A stretch of 64,000 bases of DNA from an uncultured Candidatus Poseidoniales archaeon (GCA_964389655.1 CAYMED010000010.1:1-64000); one strand, 5' to 3'. Counted from the first letter of the stretch, positions 1-64,000 are shown. A program made the numbers and translations. Notes: a model not told the origin generated them from the sequence alone.

Positions 1-54
1 CGCCACCGCGACTGGGACCTGGAGGACCGCCACCGCGACTGGGACCTGGAGGAC
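1..54. repeat. 27-bp tandem repeat (2 copies visible) encoding GPPGPSRGG units
   Basis: cgccaccgcgactgggacctggaggac occurs at 1-27 and 28-54 and may continue beyond the window. Confidence 0.9.
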
Positions 55-1180
55 CACCACCTCTGCCTGAATCGGGTGGGCTACGCCCCCCACTTGGCCC
101 ACCAGATGGGCGGCCACGACCGGGGCCACCTCGGGAACGCCCTCTCCCGGGGGGTCCTGAACCGCCACGCTTAGGTGGGCCACCGCGCCTTGATGATCCT
201 GGGCGTCCTTTCTTTAGAGGAGGAGAAGATGCTGGTTCATCAGGTGATGAAGCACCACCATGGACCTGCTCGACAGATCCATCTTTGGATTTGAACAAGC
301 CTATATCGACAGATACGTCGTATCCTTTGAGTGCCATCTCAGTTACGATCGAATGTTGGAATGCGGCTGAAAGGTCACTGGGTGCATCAAGAACACGTCC
401 ATCATCGATATAAGTCACGTTTACGGTAACAAAATCATCATCTTCTATAGCAACCTGAGGGGGCTCAACGGCCACTCCACGTTTGCGAGCTACGCGCCTC
501 AATGCAACTTCGGCCATCCTTCGCAATAGAGTTTGATTAGGAACTAATGCCTTCCCATCTTCAACTAACTCTGCCTGTAAGAACTCACTGGCTGCTGATT
601 CTTTTGCACGGTCTCCGCGCAAATGATCGGGTAGATCTTCACCAATTGTCGATAAAACATCCTGAGCACTCTGCTGATTCATTTCGATCCAAGCATTTCG
701 TGCAGCACCTTTCACCTCACGGTCTCGAGCATTAATATCATCGACGAGGGCATCTGTTGGACTAGAAGATTGCACGGCATTAGGTGATGATGTGGCTGCA
801 TTTCGCCGAATATCCAAGTTACTTGGATTAAAAGTCCCTGTACCAACAAGGGGGCCGGCCCCTTGTGCACTAGATGGAGCATTATTGTCCATTTCAGTAG
901 CAATCCCCTGCAAAATTTCTCCAGATCCAATGCTCCCTAGGGAGGCCCCTTGCGCCGCAGGAAGACCTGTCAGGCGCTGATGTCCTTGAGGGGCTGAGAC
1001 CTCTGGGGTAACTACAGATGGACCTGAATCTACACTAATTCCAGGCGGAACGCCTATTTCAGGTCCTGAAGTGGACGTAGATGGAGGGAGACTCGCACTT
1101 TGCCCACTTGTCCGAGAACCGCATTCAGGGCAAAAAAGGCAGTCCACTGGGACCTCAGCCGCACACGCTCCGCACTGCAT
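1..1180 (-). CDS. Zinc-ribbon protein with Gly/Pro/Arg (RGG-like) low-complexity C-terminal tail; 3'-partial, runs off the window
   Basis: Not in the ORF track; translated by hand. ATG at 1180 is preceded by GGAGG. Reads MQCGACAAEVPVDCLFCPECG (two CxxC), then a Ser/Pro/Gly linker, a globular segment (LLRRMAEVALRRVARKRGVAVE...) and KKGRPGSSRRGGPPKRGG...GGPPGPSRGGGPPGPSRGG. No stop before position 1. Confidence 0.8.
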   Translation of the reverse strand, partial: MQCGACAAEVPVDCLFCPECGSRTSGQSASLPPSTSTSGPEIGVPPGISVDSGPSVVTPEVSAPQGHQRLTGLPAAQGASLGSIGSGEILQGIATEMDNNAPSSAQGAGPLVGTGTFNPSNLDIRRNAATSSPNAVQSSSPTDALVDDINARDREVKGAARNAWIEMNQQSAQDVLSTIGEDLPDHLRGDRAKESAASEFLQAELVEDGKALVPNQTLLRRMAEVALRRVARKRGVAVEPPQVAIEDDDFVTVNVTYIDDGRVLDAPSDLSAAFQHSIVTEMALKGYDVSVDIGLFKSKDGSVEQVHGGASSPDEPASSPPLKKGRPGSSRRGGPPKRGGSGPPGRGRSRGGPGRGRPSGGPSGGRSPPDSGRGGGPPGPSRGGGPPGPSRGG

Positions 1181-1249
1181 CAACTCTGCCTCCGGGTGGC
1201 CGACTCCAACCCACCGGATAAAAACGGTACTTCGTCAGGGGCGATTTGA

Positions 1250-2722
1250 ATGCCACTCCAGCCGACCTTGTCAGGAACCAATGTCGCAGTAATCGGAGGG
1301 GGACTGGCAGGAGCATCTGCAGCCCTAGCTCTTGCAGATGCTGGATGTTCAGTCCACCTTTTTGAGGCCGGAAAAGAACTTGGAGGGAGGGTTTCTAGCG
1401 TTACAGACCCCAAGTCGGGTAGGAATTTCGATAATGCCCAACATGCAATTTTTAGGACATATCAGCGATTTTTTCAATTTTTAGGCCGAATAGAGGCTAA
1501 ATCATCCGTATGCTTGCAAAATAGAACTTCGATCCAACTCATCTGGCCCGAAAAAATGAAATTTAGGAAATTAAAAGATTCCCTCCGCCTTGACCCTCCA
1601 AATCACCTAGTTCCAAGTGTTCTGAGTTTACCCTTCCTTTCTACAAGAGAGAAGTTACGTTTACGCCGTGCTGTAAAAGCGATTGTACGACTTGATGAGC
1701 AACAAGTGCTGGATGCCGATGAAATCTCTATGACCACTTGGCTAGAAAAACATGGTCAAAGCGAAATGGCAATCCGCCGTTTTTGGGAACCCTTCATTCT
1801 TGCCGCACTTAATATCCGAAGTAATGAGGCATCTGCAGCACTTGCTTTGATGTTATTTCGAACAGGATTGTTTGGACAGAGAGATGCTTTCGATGTTGGG
1901 GCATTCACATCTGACCTCTCAAAAGCACTTGGAAAACCCTTGAAAAAGGCACTACTGAGTGCAGGAGTTTCGCTTCACTCGAGTACTGCAATCAAAAGCA
2001 TCGAGTGGAAAAAGGAAAAAGTCCATTCCGTAACATCCCGGAAAGGCACCAAGGAGATCGAACATGTGGTTCTAGCAGTACCGCACCACTCAGTTGTACG
2101 GTTGCTTCAATCTCAAGATGCTTTGCCATCTTCGGCAATCGATGGAGTTATCGAGAAAATAGGCCAGATTGGTTATACTGCAATCATTGGTTTACATGCA
2201 ATTCACCCTGAACCTCTATTGCCAAGAGATATGCATTTTGCGGCGATCATAGATGAGCCCATCATTCAGATGTTTTTTGACAGATCTGCAGAATTGAGAG
2301 ATAGTGAGGAGGGATGGATTGTGAGTGTTCCAGTCTCTGGTGCAGACGAGTGGATCAAGTGGGAGGATCAGAAATTTGCAGAACACTATGCGTCAGTGGG
2401 AAAAAAAGTGTTTTCCGATACATGGACTGAACCTACACATTTCTTTGTAGTTCGAAACAAGAGAGCGACCTTTGCTGCTCGTCCTGGGATTGAGAAATTG
2501 CGTCTAAAACATGATGCCATAGGAGGTAACTTGCACCTTGCAGGTGCTTGGACATCTAATGGCTGGCCCTCCACAATGGAAGGCGCTGTTCGAAGCGGGC
2601 TTACTGCTGCTGCATCAGTTCTTGGCATTGAATGGGTAGGTGATTTCGATTGGCCCAACTGGCCCACTGCGCCAAGTCGTGATGCTGATGATTGGCCAAT
2701 CATTCAAGTGGAGAACAACTGA
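1250..2722 (+). CDS. hpnE: Hydroxysqualene dehydroxylase HpnE (FAD-dependent amine-oxidase family)
   Basis: VIGGGLAG Rossmann motif, GGRVSS..FDNAQH, FWEPFILAALN, RATF and AGAWTSNGWPSTMEGAVRSG are HpnE-like motifs; adjacent to hpnC and hpnD. Confidence 0.85.
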   Translation: MPLQPTLSGTNVAVIGGGLAGASAALALADAGCSVHLFEAGKELGGRVSSVTDPKSGRNFDNAQHAIFRTYQRFFQFLGRIEAKSSVCLQNRTSIQLIWPEKMKFRKLKDSLRLDPPNHLVPSVLSLPFLSTREKLRLRRAVKAIVRLDEQQVLDADEISMTTWLEKHGQSEMAIRRFWEPFILAALNIRSNEASAALALMLFRTGLFGQRDAFDVGAFTSDLSKALGKPLKKALLSAGVSLHSSTAIKSIEWKKEKVHSVTSRKGTKEIEHVVLAVPHHSVVRLLQSQDALPSSAIDGVIEKIGQIGYTAIIGLHAIHPEPLLPRDMHFAAIIDEPIIQMFFDRSAELRDSEEGWIVSVPVSGADEWIKWEDQKFAEHYASVGKKVFSDTWTEPTHFFVVRNKRATFAARPGIEKLRLKHDAIGGNLHLAGAWTSNGWPSTMEGAVRSGLTAAASVLGIEWVGDFDWPNWPTAPSRDADDWPIIQVENN

Positions 2723-2742
2723 GCACATGCAGGTGAAAAGTC

Positions 2743-3705
2743 ATGGGTGAGAAATTCGACTGGGGATCACACAAGATTAGTGATGAAGTAATATTAGCAG
2801 GGTCTGCAGTTAACACCCCCCGTGAAGAAGCGGATCTTTTGTGTGATAAGGCAGCGCGCAAGCATTACGAAAATTTCCTCGTAATCAGTCGCTTCACGCG
2901 TTCTGATTTACAACAAGACATGGCAGCACTTTATGCATATAGCCGCTATGCAGATGATCTTGCTGATGAAGGACCATATTTGCCTGAAGAAAGGTTGCGT
3001 TTGTTGGACACATGGGAAAACATGCTTAATGAGGTTAGTGAAAATGCGTGGACAGGCAAAGCAAGGCACCCAATTTTCGTATCTTTAGCCAACACTGCAC
3101 AAAAACACGATCTCCCTGTAAAGCCATTCCGAGACCTGATTCGAGCATTCAAGCTTGACCAAACCAAGACACGCTACAACACATGGAAAGAAGTTACCGA
3201 ATACTGTCAAGGTTCAGCGAACCCCGTTGGGCGGATTGTGTTGATGCTCCATGGGGTGCGAAACGAAGAGGCATTTGCGTACTCAGATGACATTTGTACC
3301 GCTCTTCAATTGGCAAATCACTGGCAAGATATGCGAAGAGATGTAAGGAATGGTCGCATTTACATGCCCCTCTCAACTTTGAGCAAGCACAATGCAAATA
3401 TTGAGGACATTGAATCTTTGAATCTCACTCAAGAAATCCAGAATGCTGTGTCATACGAGGTGAAACGAGCAGAAGATCTATTTCAACGTGGACGCTCTTT
3501 ACTTCAATTGGTAGACCCATACCTCTCAGTAAGTCTAGATCTATTTGCGGCTGGTGGCGAACGTATTCTTGAACAGATACGGCGGAAGCAGTACGATACA
3601 ATAAATCAACGCGTTAGAATTGGACGGATTGGACGATTCAGACTCTTATTCAGAGGATGGCGCAACTTACGAAAGGTGGAACGGAAGAAAATACATCGCA
3701 AATAA
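2743..3705 (+). CDS. hpnC: Hydroxysqualene synthase HpnC (squalene/phytoene synthase family)
   Basis: HpnC signature HYENF, plus YAYSRYADDLADEG, YCQGSANPVGR and ALQLANHWQD; AGGTGA upstream of the ATG. Confidence 0.9.
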   Translation: MGEKFDWGSHKISDEVILAGSAVNTPREEADLLCDKAARKHYENFLVISRFTRSDLQQDMAALYAYSRYADDLADEGPYLPEERLRLLDTWENMLNEVSENAWTGKARHPIFVSLANTAQKHDLPVKPFRDLIRAFKLDQTKTRYNTWKEVTEYCQGSANPVGRIVLMLHGVRNEEAFAYSDDICTALQLANHWQDMRRDVRNGRIYMPLSTLSKHNANIEDIESLNLTQEIQNAVSYEVKRAEDLFQRGRSLLQLVDPYLSVSLDLFAAGGERILEQIRRKQYDTINQRVRIGRIGRFRLLFRGWRNLRKVERKKIHRK

Positions 3706-3745
3706 GCGGGTAAGTCATAGAAGAAGGGCCTTGTTTGGTGACGCT

Positions 3746-4936
3746 ATGGATGATGTGTCCTTGCAGGTGCGGCGCAAGTCAATCATCCTCAATGAAGCAG
3801 ATGCAATCTTAGCATCCACCGCGAGTGGGGAGATGACTCTGGAGAAACAGACGACCCTGATAAATCGAGAAATGAAGGACGTGTTACATGCCCCATTCGA
3901 TTCGATAGAAGGAGCACTTTGGGATGCTGAACCAAGTGCGCCCATGATCAAGGCTGCAGAAAAATACGTGATGGATCTTACACGCCGCGAAGCTACAAAC
4001 TTTTACCATTCCATTCGATTTTTACCATTGCAAAAGCGAAAAGGAATTGCTGCGATTTATGGATTCTGTCGACGAGCAGATGACATCGCAGATGGCGACC
4101 ATATCGAGACCCTTGACCATGTAGGTGAAGATGAACTGAATGGTGTTGAGGCCTATCAGAAAGATCTCGAATCACATCCAAACTATCCAGAATTACTTGA
4201 TCAAGATGAAGGGAAAAAGCGCCTCAAGATGTTGTATCTGCTGCGGCTTAAACTTTCTACTTGTTTTGGCGACAAGTGGTCCACAGATCCTGTGTTCGTT
4301 GCCTTACGTGCAACTGTTGAGAGATTCAAAATTTCTAGAACATATTTTGACGAAGTGATTGATGGCATGGAGGATGACTTGTACTGCTCAACATACCCTG
4401 ACCTTGAGAGATTGAGAATATATTGCCACAGAGTTGCTTCTGCAACTGGGATTTTGTGCATTGATGTCTATGGAACAAATAATGTTGAAATGGCACGATT
4501 ACATGGTGAGGCCTTAGGGCAATTTATGCAGATGGTCAATATTCTGCGCGATGTTTCGGAAGATGCTGCGCGTTCTCGAACCTACTTGCCAGTTGACCTC
4601 CTTAAACGCCATGGAGTCAATAAAAAAGACCTCAATGGGGGTGCATCAGGGTCAAATGCCTGGCGCAGTGTTGTTTCAGAATGGGGTGAATTATGCGAAG
4701 AGCAACTTCAAATTGCTAGGCCTCTGCTTAGGTATTTACCCGCAGACACACAATATTCACCAGCAGTTATGATTGCATTATACCGAGGGATATTGCGACG
4801 GATACAAATCCAACCAGATCTCGTCTTTAAAGGCAGAGTGAGATTATCGAAAACAAAGAAATTGTGGATTTCAATATCGACACTTATGAGGACAAGACTG
4901 TTCCCCGCAAAAATCAAGAAACAGCATAAGGGATGA
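3746..4936 (+). CDS. hpnD: Presqualene diphosphate synthase HpnD (squalene/phytoene synthase family)
   Basis: TNFYHSIRFLP, IYGFCRRADDIAD, YCHRVASATG, QMVNILRDVSED. Start moved from 3620 to ATG 3746 (GGTGA upstream, no overlap with hpnC). Confidence 0.85.
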   Translation: MDDVSLQVRRKSIILNEADAILASTASGEMTLEKQTTLINREMKDVLHAPFDSIEGALWDAEPSAPMIKAAEKYVMDLTRREATNFYHSIRFLPLQKRKGIAAIYGFCRRADDIADGDHIETLDHVGEDELNGVEAYQKDLESHPNYPELLDQDEGKKRLKMLYLLRLKLSTCFGDKWSTDPVFVALRATVERFKISRTYFDEVIDGMEDDLYCSTYPDLERLRIYCHRVASATGILCIDVYGTNNVEMARLHGEALGQFMQMVNILRDVSEDAARSRTYLPVDLLKRHGVNKKDLNGGASGSNAWRSVVSEWGELCEEQLQIARPLLRYLPADTQYSPAVMIALYRGILRRIQIQPDLVFKGRVRLSKTKKLWISISTLMRTRLFPAKIKKQHKG

Positions 4937-6723
4937 TTATGAGTTCAAAAATAAGAGTTGCTGTTGTCCTTGAAGACAGTTGCCAACCAAAAAAATGTAA
5001 TTCAGAATGCTGGGCATTCTGCCCACCGGTACGGAATGGTATTGAATGCATCGTTCTAGATGACCGAAACGGAAAACCACATATCAGCGAACCACTCTGC
5101 ATCGGATGCGGAATCTGCGTGAACAAATGCCCACATGATGCTCTAATCATCACGCAATTACCCTCTGAAATAGATGGGGAGTGTGTTCACCGATTTGGCC
5201 GAAATGGATTTCGACTTTATCGATGGCCAAATCCAGGAAGAGACCGCGTCCTTGGATTACTAGGTCCAAATGGGATGGGGAAAACAACCGCACTTTCCAT
5301 CCTGTCAGGTGAGCGCATCCCAAATCTTGGAGAGTGGGAAAACGAGGACATGGATTGGAATGATGCGCTAGCCGCACTGCCCGCTGGAGGTGTTCGAGAC
5401 CACATTGACCGCATCGCGCACGACGAAATATTTGTTGCAACGAAGCCACAAGCAGTCGATCAATTACCCAAAGTCGTGAAGGGCCAATTAGGGGATCTAT
5501 TGCGAAGTGTGGATGAAGAAGGCCGGCTTGAAGAAGTAACTTTTGATTTGGGTTTGAGCCATCTGCTTGAAAGAGAAATCTCAGAGTTATCTGGCGGAGA
5601 ACTTCAGCGCACTGCAATTGCAGCAACGGTGCTTAAGTCAGCAGATCTTTACTTCTTTGATGAGCCAACATCCTACCTTGATATACACGAAAGAATCCGA
5701 GTTAGTCGCGTCATCCGTGAACTCGCTGAACGTGCCCCGATACTTGTCGTAGAGCATGACCTCGCAATATTAGATGTATTATGCGATAGTCTGCAGATCT
5801 TGTACGGTCGAAAAGGTGGTTTTGGTGTTATGACAAAACCTCGTCCCACACGCACGGCGATCAACGTTTATCTTGATGGTTATCTCAAAGAGGAAAATGT
5901 CAGAGTTCGGGACAAGCCCATTAAATTCCATTCTGGACATGAACGAGAGGTTGAAAGGGGAAATGAGATCATATCTTGGGATGGTATTGAAAAAAAATTA
6001 GGGGATTTTTCTCTCAAAACGGGAAAAGGTAGCATACATCGTGCCGAAGTGGTAGGGGTTGTTGGTCCAAATGGAACTGGGAAAACCACGCTCGCACGAA
6101 TTCTGGGGGGCGAAATAGACCCAGATGCTGGTTGGTTCTCAAGTGAGGCTGTTATCGCATACAAGCCACAGCATGTCGAAGTTGAGCATGACGGAACAGT
6201 GGGTGAGTGGCTGACCAATGTGATCGGTCCCCATTGGCAAGGCGGAGAATTTGCATCAACGCTGATCCGACCACTGGGTATTGATGCCATCATTGAACGC
6301 CCTACAAACGCTCTTTCAGGTGGTGAATTACAAGCTGTTCACTTGGCATTATGCATCGGCCAAGACGCTGATTTATACCTTTTAGACGAACCCTCTGCGC
6401 ATCTTGACGCATCAGCTAGAATGGAGGCTGCTAGAGCCATTCGGAGGCTCATGGAATCAAATGAGAGAGCTGCGCTTGTCATTGACCATGATGTATACAT
6501 GATTGATATCATCTCGGATCGCCTTCTCGTGTTCTCAGGAGTAGGAGGCATTGAAGGAAAAGCAGAAGGTCCAATTGGATTGCGAAAAGGAATGAATCGC
6601 TTCCTAAAGGATGCTGATGTCACATTCAGAAGAGATCACGATAGTCGAAGGCCCCGGATCAACAAGCATGGAAGTAGACTGGACCGTGAGCAGCGCAGCA
6701 AGGGTGAGTATTTCTACAGTTGA
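4933..6723 (+). CDS. rli1: Ribosome recycling ATPase ABCE1/RLI1
   Basis: N-terminal CQPKKC..EC...CP and CIGCGICVNKCP Fe-S motifs; two ABC domains (GPNGMGKT, GPNGTGKT, LSGGELQ twice); C-terminal TFRRD..SRRPRINK. Confidence 0.97.
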   Translation: MIMSSKIRVAVVLEDSCQPKKCNSECWAFCPPVRNGIECIVLDDRNGKPHISEPLCIGCGICVNKCPHDALIITQLPSEIDGECVHRFGRNGFRLYRWPNPGRDRVLGLLGPNGMGKTTALSILSGERIPNLGEWENEDMDWNDALAALPAGGVRDHIDRIAHDEIFVATKPQAVDQLPKVVKGQLGDLLRSVDEEGRLEEVTFDLGLSHLLEREISELSGGELQRTAIAATVLKSADLYFFDEPTSYLDIHERIRVSRVIRELAERAPILVVEHDLAILDVLCDSLQILYGRKGGFGVMTKPRPTRTAINVYLDGYLKEENVRVRDKPIKFHSGHEREVERGNEIISWDGIEKKLGDFSLKTGKGSIHRAEVVGVVGPNGTGKTTLARILGGEIDPDAGWFSSEAVIAYKPQHVEVEHDGTVGEWLTNVIGPHWQGGEFASTLIRPLGIDAIIERPTNALSGGELQAVHLALCIGQDADLYLLDEPSAHLDASARMEAARAIRRLMESNERAALVIDHDVYMIDIISDRLLVFSGVGGIEGKAEGPIGLRKGMNRFLKDADVTFRRDHDSRRPRINKHGSRLDREQRSKGEYFYS

Positions 6724-6734
6724 GATGGTTCATC

Positions 6735-8645
6735 ATGCCAATTAGCATTGATTCAGGGGGTCCGCTATTGCGAAGCAGGCACCGCATATCGGCGACTGGA
6801 TTAGTAGGTTGGAATCGATGTCCACGACAGTGGTATTTGCGCCGCAGATTGGGCATCTCAGATCGAATGACACCCCCCATGGTTCTTGGACATCTAGTCG
6901 AAGAAGCCCTTGTTGGACTTCTCATGGAGAGACCACCTCCAACAATTAATGGAAGAGATCCAGATACCTGGATCCGATGGTCGATAGATGGGGATGGAGA
7001 TTCTGCACGAGCAAATTGGGGAAAACAATCATGTGAGCATTTAGATGGAGAAAAGGATGAATGGTCAATCGATGATCTTCGTTCATGGATTAACAAAACC
7101 CTCGATGACGTCGTAGAAGAAATTCTGCGCCGTGCAAAATTAAATTGGGAAGAATTACCGTTTCGTAGCGGTGAAGGTGTTGAGCGTCTCGATGCAGCAA
7201 GAATTCGGCGTATGATATCATCTGGCTTAGAACTGCAACTAGAAGAAGTAAAAGCCTGCTTAGAAGCAAATGGAGGAACTTATCGAGATCAATGGTTTTT
7301 GGATGGTGACCCTCATGAAGTCCCATCGCCATGCTGGTATGAACATCCATTCGATCCAAGTGAGAGAAGAAGAAGGCCAAGTTTTGAGCCACCGGGTCAC
7401 ATAACACACAGTGATGGGCCCCCTGAGCCCTTGTGTGATGGAAAAGCATGGGATGCGAGGTCCGCTTGGGAAATTGCTCGGCCATGGGCAAAAGATCCTC
7501 GCATTATCAGCCCACAGAGGCTTGTCCACCCGGATCGTTGGGCATCTGGAGAACTTGACTTGGCCCTGCGCTGGAAGGGAACAACAACCATTGTAGATAT
7601 CAAAGCAAGTGCCGGAACAAGTGTTTGGAGTGCCGGAGTGGGGACTCAACTTCGATTCTATCGATGGCTATGGAATTCGTGTCAGGGCAATGAAGTTAAG
7701 CCAGCATGTACTGACTTGGAAGCCTGGTTCCTAGATGGACCTCACAGAACAGCATTTGAGGATGATCTTGAAGAAGATCAAATAGTCGCAGTCCAGCACG
7801 AGCAAATTGCATCTAACGCAGATCGAATGCCACCTGCTAAACCATCGCCAATGCCCGAATGCTCACCCGGTGGGATCCCTAAATTCAATGATGAGGCAGA
7901 TCTTCAGCGGACGTGTGAACTTTGCTCAGCAAATTTCCTATGCGATGCTAGGTCAGATGACGAACGCAGCGCTGGACTTCGTAAGCGCTGGAAAAAGGCA
8001 CCAGCTGGGAATTTTTCCACCTTGTGTTCATCGGCATCCCCATCTGCTCCCGCAACACCGATTTCGTCACTTCCGCGTCGTCTAAATGCCTCTGGAAGTG
8101 TACTCTCAAGTTGGGGACCATTCGCGAATCAATATGGCGAAGAAGTCCATGGACTTGTCTTCGGCGCCGAAGGAGGAACCACAGTCCTTGTTGAAGAAGC
8201 AGACCACAATGCAAACCCAAATCTCAAGGAAACAGGAGGCGAGGTCATATTCGAAGGAGCATTACCCGGCCAATGGCGTGGTAGGCCACGACTCTATATC
8301 GATTCAGAAACAAAGATTCATCAAGGAAAAACCTCCCAAAATCTAGAACTTACCCCTCTTGGCTTGCTACCTACAAAGGCCTCCGTAGAGGGAGTTGTCA
8401 TCTCACGCGGGCTATTCCGTGGCCACGGGAGAAATGGACGCCCATGGTCAATCGAATCCACCCATATTTGGGATGGTACTGGCACGATTGAATTGGTTGC
8501 CTTTGGTAGAGCAAGACGTACATCGACTAGTGATTTTGAAGTTGGCTCTAGAATTCGAATTCAGCATGCAGAACTTGGCTGGCGCGCAGGTCTGCCACAA
8601 CTTCGAGTAAGAGAAGGGATGACACGTGTTGACCCCCTAGAGTAA
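6735..8645 (+). CDS. PD-(D/E)XK nuclease (Cas4/AddB-like, predicted 4Fe-4S) fused to two RPA-like OB folds, paralog 1
   Basis: ISATGL...RCPRQW, GELDL...IVDIKAS, QLRFY, CELCx5C; C-terminal OB-like segments (WDGTGTIELVAFG...FEVGSRIRI). Start ATG 6735 (alternative TTG 6720). Confidence 0.8.
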   Translation: MPISIDSGGPLLRSRHRISATGLVGWNRCPRQWYLRRRLGISDRMTPPMVLGHLVEEALVGLLMERPPPTINGRDPDTWIRWSIDGDGDSARANWGKQSCEHLDGEKDEWSIDDLRSWINKTLDDVVEEILRRAKLNWEELPFRSGEGVERLDAARIRRMISSGLELQLEEVKACLEANGGTYRDQWFLDGDPHEVPSPCWYEHPFDPSERRRRPSFEPPGHITHSDGPPEPLCDGKAWDARSAWEIARPWAKDPRIISPQRLVHPDRWASGELDLALRWKGTTTIVDIKASAGTSVWSAGVGTQLRFYRWLWNSCQGNEVKPACTDLEAWFLDGPHRTAFEDDLEEDQIVAVQHEQIASNADRMPPAKPSPMPECSPGGIPKFNDEADLQRTCELCSANFLCDARSDDERSAGLRKRWKKAPAGNFSTLCSSASPSAPATPISSLPRRLNASGSVLSSWGPFANQYGEEVHGLVFGAEGGTTVLVEEADHNANPNLKETGGEVIFEGALPGQWRGRPRLYIDSETKIHQGKTSQNLELTPLGLLPTKASVEGVVISRGLFRGHGRNGRPWSIESTHIWDGTGTIELVAFGRARRTSTSDFEVGSRIRIQHAELGWRAGLPQLRVREGMTRVDPLE

Positions 8646-8682
8646 GCGGATTCGTCAAGTACCCCCGCACTAGAGGCAGAGT

Positions 8683-10491
8683 GTGCCAGTCCAAATTGTC
8701 CGGGACGAAGATGCTGCACATGACCGCTTCTCCCGCCTTTCCGCATCTCAATTGAAGCGCTGGAGGAATTGCCCACGACAATGGTGGTATCAGCGCGTGC
8801 GCCGTTTGCGACCTGCCCAGCCACCTATTCTGATGTTTGGCAGAGTCGTAGAATCTCTCGTGTGTAGAATCTTGCGAGAGGGCCCTGTCCGTGTTGGCCC
8901 AGAAGACTCACCTGATGCGATTTGGACGCCACTAGATGGCGAAGGAAGGCCAAGCAGGGATAGGGAAATATGGCCAACCATACCCGGTCTAAGGTCACCG
9001 GAAACATGGCCCCATAACCGCGAAGATTTGTCGGCATGGTGCTTATCCCGGATCGAGATGCATATCTCTGGCGTTTGGGAAAATGCAAAACAAGAATGGG
9101 AGCAGGAAGTTAACAGAACTGGAGAGTGGGATGATCTCAATGAGGGTGATGTCACTGGGATGGTCATGGCAGCATTAGAGTTTCAAATTGATGAAGTTGA
9201 ACGAGCACTTGGATCGCCTGATTCAGAAGAGTGGAAAATTTGGCGATCGGGACATCGACCGAAATGGCCACCGCCTGATGGATGGGCGCCAGATGCTGCA
9301 CCCGAATCGATTCTGAGAAAGGCTGAGCCATCCTTAGCCATTGCTTGGGAAGTTTCTCGCCCATGGTTTGTCGACCCTGACGCCAAAACATTCACACTAG
9401 GGGCAGTTCATCCAGAACACTGGTTCAATGGCGAGTATGACCTTGTCCACACATGGGATGGACGGACTAGAATCATTGACATCAAAGCATCGAAAGGCAC
9501 GTCTGATTATGCTGGAGGTTACCCCGAACAATTGCGAATATACGCATGGCTTTGGAACAGGAACCATCCGGAAAAGAAGGTAGATGGACTAGAAATATGG
9601 TACCTTGGGATCCCTGAAATTGTGTATATTGAAGTGCCAAAAGATGACGAAATACTCGCAATGGAAGATGAAATGAGAGAAGTACACAAGCAGTTACTTC
9701 TTTCAGATCGCAAGATGGATGACTTTCCTGCAAATCCCACATCTTTGAAGCGGTTTGAACCCGGTGGCCTGATTATTGCTGAAGAAATGCCCTCTCTAGA
9801 ACGATGTGCCCAATGTGATCACCGATTGATATGTGATTCCAGCGGAGTCAAGAAGAATCTGCTCAATCCAAGAGAATTATCCCACACATCTCGAAATGTT
9901 GAATTCACACCCATGGGGGAGATTGAAAGCCGATTGCCAGTAACTGGAACAATCGCGAGTTTAGTTGGTTTGTCAAAGAAATGGCCAGACTTTGAATTAA
10001 GAACCAAGCGGGGTACCACTTCAGTTTTTGTTCGAGGCATGGAGATTGATACAATTAGAAACTTCAGTGTCGGCGAAAATATCCACCTAGAAAAAGCCCG
10101 TATTGAGCCAAGATACAGAGGCCCTGTTGTGATCATCGATGAGCATTCTTCCATCCAATATTCTGAAGGAATTGAGCAAGGGGGGGTTGAGCCGACCGTC
10201 CATCTAATGCGGAAAGACATCATTGGCGAAGTTATCTCCTTGGGAGCTTCTGAATGGATTAGAAATGATGGGGGAATTGGCAGAAATTGGCGAGCAACGC
10301 TGATTGACAATAGCGGAGCAATGGAAGTAATTGCCTATGACAGTGATATCGATGATGGCATGAGAGCAATTCGGAGGGGAGAAATAGTCCAAGTTGAACG
10401 AGGAATCATATCCGAGCGCGACGGGTGGCCTCAACTCAAAGTTGACGAAAGCAGTACTGTTCGCTGGATCCCCTCTGAAGGCGCCGAGTGA
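8683..10491 (+). CDS. PD-(D/E)XK nuclease (Cas4/AddB-like, predicted 4Fe-4S) fused to two RPA-like OB folds, paralog 2
   Basis: LSASQL...NCPRQW, GEYDL...IIDIKAS, QLRIY, CAQCx5C; OB-like LIDNSGAMEVIAY...IRRGEIVQV...QLKVDE. Confidence 0.8.
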   Translation: MPVQIVRDEDAAHDRFSRLSASQLKRWRNCPRQWWYQRVRRLRPAQPPILMFGRVVESLVCRILREGPVRVGPEDSPDAIWTPLDGEGRPSRDREIWPTIPGLRSPETWPHNREDLSAWCLSRIEMHISGVWENAKQEWEQEVNRTGEWDDLNEGDVTGMVMAALEFQIDEVERALGSPDSEEWKIWRSGHRPKWPPPDGWAPDAAPESILRKAEPSLAIAWEVSRPWFVDPDAKTFTLGAVHPEHWFNGEYDLVHTWDGRTRIIDIKASKGTSDYAGGYPEQLRIYAWLWNRNHPEKKVDGLEIWYLGIPEIVYIEVPKDDEILAMEDEMREVHKQLLLSDRKMDDFPANPTSLKRFEPGGLIIAEEMPSLERCAQCDHRLICDSSGVKKNLLNPRELSHTSRNVEFTPMGEIESRLPVTGTIASLVGLSKKWPDFELRTKRGTTSVFVRGMEIDTIRNFSVGENIHLEKARIEPRYRGPVVIIDEHSSIQYSEGIEQGGVEPTVHLMRKDIIGEVISLGASEWIRNDGGIGRNWRATLIDNSGAMEVIAYDSDIDDGMRAIRRGEIVQVERGIISERDGWPQLKVDESSTVRWIPSEGAE

Positions 10492-10564
10492 GAGATTTGA
10501 ACTCTCGCGTCCAAAGGACAGTGGTTTTCGAGACCACCGCAATACCAGGCTATGCGAACTCGGC
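10482..10564 (-). tRNA. tRNA-Ser (anticodon CGA), intronless, long variable arm
   Basis: Reverse complement folds as a cloverleaf: acceptor GCCGAGT/ACTCGGC plus discriminator G, anticodon arm GTGGT-CTCGAAA-ACCAC, variable arm GTCC-TTT-GGAC, T arm GAGAG-TTCAAAT-CTCTC. Confidence 0.95.
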
Positions 10565-10610
10565 TGAGACGAAACAAATCAAAGCCTGCTTTAACCCTGA
10601 TCCGAGTATC

Positions 10611-10814
10611 ATGCAAATCATCATCGAGGTTGAGGGCGCGGCGAGCAGAGTCATAGAAAGCATGGTACCCATTTCAATAGGAGATGTTATCCAACAATTG
10701 GGATATCCAGTAACAACAACACTTCTAGTTCATGAAGGACAAATATTACCACATTCAGCGATCATACAAAATGATGTGCGGTTAACTGCCATTGATGTAG
10801 CATCTGGTGGATGA
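10611..10814 (+). CDS. Ubiquitin-like sulfur carrier / small archaeal modifier protein (ThiS/MoaD/SAMP family)
   Basis: 67 aa from ATG 10611 ending in the diglycine VASGG. The track start at 10488 would run through the tRNA. Confidence 0.8.
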   Translation: MQIIIEVEGAASRVIESMVPISIGDVIQQLGYPVTTTLLVHEGQILPHSAIIQNDVRLTAIDVASGG

Positions 10815-11558
10815 TTACTGATACAAATCCACCTGAGGCGATCCATCGCCCTCTATTTCGAAGGCATCAAGTGCACCAAGAAGGTCAGAAACACGACGGG
10901 CAAGATCACGATGAGTTGAACCCGATGTTGGCAAATCTCGCTTTAGAAATTCTTCAAGGCCACATCGCATTCTTTCTGCAGCTTCAGGGTCTGCACTTGC
11001 GCCTACTGAAGCTGCACTTATGCAAGCCGTGGAAAGTGCATCAAACTCAGATCCACTTGCAAGCCAAGCAGCCATCCCAATCATTCCACCCTCTGGCCAT
11101 TGAACGGATTGACCTGCGCCACGGCTCTCAAGCCATTCCCGATCTGTAGCAACAGGACCTTGTATTTCGACATCCGTCACACCCGGTTCTGCTAAACGGC
11201 CAACAAGTACGACCAAGAAACTAGCGCTGCATTCTATAGCAAGAGATCGGAACCTCATTGCGAGGTCATGCTGCCCATTTGGGGTCATAGGTTGGGATGG
11301 TGATGTGGCAAGAACAAGTGGGCCGCCTAAATTGAGAAGGTGGGCACGGAGTGCAGGTGCTTGGAGATCGCCAGATACATGAGACACTGCATGAGGGGGC
11401 AAATCTGGATGGACCAAGGCAACGGCCAGTCGAGATTCGTGCTCCTCGAGCAACCCATCTATGACGAGTTTCCCAACATTTCCCACACCAGGTACTGCAA
11501 CAACCCAAGGTACTTGAGAAGGAATTTTTACATCCATCCTGTGAACTGTAACAACCAC
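10815..11558 (-). CDS. PAC2-family proteasome assembly chaperone
   Basis: VPGVGNVGKL, LPPH and DPEAA motifs; conserved position after nop10. Confidence 0.85.
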   Translation of the reverse strand: MVVTVHRMDVKIPSQVPWVVAVPGVGNVGKLVIDGLLEEHESRLAVALVHPDLPPHAVSHVSGDLQAPALRAHLLNLGGPLVLATSPSQPMTPNGQHDLAMRFRSLAIECSASFLVVLVGRLAEPGVTDVEIQGPVATDREWLESRGAGQSVQWPEGGMIGMAAWLASGSEFDALSTACISAASVGASADPEAAERMRCGLEEFLKRDLPTSGSTHRDLARRVSDLLGALDAFEIEGDGSPQVDLYQ

Positions 11559-11560
11559 AC

Positions 11561-11761
11561 TTATTCCTCCTCAAGCGATGGTAGTGAGGCAGGCCAATCG
11601 GGGTTTGATTCTTCCCTGATTTTTCTTCTTAAATGGCCATGACGGTCTTCTGGAGACCATTTCATGGGAGCTGCTTGCGTGACTTTCAGCCCACAATCTG
11701 GACAAGAGAGATCAAGAGTATGTCGCCCACATGACCGGCAATATTGCAGACGAGCACGCAC
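11561..11761 (-). CDS. nop10: H/ACA RNP protein Nop10
   Basis: CRSCGRHTL..CPDCG...APMKWSPEDRHGHLRR. Confidence 0.92.
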   Translation of the reverse strand: MRARLQYCRSCGRHTLDLSCPDCGLKVTQAAPMKWSPEDRHGHLRRKIREESNPDWPASLPSLEEE

Positions 11762-11770
11762 AACTAGACC

Positions 11771-12553
11771 TCAATTGCGAGTGATAAGTGCATGGGCCCC
11801 ATCTTCTGCTGCTTTGGATACCGCATCCTTGACTGAGGTCCAAATTGATTCCGCAAGTGGATAATCTGGAGCGCGTATGGTAATTCGATAGCGAGGGGCG
11901 CCATCATAACGCGCTTCGACAAAGATTTCTTCATCTGGATCGGCTAATTCTTCCAACCCTTGCAAGACTTCTCGAATTTGTTCAACACCATCCCCCCGCC
12001 CTGCTGCAAATTCAAGTATGGCTTCAACTTCAACAAATGGCGGAATGATGTTCTCAATTGCCATTCGATGAAACTGGGGAATCCAATCACCTTCAAATCC
12101 CGCATCTAACAATGCATCTTCTTCTACTGCTGCGGCTTCAAATGTAGCGTGAACGCTCCCAAAAATTTCCAAGAATTGAGGGATTTGAGGACCTACAATC
12201 TCATCGCCAATGCGCTCATCTAATAGACCAACGAGGCGCATTGCCTTCTGCTCATCTTTCCACTGTTGAATTCGTACACGGCGGCGCTCCTGAGAAACGG
12301 CCTTGAGTGAAACATCAACACTGCCTCGATCTTCACGGACGCGAGTTACTTTGCACACCACACGTTGGCCTTCCCGAACATGTGCTCGGATGTTTTTGAC
12401 CCAGCCAGACGCAACTTCTCCGATGAAGATAAAACCCTCTCGCTCGCCAAATTCCTCGAGATCTACATAAGCACCATTTGCTTTTACATTGCGTACAACA
12501 CAAATGACGAGTTCGCCCTCTTCTGGCCATTCTCGGCCTGCGGCATCAGCCAT
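11771..12553 (-). CDS. eif2a: Translation initiation factor 2 alpha subunit
   Basis: WPEEGELV S1 domain, EVASGWVKNIR, GAPRYRI..APDY. Confidence 0.96.
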   Translation of the reverse strand: MADAAGREWPEEGELVICVVRNVKANGAYVDLEEFGEREGFIFIGEVASGWVKNIRAHVREGQRVVCKVTRVREDRGSVDVSLKAVSQERRRVRIQQWKDEQKAMRLVGLLDERIGDEIVGPQIPQFLEIFGSVHATFEAAAVEEDALLDAGFEGDWIPQFHRMAIENIIPPFVEVEAILEFAAGRGDGVEQIREVLQGLEELADPDEEIFVEARYDGAPRYRITIRAPDYPLAESIWTSVKDAVSKAAEDGAHALITRN

Positions 12554-12556
12554 CGA

Positions 12557-12736
12557 TCAGTTCCCCTCACTGACGACTTCGACAAGACGACCACCAGTCA
12601 AGAGAGCTTTTCCACCCGCGGGTTTTGCCAGTGTAGCGCCGCAAGTTTCGCAAGGGATCATCGACGAAGCATGACTATACATAATGGTCTCACTACCACA
12701 GTCATTGCATGATACTCGAATAAATTGACCAGTCAT
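12557..12736 (-). CDS. rps27e: 30S ribosomal protein S27e
   Basis: Not in the ORF track (59 aa): MTGQFIRVSCNDCGSETIMYSHASSMIPCETCGATLAKPAGGKA...; lies between L44e and aIF2alpha as in most archaea. Confidence 0.95.
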   Translation of the reverse strand: MTGQFIRVSCNDCGSETIMYSHASSMIPCETCGATLAKPAGGKALLTGGRLVEVVSEGN

Positions 12737-12744
12737 GCTATCAC

Positions 12745-13029
12745 TTACTTGTCTATCAATTCAAACCGCTTTGCACGACGGCACGGCGCATGGTGAGCCT
12801 TTCCAGACTCCGAACAACGGTAGAGGATATTGACTCGCTTGGTCGGTTTCTCTCGACCATCTGGTTTCGGACGAGGAAAGCCGCGGTAACCTGCCATAAC
12901 TCGACGGAAACGGCGTTGTCCCCATTTGAGTTCACTTGCACGTCGTTTGCGGACACGCTCAATCGTGTGTAGTGTGTGCTTGCGGAGGCTTGGGGAATAG
13001 CGTTTGACCTGACGCGGCATCTTCACCAT
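12745..13029 (-). CDS. rpl44e: 50S ribosomal protein L44e
   Basis: KMPR..RYSP...HTLH, LKWGQRRFRR..GY.GFPRP, KPTKR. Confidence 0.96.
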   Translation of the reverse strand: MVKMPRQVKRYSPSLRKHTLHTIERVRKRRASELKWGQRRFRRVMAGYRGFPRPKPDGREKPTKRVNILYRCSESGKAHHAPCRRAKRFELIDK

Positions 13030-13112
13030 TTGACCACCTAGATTCCGCTCGACCGGAGGACTCTATTTATGACTGTCGTGAAGTCCACCAGCAAGAGAGG
13101 GGTGATATTTCG

Positions 13113-13895
13113 ATGTGGACGACGGGTTCTGGATTTTGGATTCCGATCACATTGATGCTCCCATTGGGTCTTGCATGGGTTGTGGGAAGACACTCCAAAG
13201 CGACAAAAATGGCGGGTTCAGTGCTGATCGGAGTGTCAATAGGCCTTGCTCTTTCAACTCAATGGATGGTAAATGATGGCGGCATTACCGTTGCTCTATC
13301 TCAAGTTCTTCTAGCCATCCTTGGCCCATCGATGTTACTTGGGTGTGCAGTGATTCTACTCGTATTCTCTACAGATAGCCCTGTTGGACCTCTTCCTCCG
13401 GGAGTGCGCCCTCTCGGAGTTATCGCACTCGGGGCTGGATTGGCATGGTTACTTGCCTTGGCTCTTATCTCACCACCTGGAATCTCAGGATTACTAAATC
13501 CATATTGGTTTGTTTGGTTGGGAGGATTACTATTCAGCCTGTTATGCATTTCAGTCATCGCATTTGGATTTACAATTTCAATGGGGCATGCCCGGCAGAA
13601 GGAAATTTTACTTCTTGCACCACTCCCACTGGTCTCCATCGCACTTTTGTTGCGCTTGTCGGTGGCTCCATCACCAGGGTCAACGATTCCAAAAGCAAGA
13701 ACTGCACTTTTTGAAAGTGGATTAGATGTTCTAGGTTCTGTAATTGGTTCTTTGTTAACCTTAGCCATCACAGTTATTCTAATTGTATACAATGAACGTG
13801 CTATTGCGGTCCTTCCTGAGGCACCCCCCCTCACTTCACAAGAGATAGGGCATATTGAATCAGTAATCCAAGGCGTGCAGGGGGAAGATGAATGA
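13113..13895 (+). CDS. Hypothetical multi-pass membrane protein
   Basis: About 7 hydrophobic segments; GGTGA upstream; ATGA overlap with the next gene. Confidence 0.7.
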   Translation: MWTTGSGFWIPITLMLPLGLAWVVGRHSKATKMAGSVLIGVSIGLALSTQWMVNDGGITVALSQVLLAILGPSMLLGCAVILLVFSTDSPVGPLPPGVRPLGVIALGAGLAWLLALALISPPGISGLLNPYWFVWLGGLLFSLLCISVIAFGFTISMGHARQKEILLLAPLPLVSIALLLRLSVAPSPGSTIPKARTALFESGLDVLGSVIGSLLTLAITVILIVYNERAIAVLPEAPPLTSQEIGHIESVIQGVQGEDE

Positions 13896-14323
13896 CAGAC
13901 AAGGGGCGGCATGGGATGCGAATAATCCGCTTGTTGAGCCTAGGACCAATGTCCCTCCTGTTAATGCTCTTTATTCTCCAATGGGGTCAAAATCCCACAT
14001 CAATCTTTGAGATAATCATGGAAGGGTTCAATGTAGGACTTGCCTCTATGGTGGCCTGTGGATGGATCGTGGTGATCTATTCATTGACCACTTCACGCCG
14101 GCATCCACGTGGAGCACACCAAGTGTGTGGGAGTCTCGTGATTTTTGCTGTTCCAACCGGCCTGCTAGTGATGCTGCATGGAATTGAAGGTATGATCGAA
14201 TATATCGCCACCTCTTTGGTAACGCTACTTGCTGTTGGAACTGCGGCTGCCCTGGTATTCGGATTGATGGTTGCCTTTGTCACCGATGCAAGAGCGCGCC
14301 AAGAGGTGGAGGGCACAAAGTGA
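13892..14323 (+). CDS. Hypothetical membrane protein (about 4 TM)
   Basis: Hydrophobic segments; 4-bp start/stop overlaps with both neighbours. Confidence 0.7.
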   Translation: MTDKGRHGMRIIRLLSLGPMSLLLMLFILQWGQNPTSIFEIIMEGFNVGLASMVACGWIVVIYSLTTSRRHPRGAHQVCGSLVIFAVPTGLLVMLHGIEGMIEYIATSLVTLLAVGTAAALVFGLMVAFVTDARARQEVEGTK

Positions 14324-16023
14324 CTGTATCAGATCTAAATCCCTTGGATTCATTTCTCAAAGACCTCATCGAGATATTGCGCGATCACCCGCCTGCGGCT
14401 CGGGACGAATTACGCAAGATGCGTAGGAAGTTATCCAAAAAATATCATCTCAAAGAAGCACCTGGTGATGCAAAATTGCGAACAATGCTGCCGAAGGACT
14501 TAGTTGATCAACTGGGGCCACTCCTAAGACGGAAACCAACTAGGACACTTTCGGGTGTTGCTCCAGTTGCAATCATGACACCTCCTGCTAATTGCCCTCA
14601 CGGGGTTTGCACATTCTGCCCCGGGGGGCCAGTGCATGGCACCCCCCAGTCCTATACTGGCCACGAGCCAGCGGCTCTGCGAGGAGCAAGGCATGGATTT
14701 GATCCGCGCGCTCAAGTTGAAGATCGTCTTTCGCAATACGAAGCAATCGGGCATGATGCTTCAAAAATCGATCTTATCGTCATGGGTGGGACATTCACGG
14801 CACGGTCATTTGATGCTCAAGAAACATTCATTAGAAGGGCAATGGATGGGTTCAACCAATGCACGAGCCCTACACTGGAAGAAGCATTGGGGGAGAACGA
14901 GAACGCAGAGCATCGAGTCATTGGCCTCACGCTTGAAACTCGATCGGACCAGTGCGCTCCAAAACGAATTGAAGGAATGTTACGCCTCGGAACTACGCGT
15001 GTTGAAGTTGGGTTGCAATGTCTTGACAACACAATTCTCAAAGAGACGAATCGCGCTCATACTGTTGAAAGTGTTCAGCGCGCGGCAACTCGAATTCGAG
15101 ATGCTGGATTGAAAATTAACTTGCATCTCATGCCAGGGCTACCAGGAAGTGATCCAAGCAAAGATCGGGACATGTTGAAAGAAGTCATGCATGGAGAATC
15201 ATGGCGCCCAGACATGCTCAAAATATATCCTTGCCTTGTGGTACGTGGTGCAAATTTAGTTCATGATTGGCAAACAGGGTCATTTCAGCCATTGATGGAT
15301 GAAGAAGCGGCAGAGATCATTGCAGATACACTCGCAATCGCACCCCCATGGTTGCGAATTCAGAGGATCCAACGAGACATCCCCGCTCACCAAATTATTG
15401 CTGGCGTGAAAGCTGGAAATCTACGCCAAATTGCCACAAACCTATTGCCAAAACAAGGTCGTAGAAGCGGTTGTCTAAGAGACAGAGAAATTGGACGAGT
15501 CAGAGATGTACCACCCGTGGAAGCGTTCAGAATGGTCACACGTTCATTCACTTCTGCCAGTGGTGAAGAAATATTTCTCACATGGGAAGCGCCCCATCCC
15601 CTCGCTTCATCTGATGAACGAGATGAATTCGATGGAGGAGTCCCTCGCGGGGAGGGGATACACAAGTGGAGCGATGATGATCCACCAGGGGGGGTTGTTG
15701 CAGGTTGGTGCAGGCTTCGAAAGCCCGGGACCTCGGGATTACGGCCAAATCAGGATCCCTCAACCGCTTTTGTGCGTGAACTGAAGGTTCTTGGGAGGGC
15801 AGTCTCAATTGGAGGAGGGGCCGAACGAGAAAATGAGGTCCAGCACACGGGCATTGGAAAGCGCATGATGGCTGAAGCAGAACGGCTTGCACGAGTTCAC
15901 TGGGGTGCCACACGCATCGCAGTAACCGCAGGAGTGGGAGTTCGGGGATACTATCGCAAAATTGGCTATTCACTGCAAGATTTGTGGATGGTACGCAATC
16001 TTGAGAGCAATCGCTCTGACTGA
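14320..16023 (+). CDS. elp3: tRNA uridine(34) acetyltransferase/carboxymethyltransferase Elp3 (radical SAM + KAT)
   Basis: RTLSGVAPVA, CPHGVCTFCPGG, PQSYTGHEP, LKIYPCLV, RIQRDIP, QHTGIGK, GVGVRGYYRKIGY. Confidence 0.96.
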   Translation: MTVSDLNPLDSFLKDLIEILRDHPPAARDELRKMRRKLSKKYHLKEAPGDAKLRTMLPKDLVDQLGPLLRRKPTRTLSGVAPVAIMTPPANCPHGVCTFCPGGPVHGTPQSYTGHEPAALRGARHGFDPRAQVEDRLSQYEAIGHDASKIDLIVMGGTFTARSFDAQETFIRRAMDGFNQCTSPTLEEALGENENAEHRVIGLTLETRSDQCAPKRIEGMLRLGTTRVEVGLQCLDNTILKETNRAHTVESVQRAATRIRDAGLKINLHLMPGLPGSDPSKDRDMLKEVMHGESWRPDMLKIYPCLVVRGANLVHDWQTGSFQPLMDEEAAEIIADTLAIAPPWLRIQRIQRDIPAHQIIAGVKAGNLRQIATNLLPKQGRRSGCLRDREIGRVRDVPPVEAFRMVTRSFTSASGEEIFLTWEAPHPLASSDERDEFDGGVPRGEGIHKWSDDDPPGGVVAGWCRLRKPGTSGLRPNQDPSTAFVRELKVLGRAVSIGGGAERENEVQHTGIGKRMMAEAERLARVHWGATRIAVTAGVGVRGYYRKIGYSLQDLWMVRNLESNRSD

Positions 16024-16068
16024 AACCCTGAAAACAGGTCCCCTGCTCGGCGTGGCTCGGGATCAGTC

Positions 16069-16248
16069 ATGAGTAAGGGCACGCCGTCAATGGGACGACG
16101 GCAAAAATCAACACATATTCGCTGCCGAAGGTGTGGACGACACTCCTACCACAAACAAAAACACCGCTGTGCTGCATGTGGATATGGTGTCACTGCTCGA
16201 AAGCGCTCTTATCAATGGCATAAGCGTGCCCACCGCCCCAAGGCTTGA
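16069..16248 (+). CDS. rpl37e: 50S ribosomal protein L37e
   Basis: Not in the ORF track (59 aa): [40 protein letters not shown]. Confidence 0.96.
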
Positions 16249-16336
16249 GAGTGAGGCAAAGCAATCATACATTGCACGCCCAACCTAGTCGATGTTCATA
16301 AATCGCCTCGACCTGAGATGTCCAAGAGGATTCGAA

Positions 16337-17887
16337 ATGTGTGGCATTATCGGCCTCGTTGCACCAGGTATTGAGAGCGTTGCACCCACGATTTACAATG
16401 GCCTTACGGTACTGCAGCACCGCGGCCAAGATGCTGCCGGGATTATGACATGTGAAGATGAACAGCTCTTCCAAAGGAAAGGAAATGGTCTCGTCCGGGA
16501 TGTATTCTATCAACGCCACATGGAACACCTTACTGGAAACATGGGGATCGGGCATGTGCGATACCCAACTGCGGGTACTTCATCATCAGCCGAAGCTCAG
16601 CCCTTTTACACCAATTCACCTTATGGAATTGGCATTGCTCATAACGGTAATCTGACAAATGCAGATGAACTTGCAAAGCAATTGTACTCGGAAAATCTGC
16701 GACATGTCAACACATCAAGTGATTCAGAAGTGCTTCTCAATGTGTTTGCCCATGAGATTCAGACCCGAGGGAGGATGAATATAGGTTCCAAATTATACCT
16801 CAATGTGGAAGATGTATTTCATGCAGTGGAATGCGTCCACCAACGAGTTCGAGGAGCCTATTCAGTTGTTGGCCTCATCACGGGATACGGAATGTTCGCT
16901 TTCCGAGACCCTCATGGAATCCGCCCTCTTGTTCTTGGGACACGGAACCGCGAAGGGTTTGATGAATGGGTTGTAGCAAGTGAATCTGTCGCCCTAACCG
17001 GGCTTGGTTATGAGTTGGTTCGAGATGTAGAGCCAGGGGAATGCATCTTTGTGAGCCTTGATGGAAAATTGTTTCACCGCCCAACCAAAATTGAGGCACC
17101 ATACACGCCATGCATCTTTGAACACGTCTATTTTGCACGTCCAGATTCTGTACTTGATGGCATCAGTGTGCACTCTGCTCGCCTTGAAATGGGAAAAAGA
17201 TTGGCCCTCAAAATAGAGAAAGAAAGGCCCGATCACGATATCGATGTTGTGATCTCCATTCCTGATAGTGGTCGAATTGCAGCGATTGAATTGTCCAACA
17301 TCCTTGGAGTCCCCTACCGGGAAGGCTTTGTGAAAAACCGATACATTGGGCGAACTTTCCTCATGCCGGGCCAAGAACAGAGAAGGAGTTCAGTACGAAA
17401 GAAATTGAACACGCTCCCTGATGAATTTAGTGGGAAGACGGTTCTGCTCGTCGATGACAGCATCGTTCGAGGAAATACCAGTCAAGAGATTGTTCAGATG
17501 GCACGCGATGCGGGGGCATTATCAGTGTACTTTGCCAGTGCAGCACCCCCGGTGCTATACCCAAATGTCTACGGCATCGACATGCCAGCCGCCACTGAAT
17601 ATATCGCACATGCAAAAACAGTGGGCGAAATTTGCACCGCAATTGGAGCAGATTGGCTAGTCTATCAAGATTTTGAAGACCTCGTCGCAGCATGTTCCAA
17701 CGGCCGTAGAGAAATTTCAGGATTTGAAGCGTCTTGCTTTACTGGAGAATACATCACCGGAGATATCGATGATGGATATCTTGCAGCCCTCGAAGCATTT
17801 CGAAATGACAAGGCAAAGCGTCGCCGAAATTCAGAAGGAGATGGATTAGAATTGCATAATCAAACCATTGAGGATGAACAGATCTAA
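16337..17887 (+). CDS. purF: Amidophosphoribosyltransferase
   Basis: Ntn start MCGIIG at ATG 16337; LQHRGQDAAG, GHVRYPTAG, PCIFEHVYFARPDS, VLLVDDSIVRGNTS. Confidence 0.97.
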   Translation: MCGIIGLVAPGIESVAPTIYNGLTVLQHRGQDAAGIMTCEDEQLFQRKGNGLVRDVFYQRHMEHLTGNMGIGHVRYPTAGTSSSAEAQPFYTNSPYGIGIAHNGNLTNADELAKQLYSENLRHVNTSSDSEVLLNVFAHEIQTRGRMNIGSKLYLNVEDVFHAVECVHQRVRGAYSVVGLITGYGMFAFRDPHGIRPLVLGTRNREGFDEWVVASESVALTGLGYELVRDVEPGECIFVSLDGKLFHRPTKIEAPYTPCIFEHVYFARPDSVLDGISVHSARLEMGKRLALKIEKERPDHDIDVVISIPDSGRIAAIELSNILGVPYREGFVKNRYIGRTFLMPGQEQRRSSVRKKLNTLPDEFSGKTVLLVDDSIVRGNTSQEIVQMARDAGALSVYFASAAPPVLYPNVYGIDMPAATEYIAHAKTVGEICTAIGADWLVYQDFEDLVAACSNGRREISGFEASCFTGEYITGDIDDGYLAALEAFRNDKAKRRRNSEGDGLELHNQTIEDEQI

Positions 17888-17988
17888 ATGATTAACTAAA
17901 TGCTTCAGAAGAAATGAGGCGAAATACAGCGATAATGCTCTCAGTCACCGGTGGACAGACCTAAGAGCACCCCCGTGCACCCAATGCC

Positions 17989-19557
17989 ATGGCATTGACA
18001 ATCGAACCATTGGCTAGCATTGCCGCTGGCGGTCTAATTGCAGCAGTTGATGTTTGTCCGGAAGGGAGATGTGCTGCATTTGCCACACAAGAAGGAACAA
18101 TTTCCTGCCTCAATCCAGATGGCGGAGAACGTTGGAGCACTGATATTGGGGACAGGCCGCGAGGTGTGGTCATTGGCCAGGCTCACATTTTTGTCATATT
18201 TGCGCGTAGAGGCCTTATCCAATTCGATCCAAACACTGGCGAAATAGTTTCAGAAAGCACCTATGAGGGTGGGTGCTTGTATATGACCTCGGATGAAGAT
18301 CGCTCGATGATTGTCATACTCGATGGAACTCGCAGGATTCGAATTCTAGATTATCGCGGAAATGAAACAAGTTCAGCGTCTTGTGGTGAAACCGTCTCAC
18401 TTATTGTAGATCCATCAGGCCGCTCAATTGCATCCATAAGTGAAGAAACTGAAGTTCAAGTCCTAGACAGATCTGGCCATTCTCGCTGGGTGATCGCACC
18501 CAAAGAAGATGAGCGAAACCGGATATTAGGTGCGACATTCCATTCCAATGGCGATCTCATAGTGGCGCGAGAATTGCTTTCATTAAGTCAAAATCCAGAT
18601 GATGAAAATACGCTTGAAGTATATTCATTCTCAGAAGGGGAATGCGTACAAAAATACGGTGTATCTGCTCGGATTCATGACGTCTTGACGAGTGGAGACA
18701 ACATCATTGCAGGTCTATCAAGTGGAGAAGTAACCTCAATCAATATGCTCACTCACGAAAATGAAGAAAGTAGAATTTATTCTGGAATCTACCCCGCACA
18801 TGGCATCTACGAGTTATCTGGAGCCATTCATGTCGCGACTTGGTTCCATTTTCTTCGGCTTGATCCAAAAAGTGCTGATCCAAGTTGGTCTATTGAGCAT
18901 ACAGGAATCATAGAACACGTGGCTTCAAGCCTCGATGGCCGTTTGGTAATTCTCAGCGGGAATAATCAGGATAATGTAGGGGGAGAGCATGACATACTTC
19001 TCATCGATCCAAAATCAGAGCCAAAGATGTTGGTTGAAAATGAATTGGATGATGACCTAATTCTTGGAATTGATATCGAAGATGGAGAAGAGGATGAAGT
19101 CGATGAAGATGCATGGATGGAACATCTCACCGAAGATGAACTCAATGCAGATACTCCCACCATTGCTAGAGATGAACTCTTAGCAGATCTAGGCGATGAG
19201 GGAAGCGCAGATAATGAAAATATTTCTTCTGAAGAAATAGATCCAATGAGCCTCCTTGAAAGCCTCAACACGGAAGTTGAAGGAAGAAATATTCCCCCTG
19301 TATGTGATGCTGGCGATGATACCGAAGTCACAGCAGAAGATGATGGAACTGCCATTGTTGTCCTCGATGGTTCTCGAAGCCATGACCCTGACGGCCAGAT
19401 CATCTATTGGCAGTGGAAAGACGACACTGGCCGCCTCGTTGGAGATTCCTCCAAAATCAAAGTCAAGCTGAGCCGCGGCAGCCATGTATTCCAATTGACT
19501 GTTACCGACAATGACCATGCATCGACAACAGACCAAGTCATGGTAGATATTGTCTGA
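17989..19557 (+). CDS. Beta-propeller (WD40/PQQ-like) protein with acidic linker and C-terminal PKD domain
   Basis: Repeated propeller-like blades; D/E-rich linker; NIPPVCDAG...LDGSRSHDPDG..YWQW...FQLTVTDND PKD motif. Confidence 0.7.
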   Translation: MALTIEPLASIAAGGLIAAVDVCPEGRCAAFATQEGTISCLNPDGGERWSTDIGDRPRGVVIGQAHIFVIFARRGLIQFDPNTGEIVSESTYEGGCLYMTSDEDRSMIVILDGTRRIRILDYRGNETSSASCGETVSLIVDPSGRSIASISEETEVQVLDRSGHSRWVIAPKEDERNRILGATFHSNGDLIVARELLSLSQNPDDENTLEVYSFSEGECVQKYGVSARIHDVLTSGDNIIAGLSSGEVTSINMLTHENEESRIYSGIYPAHGIYELSGAIHVATWFHFLRLDPKSADPSWSIEHTGIIEHVASSLDGRLVILSGNNQDNVGGEHDILLIDPKSEPKMLVENELDDDLILGIDIEDGEEDEVDEDAWMEHLTEDELNADTPTIARDELLADLGDEGSADNENISSEEIDPMSLLESLNTEVEGRNIPPVCDAGDDTEVTAEDDGTAIVVLDGSRSHDPDGQIIYWQWKDDTGRLVGDSSKIKVKLSRGSHVFQLTVTDNDHASTTDQVMVDIV

Positions 19558-19574
19558 ATTTTCAAAATCGAATT

Positions 19575-20522
19575 TCAGCCAAGAATGTGGCCAATCTGCG
19601 CCTCGAATACAGGTAATACATCTTCCCATGAGCCTACGATCCCATAGTCTGCGATCTTAAAAATAGGAGCATCAGCATCTTTGTTAATCGCAACGATGTA
19701 CTTTGATGAACGCATCCCAGCGAGGTGCTGAATTGCTCCTGAAATTCCAACTGCGATGTAGAGTGAGGGGTTGACTGTTTTCCCCGTTTGTCCAACTTGC
19801 ATGCTGTGAGGTATTGGATCCCATGTGTCAACTGCTGCGCGGCTTGCACCGACTGCAGCACCCATCAAATCTGCAAGGCGCTCAAGATGACTGAAATTCT
19901 CAGGTGAGCCCATTCCACGTCCCCCTGAAATCACCACATCTGCTTCTGTAACATCAAGACGCGCAGTTGCCCTATCAATCGCCTCTTGCACAACAACAGA
20001 GGCTTGGACATCATGCGAAATCACCGAAACTTCTGCCGAGCCGCCCCCATCTGCTGCTGACCAAATATTCGATCGAATGGAAACAACACAAGGTATTGAG
20101 GCCTCACTTGTTTCAATCACTTTTCCGGCTAGCAGTGGCCGTGAAATGGTTAGAGAAGGGCCACCCACTATCGCTGTCGCATCTTGCACAACTGGAAGAT
20201 CGCGACGAAGTGCAAGTCTAGCGCATAAATCAACACTTAGTGGGGTCGAAGCCGCAATGAAGGATCCTTCAGGTGTTGCAGCATCGATTGCTTGTGCCCA
20301 TGTTGCACTATCATATGATGAAAAGGCGGGGCCTTGGATCGCGATGACGCGCTCGACTCCACTGACCTTTGCAACATCTTCTGCCGCAGAGGTGGGATTA
20401 TTTCCACAGACAACAACTGTGCATGAAGGGGAGATCGCTTGGGAAGCGGAAATTGCTTCTAATGCATTCTTCCGGATGGTCCCTTGTTCATCGATTTCTG
20501 CTATAACCGTAACGCTTGACAT
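19575..20522 (-). CDS. etfA: Electron transfer flavoprotein alpha subunit
   Basis: SGGRGMG, GASRAAVD, QVGQTGKTV, LYIAVGISGAIQHLAGM, AINKDADAPIF. Confidence 0.96.
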   Translation of the reverse strand: MSSVTVIAEIDEQGTIRKNALEAISASQAISPSCTVVVCGNNPTSAAEDVAKVSGVERVIAIQGPAFSSYDSATWAQAIDAATPEGSFIAASTPLSVDLCARLALRRDLPVVQDATAIVGGPSLTISRPLLAGKVIETSEASIPCVVSIRSNIWSAADGGGSAEVSVISHDVQASVVVQEAIDRATARLDVTEADVVISGGRGMGSPENFSHLERLADLMGAAVGASRAAVDTWDPIPHSMQVGQTGKTVNPSLYIAVGISGAIQHLAGMRSSKYIVAINKDADAPIFKIADYGIVGSWEDVLPVFEAQIGHILG

Positions 20523-20534
20523 AGGAATCCCTCC

Positions 20535-21284
20535 TCAAATCACCTTGGCTTCTTCACGCAACAAGCGCACAACATCATTGGCAGATTCTGCACCATCAAA
20601 CATCTTCCCTGCGGGTTTCACGGCGGGTAGTTCTGATTTTATTCTACGAACGCGGACAGAATGTTCCTGCAAAGTAGATGTTTCAATTGAGGCTTTTTTT
20701 GCCATCATAATACCCTTTACATTGGGCCGGCGTAACTCAGGGAGGCCCTTGTCGCAAGTTACCACAACTGGCAGATTGGATCGCACTTTTTCAAGGCCAA
20801 AGAGGCCGATCCGTACCGCATCGATGTGCTCTTCATCGAGGGAGTATGAAGATACATGAGATACACAATTCCATCCAAGAAGTTCGGCAACACCGGGTCC
20901 CGTGGTACCCATGTTACTATCAGATGATGCCTTGCCTGCATAGACCACGGTGGCTCCAACATCTTTGATCATCGAAGAGAGAGCCTTTGCAGTTGCATTT
21001 GCATCAAAATCAGCAGCAGAATCATCCCAAAGTCGGATAAGACGCTTGACACCCACTGCAGCCGCATCTTTGAGCATCTTATCTGCACGGGCAGGACCCA
21101 TCGTAATGGCAATGACTTCCCCCCCACATGACTCCGCATGAGTAAGTGCGGCTTCGAGTGCGTATTCATCATATGGGCTCATTGACCATTTTCCGATAGA
21201 TGACTCATCCACATTTCCATCTTGGACATTGATGGTTGCCGTCGTATCTGGGACTTGCTTGATGAGAACCGCGATGACAGTCAT
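20535..21284 (-). CDS. etfB: Electron transfer flavoprotein beta subunit
   Basis: KQVPD, PYDEYALEAAL, GIMMAKK. Confidence 0.95.
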   Translation of the reverse strand: MTVIAVLIKQVPDTTATINVQDGNVDESSIGKWSMSPYDEYALEAALTHAESCGGEVIAITMGPARADKMLKDAAAVGVKRLIRLWDDSAADFDANATAKALSSMIKDVGATVVYAGKASSDSNMGTTGPGVAELLGWNCVSHVSSYSLDEEHIDAVRIGLFGLEKVRSNLPVVVTCDKGLPELRRPNVKGIMMAKKASIETSTLQEHSVRVRRIKSELPAVKPAGKMFDGAESANDVVRLLREEAKVI

Positions 21285-21416
21285 ATTTGGACCTCGGTGA
21301 TCCGCGGACTGGCATGATGTCCTTGAATATCTCGCTACATCGTCCTAGGCATGTTCTAGAATCTCAAGAACCTTCCAAATGAGATATACTCCGATAGAGG
21401 AGTTAGATTATAGATC

Positions 21417-22361
21417 GTGGTCATTGAATTTCCGATCACCCAAGTGGGCAATGACGTGAGTGACATGAAATGGAAATCCATCCACATGCCTGATCAAAAG
21501 GGAAAAACGGCAATTGTCACCGGTTCAAACAGTGGCATTGGATATCATATGGCCCATGACCTCGCTGCTAAGGGTGCCAAAGTTACTTTAGCCTGTAGAA
21601 ATGCTGAAAGAGCGGAATATGCCAGAAAAAAAATTCTTGCATCTTGCCCTAACGCAGAACTCAAAATACACTTGCTGGACCTTGCAGACTTGAGCAGTGT
21701 GAGAGATTTTTCTGATACATTCATGAATTCAAACGATCGGTTGGATCTCCTGATCAACAATGCAGGAGTCATGATACCCCCTTACTCGAAGACAAAAGAT
21801 GGATTTGAATTGCAATTTGGAACGAATTTTCTCGGACACTTCGCCCTCACTGGACATTTACTTCCTTTGCTGGAAGAAACCACATCTAGCAGAATTGTAA
21901 GTGTTTCAAGCATTGCCCATAACATGGGTGTTATCGACTTTGATGACATTCAAAGTGAAAGGAAAAAGTACAACAAATGGGCAACATATTCTCAAAGCAA
22001 ACTGGCATGCTTGATGTTCGCGATCGAACTTGACAAAAGGCTCAAACATTCAAAATCGACCACAATATCCTTGGCAAGTCATCCTGGATACTCTGCCACT
22101 AAACTCCAGAGACACTCGCTTTTTTGGCGAACTGCGAACATTTTCTTTGCCATGAACAGCAAGAAAGGTGCTGCCCCTACACTGTATGCCGCATCAATGC
22201 CCGATGCCAGAGAGCACATCTATTGGGGCCCAGTAGGCTTCATGGAAATGAGAGGTTGGACTGGAAAATCAAAAGTTAATCCAAAGGCGATGATTGAAGA
22301 AGATGGAAATCGCTTGTGGGCATTGGCAGAAAGGCTCACTGCAATCCAATATCTCTCCTAA
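21417..22361 (+). CDS. Short-chain dehydrogenase/reductase (retinol dehydrogenase-like)
   Basis: TGSNSGIG, LINNAGV, FGTNFLGHF, YSQSK, HPG. The true start may be slightly downstream (near 21457-21466). Confidence 0.9.
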   Translation: MVIEFPITQVGNDVSDMKWKSIHMPDQKGKTAIVTGSNSGIGYHMAHDLAAKGAKVTLACRNAERAEYARKKILASCPNAELKIHLLDLADLSSVRDFSDTFMNSNDRLDLLINNAGVMIPPYSKTKDGFELQFGTNFLGHFALTGHLLPLLEETTSSRIVSVSSIAHNMGVIDFDDIQSERKKYNKWATYSQSKLACLMFAIELDKRLKHSKSTTISLASHPGYSATKLQRHSLFWRTANIFFAMNSKKGAAPTLYAASMPDAREHIYWGPVGFMEMRGWTGKSKVNPKAMIEEDGNRLWALAERLTAIQYLS

Positions 22362-22399
22362 AGTGAAAAACCATAACCTGTAAGAGACAGGGCCGAGTT

Positions 22400-25300
22400 A
22401 TGCACCCTCGTATTTGTGTTGGGCTCCTCATCATGTTCTTGCTGTCAATTACCGCACCAATGGCTGATTTGACAAGAAATAAGACACCTGAGACTGTGCT
22501 TAAAGAGCCCTTGGGCCAACTCCATTATGGGTCTGCTTCAATGAATTCACCAATGATGCTAGCGGGTTCAATTTATTCCAATCAAACACTTACGCTCGAT
22601 AGTTACGGAGCTTGCGCTATTTTAGATGACCTGAATGTATGGTGTTGGGGGTCAATGTCCAACAGTGTGAGAGATCAGTCATGGAATTCGACCTTGTACG
22701 CTGAATCTCCGTACAAACTGGACAAAATGGAACTGCCCAATGGGACGACACCAATCAGCATTGATGGTGGGGGACAAGGCGATGTCTGTGTCATCCTCAG
22801 TAACTCTAACCTTTCTTGTTGGGGAACAAATTACTGGGGGGTCAGGGGTGATGGAACAACTTCTTGGAATTATACTCCTAATGAATTCACACTTCCTGGA
22901 GGAATAGGTGCCAGAGCTGTTTCTCTTGGCACTTATGGAACAACATGTGCGATTGGTGATGACCTCAATGCATATTGCTGGGGGAATTCAGAACGAGGGA
23001 AGATCGGACATGGAAATAATGGTTCATCTTCATGTGGACCCTCCCACTGGACCACTGACAATACATGTGAATTGAACATCAGCCAAGTCCTCATTCCAGA
23101 TCAGAAAAGTGTCATCTCAATCTCAGTAGGAGCCTATCATGTATGCGCAATCACAGAAGATAACGACCTGTATTGCTGGGGAGGTAACCGATGGGGACAA
23201 TTAGGTGATGGAACATGTAGTCCTGACCCTTCATACGGTCATGGGACGACTTGGTCTTCAACAACATGTACCGGATATAACCGAAGCATGCCGTACAAAG
23301 TCCCATTCGCTGGAGGAATTGGAGCAACAAGCGTTTCACTACATTCAGCATTCACCTGTGCGACATTGACCAATCAAACCACATCATGTTGGGGTGATGG
23401 ACTGTATGGTGTCCTAGGCCAGGGTATGGGATATCCACAGGAGACGGCGAACTACCATACTCCACAAACAGTACTTATTCCATCAAATGTGAAACCAGTC
23501 AGTGTTTCTGTTTCTGATCGCCAGTCATGTGCTCTTTCCGATATAGGAGATATTTATTGTTGGGGATTCCATGAATTCGGAGGACTAGGAAATGGGACAA
23601 GATGTGAGCAAAATGGTCCTTCATGGTGTAACGCCAACGGGGTAGGAGTGAGCACTCCTACAAAAGTCAACGACAGTTCAGATCAATCTCCTTTTGTTGG
23701 AATCGTATTGGGCCACCAGCATGCTTGCGCGATCACAGAGAGTGAGAACATCGAGTGTTGGGGACATAATCAATATGGCCAACTCGGCAGAGGTTACACA
23801 TGTGATTCATTTTCCTCAATCCAGGCTACTTACTCTTGCACTGAAGGGCATGAACCAAGTGAAACATGGAGTCCAATGAAATTGAATATCTCAAGTAATG
23901 ATATTACAAACAGTACAGGGAATGAACTAGCAAAGTATGATGATCTCGATCCTGACGGTGATGGAGCATTATCGTACCAAGACCGATATCCGCTCGATGC
24001 AGCACGTTCAGTGTACTGCACGAAAGGGACATATGGTCTTCTTGCTTGTACTGATGCATCTCCTGGATTCTATGTTGAAACCGATGGGGCAGTAAACCAA
24101 ACAGCCTGCCCTGCAGGGACTTCCTCTTCGGCAGTTGCAGCGAAAAACGCCTCGACATGCGTTACAGTTGACAAGGGATTCTACGCTACATTAGGAAGTT
24201 CCATGCCCACCCCGTGCCCCACAAACACCACGACGAATTCAACCGGGGCTACAAGCCTAGAGGATTGCCTTCCCGATCTTGATGGTGATGGCGTGGTAGA
24301 CCCTCCAGACGCTGATAATGACGGTGTGAGCGATGTAGATGATTTGTGCCCAAATACCGGTTCAGGTGAATGGGTTGACGGAGATGGATGTACTGGCGCC
24401 CAGCGTGACATTGATGGAGACGGTGTGGACAACTGGGACGATTTGTGCCCGAACACCGATCCTAGCGTATGGGCTAACAACGATGGATGCGCTGCCAACC
24501 AACTTGACGATGATGAAGATGGTGTGAGTAATGCAGACGATGATTGCGGCGACACCGAGGAAGGTGCGTCGGTCGACGCCGGTGGATGCACTGACACCCA
24601 GCGTGGCGAGCTTGACGATGATGAAGACGGTGTCATCAATGCGGGTGATTTGTGTCCAAACACCGATTCTGATGAATGGTGGGTTGACGAAAATGGTTGC
24701 GCTGACAGCCAACTTGACAATGATGGAGACGGTCTCAGCAATTCGGAGGATTCGTGCCGCGATGAGAATGCTACAGGGTATGATACCGATGGTGATGGAT
24801 GTCTAGATGAATTTGACGCAGTCGGCGTGAATGATGTTGTGGTCGGGTGTATCAACTATGATTCTGTTATATTTGTTGATGAAAATGGATGCTTCGACAA
24901 CCAACTTGACGATGATGGAGACGGAACAATGAATGATGCAGATATTTGCCCTGGACACGATGATGCAATCGATGTTGATGCCGATGGAATCGTCGATGGT
25001 TGTGACTCCCTCGTCGATTCAGATGGTGATGGCGTTGGAGATAATGCAGATGCATTCCCAGATGATGCGAATGAAACTGTAGATACAGATGGGGATGGTG
25101 TTGGAGATAATGCAGATGCATTCCCAGATGATGCGAATGAAACTGAAGACCCCGATCCCGATGGCGATGGAATCTGTACAGAAAATAGGGCAGTTGCTGG
25201 CGTTTGCTTCAAGGGCCCTGATCCCAATCCAAATGGGAACAAAGTCGTATTTCCGTGGGGAAACTCTACTTATACATCATCTTGCAGCCTTGGAGTGATA

Positions 25301-25891
25301 AATTCAATGCAGCGATATCTAGGTGATTCATCCAATTCAGCCCCTGATCCGCTTACGAATGAATGGATTCAGCAATTCGCTCCTCAAGATCAAGTTTGGT
25401 TTGCAAATGAGACCTATCCTGTAGAGCACATTTTGGTCATATTGAACCTGCCAGAGCTACAGCATCCACTAATTGATCATACTGATGGCATGGTTGCATT
25501 CACAGAGTCAAATGTACCCTATGCAAAGGTCCAACATAATTTATCAATTGTGCTTGAGAAAGACGATCTTGGTAAAACGGGACGGTATCTCATCACGTGT
25601 GCATCTGAATTCAATGAGGAGGTGACGATTTGGTATAATTCAACTAACATTTCAGCATCTTGGTCATTCACGGTAGAAGTTGATAAAGGTGAATTCAGGG
25701 AGCCATTCATTTTTGGAGAGTACGAGGAGATCATTGGACCAGATGACCAAGAATGTGAATCTGGAGAGGAAAGGGATCAATGCGACGATACGCCAATCGA
25801 TCTCACAGTCATTGTAATTGGATGTCTCATCATCACTGCATTTGTTGCCAAACCAAGAACAATTGATGGAAGGCGACTTGATGAGATCTAA
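22400..25891 (+). CDS. Secreted surface protein: RCC1 beta-propeller, Cys-rich ephrin-receptor-like repeats, thrombospondin type-3 Ca-binding repeats, C-terminal membrane anchor
   Basis: Signal peptide; seven CWG-containing RCC1 blades (GxNxxGQLG); CPAGT/CPTNTTT repeats; many DxDGDGV.D..DxCP repeats; C-terminal TM followed by KPR..RR. Confidence 0.85.
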   Translation: MHPRICVGLLIMFLLSITAPMADLTRNKTPETVLKEPLGQLHYGSASMNSPMMLAGSIYSNQTLTLDSYGACAILDDLNVWCWGSMSNSVRDQSWNSTLYAESPYKLDKMELPNGTTPISIDGGGQGDVCVILSNSNLSCWGTNYWGVRGDGTTSWNYTPNEFTLPGGIGARAVSLGTYGTTCAIGDDLNAYCWGNSERGKIGHGNNGSSSCGPSHWTTDNTCELNISQVLIPDQKSVISISVGAYHVCAITEDNDLYCWGGNRWGQLGDGTCSPDPSYGHGTTWSSTTCTGYNRSMPYKVPFAGGIGATSVSLHSAFTCATLTNQTTSCWGDGLYGVLGQGMGYPQETANYHTPQTVLIPSNVKPVSVSVSDRQSCALSDIGDIYCWGFHEFGGLGNGTRCEQNGPSWCNANGVGVSTPTKVNDSSDQSPFVGIVLGHQHACAITESENIECWGHNQYGQLGRGYTCDSFSSIQATYSCTEGHEPSETWSPMKLNISSNDITNSTGNELAKYDDLDPDGDGALSYQDRYPLDAARSVYCTKGTYGLLACTDASPGFYVETDGAVNQTACPAGTSSSAVAAKNASTCVTVDKGFYATLGSSMPTPCPTNTTTNSTGATSLEDCLPDLDGDGVVDPPDADNDGVSDVDDLCPNTGSGEWVDGDGCTGAQRDIDGDGVDNWDDLCPNTDPSVWANNDGCAANQLDDDEDGVSNADDDCGDTEEGASVDAGGCTDTQRGELDDDEDGVINAGDLCPNTDSDEWWVDENGCADSQLDNDGDGLSNSEDSCRDENATGYDTDGDGCLDEFDAVGVNDVVVGCINYDSVIFVDENGCFDNQLDDDGDGTMNDADICPGHDDAIDVDADGIVDGCDSLVDSDGDGVGDNADAFPDDANETVDTDGDGVGDNADAFPDDANETEDPDPDGDGICTENRAVAGVCFKGPDPNPNGNKVVFPWGNSTYTSSCSLGVINSMQRYLGDSSNSAPDPLTNEWIQQFAPQDQVWFANETYPVEHILVILNLPELQHPLIDHTDGMVAFTESNVPYAKVQHNLSIVLEKDDLGKTGRYLITCASEFNEEVTIWYNSTNISASWSFTVEVDKGEFREPFIFGEYEEIIGPDDQECESGEERDQCDDTPIDLTVIVIGCLIITAFVAKPRTIDGRRLDEI
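25016..25147 (+). repeat. 66-bp near-identical tandem duplication within the TSP3 repeats
   Basis: D[S/T]DGDGVGDNADAFPDDANET[V/E] twice, with the DNA core gttggagataatgcagatgcattcccagatgatgcgaatgaaactg identical. Confidence 0.9.
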
Positions 25892-25978
25892 GTCACTTGC
25901 AAATAGGTGAATCCATTGAGATGGGTGAAAATTATTCATCGGTGGAATGCTAGAATAAGCACCATCAGGGGTGCTTGA

Positions 25979-26914
25979 TTGCTAGATTATTTCATGTTGT
26001 TCTGCACGACTCTTTTGTTCAGCGCATTAATATTATTGGTTGTGGCTTTTTTTTCCACTGGTCCAAAGACCTATGCTATTGGAGCAATCGCACTCTCTAT
26101 TTTTGTGATCTTTTGGTGGACCATTGGCACCTATTTAATCGCAAATAAGGTTCACGTAGTCAATGGCGTAGGAGCGATGGCCATTTCACTCATGCCTCTG
26201 ATTTTCATCATTCAATCTCATCGGACTTGGAAGGAAAAAGAGGAATTTGAGCCCCTAAGGTGGATCTATGGATTGCTTGGATTCACTTGTCTAGTCTACT
26301 TCACGTTTGAGAGAGTCCCTCTATTATCTGCTTCAGCAATTTACATCGTTACATTCTTTGTCCTTGCCCTACTTTTTCTGCTTGGATTCACGGAATATGG
26401 ATTTGGAAGATTGCAAATGGAGGAACTATTTTGGAGCAAGGAGCCTTTGTTCAGCAATGCAACCAAACTCGGCCTGAGTGGCCCAGGGGCGGTGAATATC
26501 ATCATGGCGTGTACTGCCCTTTCTGGGCTCGCAGGTCTCGGTTCAGCAGTAATGTGCACAAACGCAGATGCGAGACGACGCTATCGTGTGGTCCTGAAAA
26601 TATTGCCAATTCTATTCGTCGTCAATGTTATCCGAATCCTGATCCTAGTCCTGATTCTTCACTTTGCGCCGGATAGCGCAATCGGTGAACTATCCATGTT
26701 TGACCTAGTACACCACTGGATTGCAGACGTGTTTATCTTCGCCATCCTATACATACTCTTGATGGCATCCTATCGAAAAATACCCGAACTTCACATGAAT
26801 ATAAGACATGCAATCCTGATGCTCGACTTTAGAAGTCCACCCCCATGGGAAGAATTTCGTAGCACGATGGCCCTTCTCATGTCAGATGGAGAAGGACTTG
26901 TGAATGGAGTGTAA
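25979..26914 (+). CDS. Archaeosortase/exosortase-family membrane transpeptidase
   Basis: About 8 TM; conserved motifs IIMACTAL (Cys), VNVIR (Arg) and FDLVHH (His) in the archaeosortase order. Confidence 0.85.
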   Translation: MLDYFMLFCTTLLFSALILLVVAFFSTGPKTYAIGAIALSIFVIFWWTIGTYLIANKVHVVNGVGAMAISLMPLIFIIQSHRTWKEKEEFEPLRWIYGLLGFTCLVYFTFERVPLLSASAIYIVTFFVLALLFLLGFTEYGFGRLQMEELFWSKEPLFSNATKLGLSGPGAVNIIMACTALSGLAGLGSAVMCTNADARRRYRVVLKILPILFVVNVIRILILVLILHFAPDSAIGELSMFDLVHHWIADVFIFAILYILLMASYRKIPELHMNIRHAILMLDFRSPPPWEEFRSTMALLMSDGEGLVNGV

Positions 26915-26917
26915 TGA

Positions 26918-27466
26918 TTAGTTTCCCTTGGATGGTAGTGGGACATACTTACGCAGCCATGCAATCGAGATGCATAGCACAGACACAAATAGAAGTTCAA
27001 GGATGAAGTAGGGCTCATCTCCATAATGACGCTCGGTGTTGCCAAATACGGTGTCGAGAATTCTCCATTCAAGATGATGAAGGTGGAGAGGCCTGTAAGC
27101 ATACATATCCATGCACCCATCAGCAAAGCCATTCGACACACAGGAAATACTGCGCAGGATCCAATGATCCCACACGTCAAATGAGAGAGAGGAAAAAATT
27201 CCATAGCCATACCTTCGATCTTTTCGAAGCGCCCAATAGACGACTGCAGTTGCAATTAAAAGCCAAAACCAGAACACAAATTGCGAGTAAATGGAGCCTC
27301 TTGGGCTGCCATCATGGTATGTGAAAATCGCAAGTGCGTCGATGATAGCATGGGACAAAAATGCAAGAACAAGCCCCAACCATAGCCAGCCTTTCTTCCC
27401 CTTAGAGATCAGCCACCCAAAATGAATGCAGAGAACTCCCACAAGAGCATGGGCAGGGATCATCAT
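26918..27466 (-). CDS. Membrane-bound metal-dependent hydrolase-like protein
   Basis: HALVG...SHAIID...WDHW...HLHH; several TM segments. Start moved to MMIPAH (27466). Confidence 0.6.
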   Translation of the reverse strand: MMIPAHALVGVLCIHFGWLISKGKKGWLWLGLVLAFLSHAIIDALAIFTYHDGSPRGSIYSQFVFWFWLLIATAVVYWALRKDRRYGYGIFSSLSFDVWDHWILRSISCVSNGFADGCMDMYAYRPLHLHHLEWRILDTVFGNTERHYGDEPYFILELLFVSVLCISIAWLRKYVPLPSKGN

Positions 27467-27532
27467 GCAAGTCGGCGATGGGGTGCGCAGCCATAGCATT
27501 GGGCATGGGGATTTTTGGATCAATGGAGTTGC

Positions 27533-28717
27533 TCAAATTGACCGTGTGAAGGATTGGATTCCAGTGATGTGTCGACCAAGAATCAAGTTGTGGATATCAT
27601 GTGTCCCCTCATAGGTATAGACAGACTCGAGATTTGCCATATGCCGCATAATGGGATATTCATCCAAGATGCCATTGGCTCCATGGATGTCTCTAGCCAT
27701 ACGTGCAATTTGTAGGGCCATGTCAACATTGTTCATTTTTGCCAAAGAAACATGTTCAGGAATCCATTCACCGTCATCCATTTTTGTGCCCAAGTGCAGA
27801 GCGAGTAACTGCGCCTTGGTGATTTCACGAAGCATCCAAGCGAGTTTCATCTGAATGGTTTGATAGGCCGCAATCGGCTGGTCAAATTGAATGCGCTCAA
27901 GTGCGTATTTCTTAGCCGAGTCAAAGCATGATTGGGCAGCACCTATTGCTCCCCAAGCGATACCATAACGCGCTCGATTAAGGCATGAAAAAGGCCCACC
28001 TAGGCCTTTGGCATGAGGGAGCATTCGATCTTTTGGAATCCAACAGTCTTGGAATACAAGTTCACTTGTTACAGATGCTTTGAGTGAGTGCTTTCCAGTC
28101 ATTTCAGGAGCTGTGAAGCCCTCGTCCCCCTTTTCAACGATGAAGCCGCGAATCGTTCCGTCGAGTTTTGCCCAGACAATGGCCACATCTGCAATCGTTC
28201 CATTGGTAATCCACATCTTCGCTCCATTGAGGACATAACCATCCTTCTTCTCAACTGCCCGAGTAATCATGTCACCTGGGTTTGAGCCATAATCAGGTTC
28301 TGTCAAGCCAAAGCAGCCGATCCATTCGCCAGTTGCCATTTTTGGCAAATAGTGGTGCTTTTGTTCTTCCGTACCAAATGCATCAATGGGGTGCATAGAA
28401 AGAGAACCCTGTACACTACAAAAAGAACGAACGCCGCTATCACCACGTTCTAATTCTCGACAAACGACGCCATATTCAGTATAGGTCATCCCTGCACAAC
28501 CATACGTATCTGAAATTGTCATTCCGAGTACGCCCATTTGGCCTAATTCATCTCCCCACCCCGGAGGAAATACGCCCTCGCGACAGGCTTCTTCAACTTC
28601 TGGGATGATTCGGCCATCCACCCATTGACGAACGAGATCTCGCAGCATAATTCCCTCTTCAGATATGTGAGAATCAACGTCAAAAAAGTCGAGGGCGTCA
28701 TACTCAGAGGAGACCAT
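27533..28717 (-). CDS. gcdH: Glutaryl-CoA dehydrogenase-like acyl-CoA dehydrogenase
   Basis: ELERGDSGVRS..SVQGSL, CFGLTEPDYGSNP, GPFSCLNRARYGI, NLESVYTYEGTHDIH. Confidence 0.9.
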   Translation of the reverse strand: MVSSEYDALDFFDVDSHISEEGIMLRDLVRQWVDGRIIPEVEEACREGVFPPGWGDELGQMGVLGMTISDTYGCAGMTYTEYGVVCRELERGDSGVRSFCSVQGSLSMHPIDAFGTEEQKHHYLPKMATGEWIGCFGLTEPDYGSNPGDMITRAVEKKDGYVLNGAKMWITNGTIADVAIVWAKLDGTIRGFIVEKGDEGFTAPEMTGKHSLKASVTSELVFQDCWIPKDRMLPHAKGLGGPFSCLNRARYGIAWGAIGAAQSCFDSAKKYALERIQFDQPIAAYQTIQMKLAWMLREITKAQLLALHLGTKMDDGEWIPEHVSLAKMNNVDMALQIARMARDIHGANGILDEYPIMRHMANLESVYTYEGTHDIHNLILGRHITGIQSFTRSI

Positions 28718-28741
28718 GCAGCCTGCCGTCCTGAGTGAGCA

Positions 28742-30037
28742 TCATGAACGTTTTCGACGCCGGGGCCCTTCTGGTTCTGAATTTGAGGGTTTTTTTCCAC
28801 GTATGCGGCGACGCAAACGGATGTAGGCGCGTTGCAGCCAGGGGCTATTCATGAATATCAAGCCGAGGATGGTCCCTGGAACTGCAATAATGACGACTGC
28901 GAAAAGAACAAAATTCATTGGAGTCGAAGACTCAACCTCACCCTCTTTTCCGATTCTAGAGATATCGCCATCTGAAGAAATGACATAGCCAGATGATTCT
29001 TCTTGAAGCCATCCACCAATGAATCGGTCCCCCGCCAATTCAGGAACCGAGATGACATCTACACGTTCAAGGTGCGAATATACGCGCACTGAAGGGCCTG
29101 GTTCAGAAGCAGAAGTGCGATATTCTAGAATCTCACCCGACGACGTAATGCCCAGCAAATCTCCTTCAGGGGATTGGAGGAATTGCAGGACAGGGGCTTG
29201 ATCAGAAACAACTCGTTCAACTGCTCCCACAACCGTGTTTGCAAGATCTAAACTATCAATTTTGATTGCCGAATATGCAGCATCATTGCCCGCTGCAACG
29301 CAAACACCGCCATCGGTTGGGCATCCGATTGTAGTCCAGATTGTGGTCTTGGTAGTGCTAAGAAAGTGCATCTCCAATTCGCGTCCAACCGCAATAATAC
29401 CATCATTTTGGGTTGCTGCAAGACAGATGGATCGGACCGTATGGCAATCAATTGCGACAATATGTGACAAATTCCGGTTAAGAACTTGAATCGAGCCCTC
29501 AGCATAGGCAGCAAGTGTACCTTCACGGGTTCCAATAAGCGCAAAACCACCTGATGGGTCCCAAGATATTGCAGAAATAGAATTGGAAAGAAGGGCTCCA
29601 AAAGCACCATCTACAGCCTCAACGGTTCCATTTTCCGAAGAATAGCGTAGAAGTGTGGCATTCTCCCCACCAATCATCGCAGATTGAGCCGTCGGGTGCC
29701 ACCCTATCGAGAGAAGTTGCTCATTTCTAGGAGATGAAAGTGAACGTTGCTCAGTTTCTAAAGTCGGATTATCGCTTGACACGAGACGGATAAGCCCATT
29801 GGAGCCAACTACGAGGGCAGTAGATGATTTAGGTGCCTTGACCGCCGCTTCAAGACCAGGTGTTGGGGAACCGATATCCCCAACACGGTTAATTTCGATG
29901 AATGAGGCACTAGCGGGAATTGCAAGAGCGCAAAGGAGGAACGCGGCGACGGCCCCCGCGCAGATGCGAGTCATCGTCGGTTGCGCTGCAGGATCACACA
30001 TCACGCTTGCGCACGTAGAAGTGATGTTGCGAGACAT
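28742..30037 (-). CDS. Secreted beta-propeller protein with C-terminal membrane anchor
   Basis: Signal peptide (MTRICAG..., probable start near 29974), WD-like blades (IGWHPT, ISWDPSG), C-terminal TM and basic tail. Confidence 0.7.
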   Translation of the reverse strand: MSRNITSTCASVMCDPAAQPTMTRICAGAVAAFLLCALAIPASASFIEINRVGDIGSPTPGLEAAVKAPKSSTALVVGSNGLIRLVSSDNPTLETEQRSLSSPRNEQLLSIGWHPTAQSAMIGGENATLLRYSSENGTVEAVDGAFGALLSNSISAISWDPSGGFALIGTREGTLAAYAEGSIQVLNRNLSHIVAIDCHTVRSICLAATQNDGIIAVGRELEMHFLSTTKTTIWTTIGCPTDGGVCVAAGNDAAYSAIKIDSLDLANTVVGAVERVVSDQAPVLQFLQSPEGDLLGITSSGEILEYRTSASEPGPSVRVYSHLERVDVISVPELAGDRFIGGWLQEESSGYVISSDGDISRIGKEGEVESSTPMNFVLFAVVIIAVPGTILGLIFMNSPWLQRAYIRLRRRIRGKKPSNSEPEGPRRRKRS

Positions 30038-30067
30038 TCAAGTTGCGGCTTGACTCGGACCGATTTC

Positions 30068-30604
30068 ATGGAACTCTTTGATGTCGCACGTGGAAGGCGG
30101 AAGGAGACAAGCGGGAACGGCGGATTAGCAGGCCTATTGGGCGAAATATACGCTGGTTCTGCGGCATCAGTTGAAATTCTAAATGCGGATCCTGATAATG
30201 TGGTTCTATGTGACCCTGATTATCTTCCTCGAGTGCATGTGCATTACGATGCTCGCGGCCTTCTCGCTGTTGATGGTGAACAGATCAAACCGGATTTCAA
30301 CGATAAAGAAGCGATGCAGCGCGCCATGGCTTCCCGAGGACGTTGGACGGGTTTTCTAGACCAAGCAACGGGATACGATGCGAAAAAGCGCGGAGATAAA
30401 GCGAAAGAAAGAGTGAAAAGACGGGCAAAAGCAATGTCTAGAATCAATGAATGGAGAGGTTTTCTCGAAAAAATATCTGGGATAGATGACAAAGTCCGTG
30501 CTGATGGTGACGATTATGCGGCTCAAATTGAAGAAGCGCTTGCCGATGAAGACATTGGTACCGCACATCGATTTGCCGAAAAACTTGCCAAAATGATGGG
30601 GTGA
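30068..30604 (+). CDS. Conserved archaeal protein, DUF5611-like
   Basis: RWTGFLDQATGYDAKKR resembles the DUF5611 FL..ATGY.AK.R motif; start at ATG 30068. Confidence 0.6.
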   Translation: MELFDVARGRRKETSGNGGLAGLLGEIYAGSAASVEILNADPDNVVLCDPDYLPRVHVHYDARGLLAVDGEQIKPDFNDKEAMQRAMASRGRWTGFLDQATGYDAKKRGDKAKERVKRRAKAMSRINEWRGFLEKISGIDDKVRADGDDYAAQIEEALADEDIGTAHRFAEKLAKMMG

Positions 30605-30610
30605 AGTGCT

Positions 30611-31714
30611 GTGGAGACATCCAGCTCAAAGGATGTCCAATCAAGATTAGACCTAATCATTGATGGAACCGCTGAAGTTGTAGGCAAGGATTTGCTAGAA
30701 GCACAACTCAAGGAAGGTTCCGGGCGCCTAGGTGGGCCTATTCGTGCCTATATTGGATTTGAGCCAAGTGGTAAAGCGCATATAGGCTGGTTAGTATTGG
30801 CTGATCAAATGCGGCGAATGCTCGATGCGGAGTTACATCTCACAATCCTGCTCGCAGATTGGCATGCTTGGATCAATGACAAATTTGGAGGTGACCTAGA
30901 TGCAATTGCGACGACCTCTGAATATATGGAAACAGTCTTCCGAACACTGCTGTTGAATCCATCTGAGGGAGAAGGACCCGGAGAAATCACATTCATTCGG
31001 GCGAGTGAGTTGGTTGATAATGCCGAGTATTGGGCACAGTTCATCCATCACATGAAGGGCACCAGTCTTGCCCGCATTCGGAAGGCATTCACTATCATGG
31101 GCAGAGATGGAGATGCGGCTGAGCAGGATGCTGCAAAATATCTCTACCCTGCGATGCAGGCTACTGATATCCATGCATTGGGCATAGATGTCGCCTTGGG
31201 AGGAATGGATCAAAGAAAGGCACACATGTACATGCGAGATGTAGCCGAACGCCTCGATCTCCCAAAGGCGACATGCATACACATGCCCATGCTCCCTGGT
31301 CTAAAATCATCAACGGGACGAATGGATGCATCTCATTTCGGCGGGAAAATGTCAAAATCAGACCCAAATGGAGCAATATTACTTCACGATGGGCGTGGTA
31401 AGTTGCGCAAGAAATTACGTGGGGCTTGGCTTGATCCTGCTGAAAGTGAGTCGCCAGTTCATGAAATTGTGAAGCACCTTGTTCTCAATCAACAGGATCA
31501 ATTTAGGGTTGACCGTGCCGAAGAGCATGGGGGCCCACTCTCTATTTCTAGCCTTGATGAAGCAAGAGAACTGCTTGCTTCAGAGAAACTTCATCCATTG
31601 GATTACAAGCAAGCGATTGCAGACCTAATTGCGACCCGCCTGCAACCAATACATGACGCATTTGAGAAAAGTCCAGACCAATTGAGAGCTGTTGAACGGC
31701 TCTTAAACCGCTGA
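30611..31714 (+). CDS. tyrS: Tyrosine--tRNA ligase (archaeal type)
   Basis: YIGFEPSGKAHIG, LADWHAWIND, YPAMQATD, GGMDQRKAH, KMSKS, LHPLDYK. Confidence 0.96.
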   Translation: METSSSKDVQSRLDLIIDGTAEVVGKDLLEAQLKEGSGRLGGPIRAYIGFEPSGKAHIGWLVLADQMRRMLDAELHLTILLADWHAWINDKFGGDLDAIATTSEYMETVFRTLLLNPSEGEGPGEITFIRASELVDNAEYWAQFIHHMKGTSLARIRKAFTIMGRDGDAAEQDAAKYLYPAMQATDIHALGIDVALGGMDQRKAHMYMRDVAERLDLPKATCIHMPMLPGLKSSTGRMDASHFGGKMSKSDPNGAILLHDGRGKLRKKLRGAWLDPAESESPVHEIVKHLVLNQQDQFRVDRAEEHGGPLSISSLDEARELLASEKLHPLDYKQAIADLIATRLQPIHDAFEKSPDQLRAVERLLNR

Positions 31715-31715
31715 A

Positions 31716-32156
31716 TTAGTCTTCAAACAATTCATCGAGTGCATCCATGTACTCATCAGACTCGAGGAGACCTTCTTCAGGAGGTCCATCATGTGGTTTG
31801 AGGATCATTAACCATCCATCACCATAGGGGTCATCATTGACGATTTCTGGATTATTGACTACTTCTCCATTTACTTCAACCACATCAGCACTAAATGGTG
31901 CTGCAAAGGTGATTTTATCTTTAGATGAGATGATTGCAATTAAGTCATCTCCGGTCTCAACTTTCCAATGAGCATCCGTATCAGTTTCATTTTGGGAGGA
32001 GTTTGGCATATCAATTCTCAAGATCTCACCCAATTCTGCCTGAAGGAAATCAGAGATGCCAATCGTATAGCGGTCCTCTATTTTCAGGAACCATATATGG
32101 TCTAAAGAGTAATATCGTCCAGTATCAATTCGAAATTCGATCACATCATCAGCCAT
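31716..32156 (-). CDS. gcvH: Glycine cleavage system H-like lipoyl carrier protein
   Basis: YSLDHIW, IGISDFLQAELG, SSK lipoyl lysine, VNDDPYGDGWL. Start moved to ATG 32156. Confidence 0.85.
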   Translation of the reverse strand: MADDVIEFRIDTGRYYSLDHIWFLKIEDRYTIGISDFLQAELGEILRIDMPNSSQNETDTDAHWKVETGDDLIAIISSKDKITFAAPFSADVVEVNGEVVNNPEIVNDDPYGDGWLMILKPHDGPPEEGLLESDEYMDALDELFED

Positions 32157-32272
32157 TGCACTCCCCGGTGGGCGGATTCGGGTATCCTTCTTGAATAAAT
32201 CGCAGGCCAAAAGAGGGTCACGAGCAATAGGGCTATTCAAGGGTTGATGCCCCTTCGCCCCTTTGAGAGCCC

Positions 32273-33448
32273 ATGGACTTCGAAGAGACCGAAGAGCAAG
32301 GCATGATTCGTGAATTAGTGCGCGACTTTGCTGAAAGCGTTCTGAAACCTACCTTGTTGGAGCGCGACCGGGCACAAGAACCACCTCTTGACGAGTGGAA
32401 GGAATTCACTGAATTGGGCCTCCAATGCTGCACAATACCCGAAGAATATGGGGGTGTTCCTCTCGATGACATCTCTGAAGCGATTATTGTAGAAGAATTG
32501 TCACGCGTGGACCCCTCATTCGGTGTTTTTTTCTGCGTACATGTAGGCCTATGCTCAATGACAATTGCACTGCATGGAAATGAAACACAGAAAGCAAAGT
32601 ACCTGCCAATGTTGGCAAGTGGCAAAGTTGGCGCATATTCGCTCTCCGAGGCTGGAGCGGGGACAGATGCGGCCGCAATGTCTTGCAAAGCGAAACTTTC
32701 TGAGGATGGAAGACACTACATTCTTGATGGGGAAAAAATGTGGGTGACCAATGGAGCAAGTGCAGAGATATTCGTTCTATTTGCCAAAGATGTTGACCAT
32801 CCGGATTACGGAAATAAGCGGCATGGTGGAACGACTGCATTCATCATTGAGAAATCATTTGAGGGATTTACTGTTGGCAAGAAAGAGGACAAGCTGGGCA
32901 TTCGAAGCAGTGATACATGTACACTTGTTCTTGAAAAGTGCAAGGTGCCGGTGGAGAATATCCTAAAAGATGCTGGAAAAGGATTCCCAATTGCGATGAA
33001 TGCATTAGATAATTCTAGAATTGGAATCGCAGCACAAGCACTGGGCATTGCTCAAGGTGCTTTTGAATCAGCACTCCATTATGCACATGAGAGAGAAGCA
33101 TTCGGCAAACCACTTGCACATCATCAAACAATAGGCAACTACCTAGCAGACATGGCAACACAAATCGATGCTGCGCGTATGATGGTATATCGAGCTGCTT
33201 GGGCAAAACAACGCCATTACGAAAGCGGGGCGCGTCGTCACTCGAAGGAGGCAAGCATGGCAAAATTATTCGCCGGGGATACTGCGATGTGGGTTGCAGA
33301 AAGAGCCGTACAAATTCTTGGAGGATATGGTTACACAACTGATTTCCCCGTTGAACGATTTTTCAGAGATGCAAAAATAACTCAAATCTATGAGGGTACT
33401 CAAGAAGTACAACGCATTGTCATTAATCGCGCGATCACCCCAAACTGA
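32273..33448 (+). CDS. Acyl-CoA dehydrogenase (short/branched-chain type)
   Basis: YSLSEAGAGTD, GEKMWVTNG, KLGIRSS, RIGIAAQALG, GGYGY, RDAKITQIYEGT. Confidence 0.93.
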   Translation: MDFEETEEQGMIRELVRDFAESVLKPTLLERDRAQEPPLDEWKEFTELGLQCCTIPEEYGGVPLDDISEAIIVEELSRVDPSFGVFFCVHVGLCSMTIALHGNETQKAKYLPMLASGKVGAYSLSEAGAGTDAAAMSCKAKLSEDGRHYILDGEKMWVTNGASAEIFVLFAKDVDHPDYGNKRHGGTTAFIIEKSFEGFTVGKKEDKLGIRSSDTCTLVLEKCKVPVENILKDAGKGFPIAMNALDNSRIGIAAQALGIAQGAFESALHYAHEREAFGKPLAHHQTIGNYLADMATQIDAARMMVYRAAWAKQRHYESGARRHSKEASMAKLFAGDTAMWVAERAVQILGGYGYTTDFPVERFFRDAKITQIYEGTQEVQRIVINRAITPN

Positions 33449-34843
33449 TCAAGGCCATTTGAGGGAGTCTAGAGAACTAGCATCATTCAAGTCAAGTTGA
33501 TCTAGATAAGCAAGTACTTCAGATGATTTACAGAGGTCTTGCTCAACTTGTATGCGGTATAAATGGGATTTCAACTGACCAAGTTCTTTGCCTTGTTCCA
33601 GATCTGTGCGGTCCATGATTATGCGGCCATTGATGAGTGGATCATGATGATGTGGCCGTATTAATTCCCCATTTGCCAAAGATGAGAGGTGTTCTGAAGT
33701 GGCTTCATCGCCTCGAACAATCGCAAGTGCAACTTGTACTCGAAGAATCATGTCTGTATGTGGGGCAGTGACAACAGAAAATCTTCGCTGGTCTTCTATA
33801 CCCGGGCCAGGTGGGTGCGGAACCCATCGGTGCATTCGCTGCAATATCTCGAGCGATCGATTTGAAAGTCGCATTGAACGTGCCCAGGCGCGCAGTTGCT
33901 CTGTTTCGCAATTCGATAGCAAAAGAAAAAGTCGAATGATGCTTCGAAGAGGAGTACCTGTTTGAGGTAAAGGATCATCAGCGTGTGAATACGCTTCTAC
34001 GGCACCGATCATACATGGATCTAGAACATTTGAATCGCCTATGCAATTCAGCACTCCATATTTTGACATAATTCTGAGCACATCCCCAACCCGTTCTCCA
34101 TCAAGTATGCGACGGAATTCGGACCAAATTCGCTCTGGAGATACCGGTGAAAGCCTCTCGAGCCCAGACCTTATGGCATCACCAAGTTCAGGAGACAAAT
34201 GCCGCATACCGCTCTTGGTGTCGAGATAACGGAATGCACGAAGAATGCGCAAGCCATCTTCACCTAGGCGATCTTTCGCAACACCTACGGTCTTGACCAC
34301 ACCGGACTGAAGGTCGGATAGGCCTTGATGAGGATCATAGAACAGACCCCTCACGGGATCTACCGCCATCGAATTTATCGTGAAATCACGCCGAGATAAG
34401 TCTCCCTTAAGTGAATGGATAAAATCTACCGAATCTGGCCGGCGGCCATCAGTATAACCGCTCTCACCACGCAGGGTAGTGGCTTCATAGCCGTGCGAAT
34501 TTGGCCCACCATTTACTCGTAAAGTGATTGTTCCATAATCCGCTCCTGTGCTTAGTGCAAATTCATCAAACAGTTCAAGCATCTCTCTAGGTGTAGAAGT
34601 TACTGCCAAATCAACTTCAAGGTTTGAGAAGTCAATTTCGCCATCGGTTGAAAACACATCACGAATGCACCCACCTACAATCCAAACACCATGGTTATCT
34701 GCGACCAAGGTTTCAACGACCTTTACCAAATCCGGTTGGTGGATGGAAAGTTCTTCAAGGGCATCCAAAAGGAGTTTGTAAGAATGTACTGACTCACCCT
34801 TGAGATCGGCTTCATGGCCCGGCTCAAAATCTGAGAATTTCAT
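33449..34843 (-). CDS. cca: Class II (bacterial-type) CCA tRNA nucleotidyltransferase / poly(A) polymerase family
   Basis: VGGCIRD..EVD, E.TTLR, DLSRRDFTINSMA, EDGLRILRAFR, SPERIWSE. Confidence 0.85.
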   Translation of the reverse strand: MKFSDFEPGHEADLKGESVHSYKLLLDALEELSIHQPDLVKVVETLVADNHGVWIVGGCIRDVFSTDGEIDFSNLEVDLAVTSTPREMLELFDEFALSTGADYGTITLRVNGGPNSHGYEATTLRGESGYTDGRRPDSVDFIHSLKGDLSRRDFTINSMAVDPVRGLFYDPHQGLSDLQSGVVKTVGVAKDRLGEDGLRILRAFRYLDTKSGMRHLSPELGDAIRSGLERLSPVSPERIWSEFRRILDGERVGDVLRIMSKYGVLNCIGDSNVLDPCMIGAVEAYSHADDPLPQTGTPLRSIIRLFLLLSNCETEQLRAWARSMRLSNRSLEILQRMHRWVPHPPGPGIEDQRRFSVVTAPHTDMILRVQVALAIVRGDEATSEHLSSLANGELIRPHHHDPLINGRIIMDRTDLEQGKELGQLKSHLYRIQVEQDLCKSSEVLAYLDQLDLNDASSLDSLKWP

Positions 34844-34856
34844 TTTGAATTGCCAC

Positions 34857-36671
34857 CTAAACCTTTTTTGAATGAGACATGGAATTCCAAACCGATGTTG
34901 GGGCGAGTTTGAATTTTAGATTCTTTTCTGGCCCAATACACGGATCTATAGACAATTCCCTGAGGATCCCGTGGCGTGCTACAAGTATACGTGCATGGCC
35001 TGTCAAGGATTCAAGCAGTGAAGACAATGAACGGGAATTGCGTATGCGCTCGCCATTGACTGCGATAATCTCGTCACCGACTTCAAGAATACCTCGCGCT
35101 GGACCAAGAGGTGCGAGGCGACGAATCCGGAGGTCAGATGGCCGATCATGAATTTCCACTCCAATCCAGCCATTCTTTACTTCAGCCTCTTTGTGATTTG
35201 TGTCTCTGTGAATCCCTAACACGCGCAGAGTTGTTTCTAGAGGAGGTCTATTTGCAGATTCAAAGTGCTCATTAATCCATCTTCCTAAACGGCATCCAGT
35301 TGCATCTCGGAGGACTTTGAGAATACGTGAGCGAGAAAGGCCCAATTCTTCAGAAGCACCCCATCCATGTCGTTTTACTGCTAAAGCAACAGCATCATCT
35401 AACCCCTTTATGCCCTTTGTCCGGCGGCGAATTTCAACGTCTAAAGCGAGTGCTGCCAATTCAGCTTCAAGGTAATATGACACACGTGCCTCCCGATTCG
35501 AGGCGTCTGGCCGATACGTCTGGCTCCAAGCACGGTGTCCTGCTTCTGCGACGGATTGATGGCTCGACCCCGTACCTGCAAGATGACGGGCCACCTTTTT
35601 CCCAAGCCATTTGAGCCATGTCTCTTGATCCCAAAGACCCGAACGGAGACAGAAGTGATCCCCAATCCAACTTGTAATGCCCTCAAACCACCAAAGGAGG
35701 GGTTCATGAACCTCAATTTCGAGGTCCATTGGGTCAAAGGATGTTGGACGCAGCTGCTTGACATTCCACAGATGAACAAGTTCGTGGGAAAGTAGGCCCC
35801 AAAGGTCCTCTCGCTCATCGGAAGCGGCATCTTGGAGGCATTTTCTAGGCATCATTGAGACTTGGCCCCAACGGTGTTCCAGCCCACCTCTTGGCCCATC
35901 TGTAAGCAATAAGAGTAGGGCATAGGGACCCTCGCCTGTCGGCCCAAGAGTCGCTTCTGTTTCACCCAATAAGCGCTCAAATCCGTCGGCTACAAGTTCG
36001 AGGGAACCCTCTGGAAGAGGCCAAGCGCCGATGTCAGAAATTCGCAGCTTCAATTCCAATCCACCGCACTGGCGGCTCAATACAGGGGCTGCACTAACCT
36101 CAAGGGGAGAATCCATCCATGCATCGAGCCCCTGTATGGAAAGAGTTGAAACTGCAACATTACCATCTTCTTTCCGAGATTCGAGAGTTAACGCACTGTG
36201 GACGCTCCATTCAATAGGATGGCGAACATGAACTCGCACGTGAGTTCGATCTGATCGATCAAGGAGGGCTCGATCTGGTAGAAACCATGTGCAAGGAGGG
36301 GAAATGAAGACATGATCAGATGATGCATGATTTGTTCGTACACTTACCTCATTTGCGATCATAGTCCAAGAGATACGCATTCGTTCAGACACACCAATAT
36401 CCGACCGGCGTATAGACAGGCGATTTGATCCCACTAACTTGCATGAGATCGGAATGGAGGCTGGACTCCAAGCAGGTACCGAGAGATCGGTTGATGCTCT
36501 GAAGTCGTGAGCATGCCGAATAGGATCTCGAATAGAATAAGATCCGGGAACCCATCTTGCAAATGCAAAATTCAAGGGCCCTGATTTCGGAATTGCCGCA
36601 TCTAGGGACACATGAAGGCGGTGATCGGAAGCATGCAAAACATCAATCCACGCGTCTATGCCTTCAGACAT
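34857..36671 (-). CDS. M61 family glycyl aminopeptidase with PDZ domain
   Basis: WVPGSY, GGLEH, HELVHLWNVK.LRP, LWWFEGITS, SYY; C-terminal PDZ (GDEIIAVNG). Confidence 0.9.
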   Translation of the reverse strand: MSEGIDAWIDVLHASDHRLHVSLDAAIPKSGPLNFAFARWVPGSYSIRDPIRHAHDFRASTDLSVPAWSPASIPISCKLVGSNRLSIRRSDIGVSERMRISWTMIANEVSVRTNHASSDHVFISPPCTWFLPDRALLDRSDRTHVRVHVRHPIEWSVHSALTLESRKEDGNVAVSTLSIQGLDAWMDSPLEVSAAPVLSRQCGGLELKLRISDIGAWPLPEGSLELVADGFERLLGETEATLGPTGEGPYALLLLLTDGPRGGLEHRWGQVSMMPRKCLQDAASDEREDLWGLLSHELVHLWNVKQLRPTSFDPMDLEIEVHEPLLWWFEGITSWIGDHFCLRSGLWDQETWLKWLGKKVARHLAGTGSSHQSVAEAGHRAWSQTYRPDASNREARVSYYLEAELAALALDVEIRRRTKGIKGLDDAVALAVKRHGWGASEELGLSRSRILKVLRDATGCRLGRWINEHFESANRPPLETTLRVLGIHRDTNHKEAEVKNGWIGVEIHDRPSDLRIRRLAPLGPARGILEVGDEIIAVNGERIRNSRSLSSLLESLTGHARILVARHGILRELSIDPCIGPEKNLKFKLAPTSVWNSMSHSKKV

Positions 36672-36804
36672 ACGATCTCCACATCGAGCCCAGGTTGTCC
36701 ATCCTATAACTAATCGGAAGCCATAAGTCTAGCAATTACTGCAAATTAGGCGTTTGCGAAATTAAAAGGATATGAATCATCAGCAATACCGATCAAGCGA
36801 ATGA

Positions 36805-37020
36805 TTATCGGAAAATTTTGGCAAGGAATTCGCCAAAAATCATCGAATTCGCCAAAATTATGTATAAAACTTGACTGAAAATATATGTTTTAGGCGCTTC
36901 TTCTTTGGTCATCCACCCCTTGCCCTTCACATGTGTGCCTCCTTTAGCAAAGCAAAATCCAACATAGATCAACAAAACTAGACCTACAGCAGGACCAAGG
37001 AGAGACATGGGTTCAGCCAT
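36805..37020 (-). CDS. Small hypothetical membrane protein (2 TM)
   Basis: MAEPMSLLG...KGGTHVKGKGW.TKEEAPKTY...; two hydrophobic helices. Confidence 0.55.
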   Translation of the reverse strand: MAEPMSLLGPAVGLVLLIYVGFCFAKGGTHVKGKGWMTKEEAPKTYIFSQVLYIILANSMIFGEFLAKIFR

Positions 37021-37097
37021 GTTTGGTGATGGGAGTAGCACTTATCGGCATATCGCTTTATCATCCCAACTATAAGGGGAGTTGTTTTAGAAACCAT

Positions 37098-37637
37098 ATG
37101 GAGCAGAAAATCGTAGGAGATGGCCAGATTATTTCTGCTGAGTTTGACAAAAATATGATCATCTACTCATGGATTATGACAAATTTAGTTTTGCTCATCA
37201 CAGTGATTGGGATTATTGCAATGTTATTTTGGGTGCCGTTTGGGTGGTTCATTCACAAGAAACAACTCGAAAATTCATCATGTATATTGACCGAACGTGG
37301 TATAAAAATACGAAAGGGATGGATTTTCAAAGCCCAGCAGAACATACCCTTAGACAAGCTAACTGACATATCCATACATGAAGGACCAGTACTCAACCTC
37401 TTCGGAATTGTCAAAATATCGATCGAAACCGCGGGCGCAGTACCATTCCATCTAATTGGCCTCAAGAAATCTACCACTTCTTATTTCCGAGATATCGTCA
37501 TGAAACAACGAGATTCTCTAACTGCTTTGCCAGCACTCCAGAGTACGAATGGACGGGACTCGGAATCCAACGAGATTCTTGTCGAAATCAGGGATATTCT
37601 TCAACAGATCAACACAAACCTCGCGAACAAGGAATAG
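37098..37637 (+). CDS. Bacterial PH-domain (bPH_2, YdbS-like) membrane protein
   Basis: TM hairpin then LTERGIKIRKGWIF..QNIPLDKLTDI..EGP...FGI..I.IETAG; start at ATG 37098. Confidence 0.8.
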   Translation: MEQKIVGDGQIISAEFDKNMIIYSWIMTNLVLLITVIGIIAMLFWVPFGWFIHKKQLENSSCILTERGIKIRKGWIFKAQQNIPLDKLTDISIHEGPVLNLFGIVKISIETAGAVPFHLIGLKKSTTSYFRDIVMKQRDSLTALPALQSTNGRDSESNEILVEIRDILQQINTNLANKE

Positions 37638-37735
37638 GAAGACGAGATTAGGCTAACTTGTCCTGCAACCACGAGAAATGAGGGATTTCAGGGGTTTCTA
37701 GCAACGTATTTCTGAAAAGATAATTATGTGCTCAA

Positions 37736-38296
37736 GTGACGACGAGGTCAATGCTTGACCTTGAGGCTGCTGCCAATATCGGTGAGGCATTTGGAGTCAT
37801 TGCAATTCTCCTGACCCTCCTGTTTGGTATCAGGCAGATGCGGGAAATAAACAGAAACCGAAAATACGAAATCGCTCAAACCATTGCAGCATCGCTGGAA
37901 AATCCATTGGTACAAAGGGGATTTTCCGTCTACTCGAACCAGATGCATAAAGATAGCACAATTGAAGAACTCGCAGCTCTTTCTAGAGAAGAAAAAGATG
38001 CCATAAACGCAGTCGCAATTCTCATGTCCAATCACGCCATTATGACATACTATAGGCATTTGTCATTCGAAATTGTCTCAGCATTCTACAAGGGATATTT
38101 GCCGTTAATATCACCTGGGCTAAGGCGAACGATGCAGTTAATAGAAGATATGTATGTCCATGTAGATCGGATTCAGATTACTTCTGAAACTGGATTTGGA
38201 ATGTTTCATTGGGTTGTGTGGTTGCTTGACAGGATGGAAGAGAATCCAATTGGAAGGGTAAAGCCGCATGTTGTCCACCGAAATTGGAAACCTTGA
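37736..38296 (+). CDS. Hypothetical protein with N-terminal TM (DUF4760-like)
   Basis: N-terminal TM followed by QMRE..RNRK and a helical domain; the family call is weak. Confidence 0.5.
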   Translation: MTTRSMLDLEAAANIGEAFGVIAILLTLLFGIRQMREINRNRKYEIAQTIAASLENPLVQRGFSVYSNQMHKDSTIEELAALSREEKDAINAVAILMSNHAIMTYYRHLSFEIVSAFYKGYLPLISPGLRRTMQLIEDMYVHVDRIQITSETGFGMFHWVVWLLDRMEENPIGRVKPHVVHRNWKP

Positions 38297-38322
38297 GGAC
38301 ATCTAGCAGAATCGTTTTGACC

Positions 38323-39633
38323 TTATGCACCCGCTTGGTGCCATCTCCCTTGGAAGGTATTATCGGTATTATCGACATGAACAAATAACGAGAATGCAGT
38401 CCAAACTAGGGTGTTAAAACCGTCTCCCAATTCATCCTCGCCACCCGCTTTAGCCACCATAAAGTCAAGATTATCAGAGACACTATGCCATTCCTGCCAA
38501 AAAGAAGCATCACCCCCTGCGCTAAAGAAATTAAACGTTGCAAAATCATGAGTGAAAAAAGAGCAGTGATCACTTGCACAAGTCTCTTCGGACAACCAAA
38601 AGATGTCATTAGCAGGAGAATCATGAAAATTCATTTCATCTTCAACAACCAAGCGGATCCATTCAAGCATTTTTGAGAGGTTTTCATCTGAGGCTCCAGC
38701 TGTAGCAATTGAGAGATCATAAGGTCCATAGCCGGGTGGGGGAATGATTGGATAATTTAGAGAAACCATGTCAAAATTTAGGTAAGCTTTCACGGCTTTA
38801 TCATCTGGTAAGTGATTGACAAAAGCGGCGCTGCCAAGCAAGCCCTCTTCTTCACAGGCCCAAAGTGCAGCAACCACAGTGTGGTCCCATTCTCTAGAAG
38901 CAATTGCTTGTGCAACTTCCATCGACACGGTAGAACCACTGGTATCGTCATTTGCCCCTTCCGAAGTCCCTCCACCTGGTGGGGTAAAGGCATATCCAAC
39001 ATCAAAATGACCACCTAAAATGATATACTGATCGGGATACATCTTGCCATATTTGTAACCAACGACATTGAGTTGATCTGGATCATCATCGTAGCGAGTG
39101 ACCTCAACAAAATCAAAGCCATAAGTTTCCCAAATAGCCTTCATTCCTTCTGCTGCCGCCTCATAACTTGCGCCGCCTTCATGGATGGATGCAGATGCAC
39201 ACCACCGGTTATTCCAATCCGTAGTCAACATATCAATCGTATCAAATGCTCTTCGACCATCTAAAAACATCATTTCACTGCTATCTTCAAGGGAAATCGT
39301 TGAATTCCAGGACAGATCTCCAGCAATGATTTTGAGTTCGACATCTGAGCGCTCAGTATCGAGAATTAACAATTCCAAGGTCTTTTGAGATGGTGGAAAA
39401 GAGATATCTCGGGCATCACGAAATATTCCCTCTTGATCAACAAAGAAGAGACCATCAGACCTGTTCGCAACCCACTCAACACTAGAATCAACGTCAATTA
39501 TCAGGAATTGGCCACGAGCCGCCGTGGAGATCTCTTCAACGATTAATTTAGGAATGATTTCGGAATCATCTTTGCCAAAGCAACCACTGAGTGTTGCGAG
39601 GAAAATGATCAATGCTAGAGATATTGGACGCAT
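38323..39633 (-). CDS. M28 family zinc aminopeptidase, lipoprotein
   Basis: Lipobox LSGC; GGHFD, GANDDTSG, EEEGLLGS, NFDM, SDH, WH. Confidence 0.9.
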   Translation of the reverse strand: MRPISLALIIFLATLSGCFGKDDSEIIPKLIVEEISTAARGQFLIIDVDSSVEWVANRSDGLFFVDQEGIFRDARDISFPPSQKTLELLILDTERSDVELKIIAGDLSWNSTISLEDSSEMMFLDGRRAFDTIDMLTTDWNNRWCASASIHEGGASYEAAAEGMKAIWETYGFDFVEVTRYDDDPDQLNVVGYKYGKMYPDQYIILGGHFDVGYAFTPPGGGTSEGANDDTSGSTVSMEVAQAIASREWDHTVVAALWACEEEGLLGSAAFVNHLPDDKAVKAYLNFDMVSLNYPIIPPPGYGPYDLSIATAGASDENLSKMLEWIRLVVEDEMNFHDSPANDIFWLSEETCASDHCSFFTHDFATFNFFSAGGDASFWQEWHSVSDNLDFMVAKAGGEDELGDGFNTLVWTAFSLFVHVDNTDNTFQGRWHQAGA

Positions 39634-39766
39634 ATCCTCACCACAATTAACCCGAGGTTATGTTTCTGTATAGGTCAAAATATTAAATTATATGTTATAG
39701 GATAAAAAGTGCATATAATGTGAGAAAATTTCTACATATGCCAACTAAAAAGCACATCGCACAACA

Positions 39767-40675
39767 TCACGGTGATCCCAATATCCGATCATTTCCAGTG
39801 TACACATTGAAGCGATCTTCACTGAGAAAACCTACCAACGTCAGCCCATACTTTGTTGCAAGAGAAATGGCTGCTGAAGAAGGGGCGCCAATTGCGGCAG
39901 CAAGCGGAATACCCGCCATGATTGCTTTCAAAACAAGTTCATGGGAGGCCCGACCTGACCACAACACACCCCTACCCGAAAGGGGCCAATTTCCAGCGGC
40001 ACCAAAGGCGCGTCCAACTATTTTGTCCATCGCATTGTGCCTTCCAACGTCCTCTGCATGGTCAAGAAGAGTACCTGTTTCGTCAAACCAAGCCGCTGCA
40101 TGGAGCCCACCGGTATGCGCAAACACATCCTGTGCAGATTTCAGGCGTGCGGGCAGATGAAGAAGAATTTCACGAGATATGGAATTCATGAAAGTAAGTT
40201 CGGGAGGATTTGGCGCATCAAATGCATTGGCATCAATGCGCCCGCATAGACCACAAGCCGACATTGAAGCAGTTGCTGAGCGAACTCGTGAGAGGTCACG
40301 TGCAGAGTCAGCGCTCAAGAAAATCTTGACGTGTGCGAGTTGTGATCCTCGTACTGGTTCTGTTCGAACTCGTAACACTTCAGTTACGGACCTGATGAGG
40401 CCTTCAGAAACCAACCATCCCAATGCAAGATCACGATCAGAGCCAGGAGTTCGGAGAATGCAGGCAAGCGGTTCATCAGAAGGGCGAGAACCTTCAACTT
40501 CGAGATAAATCGCTAGAGGTGACTCAACAGCAACTCGATCTAATTGTTCACCAGATGCATCGTTGGAAATGCGGACGATGGAAACTTCAGCATGGGTATC
40601 CGAGGAATCCATACCCTCGGGAATGGGGGTGGATTGATGAGAATTAGTGTGAAATAGATCATCCTTAAGCGTCAT
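39767..40675 (-). CDS. fdhD: Formate dehydrogenase accessory sulfurtransferase FdhD
   Basis: VESPL, RTPG.D..LALGWL.SEG, SACGLCG, TGGLHAA, EDVGRHNAMDK, APSS.A. Confidence 0.92.
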   Translation of the reverse strand: MTLKDDLFHTNSHQSTPIPEGMDSSDTHAEVSIVRISNDASGEQLDRVAVESPLAIYLEVEGSRPSDEPLACILRTPGSDRDLALGWLVSEGLIRSVTEVLRVRTEPVRGSQLAHVKIFLSADSARDLSRVRSATASMSACGLCGRIDANAFDAPNPPELTFMNSISREILLHLPARLKSAQDVFAHTGGLHAAAWFDETGTLLDHAEDVGRHNAMDKIVGRAFGAAGNWPLSGRGVLWSGRASHELVLKAIMAGIPLAAAIGAPSSAAISLATKYGLTLVGFLSEDRFNVYTGNDRILGSP

Positions 40676-41451
40676 GCCAGCATTCCAACCATCTCAAATA
40701 CGCGCCGGGTCGCTGCAATGATGAGAACAAGAACAAGCAATTTTCGAATGACCTGTTGTGATGCCGCATCAGCACCATACCGTGAACCAAAAAATCCTCC
40801 GATCAAAACTGCACCGGCAAATGGCAAAATAATCGAAGATTCAAGGCTCAATTGCCCCGAAAGGCTGGCACCCGCAAGACCCGCCGCTGAATTGACCCAG
40901 ATGAATAGGGCAGAAGTTGCAGCTGTTGTCTTAGGCGTGGCCCATTTGTTTAGGAGAATGATGGGTGAAAGGAAAATCCCCCCACCCACCCCAATTACGC
41001 CGCTGGCAAGTCCGATTAAGCCTCCAGCCAAGATGGATGTCTTCAGATCCGGAGATGAATAGACATCAAGAACATCCGACTCTTTTCGAACAAGAGAGAG
41101 GCGCCATGCAGCCCAGACAAGCGTGATTGAGAGCAAGATGTCATAGAATTCACCATCAATTCTCAGAAAACCTCCCAAGAATGCAGACGGGATGCTCGCT
41201 ATGATAAATGGAAATGTCAATTTCCAATCATGATGATTTGCTTGTTTATAATGCCAAAATGCTAACGAGGCAACGATCAGATTCAGACACCATACGTGTT
41301 GTTTGAGCCAGGCAGGGTCATGCAAACCATAGGCAGTAAGAGAAAGAACGGCTAGATATCCAGATGCACCTCCATGGCCAACCGTGCTGTATAGAAAGGC
41401 AACGAATGCTAGCGAGACCAAAATGAGGACAAACTCAAATTCCAAACTCAC
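40672..41451 (-). CDS. TSUP/TauE/SafE family sulfur-compound transporter
   Basis: YSTVGHGGASGY and GVGGGIFLSP repeats; about 8 TM; overlaps the fdhD start. Confidence 0.88.
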   Translation of the reverse strand: MSLEFEFVLILVSLAFVAFLYSTVGHGGASGYLAVLSLTAYGLHDPAWLKQHVWCLNLIVASLAFWHYKQANHHDWKLTFPFIIASIPSAFLGGFLRIDGEFYDILLSITLVWAAWRLSLVRKESDVLDVYSSPDLKTSILAGGLIGLASGVIGVGGGIFLSPIILLNKWATPKTTAATSALFIWVNSAAGLAGASLSGQLSLESSIILPFAGAVLIGGFFGSRYGADAASQQVIRKLLVLVLIIAATRRVFEMVGMLA

Positions 41452-42137
41452 ACCAGCCCATCATGGGGTGCAATAGATGGGAGGATTTCTTCTAACCACA
41501 GGCGCAAATCTTCAATCTCTTGAGGTAATACCTCATGAGCCATTTGATACGTGTTAAATTGCGTTGGCCAGCCATGCTCATCAAGAAATTCCGCAGATAG
41601 ACGGCCTCCATCATATGGTACCATAGGGTCATAGGTTCCATGACAAATCAGAACAGGGGTTTTGCGATTTTCTTCACTTGAGGCGTCAAGATGTTCCTCA
41701 TTGAACAAGAGATAACCAGAAAGACAGGCCATGCCAGCTAAACGGTGAGAAAAACGACAGCCAGTGTACAGCGACATCGCACCCCCTTGACTAAAGCCAA
41801 CTAATGCAATTCTGTCATACGGGACTCCACGCATGTGCTCATTCTCGATGATCTGTTCAATAAGTGCTGCTGATTCTGCTGATTCATTAGGGCATTCACG
41901 CTCCCCACTCTCAGATCCACCGCCAATATATCGGATATCGAACCATGAGCGCATTCTCATCCCATCATTGAGAGTCACGCGGCGAACGGGTGCATGGGGT
42001 AAAACCACTCGCAGGTCTGGGCGCTGTATCCATGGAATAATAGGCGAGAAGTCATGTCCATCTGCACCTAGCCCATGCATCCAAATGATCGATCCAGTTG
42101 CACCCTCTCCACCAATCTCAATACATTCTAGACTCAA
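41448..42137 (-). CDS. Carboxylesterase/phospholipase (alpha/beta hydrolase 2)
   Basis: HGLGADG, RVTLNDGMRMRSWFDI, GFSQGG, HGTYD, MAHEV. Confidence 0.9.
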   Translation of the reverse strand: MSLECIEIGGEGATGSIIWMHGLGADGHDFSPIIPWIQRPDLRVVLPHAPVRRVTLNDGMRMRSWFDIRYIGGGSESGERECPNESAESAALIEQIIENEHMRGVPYDRIALVGFSQGGAMSLYTGCRFSHRLAGMACLSGYLLFNEEHLDASSEENRKTPVLICHGTYDPMVPYDGGRLSAEFLDEHGWPTQFNTYQMAHEVLPQEIEDLRLWLEEILPSIAPHDGLV

Positions 42138-42868
42138 CGTACCACCTCAGGAGCAAGTGAAAGAAGGGTTTCCCAATCATATACCATATATTGGATCTCA
42201 GGCTCACATTCTTGAAGCCAATCAGATAGGTCACGAGGCAAGTATTCAGTCAAGAAAGAGAGGACGCCTGCTTTGCCTCCGAAGTCCTTTTTGTACCATC
42301 GAAAAATACGAGAGATCTTCAAAATGTTTTCCGACTTTTTTGGGATTGCACCTATCGGGCTTGAAAGAAAAAGTTGTGTCGCAGAACGAAGTTCTTCATC
42401 GAGAGTAGCACCCCTGTACAATCCTTCTCTCAATGGAGGGCAAGATGCAGCTCCACAATTGAGGGCGAAATGGATACGCGGTTCATCGAATCCCTTCCGG
42501 ATCCATCTGTGCTCCAATTTGGAAAGGCTGACGCGGTATTTCCCAATACGAACACGACGAGCAAGGAAAAATCGAATAAACATGAATGGAGAACGAACGC
42601 CGCGCTTGGCAAAAGTCCTAGATCGCTGTTTGAGATCTACAACTGCGTCAATAACTGAAAGGTTGTATGCATTGATCAAAAAGGCAAGTCGGTCATTCTG
42701 ATCGGGAATTGAAAACGGATCTGTGTCACGAATCCACTCCATACGCTCAGCGAGATCCGAGCGAACAGCGAGTTCGGGAGTATTGCTTTGAACACCATTT
42801 TTTCCGAACAGAGAGGCAAGCCCATGACTGCCTCCCATGTCTATTCGGCGAACCATGGGGGTGATCAT
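42134..42868 (-). CDS. DUF547 domain protein
   Basis: LAFLINAYN, LEH, EPRIHFALNCGAASCPPL, SRIFRWY..DF, YDW. Confidence 0.88.
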   Translation of the reverse strand: MITPMVRRIDMGGSHGLASLFGKNGVQSNTPELAVRSDLAERMEWIRDTDPFSIPDQNDRLAFLINAYNLSVIDAVVDLKQRSRTFAKRGVRSPFMFIRFFLARRVRIGKYRVSLSKLEHRWIRKGFDEPRIHFALNCGAASCPPLREGLYRGATLDEELRSATQLFLSSPIGAIPKKSENILKISRIFRWYKKDFGGKAGVLSFLTEYLPRDLSDWLQECEPEIQYMVYDWETLLSLAPEVVR

Positions 42869-42914
42869 TCTGTCGGGCGAATACCCTTACATGAACTGAG
42901 CCAATCACCATTGC

Positions 42915-43592
42915 ATGGACCGGGGACATCTCATCGCCGGGATCGCAATTCTGATTGCAGGACTGGCAATTATTGCGAGCTATGGAGCAGATCCAACTCT
43001 TTGGATTGATCCTGAGCACCCTATTGGACCGATCGCCTTTGCTGGATTGTATGCTGCACTTGTGGTAGTGCTAGTGCCTGGTTCTGCTCTTACACTTGCT
43101 GCCGGGGCATTGTATGGCCCATGGATCGGGATTCTGGTGGTCATTTTTGGTGCATCCATTGGAGCCCTACTTGCATTTGGCTTAGCACGATCTGGCCGAA
43201 CTTGGATTGGCCCCCGCATGGGTGAAGTCAATCGATACCTTTCCGCTCTCGATGCTGCAATCGCTTCGGATGGATTGAGAGTGGGATTGCTTCTCCGCCT
43301 CTCCCCTTTGGTCCCATTTTCCCTCCTCAACCACGCACTAGGAGCAAGCAACATGCGATTCAGAGATGCTGTAATTTCATTGATTGCCATGCTCCCTGCT
43401 ATCACCGTCTACGTACTTACCGGGCATCTTGCGGGAAGTTTTCTGCGTGCGTCGAGAGGCCAACTTGAAGCACCCACAGAGGCTGCACTCGTATTGAACA
43501 TCATAGGACTCATAGCAACAATCACAGTGAGTATGCGATTAACCCGGCTTGCGAGAGAACATTTGGCCGACCTAGTCGATGAAGAAGAATGA
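42915..43592 (+). CDS. DedA/TVP38/TMEM64 family membrane protein
   Basis: PGSALTLAAGALYG, LLRLSPLVPFSLLN. Confidence 0.88.
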   Translation: MDRGHLIAGIAILIAGLAIIASYGADPTLWIDPEHPIGPIAFAGLYAALVVVLVPGSALTLAAGALYGPWIGILVVIFGASIGALLAFGLARSGRTWIGPRMGEVNRYLSALDAAIASDGLRVGLLLRLSPLVPFSLLNHALGASNMRFRDAVISLIAMLPAITVYVLTGHLAGSFLRASRGQLEAPTEAALVLNIIGLIATITVSMRLTRLAREHLADLVDEEE

Positions 43593-43634
43593 AAATTCCA
43601 AATCACCTGCCGCGCAGACCTCATATGTCACCGT

Positions 43635-44162
43635 TTGGGACAGCACATTATGGCTGAAGGGACCATTTCAATTGCGGGGCGCCTGATTCGGCGCCTCAGG
43701 GTCCTAAACGGGACTATTTCAACTGCTGAATCATGCACTGGTGGGCTTCTCTCATCGACACTCACAGACCTCAGTGGTGCCAGTCAGTGGTTCAGCCACG
43801 GGTGGATCGCCTACTCAAATGAGGCAAAGATGGGAACTCTGGGCGTTGACCCTGCACTCCTAGAAGCACATGGAGCAGTTTCGGCTCAAGTTGCAGAGGC
43901 GATGGCGGTGGGAGCTCTCAGGCGATCTGGGGCAATGCTTGCACTTTCAATAACCGGAATTGCTGGCCCCCTTGGTGAAGGGACATCAAAGCCGGTGGGT
44001 ATGGTGTATGTAGGCATAGCATCTGAAGAAGGAATTTGGGTTCGGAGGCATGAATCCTATGGCACAAGGGCAGAGAACCGAATCGCATTCATAGAATTCA
44101 CAATGCGTACTGCGATTGATTTCCTAGACAAAGGACCGATGTTTTCGGACGCGGAGGAATGA
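43635..44162 (+). CDS. cinA: CinA C-terminal domain / NMN deamidase PncC
   Basis: TAESCTGG, YSNEAK, GAVS..VA..MA.G, SITGIAGP, KPVG.VY. Confidence 0.9.
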   Translation: MGQHIMAEGTISIAGRLIRRLRVLNGTISTAESCTGGLLSSTLTDLSGASQWFSHGWIAYSNEAKMGTLGVDPALLEAHGAVSAQVAEAMAVGALRRSGAMLALSITGIAGPLGEGTSKPVGMVYVGIASEEGIWVRRHESYGTRAENRIAFIEFTMRTAIDFLDKGPMFSDAEE

Positions 44163-44187
44163 TATTCTTGATCGATACGCCACTTCT

Positions 44188-44826
44188 ATGCAAACCGAGT
44201 GGGAACAAGTACACGTCAGCAATCATCCATTGATTATTGATCACTTAACGAAGTTGAGGGACCACTCAACAACAAGTGGGCAGTTCAGGGATCACGTTAC
44301 TAGAATTGCTCATCACCTAATCCATGAAGCAACTCAAGATCTCCCCACTGTTGCTGAAGAAATTGAAACCCCACTCGAGCGCACAGAAGGGCGAGTATTG
44401 GCAGATAGCATTGGAGTTGTGCCAATTCTTCGAGCAGGACTGGGAATGGTTGAGGCTGCTCAGCAGGCCCTACCTGAAGCATCGGTCCTGCACCTGGGAT
44501 TGAGTAGGAATGAGGAAACCCTCCAACCAATCACATACTATGACAATCTACCCACGCCGCCAAGCGTTGCCCGTGCATTTATCCTAGACCCCATGCTTGC
44601 AACTGGTGGGACGGCATCGGCTGCTGCACAGCGGTTACGATCTTCAGGAATTCGACAAATTTGCTTCATAGGAATCGTGGGGTGTCCTGAAGGCATAGAA
44701 AAACTCCTTGAATCATCACCAAATATCAAAATCCATCTTGCATCTATTGATCGTCAACTCGATGAACGTGGATACATTGTTCCTGGACTCGGCGATGCAG
44801 GGGATAGAATGTTCGCCACTTTATGA
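44188..44826 (+). CDS. upp: Uracil phosphoribosyltransferase
   Basis: VPILRAGLGM, LDPMLATGG, GYIVPGLGDAGDR. Confidence 0.96.
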   Translation: MQTEWEQVHVSNHPLIIDHLTKLRDHSTTSGQFRDHVTRIAHHLIHEATQDLPTVAEEIETPLERTEGRVLADSIGVVPILRAGLGMVEAAQQALPEASVLHLGLSRNEETLQPITYYDNLPTPPSVARAFILDPMLATGGTASAAAQRLRSSGIRQICFIGIVGCPEGIEKLLESSPNIKIHLASIDRQLDERGYIVPGLGDAGDRMFATL

Positions 44827-46436
44827 CGAATCTTCTTGGACTATATCGTGAACGGCCAAAAGTGCCTCCGATTGACTGGCCCCGCGTCGTGAGTGCACTC
44901 GGCCAGTACGGCTGGATCCTGACGGCCAGTGGGCGCAAAAAGATCGAATCCATCGGATCATCAGAATGGCTAACCGAAGCACTAGTTATGCAAAGGGGTG
45001 ATGGGGGGATTGCAGATCAAAAAATCATTGAGTCTTGGTGGAATCAACACCACGCGGATTCTAGCAAGCAAAAACCAGTCAAAAACCTGCCATCAAATGG
45101 CTATGGTCGGGTTCTTGCCCCTTTTTCAGACGCTCCTGTCCCATCCCCCCAACCACCCCTATTAGGAGATCATCGGTTAGCGGATTTCCCTACACACGCA
45201 TCAGATGTTGACATTGACCTCACAATCCACTACGACATCACTGGACGTAGCCGGACTGAAGGGAAATTACACAATATCAGATCTCTCTTCACCAGTCGGA
45301 TTGAGCGCATACGAAAAATGATACGTCGGACAGGTGATCTCGAATCACGACCGATCAGTGTGCATGAATTATGGGATAATGCGGGCAAATATTCTCAACC
45401 AGATCAACGTGCAGTGATAGTGGGGATTGTCCAAAATGTTCGCACAACGAAAAATGGCCACCTCATGTTTGAATTGGAAGACGAATCATCATCTGTAAAT
45501 TGCATCATATACAAACGGGATCAGGATCCAAATGACATTGTTCATGTTGGACTCATGAATGATGACGTCATTGGCCTACGCGGTGGATTTAACCGGAAAA
45601 GGGACTTATTTCAGGCAGATGAACCGTATTTCCCCCCACTTCCGCGGAAAAAGAAAAAGCGATCAGAGGTGGGAATATCTGTCGCCTTTCTATCAGATAT
45701 CCATGTCGGGTCGAAGACATTCTTAGAGCAACAATGGCACAAAATGACTGAGTGGTTTCGCACCGATCCTCTCGCTCGGACAATCAAGTACCTCATCCTA
45801 TCGGGTGATGTCGTCGATGGAGTCGGAGTATATCCTGGACAAGACCGTGAACTCAACATTCCCGACTTATTCAATCAATATGACCACCTTGCACGTTTGC
45901 TAGAGGACATGCCTGACTGGGTTGAAGTGATGATATTACCTGGCAATCACGATGCGGTTCGCCCTCAAGAACCACAACCAGCATTGGATCCAGACATCCA
46001 ACAGTCATTCAACTCCACGACATTTGTCGGAAACCCTTGCGACTTTAGCCTACATGGGCTACGATTGCTATCGTATCATGGAAAATCAATCGACGATTTC
46101 GTGGGACGGCTGAGAAATGTGGATTATGGTTGTCCTGTAGAAGCAATGCGGGAGATGCTCAGGCGCCGCCATCTTGCTCCAACCTGGGGAGGAAAGACCC
46201 CTCTTTCTCCTGAGCCTGAAGATGATCTAGTTATTCGAGATGTACCGGACATATTTGTTACCGGGCATGTGCATGGGCATCACTGTGAGCCACATAAGGG
46301 GACCACACTGATTTGCTCATCGACTTGGCAAGATCAAACCGATTATCAACGAACTCTAGGTTTTCAACCCAAGCCATGTATTCTAACAATTGTCAATTTA
46401 GGGACACGCGCAACGACATCCATTCCATTCGCTTAA
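44823..46436 (+). CDS. polB: DNA polymerase D small subunit DP1 (proofreading exonuclease)
   Basis: OB fold (TKNGH..FELED), SDIHVGSK.F, GDVVDGVGVYPGQ, PGNHD, YHG, RRHLAP, GHVH, STWQ.QT. Confidence 0.95.
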   Translation: MTNLLGLYRERPKVPPIDWPRVVSALGQYGWILTASGRKKIESIGSSEWLTEALVMQRGDGGIADQKIIESWWNQHHADSSKQKPVKNLPSNGYGRVLAPFSDAPVPSPQPPLLGDHRLADFPTHASDVDIDLTIHYDITGRSRTEGKLHNIRSLFTSRIERIRKMIRRTGDLESRPISVHELWDNAGKYSQPDQRAVIVGIVQNVRTTKNGHLMFELEDESSSVNCIIYKRDQDPNDIVHVGLMNDDVIGLRGGFNRKRDLFQADEPYFPPLPRKKKKRSEVGISVAFLSDIHVGSKTFLEQQWHKMTEWFRTDPLARTIKYLILSGDVVDGVGVYPGQDRELNIPDLFNQYDHLARLLEDMPDWVEVMILPGNHDAVRPQEPQPALDPDIQQSFNSTTFVGNPCDFSLHGLRLLSYHGKSIDDFVGRLRNVDYGCPVEAMREMLRRRHLAPTWGGKTPLSPEPEDDLVIRDVPDIFVTGHVHGHHCEPHKGTTLICSSTWQDQTDYQRTLGFQPKPCILTIVNLGTRATTSIPFA

Positions 46437-46542
46437 ATTGTGGATGAAGAAATCGGGAAATACTTCCTCGGGGGAAGCCATAACGAGCACCTTGAATGAA
46501 ATAAAAAGTGTGCAACAACATTTACTCCACTCGCTAAGAGAG

Positions 46543-47202
46543 TCAAGACAACAATATTGCCTCTTGTAAATCCCCCACTTCTTCTCTCTCAAACACAGGG
46601 AAGCCTGCTTCTAGAAAAGCCATTTCATCGACACTAGAGGGGGGGTTGAAGCCAAAAAATGCCCCTCCTGCGCGCTGCATCGAAAGATCGGTTTGTGTAT
46701 CTCCAACACTTGCAAGGTCTGATGAATGAAACCCATGAATCTGAAACAATTCCCTAATTGCTTGATCCTTGGACTTGGCAGGGACGCGGACAATCCCCTC
46801 GTCCTCAAGGTGGCCATCCTCATCAAATGCGAAGCCATTTGCGACCCAATCATCTACTTTGAGCATCTCTGCGACCATTCCAACAAAGAGATCAACACCT
46901 GCCGAAATGATCGCAACAAAAATTCCTTTTTCTCGCAATGTGGATACAAGATCTCGCATGCCAGGCATCAATTTGCAACCTGAATATATTCGAGCAAGGT
47001 CATCGCGATGAATGGGTCCAGAAGCGGCTTCTTTCCAGCGCTCGATATCACTGCGCATGAACATCGAATCATCGATATCTCCGGCAATAAAGCGCGCATA
47101 CAAGTCCTTTGACTCGGTACCAAAATGGTTGTGGATGGTACGCCAAGAGGACATTGAATCAACCAATACCCCATCGCAATCGAAAGCAACAACTCGAACC
47201 AT
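46543..47202 (-). CDS. HAD-superfamily phosphatase (phosphoserine phosphatase-like)
   Basis: FDCDGVL, ISAG, K, VGDTQTD; start at ATG 47202 with AGGAGG upstream. Confidence 0.85.
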   Translation of the reverse strand: MVRVVAFDCDGVLVDSMSSWRTIHNHFGTESKDLYARFIAGDIDDSMFMRSDIERWKEAASGPIHRDDLARIYSGCKLMPGMRDLVSTLREKGIFVAIISAGVDLFVGMVAEMLKVDDWVANGFAFDEDGHLEDEGIVRVPAKSKDQAIRELFQIHGFHSSDLASVGDTQTDLSMQRAGGAFFGFNPPSSVDEMAFLEAGFPVFEREEVGDLQEAILLS

Positions 47203-47236
47203 CACAAACCTCCTACCAGTGACTGCAATATTGGAG

Positions 47237-47292
47237 GCTGCCCGAGCCGGTATCTGCCCGGCTCGGGACAGCGGTAGCAGCCGGAAGGCTGC
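47237..47292. other. Twin GC-rich stem-loops downstream of the giant gene (candidate terminator/processing/stability element)
   Basis: CCCGAGCCGG(47241-50)-7 nt loop-CCGGCTCGGG(47258-67), extendable by GCTG/CAGC, and GCAGCC-GGAA-GGCTGC (47277-92). Confidence 0.55.
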
Positions 47293-47304
47293 AAATTTTA
47301 CCAA

Positions 47305-50300
47305 TCAGACTTGCTTGATGCTTGGGTTGATGTTTCCGCCATCTGCATTTGTGTTCAATTGGAACTTAGCAAGTGATTTCTGAACAGGGCCATCAAAGAT
47401 GACGTTCAATTGTGCGGGACTGCTTCCACCAAGTGGACTGCCACCATTATCTGGATTATACATGCGGACATAAATCACATCACCTTGGCCGAAGCCTGTG
47501 AAATAGTTTCCATTGCTGTCAACAACTTGCTTGTCATTGAACACAATCAACGAACGTGCATCAGGAGCCTGTGAAGACGGTGCAACACCGTAGATACTCC
47601 GGTTTTGAAGATCTTGTCCGTATATCGTTCCATCTCCATCGACAAGCTCAACACGCATCTGAGACATCCGAATGTCATCACCAGATTGTGTTACAGTGAT
47701 CGAGAAGAAGTAGTTCGCTTGCTCGGCATCGCCTGTGTTGAAATCAGTTTGCCAAATTAATGCGGGTTCTGCTTTCGCACTCGTATCTGCGAGGCTTCCT
47801 GCCCAAACATAGAGCACGCCTGCCAACACAACAGTGACTGCTACCATCAAAATGGTTGCAATAACTGGGCTGACTGCCTCGTCATCCTCAACCATGGACT
47901 CTTCTTCCTCATCACGTCCAGAGGGGCCACGCCTGATTAGTGCAACGGCTAGACCTGCAATTGCAACTGACACGAATGTCGGTGCAAATGAGGGTACGCT
48001 CGCTACAGAAGCAAGAGGGCGCACAATCTTAGGTAGCATACTAGACTTGCTTCGTTGTGAGGCATCCGTATGGCTAACCACATTGTTCGTCCAGTCACTA
48101 TCTTCCAAATCAACTAAGAAATCATCTGATTCAACTGGCGGCGTAGATTCGATCTGAGTCACTAATCCAGTGACATTATCGAAGTGGCGCTCAACTTCCC
48201 ACGTCTTCACATCAATTCTAAACCAAATCCATTGCTGATCAATTTCATTTCCAGATTGGTCCTGATACGTTGCCAAGTTCTCACGAGTCACCCAACATTC
48301 CGCACTTACTGATGCACCACCTGCTTTCGGAACATCTGCGCGATCAATGACGTCACAAACTTCCTGTGCAGTGCGTGTACCATTTCCATAGATGTAAACC
48401 ACTAAGTCATGTGGGTATGCATACACTCCGCTTGAAACTGAATCATTATTCATGATACCAATCGAAACTGGAACTGGTGTACCCTCTAGAACTGCCTGAC
48501 TGATTCCGAACCGGACACTTTGTGGCTCAAAGGTATAGTCAGGTACTGGCTCATCTACATTGGAAATCCTGATCCGAACAAGGACATCGCTTTCACCCTG
48601 CTCATAAGCCGCATTAAGAGGTGCATAGAAACCGGGATCTGTTGCTGAATCATGGAGTTTCAACCTGATCGTACAGTAATTAACTGGGTTTCCGTCATGC
48701 GTTGGCATGGACTGATGGATCTCAGAATCATATAGTGCATCGAGTTCTTTTCCATCTGTGTTTGCATCAGGTACTAGATTCAATTTCATCTTACCAGATG
48801 TAATCATGTCTCGAGTCCCTGTTTGAGCATCGACCACGTGGAAATAGTTCCAATAATCACAGCGTCTACTGCTGGTCTCTTCATTATGGACTGTCCAGTA
48901 CAACTGAGTTGGATCACTAACCCAAGAGCCTGTTGAATTCAGTTTGAGAGAATCAACATCGGTACCAATTTGGCTTAGATCAATCGTCAGATCATCTGTA
49001 TTGGTCGTGTCTTCTTCAAAGACCCATGACCATTCATTATCCACTACTTGGTCGAGGACGGTTCCAGATTCAGTTGCAAGAAGTGTACCATCACTTGGAT
49101 CACCAATCTCAGGTAGGTCATTCGTTGGACGAAGTGTAAAGTTCACCAAGTATTCCTCAGCCCATTCATTCACTGAAGCACGATCTGTGAGATTCAAGGT
49201 AATAGAACATACCCCACCAATTTCGTTCTGATCATTCTCCCATATCTTCACCTTCGGGGACTTTTCCCAAAGGCCTCCTGGGAGTGGTTGGAATTCAGAG
49301 TACTGCAGATTAATTGCATTACACTGTGAATCAAGACTAATTGACCAATTATAGTTCTGTGGAGCCTGCTCATTGTTGTGCGATGCTCCAGCATCTTGTT
49401 CGTTCCACATATCCACAATAAAGCTATCGAAATAGTTGCCATTCGTCGAGTTCGCAGACGTTCCAAGGTCGAGGTTTAACTCTATCATCTGTCCTTCATA
49501 CTGGATATTACTTGATCCACTACCCATTCCGAAAACAATCGACTCAGCACAATCAATCTTGTTCAGGTCGCAAATTACTGGCGCGTCATTCACATTTGTT
49601 ACATTGATTCGCAACGGATGCTCTCTCGTAAGCCCATCAAGGTCCTCTACAGTCAGAGTCATCAGATGGTCTCCAAACTGGTTCGGCCTAGTACTGAGGA
49701 TCAAATCATGCCCGACAACGACTACGTTGACAGGTGACCCTGAATACGCACTCTCATGTACTGCACTCCACATCAACTTGTCAGAAGAATCCTGCAAGTC
49801 TTGCCCAAGGGCTGTCAAATTAAGGACGTAATTTCCTTGATCTTCTACCAATTCCTGAGCACCTATGATTCCCACAATCAATGGGCGTGCGCGCTTGATA
49901 TCAATTTGCAAGATTTTGCTCGTATCCATTGAAATTCCAGAGTTAGATGAGTCCCAGTTCTCTTCACGGAAGTCTTTGACTGTTACATCCCACTGTGTGT
50001 TCTCACCTTGTGGAACTGCACTTCCAAGATAGGTTCTGTAAATCAGCAAGTGGTTGCGCATTGATGCTTGACTTAGACTGTCTTCCTTGTCCGCTGCAAA
50101 TCGCACTGAAATTGCTTCATCAAAAGTCTCTCCACCTGACCCAACAAGAGTGTTGCCTGCTGGGTGAACTGCAGATACGGCATTTGTTCCGTCATTTTGT
50201 GTGAAAGCGACTACTCTAGCGGCACCAGAGTCCTGCCATCCAAGGTTTCCAATACAGTCGAATGGAACCGCAAGTTCAGTTACATTAGATGTAGCATCTG

Positions 50301-53300
50301 ACGTCTCACGTCCCCAGTGGGCATCAAAGCCACTGCAACCTGTTACACTTGACCAGGAACTGCCGCCAAATACCATCAAACTCTTCGTGCTACCATCTGA
50401 TGACAGGTGCAAGCGATAGTCTGCAGCAAAGGGCATCACATGTGATTGTCCATCACCCGCAGAGTAGCCAGCATTGGATCCTCCAAAGGTTGTATCGAAA
50501 TACATGATGAAGTCTTCACCGCCAGTGAGGTCGTGTCCTTGAAGTGCAAAGTACAGTGTTGTGGAATCCCAAGTGGTCCATAATGTGCTTATGGAATCGG
50601 TTTCATAGTTAACTGACTTCATGCGGGTACCTATTGCTGGTCCACCACTTACGACACCTGGGCGTACCCAATCTGTGGGGACTTGTCCCATCCAATCGTC
50701 CATGGATCCCTTGTCAGCTGGTGTATTGACTGATATCGACTTTCTCCAAGCAGGACTGACATAGTCAGCCTGTTGGCGGTCTGATGATTGCAGGAGAAGT
50801 GCAACGTTCTTTGTTGGATTGCCCATATACGTCACATCCACACCTAGCAGATTCCCTTCATAGATGACTGCAGTACCTGCAACTGACAACTTGCCAGTAA
50901 CTGGTGGTGTTGAAGTGGGGTCATCTCCTTCCAAACTACCGTTGATCACGAATAGTTCTGCATTTGCTTGTGCATCAATTTGAGTAGTAATTCCACTTCC
51001 CCAAGTGATATTCTCCAAATGGCCTTCAGCTCCGCCACGCATGACTAATCCCGTTGTGGAATCTGCATTAACGTGGCTAAATCTGAAGCCAGTTACTCCA
51101 TCAACATCAATTCCAGTATCTGCTTTAACGCTGACGTAATCTGCATCTATGTCTGAAGTTGAGGAAGAGACAACTAATGCTGTGCTACCAGCTCCTGTTG
51201 CTTCAAGGTATGCGCCTCCAAGTGTATCTAGCACTTGCAGTGAACCCGTGTATTGAAGAACTCCTGCCTCATTGCGCACTTCTACCTGGTATGACTTGTG
51301 GATCTCTGTGTTAATAGTCATGGTTTGCTCTGGTGTTGCTTTCGGTTCACCACAAGAGAATCTAATATCCATCGGTAGGTCTTCAACATCACCGGCTAGA
51401 ACAACATTCCCTGAATCATCAGTCAATTCCCACGAAGTCTCTTCAGGCCAATAATCAGATTCATATTCAAATACATAATCTGTAGAGGTCTTGGCATCGA
51501 ATGGACCCATAGTAACGATCTTGCCCCAGTCATATCCTGGCACTGTTAGAACGGTATTTGTTGTTCCTTTCTCACGGATTGCTCCGCCTAGTCCCTCATT
51601 ACCATCTCCATATGTGTCCATCATCGTTAGATTTAGACCCATACAGGTGATCACAGGACTTGGCCAATTCCATTCAACAGAAGTGGTTGCGAAAAGAGAA
51701 CCGCTGGTTTCATTCACAGAAAGATTATGTGAACCCGTATTTACGAATGTGACTGAATCACCTGCCGCAAGATATGGCGCATTTGGAGACATTCCCGTAT
51801 CAGATAGTTCAATGATATGTGTTTGTGGATCTGATCGTCCAACGGATAGATCTGCACCGTTTGTCAGTTCAACTGCAGTGTTCTTGGACTTGATTTGTGT
51901 GTTGCGACCCAATTCAAGATCGCCGCCACTCATGACAAGCCCGTCTTCGAAGCCACTAATTGAAACACCATACAATTTCACATCAAGGTTGCTTCCAGAA
52001 AGCTCGTATCCTACTTGATCAGAATACAAACCAGATCCTGCACCTGAATCGTATGATGATCGTTCATCGATCACATCACAGTTTTGTGCATCAAAAGCCT
52101 GATGCCAAACTGAAACATCGTTATCCGCAGCATGGATTGTACCTCCTGCACAATTCCTCACCCAGATACCATATCCGCCAACAACCTGACGCCCACTTTG
52201 CGTGATGGTGTTGTCTGTAATCCAAATATCCTGCCCATTGCGGATGGTATTCACATAAATCCCACCATCTGCATCAGTCAGGGTGTTGCCAGTAACATTT
52301 CCGTTGGAAAGACCCATGTAGATACCATAGTGGTTTGTATTTGAATCACCAAATATCGTGTTTCCGTTAATTGTTACATCAGTCACCCGGTTCACATAGA
52401 TCGGTTGTTCTCCATGGTTGAATTCATTTCCATCAACAACCAAATTGTTGGAATATCCATCATTGATGTACAAGCCATAGTTTGGCGAGGTTGAACCTCG
52501 CATGACGTTGTTGGATACTGTTCCTCCATCCATGTATGAATATCCTTCAAAGTAGATACCATACTCTTCAGAATCAATCAAAACATTTCCATCAACGACG
52601 ACACCATCAGGGCCGTAATCAGCTGGTTGTTGATAGTAGTAATTACTTGCACGAGATATACGAATTGGATAATCGAAACCAATCATCGTGTTGTCGGAAA
52701 TTTGGCCACCATCTGGCTCCGCGAAGTTAATCCCATACCGATATTGGTAGTAGATATTCGCATCTTGAACTCGAGACACAAAGGTGTTGCCGTCTACTAC
52801 GAAACGCTCTGCTTTCTGACCATACCAGTTATACGGCTCGCCCTGAGAAATTCCTGATAAGCCAATAATTGTGGTGTTTGTAATTATTGGGTTAAGTGCA
52901 TTCCAAGGGTCACCGAAGGAAATACCATAGGAGTCTCCAGATCCACCAGTGTCTCCAAGAACGATGATGGTTGCATTATGCATGTGTATACCGGCTGAAT
53001 TTTGGTAGTCAACATACATGCGTGTTAAGCGTTGATATGCATTAATTCCTGGCTGTACAAAGATCGTTGTATTATCTAATTGAAGTTCAATGTCGTTCGA
53101 TGGTGTGTAGAGGTAATCCGTATTCCACATCAAAGCTGCCCCATTCCAATCACCTGCTTTTCCAGTCCCACCATCTGCAATGGGCAAACTCATTGCACCA
53201 AATGCTTGAGCAGAATTTCCATACTGATTTCCAGTGGAGGTAGACCAATCTGCATCACACTCATTGTCTGACCAATTATTACACACAATCGCATCAATTG

Positions 53301-56300
53301 CTGCGTTGAAGGTAATGCTGATTGTATCTTTCCCTGTTGAAGTCAATGGGAGATTTGCCTGCCGGACATATCTCCAATCGCGAACATCGCCAGAGTCATC
53401 AAATGGGCCAAGGGCAACAACTTCGTATGCCGATAAAGTCAGAGCCACAAGTCCACCGGATTGTGTTTTCTCCTCGGTGATTTTCTCAAATCCTGTTGCC
53501 ATACCGAGTGAATCGGATGTGGCATGACCCGCAACCTCACCGCGGTCAGTCAGTAAATAGACCTCAGCACCCTGCGTAAATGGATCTGTATCTGGCTTAA
53601 GGACAGAAAACTCAACTGAATAGCCACGACGAACAATTCCATTTCCATGAGTCACATCAACTAGACCCATGTCAATAGTTCCATCGAGTACAGTGACATC
53701 AGTTGCTGAACTAACGACGATATCCTTTGTGTTTCCTGAGAAGGTAGGGTTTGTGATTTTGTTTGCACCCGTTCCAGTGAACTCCATGCCAATGGCGTTG
53801 TTTGCAATGGTTAGAGAATCCCACTCCCATCCACCAGTATCAGAAGATCCAGTCTTGATTGCTGCACCTCCTGAGTTGCCAATGGATCCAGTGAAGGTCA
53901 ATTGGAAGTTTGAATCCAAGTAAAGACCCGCAAGACTCTGCCCTGACAACGAAACACCTGGCAGGCTAAGAGCACCATTCGATGTTGAATCAATCAAGAC
54001 ACCATAATTTCCTCCTGAAACTGTCAATCCATCTATTACCGAATTGACATTCCCCAGTGTCTTTAGCCCACTATTTGTTGGGCTAGAGACCGTGACTGTG
54101 TTCATTGTTACAACAGCATTGTTCCCGTTGAGCACAATACCATCTGTTGCTCCAGTGATCTGCCCATTGCTCATGCTCGCACGACCAAATTCTCGAACCC
54201 ATTTTGAGTTCATCAGATTTGCTTCTGAATCACCTGATTTTGCCACGAATTCCATGCGATCTTCGAAAAGGTCAGATCCCCTGTGGTAGAAATCAAATTC
54301 AAAGGTATATTCGCTGATGTCTCCTCGGCCAGTTTTGACAATTGGGGCAGACATGTGGTATTCATAACCCTGATTTTGGTTCTGGAAATAGCCATATGCA
54401 CGGCAAGCACCGCTCGCATAATTCTGTCGGTACCAGTAATAATTGTAGTTGACTCCAGTGGTATCCCAGCCATTTCCAGGATCGTTTGAATTGCTGCTTA
54501 GTTGGTATTGACCATTGAAGTAGTACGAATACCGGTGTGAGTACCAATACATCTGCACATAGTAATAGTAATTCAAACTCTGTCCTTCAATTTCTTCGAG
54601 GCTATAATTGAATGCTGCATATGGGCTGTTGCTCATCGAACTATTGGTGTATTTTGGTAAGTAGTAATTGTACGTGTATGGATTACCACCCCAGTCCTTG
54701 ATGTATGAATACGAAAATCCATTTCCACATCGGTAGTAGGGGTTGTATTTGTGGTATGTATCAATTGTAGAACCACTTGCTGCGTATGTTGCTCCTTGGT
54801 TACCCGGACGCAATGGCTCAGCAGCATTTCCATTTAGGCCTACATTGTAGTACATCTTATCGAAAGCGAGATAATCACCAGCATAGGAATAACCCCACAA
54901 TCCATTCGTTCCTGCATCCATCACTATTTTTGCACCAACCTGCACATAGTCATTCGACTTGGCAAGGCTCGTGAGGTCGACGGAATAGTGCTTCCACCCA
55001 CTCATACCTGAGATCGCCGTACTTCGATACAACGTTGGAAGGGTCATTGATCCTTCAACATCAACGCCCGTCGTCGTGCCTGTAATCGTAAATGCATTCA
55101 CAGTAGGTGCTGCTCGAAGGAGCTTTAGGCCAATAGCCGCATCTTCCAATGTAATTTGATCGAGGACAGGTGTAGCTGACTCAATGCGAAGCGCAGTTCC
55201 TGTTTGAGCTGTATTCGTGATTTTTGAGGCGCCGATCGATGTCATACTACCGCCATCAATCGAAACTGTCGCCACATCAGTACTGCTTGCTTGAGCGCCA
55301 AGTATAGTAGCTGCATCTAGTGCAAGGACGCTTCCATCGCCAATTGTAAATCCGCAATTACATCCAACCTCTGCCAACACATCCTTTATTGTTGAACGAG
55401 TAACAGTTACCGTTCCAAGAACAACATCGAAGTCCCATCCATATTGTGAGTTCTTTGCACCCAACAATACATCGCCTGGAAGGCGGAGTTCACCACCATC
55501 AGTGATGGCGATACGAGTGGTTTTAGACCCAGTGGAATTCATGTTAATATTTCCACCATTTACTTCAAGGATACACCCATCAAGAGTGAATGAATCAGTG
55601 ATTGTCATGTTCGCACCTTCAATGAGATAATGTCCAGGGACCTTTTCAGTAAAGGATGAATCAGCCTTAATGTCCGAACATGTCATAGCACTCTGGAAAT
55701 CCATTGGAGCAGAATCCATCTGTATTGTCACAGAGCCATCTGGGCGCACGGAATCATCCCAAACGCCTCCACTTCCTCCACTTCCCACGGCTTCGATATT
55801 GTGGTGGGAGTATGTCGTGGTACCTGAATTGTCTACTTTCTCCGTAATAATCCATACCCTAGCATCCCCGTTTGCATCTGAAATAACCGACCCAATTGGG
55901 CTAAGTGCTGGGGAGATGGAGGAAAGTGTGGAATTCACACTACCTGTTGTACCTGATGTAGCATAGACGCTTTGGTCTGCCATTGGTTTGGTTGCCGACT
56001 GGCCGATAAAGGCCATATCTCTCCAAACATGCGCATAAACAAGTCCACCAACATAGTATTCTGATCCTTGACCTGAATCAAGAGTAAATACACAGTTTGC
56101 TGAAATGTGTCCTGTATTGTCATTGCATCTGAACATTCCGCTACCAGCATCACTAATATTCACGTGGATTACCATCAAAGAAGCACCGGTATTGGCACTC
56201 CCCACTTCATTGAATGACGCACCAAAGGTGTTTACTTGCGAGCCAATTATGACATCTGCGACAACGAGTTGTCCGCCGTCAGATGCTTGGAGAACATTTC

Positions 56301-59300
56301 CATTACCTGATGTTTCTGACATCACTCCACCGACGGCTTCAAGGAGATTTCCCCCACAACTTGCTGAAGTGTCAGCAATGATTTTGCCATCACCACCAGA
56401 TAATGCGAGGGCAAAATCAGATACGCGTACATTCCAGCCACAGGCATCAGACATTTTCAATTGTGCTGCAGTTACATCCATTGCGCTTACAACCGCATTA
56501 GATGGTGAAATGCCGAAGAATTGCAACCCGTCACCGGTATTACTCAAATCGATGTGCTCCAGCGAGGATGGTGCAACTCTTGTAAGCGATAGAGCATGCC
56601 CAGAGGCACCCGTTACATTCACATATTCCATGGTAGCTGAAAGACCACTTGGGCCAGAAAGCGCAGTATCTCCTAAGTTGATACCATCTGTTGAGACGTC
56701 AGCAAGTGTAATCCCGTAGATCTCAAGGCTTGCTGTTGGATTCACATCCGTAATACCGTTAGTAAAGGCCGCAGATACATCGAAGTTGTTGATGTACACG
56801 TCTGAAATGCTTGCTGCACTGTTGAAGTCAATGACTGCACCAGTTTGGCGTGTCGCAATTGTGTTGGTTGACACAGTCATATTTGAGATCCAAAGATCGG
56901 AGACCTCTGTACCAGTAATGACGTTCACATTTGCATCCACGACATCAACATTCTCTAGACTGAGTGTTGATCCTGTACCTGTGATACGGATGACACCATC
57001 ATTGGCTCCACCATCTTGGTTACAACTGGTAAAGCTAGAATCACGAATCACAACATCTGCACCGTCCGGTGCCTTCAAACAAGATTTGTCAACCTTGTCG
57101 AAGTTCGCATTTGTCAGTGAAATAGCCGTATTGGCACCACTGCCGTGTTCAATTGCCGTACCTACGTTGGTGAAAGTCACATCAGAGAAACCGATGGATC
57201 CTACGTCGCCTGCTGTTGAAGTTCCTGAGCCATCATGTCGGCTTCCAGCCTTCACAGCGGTTTCTGCGAACTCAAAGTCAACATGCTGGAAATTATGCCT
57301 ATCAGCTTGTTGTTTCGCTGTACATCCACTGGAGGGTGAAGTAAAGGCGAGCCCTTTCCAATCACGGCCAGGTTCCAAAGTTGAGAACTTAATCGGCTCT
57401 GCCGCAGTCCCTTCTGCATCTAATTGGATACAACTGGACCCATCAAAAGAGATCCCCTTTCCTGGCTCAACCAATATTGTCGTACCTGGTTCAATCTGAA
57501 GGTTAGCAGCAACGGACAGGAAATTACCATTCGTTGGCTTAACTCGGATCGGACTCATTTCTTTGTCCCAAATCGTGTCTTTGGTAATATCAGCACTTAC
57601 GTCAAGACCTGCGCCTTCAAACGGTATTAACTTCGTTCGAATGCTACACTCTCGATCGCCACTGTACCAGCAATAATAAGATCCATAGCCAGACCAAAAT
57701 GGAGCCACCAAATTGGGTGGATTGTTGTTCTGAGTCGTAGGCAGGGTATAGTAATCCAAATTCCAAGGAGAACCACACAGTCGGAGACCATATGTGGTTG
57801 GGTTTTCCCAACTTCTATTGCACTGGTAATCATTCGTCGTGAATGAAAGACCGCCGAATCGCCAAATGTCCATACTGTAGCCATTTGCTTTGCTCATTGT
57901 ATCTCCAAACCAATCAAATTCAAAGTCGTCTGGCATCTCAACGTTATCGCCACATCGCTTGTAATAATCATAGTAGTAATATGCATAATAATAGCAGTAA
58001 TATGCATATGGCCACCCGCTCCCATCACCGCGCATAACTTCGTCATAGTTCTTCAACTCGTCCATACCAAGGTCATATGCTTCATAGCTGTGATCTGTTT
58101 GTCCAACTGTTGAGATACGGTAGTTGTTCCCTATTGGAAGACTGCGGCTGTATGAAAATGTCCAAGTTCGCTTTATGGTTTCACCATAGTTTCGAGTATC
58201 ATCTTGATACCCAATTGTGTGGGAATCATAGTATGCTTCACTGTCCGTGTCATACTCAAACTCGACTTCATTCGTCACATCGTAAAATCTCGCCTGATAT
58301 GATATCCAATCATTAGATGAATATCCAGCACCTTGATGGTGCCACTCCACAACGAAAACCTTGGTCGGTGTTCCAATATGATAAGACATATCTGCACTCC
58401 ATGCAGTGTTCTTACCACTCGTAGCAATGGATGCATCTGTTGCAGATACGTTGTACGTAATGGTTGAACCACGCGCCATTTCTGGAATCACAGAAACCCA
58501 TTCACAAGTTACTTGTGCACAAGAAGAAACTGTACCCTTCGTCGGAATCATGTTACTCACGATGATAGCACCAGTACGGAGATTCGATGTGTCTTGTGTG
58601 CCGCTTGAAGTGAGGTTATTTAGTGCGCCAAATGTACTCGAAGAAGTCGCACCATAACTCTGTGCGGTTGTCAAATCAGCGACATCGTTGAGCACGGCCT
58701 GTGCATTTGTTGCAGCCGTGCCGCCAGACATGCTGCTGATTGAAGCACCATTCATGTCTTTGATTTCAATGTCAGTATTCTGATCATCGACCGTAAATGA
58801 AGTAGCACTTGTCGGCTTAAAGTGAGTCCCATCACCTACGTGATAGTTCGACCAAGCCCAAGTGTTCTCGACAGTCTTGTTTATCCATGTTGCTAGACCG
58901 CCAGATAGTGTATCATCCTCAGTAAATGTGAGGATGGTACCAGATGGTACGGCACACCAATTCATATCAGAATTCAATTCAATGGTCGAATCTACACTCC
59001 CATCTCCGTTGTCATCAACTTCAATGGTCCATCCGCGCATGTCAACATTAGATGCGCCATTGCTGCCTACGACCATCAATTCGATCCAGTCACCACCATT
59101 TCCAGCGACTTGACCCCAATGTGGGTCAGTGCCACTCAATGTTTGGCCACTATCGACAGCATTGAATTCATTCACAATCACAGACCCGGCTGTTGTAGCT
59201 AGACCACAGGATGTGCCAAAGTCTTGGGCCATCCCGTAAACTGCAGAATAGGTCAGTTTAGGTGGGCTCGATGTATCAAGCCCAGTGGGTGGGTCACCAT

Positions 59301-62300
59301 CATCTGCGATCGTTGCGTATACCTTACGCTTGGTCGCAACATAGGAGTCACCAAGTACTGAAATATCCTGCAAGAGGGGTTCAAATGTGTCTGGGACAGG
59401 CTTGATTGGAGCCACACGGGAATAGATCTCCCAATCGGGGGTGAATCGTCCGTTATATCCATGTGAACCATGAGTCCAGCCATTCCATCGATATTGGTAG
59501 TTATTTCCACCCGTCTTTTGATAGCCATAGTAATAATAATGGGTGCAACCAGGGAGGGTGCTGCTACTCTTTCTGAAATAACTGAAACCGTTTGAATTGA
59601 TACAAAGGTGTGTGAAATCATGGCTAGAATAACTTTGTCCGACCGTCTTGGTTCCGAATTTGCCGCTGAAATCGGTACTACCAACACGTACGGGAATCGC
59701 CTTGTTGTAGAAACTCCACGTTGACGTGTGTGATCTGCCGTCATCTCTCGCATAAGTCCATGAGGATCCCCCTGTCTGGGTGACGTAATACCGGTACTGG
59801 CCCTTATTTGTGGGCTCATGTATGCTGGCAGTATCGTCGATGTTGGCGATACCCCATTGGCCCTCATCCGCATTATAATAATACAAAATATTCTGTGAAG
59901 GGCCTGCCCTGCTAATTTCCCCAGGATAATTTACCACATAACTCGATGATGAGTATGAAGCTGATGTCGAGCGGGTAGTTGTGGTGCTGGAGTCGTGTTT
60001 CATGTTCCAATTGGGCGATTCCCAATAAGTCGAATCATCGGCCTCAAAACAATAGCCACAATCAGTTGAGTCGAACTCCCAAACAATCTCATTTGTGCCT
60101 TCCCACATGGTCATTTGTTGCTTATAGTAATTCTTTGCATCATAGCGGGCGTTGTACATTTGGTTTGCCCCATCCACATTAACGATCCATTTGTGGTCTG
60201 ATGTGGATGCTAGCGTGGTATCGAGAATTGTGTAACTGTGTAGGGTAGAAGGGACGTTTGAAGGATCAGTCACAGTCGTGATGTCGCCCCCACCACCAGA
60301 TGGTGATGTGGCCAAGTTCTTGTTTGTATGAGCATCTTGCATTGCAACAAAATATTCCACAGTTGCTCCAACGCTGTGCTCAGGGATTGTTCCTGCCATC
60401 CAAGGAACTAGGCTACCAAAACCATAGGATGGGAATTGATTCATCCTTGTGTCAGGTACATCTGAAATGATTGCACTGTTCCACGTGCCCGAGTTATTCT
60501 CGCGGTAGTAAATGCGAGGTTCATTCCCAGAGGATGTGTCAACGCCACTGACATCTGCTGCAGTCATGTATAGCGTACGGGCACCTGTTCGGTATGTATC
60601 TCCAGCATATGGGATGAATTTCAAATCGGGTGCATTGTTGTCCACTCCACCCGACCAATCAAGAATCAAGACCATTTGCTTGCCGCCACATCGATAATCT
60701 CTTGAGCCGACATTACAGATATTGTACCAAGGTTGTGTGTCATTCTTTGATACGCGAATACCAAGCCCAACCCAAGTATCTGAACCTGTGTTTGAGGCGC
60801 GGGTCGCCAATTCATTCGCGCCGCTTGTGGAGAAGGTCATATTTTTCCAACCCGTTCCACTTGGATGTTTTACATAGGCCGAAGTTGGGCTGTTTTCGGT
60901 GGAAGTCAGCATTTTCATCGGATTTCCGCTCATGCTAGAACTATACCCTTGGAAATTATCGGGATCCAGAAGAGCCGCATTTGATGAACAAACTACGCTT
61001 GGATTCGTCCACGAATTCCACGACCCTTGACAAGTGCGCAAAATAGCTGTATCCATCTTGTACTTCGTCTTCAGACCTTGATTCGCATACGGAACATATG
61101 TCGAAAGAGTTGCTGAGTTAATGGTTGCTTGTGGCAGCATAGTGTTCTTCAAGTCAAACTTAGCCCACACATTGTAGTGATAGAACAAGTATGAACTTCC
61201 TGCTGCGCACGTGTCACGGGGCCAAGAGTAAGATGATTGGAGGCCACGGCAATAGCCACTCGTCCAGTCATTTCGATAAACTTGTGCGTACTTGCTACCC
61301 CAGCCGTAGTAATTGCTGTAACCATACTTCATGGCGTAACCAGAATCAAGTCCTTTGACAATGACTGTCGGGTCTATTGCAACGGGGTAGAGGAGGTCTT
61401 CCTGTTGTAGCCATTCAATAGGAACCCCAGTCGTGATCTCGACGAGAGGGCCCGTTACTTGGATGAAATATTTGCCCCTCACCGCTTGTGAAGGGTCCTG
61501 AAGTGATGAAATGATTGGAGATTGGATCTCTGCAATCATCTCTCCTGTCACGCGGTCTCGGATTTCGAGTCCTCGGTCCGTCTCATACCAGCCATCATCG
61601 ATGAGGTCATACCCATCGTAAAGGGCTGAATTAGAGGGGATCACCATGCGCTCTTTCAGACCAATCCACTTCTGCTGTGAATCGGGTAAATTAGGCATGT
61701 GCTCAAACACTAAATTCTGTTTCACTGTTGTTGGAGTAACCATGTATTCAAGATCTACGCTCTCGTACATTGGATAGCGGATTGTGTTACCTCCTGTGCG
61801 GGGGGTCGGTACGTGGACGGGCGGAGCAAGGTCCTCGTACGGAGTGGTCCCCATCATGCCAGGATCTGTCAAGACGATTTGTGGATCAATACCTATTCGA
61901 ATGGGTTCGGAGCCAAAAGATTCGTCATGGATGCCGACACCATGGTGAATGTCTTCGGCGAATGTCGTTACGAAGGTATTCTCCTCGACAATCCACCCCC
62001 GGTCTGATGTTTCAAGATTCAAGTTGATATCTTGCCAGCGACTATCCGCGTCAAGGTAGTGCATAGGCCCTGCAGTAATGTAGGCCCGCACCCCTTCATC
62101 GGTTTTGTAGAACTTCTTGTCTGCCTGACGCATACCAACTAATTCATCTGCAGAATCAACCCCCAGATCAATCGTCGGTTTTTCATCTGGCATCGGATAA
62201 ACTTCGTCTTCCGAGACCTCATCTAAGCCGCTTACGGAATCTAATCCGTTATCGACTTCGTCATTCATCGTGGTCGCTGGAGGCACAACTCCTCCCCAAC

Positions 62301-62406
62301 TCATCCCCAACATGAGGACACTCAGGAAGAGCCAGCTTCCCATCAGGCTAATCTTTGTCACATTGCTTGTCATGGCTATCGCTCCGCCGTTAGGCATAGC
62401 CAGCAC
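47305..62406 (-). CDS. Giant (about 5000 aa) secreted surface/adhesin protein with C-terminal sorting-type TM followed by an in-frame type IV prepilin domain
   Basis: Uninterrupted ORF; signal peptide (true start probably ATG 62373 or 62397). Modules: YPVAIDPT/DNRLRE-like N-terminus, lamin-tail-like (VNEF...DWIEL), parallel beta-helix repeats, DTYGDG module, DOMON/CBM9-like, VNDAP cadherin-like repeats, then VPSFAP-TM-RR and DEA|VSPVIATILMVAVTVVLAGVLYVW. Confidence 0.9.
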   Translation of the reverse strand: MLAMPNGGAIAMTSNVTKISLMGSWLFLSVLMLGMSWGGVVPPATTMNDEVDNGLDSVSGLDEVSEDEVYPMPDEKPTIDLGVDSADELVGMRQADKKFYKTDEGVRAYITAGPMHYLDADSRWQDINLNLETSDRGWIVEENTFVTTFAEDIHHGVGIHDESFGSEPIRIGIDPQIVLTDPGMMGTTPYEDLAPPVHVPTPRTGGNTIRYPMYESVDLEYMVTPTTVKQNLVFEHMPNLPDSQQKWIGLKERMVIPSNSALYDGYDLIDDGWYETDRGLEIRDRVTGEMIAEIQSPIISSLQDPSQAVRGKYFIQVTGPLVEITTGVPIEWLQQEDLLYPVAIDPTVIVKGLDSGYAMKYGYSNYYGWGSKYAQVYRNDWTSGYCRGLQSSYSWPRDTCAAGSSYLFYHYNVWAKFDLKNTMLPQATINSATLSTYVPYANQGLKTKYKMDTAILRTCQGSWNSWTNPSVVCSSNAALLDPDNFQGYSSSMSGNPMKMLTSTENSPTSAYVKHPSGTGWKNMTFSTSGANELATRASNTGSDTWVGLGIRVSKNDTQPWYNICNVGSRDYRCGGKQMVLILDWSGGVDNNAPDLKFIPYAGDTYRTGARTLYMTAADVSGVDTSSGNEPRIYYRENNSGTWNSAIISDVPDTRMNQFPSYGFGSLVPWMAGTIPEHSVGATVEYFVAMQDAHTNKNLATSPSGGGGDITTVTDPSNVPSTLHSYTILDTTLASTSDHKWIVNVDGANQMYNARYDAKNYYKQQMTMWEGTNEIVWEFDSTDCGYCFEADDSTYWESPNWNMKHDSSTTTTRSTSASYSSSSYVVNYPGEISRAGPSQNILYYYNADEGQWGIANIDDTASIHEPTNKGQYRYYVTQTGGSSWTYARDDGRSHTSTWSFYNKAIPVRVGSTDFSGKFGTKTVGQSYSSHDFTHLCINSNGFSYFRKSSSTLPGCTHYYYYGYQKTGGNNYQYRWNGWTHGSHGYNGRFTPDWEIYSRVAPIKPVPDTFEPLLQDISVLGDSYVATKRKVYATIADDGDPPTGLDTSSPPKLTYSAVYGMAQDFGTSCGLATTAGSVIVNEFNAVDSGQTLSGTDPHWGQVAGNGGDWIELMVVGSNGASNVDMRGWTIEVDDNGDGSVDSTIELNSDMNWCAVPSGTILTFTEDDTLSGGLATWINKTVENTWAWSNYHVGDGTHFKPTSATSFTVDDQNTDIEIKDMNGASISSMSGGTAATNAQAVLNDVADLTTAQSYGATSSSTFGALNNLTSSGTQDTSNLRTGAIIVSNMIPTKGTVSSCAQVTCEWVSVIPEMARGSTITYNVSATDASIATSGKNTAWSADMSYHIGTPTKVFVVEWHHQGAGYSSNDWISYQARFYDVTNEVEFEYDTDSEAYYDSHTIGYQDDTRNYGETIKRTWTFSYSRSLPIGNNYRISTVGQTDHSYEAYDLGMDELKNYDEVMRGDGSGWPYAYYCYYYAYYYYDYYKRCGDNVEMPDDFEFDWFGDTMSKANGYSMDIWRFGGLSFTTNDYQCNRSWENPTTYGLRLCGSPWNLDYYTLPTTQNNNPPNLVAPFWSGYGSYYCWYSGDRECSIRTKLIPFEGAGLDVSADITKDTIWDKEMSPIRVKPTNGNFLSVAANLQIEPGTTILVEPGKGISFDGSSCIQLDAEGTAAEPIKFSTLEPGRDWKGLAFTSPSSGCTAKQQADRHNFQHVDFEFAETAVKAGSRHDGSGTSTAGDVGSIGFSDVTFTNVGTAIEHGSGANTAISLTNANFDKVDKSCLKAPDGADVVIRDSSFTSCNQDGGANDGVIRITGTGSTLSLENVDVVDANVNVITGTEVSDLWISNMTVSTNTIATRQTGAVIDFNSAASISDVYINNFDVSAAFTNGITDVNPTASLEIYGITLADVSTDGINLGDTALSGPSGLSATMEYVNVTGASGHALSLTRVAPSSLEHIDLSNTGDGLQFFGISPSNAVVSAMDVTAAQLKMSDACGWNVRVSDFALALSGGDGKIIADTSASCGGNLLEAVGGVMSETSGNGNVLQASDGGQLVVADVIIGSQVNTFGASFNEVGSANTGASLMVIHVNISDAGSGMFRCNDNTGHISANCVFTLDSGQGSEYYVGGLVYAHVWRDMAFIGQSATKPMADQSVYATSGTTGSVNSTLSSISPALSPIGSVISDANGDARVWIITEKVDNSGTTTYSHHNIEAVGSGGSGGVWDDSVRPDGSVTIQMDSAPMDFQSAMTCSDIKADSSFTEKVPGHYLIEGANMTITDSFTLDGCILEVNGGNINMNSTGSKTTRIAITDGGELRLPGDVLLGAKNSQYGWDFDVVLGTVTVTRSTIKDVLAEVGCNCGFTIGDGSVLALDAATILGAQASSTDVATVSIDGGSMTSIGASKITNTAQTGTALRIESATPVLDQITLEDAAIGLKLLRAAPTVNAFTITGTTTGVDVEGSMTLPTLYRSTAISGMSGWKHYSVDLTSLAKSNDYVQVGAKIVMDAGTNGLWGYSYAGDYLAFDKMYYNVGLNGNAAEPLRPGNQGATYAASGSTIDTYHKYNPYYRCGNGFSYSYIKDWGGNPYTYNYYLPKYTNSSMSNSPYAAFNYSLEEIEGQSLNYYYYVQMYWYSHRYSYYFNGQYQLSSNSNDPGNGWDTTGVNYNYYWYRQNYASGACRAYGYFQNQNQGYEYHMSAPIVKTGRGDISEYTFEFDFYHRGSDLFEDRMEFVAKSGDSEANLMNSKWVREFGRASMSNGQITGATDGIVLNGNNAVVTMNTVTVSSPTNSGLKTLGNVNSVIDGLTVSGGNYGVLIDSTSNGALSLPGVSLSGQSLAGLYLDSNFQLTFTGSIGNSGGAAIKTGSSDTGGWEWDSLTIANNAIGMEFTGTGANKITNPTFSGNTKDIVVSSATDVTVLDGTIDMGLVDVTHGNGIVRRGYSVEFSVLKPDTDPFTQGAEVYLLTDRGEVAGHATSDSLGMATGFEKITEEKTQSGGLVALTLSAYEVVALGPFDDSGDVRDWRYVRQANLPLTSTGKDTISITFNAAIDAIVCNNWSDNECDADWSTSTGNQYGNSAQAFGAMSLPIADGGTGKAGDWNGAALMWNTDYLYTPSNDIELQLDNTTIFVQPGINAYQRLTRMYVDYQNSAGIHMHNATIIVLGDTGGSGDSYGISFGDPWNALNPIITNTTIIGLSGISQGEPYNWYGQKAERFVVDGNTFVSRVQDANIYYQYRYGINFAEPDGGQISDNTMIGFDYPIRISRASNYYYQQPADYGPDGVVVDGNVLIDSEEYGIYFEGYSYMDGGTVSNNVMRGSTSPNYGLYINDGYSNNLVVDGNEFNHGEQPIYVNRVTDVTINGNTIFGDSNTNHYGIYMGLSNGNVTGNTLTDADGGIYVNTIRNGQDIWITDNTITQSGRQVVGGYGIWVRNCAGGTIHAADNDVSVWHQAFDAQNCDVIDERSSYDSGAGSGLYSDQVGYELSGSNLDVKLYGVSISGFEDGLVMSGGDLELGRNTQIKSKNTAVELTNGADLSVGRSDPQTHIIELSDTGMSPNAPYLAAGDSVTFVNTGSHNLSVNETSGSLFATTSVEWNWPSPVITCMGLNLTMMDTYGDGNEGLGGAIREKGTTNTVLTVPGYDWGKIVTMGPFDAKTSTDYVFEYESDYWPEETSWELTDDSGNVVLAGDVEDLPMDIRFSCGEPKATPEQTMTINTEIHKSYQVEVRNEAGVLQYTGSLQVLDTLGGAYLEATGAGSTALVVSSSTSDIDADYVSVKADTGIDVDGVTGFRFSHVNADSTTGLVMRGGAEGHLENITWGSGITTQIDAQANAELFVINGSLEGDDPTSTPPVTGKLSVAGTAVIYEGNLLGVDVTYMGNPTKNVALLLQSSDRQQADYVSPAWRKSISVNTPADKGSMDDWMGQVPTDWVRPGVVSGGPAIGTRMKSVNYETDSISTLWTTWDSTTLYFALQGHDLTGGEDFIMYFDTTFGGSNAGYSAGDGQSHVMPFAADYRLHLSSDGSTKSLMVFGGSSWSSVTGCSGFDAHWGRETSDATSNVTELAVPFDCIGNLGWQDSGAARVVAFTQNDGTNAVSAVHPAGNTLVGSGGETFDEAISVRFAADKEDSLSQASMRNHLLIYRTYLGSAVPQGENTQWDVTVKDFREENWDSSNSGISMDTSKILQIDIKRARPLIVGIIGAQELVEDQGNYVLNLTALGQDLQDSSDKLMWSAVHESAYSGSPVNVVVVGHDLILSTRPNQFGDHLMTLTVEDLDGLTREHPLRINVTNVNDAPVICDLNKIDCAESIVFGMGSGSSNIQYEGQMIELNLDLGTSANSTNGNYFDSFIVDMWNEQDAGASHNNEQAPQNYNWSISLDSQCNAINLQYSEFQPLPGGLWEKSPKVKIWENDQNEIGGVCSITLNLTDRASVNEWAEEYLVNFTLRPTNDLPEIGDPSDGTLLATESGTVLDQVVDNEWSWVFEEDTTNTDDLTIDLSQIGTDVDSLKLNSTGSWVSDPTQLYWTVHNEETSSRRCDYWNYFHVVDAQTGTRDMITSGKMKLNLVPDANTDGKELDALYDSEIHQSMPTHDGNPVNYCTIRLKLHDSATDPGFYAPLNAAYEQGESDVLVRIRISNVDEPVPDYTFEPQSVRFGISQAVLEGTPVPVSIGIMNNDSVSSGVYAYPHDLVVYIYGNGTRTAQEVCDVIDRADVPKAGGASVSAECWVTRENLATYQDQSGNEIDQQWIWFRIDVKTWEVERHFDNVTGLVTQIESTPPVESDDFLVDLEDSDWTNNVVSHTDASQRSKSSMLPKIVRPLASVASVPSFAPTFVSVAIAGLAVALIRRGPSGRDEEEESMVEDDEAVSPVIATILMVAVTVVLAGVLYVWAGSLADTSAKAEPALIWQTDFNTGDAEQANYFFSITVTQSGDDIRMSQMRVELVDGDGTIYGQDLQNRSIYGVAPSSQAPDARSLIVFNDKQVVDSNGNYFTGFGQGDVIYVRMYNPDNGGSPLGGSSPAQLNVIFDGPVQKSLAKFQLNTNADGGNINPSIKQV

Positions 62407-62642
62407 GACTAAGGCCGTATATAGCCATTCGGGTACATGCTTAACACCGCATATGTTTGAGCAGTAGGCCGTTTACAGCAATAGAAAATGGTACGGTCAG
62501 TTTGTGAAAGGGAATTGTTACTTATTGGCGAGAGAGCGGCGGGATTTAGTAGCCATAAGAGAAGAGGGGGATGATCCATACCAATCAACCATTACAAGAT
62601 CCATTACGAGAGACAGGTCGTTGCAGGTATAGTGGGCTTGAA

Positions 62643-64000
62643 TCAGTAATCCCAGTCATCACCAGAATCACCGCCAGAGCCACCGCCACCTCTGGTCAAG
62701 ATAAATCCACCAACGAGGAAAGACACTGCAAACATGGCAATAATCACCCCAATCGCCCAACCAGGGATCCCCCCTTCGTCATCGGCACCCTGAGACTCAA
62801 GGCTCGATTCAGCTTGACGGTCAGTACTGAAATCACGGAGATCTAGAGATGCCAAAGACCGACCCGATGCCTCATTCCCCAAAACATCAACAGGAGCAAC
62901 TCCAAAATAATACAAATCATTACGCAGGCCCGTAGTCACATTGAATGTCAATTCAGAGTTCGGGCTTTTAGCACATGACCTCAAATCCTTGTTTCTCGCA
63001 ATTATCTGCCACTCCTCCATGGTGAAGGACTGGCTACTCCAGCACACAAGCCAGTGATCAAGTTCAAGCCATCCATCTCCTGCCTCGACTGCATCAACCT
63101 CAAGACTGATGATTCCATCACCCAAATGCTCAGCCTCCAAGCCCGTCACTTCAATCACAGGGGGAGACGCGTCCAACGTGAATTCCTTACGGCACATCGA
63201 AGAGTGGGTGCCAAAAGTATTGTCAACCCACAGAGCCATGTAATAGGTCACCCCATCATCTCCCCAATACACATACCGATTATCTATCGACGGCGTGATC
63301 ACGAGCGTATCGGGGGCCTCAGGATCCATAATCGTTGCATTATTGGTGCTAAGGTGAGCATGCACGACATCTTCGGTCCCGAGTGCTGAATGATTGAGGG
63401 ACCAAAACAGTTCTCCAAATGCATTTTTCAGTGGGGTCGCCCCACAGGGCTCTTCAATACCCGCGCGAGGGGGTTCCGCAACAACACGAGCGGCCTTGAA
63501 GATGCCATACGTCCCGGGTGACAATTGACGAGTCCTCATGGTCGCAGAATTAGAAGAAACGACCCCATTCTCATTAAACATATACCAGCGAATTGTATTT
63601 GTGGATGCATCAATGCAAGGATCACTTGATTCGGCAGCAAAACTGCAAAGGCGGGTCCAGCGCTTGTTGACAGAATTTTCATCCCTGAAATACAAAGCAA
63701 ATTCTTCTTCATCAGGGTGTTCAGGGTAGGAGATCGTCAACACCTCATTGAGGATATCGCTTCCATAAAACTCCATGCAATCGGCAAGTGGAGTAGTATC
63801 AATATTAGCGCCTTCAGAAAGGAAGCATGACAAATTACACAACCCTACATTGTAATTTGGGTGTCCCGGCGTGCAAATCCCTTTGGACATCAATTCTGAC
63901 TCAACGACACGCACATCACCCAATGCTGTGCAATCAACAACATCACAAGGAAGCCCACAAAGGTCGCCATTGAAGTTGGGGTCACTTGGATCACAAACTG
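62643..64000 (-). CDS. Cys-rich surface protein with IPGW-TM C-terminal anchor; 5'-partial
   Basis: Frame stays open from 63923 to the window edge (VCDPSDPNFNGDLCGLPC...); FN3/Ig-like C-terminal part (YYFGVAPVDVLGNE), then IPGWAIGVIIAMFAVSFLVGGFILTRGGGG...DWDY. Confidence 0.8.
   Translation of the reverse strand, partial: VCDPSDPNFNGDLCGLPCDVVDCTALGDVRVVESELMSKGICTPGHPNYNVGLCNLSCFLSEGANIDTTPLADCMEFYGSDILNEVLTISYPEHPDEEEFALYFRDENSVNKRWTRLCSFAAESSDPCIDASTNTIRWYMFNENGVVSSNSATMRTRQLSPGTYGIFKAARVVAEPPRAGIEEPCGATPLKNAFGELFWSLNHSALGTEDVVHAHLSTNNATIMDPEAPDTLVITPSIDNRYVYWGDDGVTYYMALWVDNTFGTHSSMCRKEFTLDASPPVIEVTGLEAEHLGDGIISLEVDAVEAGDGWLELDHWLVCWSSQSFTMEEWQIIARNKDLRSCAKSPNSELTFNVTTGLRNDLYYFGVAPVDVLGNEASGRSLASLDLRDFSTDRQAESSLESQGADDEGGIPGWAIGVIIAMFAVSFLVGGFILTRGGGGSGGDSGDDWDY

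What the first reader, a model, noticed from the sequence alone, without database searches (positions are those of the whole stretch)
6735..10491. Tandem paralogous Fe-S PD-(D/E)XK nucleases each fused to RPA-like OB folds: candidate helicase-less DNA end-processing heterodimer
Seen: two adjacent ~600-aa genes share CPRQW, AWExxRPWxxDP, VHPxxW, GExDL, DIKAS, QLRxY and CxxCx5C. Each has an apparently intact catalytic D...DxK and the split 1+3 cysteine set, followed by two OB-fold-like segments (D-x-T/S-G-x-I/M-E-L/V-V/I-A). No helicase, cas1/cas2 or CRISPR array is in the window. Established: the split four-Cys 'iron staple' around a RecB-type active site characterises Cas4, AddB, Dna2 and Exo5, which act on ssDNA and in eukaryotes depend on RPA. 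Inference: an ancient duplication gave a two-subunit nuclease with built-in ssDNA-binding modules, like AddAB without its motor or a Dna2/Exo5-RPA fusion. It sits in a core locus (ABCE1, tRNA), which suggests housekeeping repair or resection rather than defence.
Basis: partly seen in the sequence, partly recalled or inferred. Interest (0 to 1): 0.75.

Follow-up and report, generated by a model that had tools for sequence, protein, structure and literature searches.

The report
Paired Fe-S nucleases with RPA-like folds
Two neighbouring sister genes of a Marine Group II archaeon each encode a Cas4/AddB-type iron-sulfur nuclease fused to two RPA-like single-strand-DNA-binding modules; the design is unstudied and confined to this abundant ocean order, and it most likely trims single-stranded DNA, but it is probably not the cell's main break-resection machine because these genomes also carry a full AddAB-like helicase-nuclease.

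Summary
Gene A (6735-8645) and gene B (8683-10491) are full-length paralogs (27% identity, E 3e-47). Each has a PF12705 PD-(D/E)XK nuclease domain, family-invariant D...DxK/QxxxY motifs and four cysteines, followed by two OB folds. Predicted structures (pLDDT 86.5 and 80.8) match ACE1, AdnAB, AddB, Exo5, Cas4 and Dna2 nuclease domains and archaeal RPA OB folds.

The family is full-length in 62 of 63 sampled genomes of the window's order plus its own. It was not found in 8 sister-family genomes or the rest of the phylum. The duplication predates the order, and ABCE1-A-B synteny is conserved. No Cas1, CRISPR array or viral copy was found.

- A is missing from five small-genome genera, so B can work without it.
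- Mre11, Rad50, HerA and NurA were not found in the order, while RadA is universal.
- Every genome tested carries an order-specific AddAB-like helicase-nuclease operon, which is a better candidate for end resection.

My best reading is a co-expressed pair of single-strand DNA end or flap nucleases, an Exo5/Dna2-plus-RPA analogue. The heterodimer is untested. This scan had already noted the family in two other genomes.

The parts
6735..8645 (+). Gene A (636 aa): Fe-S PD-(D/E)XK nuclease plus two OB folds
   Evidence: ORF and translation. The ATG at 6735 matches the family's consensus N-terminus MPV.... PF12705 hit at E 1.4e-8. AF2 model pLDDT 80.8, pTM 0.83.
6774..7952 (+). A nuclease domain (about residues 14-406). 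Cys29; Asp275; Asp288-x-Lys290; Gln305...Tyr309; Cys394, Cys397, Cys403, plus Cys376 upstream
   Evidence: These residues are invariant or nearly invariant in 31 A-type sequences. VIA-align: AdnAB 9np6 Z 13.1 (224 aligned, rmsd 3.5), Dna2 5ean Z 12.5, ACE1 9iab Z 11.7, AddB 3u44_B Z 10.4.
8076..8642 (+). A tandem OB folds (about residues 448-532 and 545-636)
   Evidence: Strand pattern in the AF2 model. P. abyssi Rpa1 8aa9 Z 13.2 and 2k50 Z 12.5. Weak PF01336 hit at residues 551-625.
8683..10491 (+). Gene B (602 aa): Fe-S PD-(D/E)XK nuclease plus two OB folds
   Evidence: ORF and translation. The GTG start matches the family consensus MPV.... PF12705 hit at E 1.4e-16 over the full model. AF2 model pLDDT 86.5, pTM 0.85.
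8707..9846 (+). B nuclease domain (about residues 9-388). Cys30; Glu251/Asp253; Asp266-x-Lys268; Gln283...Tyr287; Cys375, Cys378, Cys384
   Evidence: All are invariant in 35 B-type sequences. VIA-align: ACE1 9iab Z 16.1 (238 aligned, rmsd 3.3), AdnAB 9np6 Z 14.5, AddB 3u44_B Z 12.7, Exo5 7lw7 Z 11.9, Cas4 8d3l Z 11.2, Dna2 5ean Z 10.6.
9925..10476 (+). B tandem OB folds (about residues 415-495 and 508-598)
   Evidence: Profile search against PDB: P. abyssi RPA 8aa9 E 4.7e-8, 2k50 1.2e-6, human RPA70 1jmc 1.2e-3, and first OB to Ta0387 2k75 8e-4. Foldseek: RPA70 DBD-A/B 1jmc E 1.4e-8. hhalign to the genome's own RPA: probability 93.8%, E 1.7e-7.
4933..6723 (+). ABCE1 (Rli1) gene immediately upstream, same strand, 11 nt before A
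   Evidence: Pfam hits to ABC_tran, Fer4_RLI and Fer4. The ABCE1-A-B order is conserved in all three families of the order.
10480..10564 (-). tRNA-Ser(CGA), antisense, overlapping the last 12 nt of gene B; marks the end of the co-directional block
   Evidence: ARAGORN and Rfam RF00005, 53 bits.

Best explanation
A and B are a co-expressed pair of chromosomal DNA-maintenance nucleases specific to Marine Group II archaea (Poseidoniales). Each chain joins a Cas4/AddB/Exo5-type metal-dependent PD-(D/E)XK nuclease, with a four-cysteine (probably 4Fe-4S) staple, to two RPA-derived OB folds. Shown here: the domain composition, the intact catalytic and cysteine motifs in both paralogs, the order-wide vertical inheritance, and the housekeeping context. 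Inferred: the OB pair binds single-stranded DNA and positions a free end or flap in the nuclease active site. Each protein would then be a self-contained single-strand exonuclease or flap nuclease, hard-wiring the cooperation that eukaryotic Dna2 and EXO5 have with free RPA. The two active paralogs may act as a heteromer or divide the work, for example by opposite polarities. B alone suffices in lineages that lost A. The enzymes probably work beside, and not in place of, the order's AddAB-like helicase-nuclease. Possible substrates are tails, gaps or flaps that lack a duplex end for AddAB to load on.
For: - Paralogy and motifs.
- PF12705 above its cut-off in both proteins.
- Confident models whose nuclease domains match ACE1, AdnAB, AddB, Exo5, Cas4 and Dna2 at Z 10-16, and whose OB folds match archaeal RPA at Z 12-13.
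- OB homology to RPA by profile (E 4.7e-8) and to the genome's own RPA (E 1.7e-7).
- Full-length homologs in 62 of 63 sampled genomes of the order plus the window's own genome, in 0 of 8 sister-family genomes and nowhere else among the 301 genomes of the phylum sample.
- Only 133 hits among 1.84 billion representative proteins.
- A and B form separate clades, each with all three families.
- Conserved ABCE1-A-B synteny.
- No Cas1, no CRISPR-like repeat array in the window, no viral copies, and only weak PADLOC hits.
- A canonical RPA, Fen1, RadA and an AddAB-like operon are all present, so A and B are an addition to these functions and not a replacement.
Against: - No biochemical data exist. 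Substrate (DNA or RNA), polarity, Fe-S binding and oligomeric state are all inferred.
- A complex of A with B could not be modelled with these tools.
- A is missing from five genera, which argues against an obligate heteromer.
- Conserved adjacency to ABCE1 could hint at an RNA or translation-linked role.
- Canonical Mre11, Rad50, HerA and NurA were not found in the order, which keeps a resection role possible.
Confidence: 0.55

Rival explanations
1. One reading: A and B form an obligate heterodimer that is the lineage's main double-strand-break end-resection nuclease. On this model it is a motor-less AddAB analogue replacing HerA-NurA, and it produces the 3' tails for RadA.
For: NurA was found in 0 of 36 genomes of the order, the HerA HAS-barrel in 0 of 25, and SbcD/Mre11 in 0 of 17 against 97 of 103 elsewhere in the phylum. 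No Rad50 hook scored above cut-off in 41 genomes. RadA was found in 41 of 41. Sister genus g18 has Mre11 and NurA but no A or B. The nuclease domains are structurally closest to AdnAB and AddB. Both paralogs keep their active sites.
Against: All 41 genomes of the order that were searched have a 1,500-1,750-aa UvrD/AddA-like gene. All 25 searched have the adjacent AddB-like gene, which was found in 0 of 126 other genomes of the phylum. That pair has helicase motifs and two Fe-S nuclease domains, which is a simpler explanation for the loss of Mre11-Rad50-HerA-NurA. A is missing from five genera. Sister genera g19 and g20 lack Mre11, NurA and A/B together, so the phyletic complementarity is imperfect.
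Confidence: 0.17
2. A and B are accessory subunits or downstream partners of the order's AddAB-like machine. They would, for example, degrade or trim the unwound strands or regulate the ssDNA product.
For: Within the genomes sampled from the phylum, both systems are confined to the same order and present in essentially all its members. They share the Cas4/AddB nuclease type.
Against: The two loci are unlinked: the AddAB-like operon is on contig C2 and the window on C10. No sequence relationship was detected beyond the shared motifs (hhalign E 0.02-0.33). The AddAB-like pair already has two nuclease domains.
Confidence: 0.12
3. A and B act on RNA in a translation-linked process, as suggested by their conserved position directly downstream of the ribosome-recycling factor ABCE1.
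For: The ABCE1-A-B order, with an 11-nt gap, is conserved across three families. PF01336-type OB folds also occur in tRNA synthetases.
Against: By profile, the best OB matches are RPA and SSB proteins, not synthetases. All the top structural matches to the nuclease domain (ACE1, AdnAB, AddB, Exo5, Cas4, Dna2) are, from background knowledge, DNA enzymes. In genus g9, B is no longer next to ABCE1.
Confidence: 0.08
4. A and B are a defence or mobile-element system: a solo Cas4-like or ACE1-like guide- or spacer-generating nuclease, or an anti-virus nuclease.
For: The top structural hit for B is the Argonaute-associated Cas4-family protein ACE1 (Z 16.1). PADLOC gives weak Cas4, DruK and Aga_Cas4-like hits. 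The proteins evolve about twice as fast as ABCE1 (33-38% against 61-68% identity).
Against: The genes are present in essentially every genome of the order at one syntenic core locus. No Cas1 was found in the genome, no CRISPR-like repeat array in the window, and no homolog in viral contigs. TIGR00372 cas4 scores 12-14 bits against a cut-off of 65.
Confidence: 0.04

Closest known systems
Nuclease domains of AdnAB (Mycobacterium, PDB 9np6/6ppu) and AddB (Bacillus AddAB, PDB 3u44_B)
   Same: Both have a PD-(D/E)XK fold with a helical insert and a split 1+3 cysteine Fe-S staple. Z is 13-14.5 for AdnAB and 10-12.7 for AddB. Two paralogous nuclease-bearing subunits are encoded in tandem.
   Different: A and B have no SF1 helicase or helicase-like domains and carry tandem RPA-type OB folds instead. 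They are about 600 aa, against about 1,000-1,200 aa. A separate AddAB-like operon exists in the same genome.
Cas4 family, including ACE1 (PDB 9iab), Cas4 of type I CRISPR systems (8d3l, 7mi4) and SSO0001 (4ic1)
   Same: Same nuclease superfamily (PF12705), same motif order and four cysteines. ACE1 is the best structural match for B (Z 16.1, 238 aligned residues).
   Different: A and B score below the TIGR00372 cut-off. No Cas1 was found, no CRISPR-like repeat array lies in the window, and no defence-gene link was seen; pAgo itself was not searched for. They have a roughly 150-residue helical insert and two C-terminal OB folds. They sit in a core, syntenic locus.
Eukaryotic Dna2 (PDB 5ean) and EXO5 (PDB 7lw7), which work with RPA
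   Same: All are Fe-S PD-(D/E)XK nucleases. From background knowledge, Dna2 and EXO5 act on single-strand ends and RPA directs their polarity. The Dna2 match runs through the nuclease into the following beta-barrel (257 aligned residues, Z 12.5 for A). Exo5 gives Z 11.9.
   Different: A and B have no helicase domain. PF08696 (Dna2) scores 17.4 bits, below its 22.4 cut-off. Here the RPA-like modules are covalently fused, and free RPA is also encoded.
Archaeal RPA/SSB (Pyrococcus abyssi Rpa1 8aa9/8aaj; the Thermoplasmatota RPA of model NF005554)
   Same: The C-terminal OB folds are homologous to RPA OB folds (E 4.7e-8, Z 12-13). They align to the genome's own RPA.
   Different: RPA has no nuclease domain. 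A and B score far below the NCBIfam RPA cut-offs. The canonical RPA is a separate 567-aa gene.

Membership tests
PD-(D/E)XK nuclease superfamily, PDDEXK_1 (PF12705; Cas4/AddB/RecB-type) | Scores above the Pfam gathering threshold | tested here: met
   A scores 35.5 bits and B 61.6 bits against a cut-off of 22.
PD-(D/E)XK nuclease superfamily, PDDEXK_1 (PF12705; Cas4/AddB/RecB-type) | Catalytic motifs D...(D/E)xK and QxxxY are present and conserved | tested here: met
   A has D275, D288, K290, Q305 and Y309. B has D253, D266, K268, Q283 and Y287. All are invariant in the family alignments.
PD-(D/E)XK nuclease superfamily, PDDEXK_1 (PF12705; Cas4/AddB/RecB-type) | Split four-cysteine set (one N-terminal, three C-terminal) that binds an Fe-S cluster | tested here: inconclusive
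   Four cysteines are conserved by sequence. In B they are C30, C375, C378 and C384, all invariant. In A they are C29, C394 and C397, plus a fourth that lies either downstream (C403) or upstream in a CxGx3GCxxC arrangement, depending on the clade. Metal binding cannot be tested with these tools.
PD-(D/E)XK nuclease superfamily, PDDEXK_1 (PF12705; Cas4/AddB/RecB-type) | Fold of the nuclease domain | tested here: met
   Z 10-16 to ACE1, AdnAB, AddB, Exo5, Cas4 and Dna2 over 190-250 aligned residues.
CRISPR-associated Cas4 (TIGR00372) | Scores above the equivalog cut-off | tested here: not met
   11.8 and 14 bits against a cut-off of 65.
CRISPR-associated Cas4 (TIGR00372) | Association with cas1/cas2 or a CRISPR array | tested here: not met
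   No Cas1 in the 93%-complete assembly and no tandem-repeat array with CRISPR-like spacing in the window. Cas2 was not searched for.
AddAB/AdnAB helicase-nuclease subunits | SF1 (UvrD-like) helicase or helicase-like domain N-terminal to the nuclease | tested here: not met
   A and B give no helicase family hit at E<=1. The models show only a nuclease domain plus two OB folds. A true AddA-like/AddB-like pair lies elsewhere in the genome.
Dna2 | Pfam Dna2 (PF08696) above threshold, and a C-terminal SF1B helicase | tested here: not met
   PF08696 scores 17.4 bits against 22.4 for A and gives no hit for B. Neither has a helicase domain.
Exo5 | Sequence membership in the Exo5 family model | tested here: inconclusive
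   No Exo5 family is listed among the Pfam hits at E<=1, though HMMER filters drop weak hits. The structural match to human EXO5 7lw7 is Z 11.9 over 160 aligned residues.
Replication protein A (archaeal RPA/SSB) | OB folds homologous to RPA DNA-binding domains | tested here: met
   Profile against 8aa9 E 4.7e-8. Z 12.4-13.2. hhalign to the genome's own RPA E 1.7e-7.
Replication protein A (archaeal RPA/SSB) | Scores as an RPA by the NCBIfam equivalog models | tested here: not met
   Best score is 15.9 bits against cut-offs of 442-767. The genome's real RPA hits NF005554 at E 8.8e-81, 272 bits.

The most novel reading that the evidence does not exclude
A and B form a motor-less two-nuclease machine invented at the base of Marine Group II. 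In it, fused RPA-derived OB pairs replace both the helicase and free RPA. The two active sites attack single-stranded DNA ends of opposite polarity. It arose together with the replacement of the archaeal Mre11-Rad50-HerA-NurA system by a bacterial-type AddAB. This would make it a prokaryotic, covalently wired counterpart of the eukaryotic Dna2/EXO5-RPA partnership.
Probability: 0.2. Interest if true: 0.75.

Novelty: new variant of a known kind. Interest (0 to 1): 0.55.

Why it matters
Marine Group II archaea are among the most abundant archaea of the surface ocean and remain uncultured, so their DNA-maintenance toolkit is known only from sequence. This family is essentially universal in the order and confined to it. 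It combines two well-studied modules, a Cas4/AddB-type Fe-S nuclease and RPA-type OB folds, in an architecture for which I found no description in the literature. In eukaryotes, RPA controls the polarity of the related nucleases Dna2 and EXO5. A natural fusion offers a simple system to test how an ssDNA-binding module steers such a nuclease. The finding also exposes a lineage-wide rewiring of recombination. Mre11, Rad50, HerA and NurA were not found, RadA is kept, and an AddAB-like machine is present. This runs against the usual picture of archaeal end resection.

Tried and rejected
Neighbourhoods were taken from the genome search and the fetch from genomes instead.
- Literature searches found no paper describing this family or the recombination gene set of Poseidoniales. 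One search was rejected for syntax.
- A scan of viral contigs found no relative.
- I asked whether the A/B nuclease domains are recent copies of the AddAB-like nuclease domains. hhalign gave E 0.02-0.33, so I rejected this.
- I asked whether A/B replace RPA. A canonical 567-aa RPA is present, so no.
- I asked whether A/B replace Fen1 or RecJ-type enzymes. Fen1 is present in 4 of 5 genomes, and DHH-family proteins in 5 of 5, so neither gives a clear gap for A/B to fill.
- G000 gave marginal SbcD and Rad50-hook hits. Both lie on a 5.5-kb contig together with a ribonucleotide reductase and a phage-type PDDEXK endonuclease. This is probably a binned virus fragment, not the host's Mre11-Rad50.
- The careful maximum-likelihood tree did not finish in the time allowed, so the quick IQ-TREE result is reported.
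- A model of the A-B complex and inspection of model coordinates (tunnel, cysteine geometry) were not possible with the tools available.


Full report
**Observation.** The window holds two co-directional ORFs at the stated place. Gene A runs 6735-8645 (636 aa from the ATG) and gene B runs 8683-10491 (602 aa from a GTG). Both starts fit the family consensus N-terminus MPV.... The database gene calls for this genome start about 50 residues later and so lose the first cysteine. BLASTP aligns A and B end to end at 27% identity, E 3e-47. Pfam PF12705 (PDDEXK_1) scores above its threshold in both, and PF01336 (OB fold) scores below threshold at the C-termini. NCBIfam gives only sub-threshold Cas4 and RPA hits.

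**Conservation of the functional residues.** I aligned 35 B-type and 31 A-type sequences from public metagenomes.
- In B, the following are invariant: Cys30, Glu251/Asp253, Asp266-x-Lys268, Gln283...Tyr287, and Cys375/Cys378/Cys384.
- In A, the following are invariant or nearly so: Cys29, Glu273/Asp275, Asp288-x-Lys290, Gln305...Tyr309, and Cys394/Cys397.
- The fourth cysteine of A varies by clade. It lies downstream (CxxCx5C) in this genome and in sequences named Thalassarchaeaceae. It lies upstream (CxGx3GCxxC) in sequences named Poseidoniaceae. The window's own A has both.

So both paralogs look catalytically competent, and both keep four cysteines.

**Fold.** AlphaFold2 with these alignments gave confident models: B at pLDDT 86.5 and pTM 0.85, A at pLDDT 80.8 and pTM 0.83.
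- Foldseek matched the C-terminal 200 residues of B to tandem-OB proteins such as RPA70 DBD-A/B (1jmc, E 1.4e-8).
- VIA-align against 48,161 chains matched B's nuclease domain (residues 9-388) as follows: ACE1 9iab Z 16.1, AdnAB 9np6 Z 14.5, AddB 3u44_B Z 12.7, EXO5 7lw7 Z 11.9, Cas4 8d3l Z 11.2, Dna2 5ean Z 10.6.
- The same search matched B's OB folds to P. abyssi Rpa1 8aa9 at Z 12.4.
- A gave the same picture: 8aa9 Z 13.2, AdnAB Z 13.1, Dna2 Z 12.5 over 257 residues, ACE1 Z 11.7.
- By sequence profile, the last OB of B hits P. abyssi RPA at E 4.7e-8. It also hits 2k50, Sulfolobus SSB and human RPA70. The first OB hits the Thermoplasma OB protein Ta0387.
- The B family aligns to the genome's own RPA at 93.8% probability, E 1.7e-7.

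**Distribution and history.**
- Full-length matches occur in all 41 genomes of a first sample of the window's order. In a second sample they occur in 62 of 63 genomes of the order plus the window's own.
- None of 8 genomes of the sister family in the same class has a match. The rest of the phylum matches only through the OB region of ORFs of about 420-450 aa, which are probably RPA genes.
- Public names on the hits place the order as Marine Group II: Candidatus Poseidoniaceae, Thalassarchaeaceae and Thermoplasmatota.
- The nuclease domain of B finds only 133 proteins at E<=0.001 among 1.84 billion representatives. Nearly all are family members or fragments. The protein atlas agrees.
- A quick IQ-TREE separates A and B at SH-aLRT 100, each clade holding all three families of the order. 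The duplication therefore predates the order.
- A is always upstream of B on the same strand. ABCE1-A-B, followed by tRNA-Ser, PAC2 and aIF2-alpha, is syntenic across the three families.
- A was not found in 10 of 10 genomes of five genera with 1.3-1.6-Mb genomes, including a single-contig genome. These genera form one clade in the B tree. In genus g9, B is no longer beside ABCE1.
- No Cas1 in the assembly, no CRISPR-like repeat array in the window, no viral homolog, and only weak PADLOC hits were found.

The pair is a vertically inherited core feature, and B can function without A.

**Genomic background of recombination.**
- NurA (PF09376) was found in 0 of 36 genomes of the order, against 57 of 165 elsewhere in the phylum.
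- The HerA HAS-barrel was found in 0 of 25, against 63 of 126.
- SbcD/Mre11 (TIGR00619) was found in 0 of 17 genomes of the two main families, against 97 of 103 elsewhere.
- No Rad50 zinc hook scored above cut-off in 41 genomes.
- RadA was found in 41 of 41.
- The marginal SbcD and Rad50 hits in the window's own genome sit on a 5.5-kb contig with a ribonucleotide reductase and a phage-type PDDEXK endonuclease. This is probably a virus fragment.
- In the sister family, genus g18 has Mre11 and NurA. Genera g19 and g20 lack these and also lack A/B.

However, a search for UvrD-type helicases found a 1,500-1,750-aa UvrD-like ORF in all 41 genomes. In the window's genome this gene (1575 aa) matches AddA at 1.3e-44, RecB at 1.5e-41 and PDB AddA 3u44_A at 1.8e-20. 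Its C-terminus carries CPRRKW, D...DLK, QLASY and a C-terminal cysteine cluster, which reads by eye as an Fe-S nuclease domain that Pfam misses. Directly upstream, overlapping by 10 nt, lies a 1162-aa gene with a C-terminal PF12705 domain ending in CxxCx5C, as in AddB. This AddB-like gene is present in 25 of 25 genomes of the order and in 0 of 126 others of the phylum. The order therefore has a complete two-subunit helicase-nuclease of the bacterial kind. That is the simpler candidate for making RadA substrates. A canonical RPA, Fen1 and DHH-family proteins are also present.

**Interpretation.** Three things are shown:
- a new domain architecture, a Cas4/AddB-type Fe-S nuclease plus a tandem RPA-type OB pair;
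- its presence in two anciently duplicated and apparently active copies;
- its status as a core, order-specific feature.

The mechanism is inferred. The OB pair would bind single-stranded DNA and present an end or flap to the nuclease. Related enzymes (Exo5, Dna2, Cas4, AddB) are end-dependent single-strand nucleases, and free RPA sets the polarity of Dna2 and EXO5 (background knowledge of those families). If the OB pair binds DNA in the RPA70 A-to-B 5'-to-3' direction, the N-terminal nuclease would face the 5' side. That would suggest 5' end or flap processing. This is a weak inference.

I put 0.55 on a self-contained single-strand DNA nuclease pair working beside AddAB. I put 0.17 on the resection-heterodimer model, 0.12 on an AddAB accessory role, 0.08 on an RNA or translation-linked role and 0.04 on defence.

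**Novelty.** No paper describing the family was found. Public records call it only 'PD-(D/E)XK nuclease family protein' or 'OB-fold nucleic acid binding domain-containing protein'. This scan had already noted the same tandem pair in two other Marine Group II genomes, with a similar reading. New here are the loss of A in a sub-clade, the shifted fourth cysteine in A, the narrowness of the family in 1.84 billion representatives, and the recombination-gene background including the AddAB-like operon. It is a new variant of a known kind.

Noticed in passing
L039:2328-5816 and L039:5807-10534 (G000 contig C2, outside the window): An AddAB-like operon. The first gene is 1162 aa with a C-terminal PF12705 nuclease ending in CxxCx5C. 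It overlaps by 10 nt a 1575-aa UvrD/AddA/RecB-like helicase whose C-terminus carries CPRRKW, D...DLK, QLASY and a cysteine cluster. The helicase gene was found in 41 of 41 genomes of the order and the AddB-like gene in 25 of 25, against 0 of 126 other Thermoplasmatota.
   Followed up: partly
whole genomes of the window's order (no window coordinates): The canonical archaeal end-resection genes were not found in the order: NurA 0 of 36, HerA HAS-barrel 0 of 25, SbcD/Mre11 0 of 17, and no Rad50 hook above cut-off in 41. RadA is in 41 of 41. Most other Thermoplasmatota have Mre11 (97 of 103).
   Followed up: partly
L038 (G000 contig C42, 5512 bp): This short contig carries a ribonucleotide reductase large subunit, a phage-type PDDEXK_15 endonuclease, a short SbcC-like ATPase (420 aa) and a short SbcD-like phosphoesterase (319 aa). 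It is probably a virus fragment binned into the assembly, which has 5.7% contamination.
   Followed up: partly
window 10614-10811 (+): A 66-aa ORF directly after gene B ends in ...VASGG, like a ubiquitin-like ThiS/MoaD/SAMP protein. It lies next to a PAC2 proteasome-assembly-chaperone gene. It is conserved at this position in relatives by tblastn but has no Pfam hit.
   Followed up: partly
window 10480-10564 (-): The tRNA-Ser(CGA) gene overlaps the last 12 nt of gene B on the opposite strand.
   Followed up: no
window 6735-6881 and 8683-8832: The public gene calls for this genome (P0123, 588 aa; P0003, 552 aa) start at internal methionines. They omit the conserved N-terminus with the CPRQW cysteine. 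Homologs support the longer ATG and GTG starts.
   Followed up: yes
G018:C26, G037:C48, G021:C25, G038:C83 and G039:C2 (relatives): In a few assemblies of the order, gene B appears split across frames or carries one in-frame TAA. These could be assembly errors or decaying copies.
   Followed up: no
window 3620-4936 (+): A squalene/phytoene synthase family gene (PF00494, E 5.9e-63) ends 4 nt into the ABCE1 start. The co-directional block therefore runs from lipid synthesis through ABCE1 to A and B.
   Followed up: no
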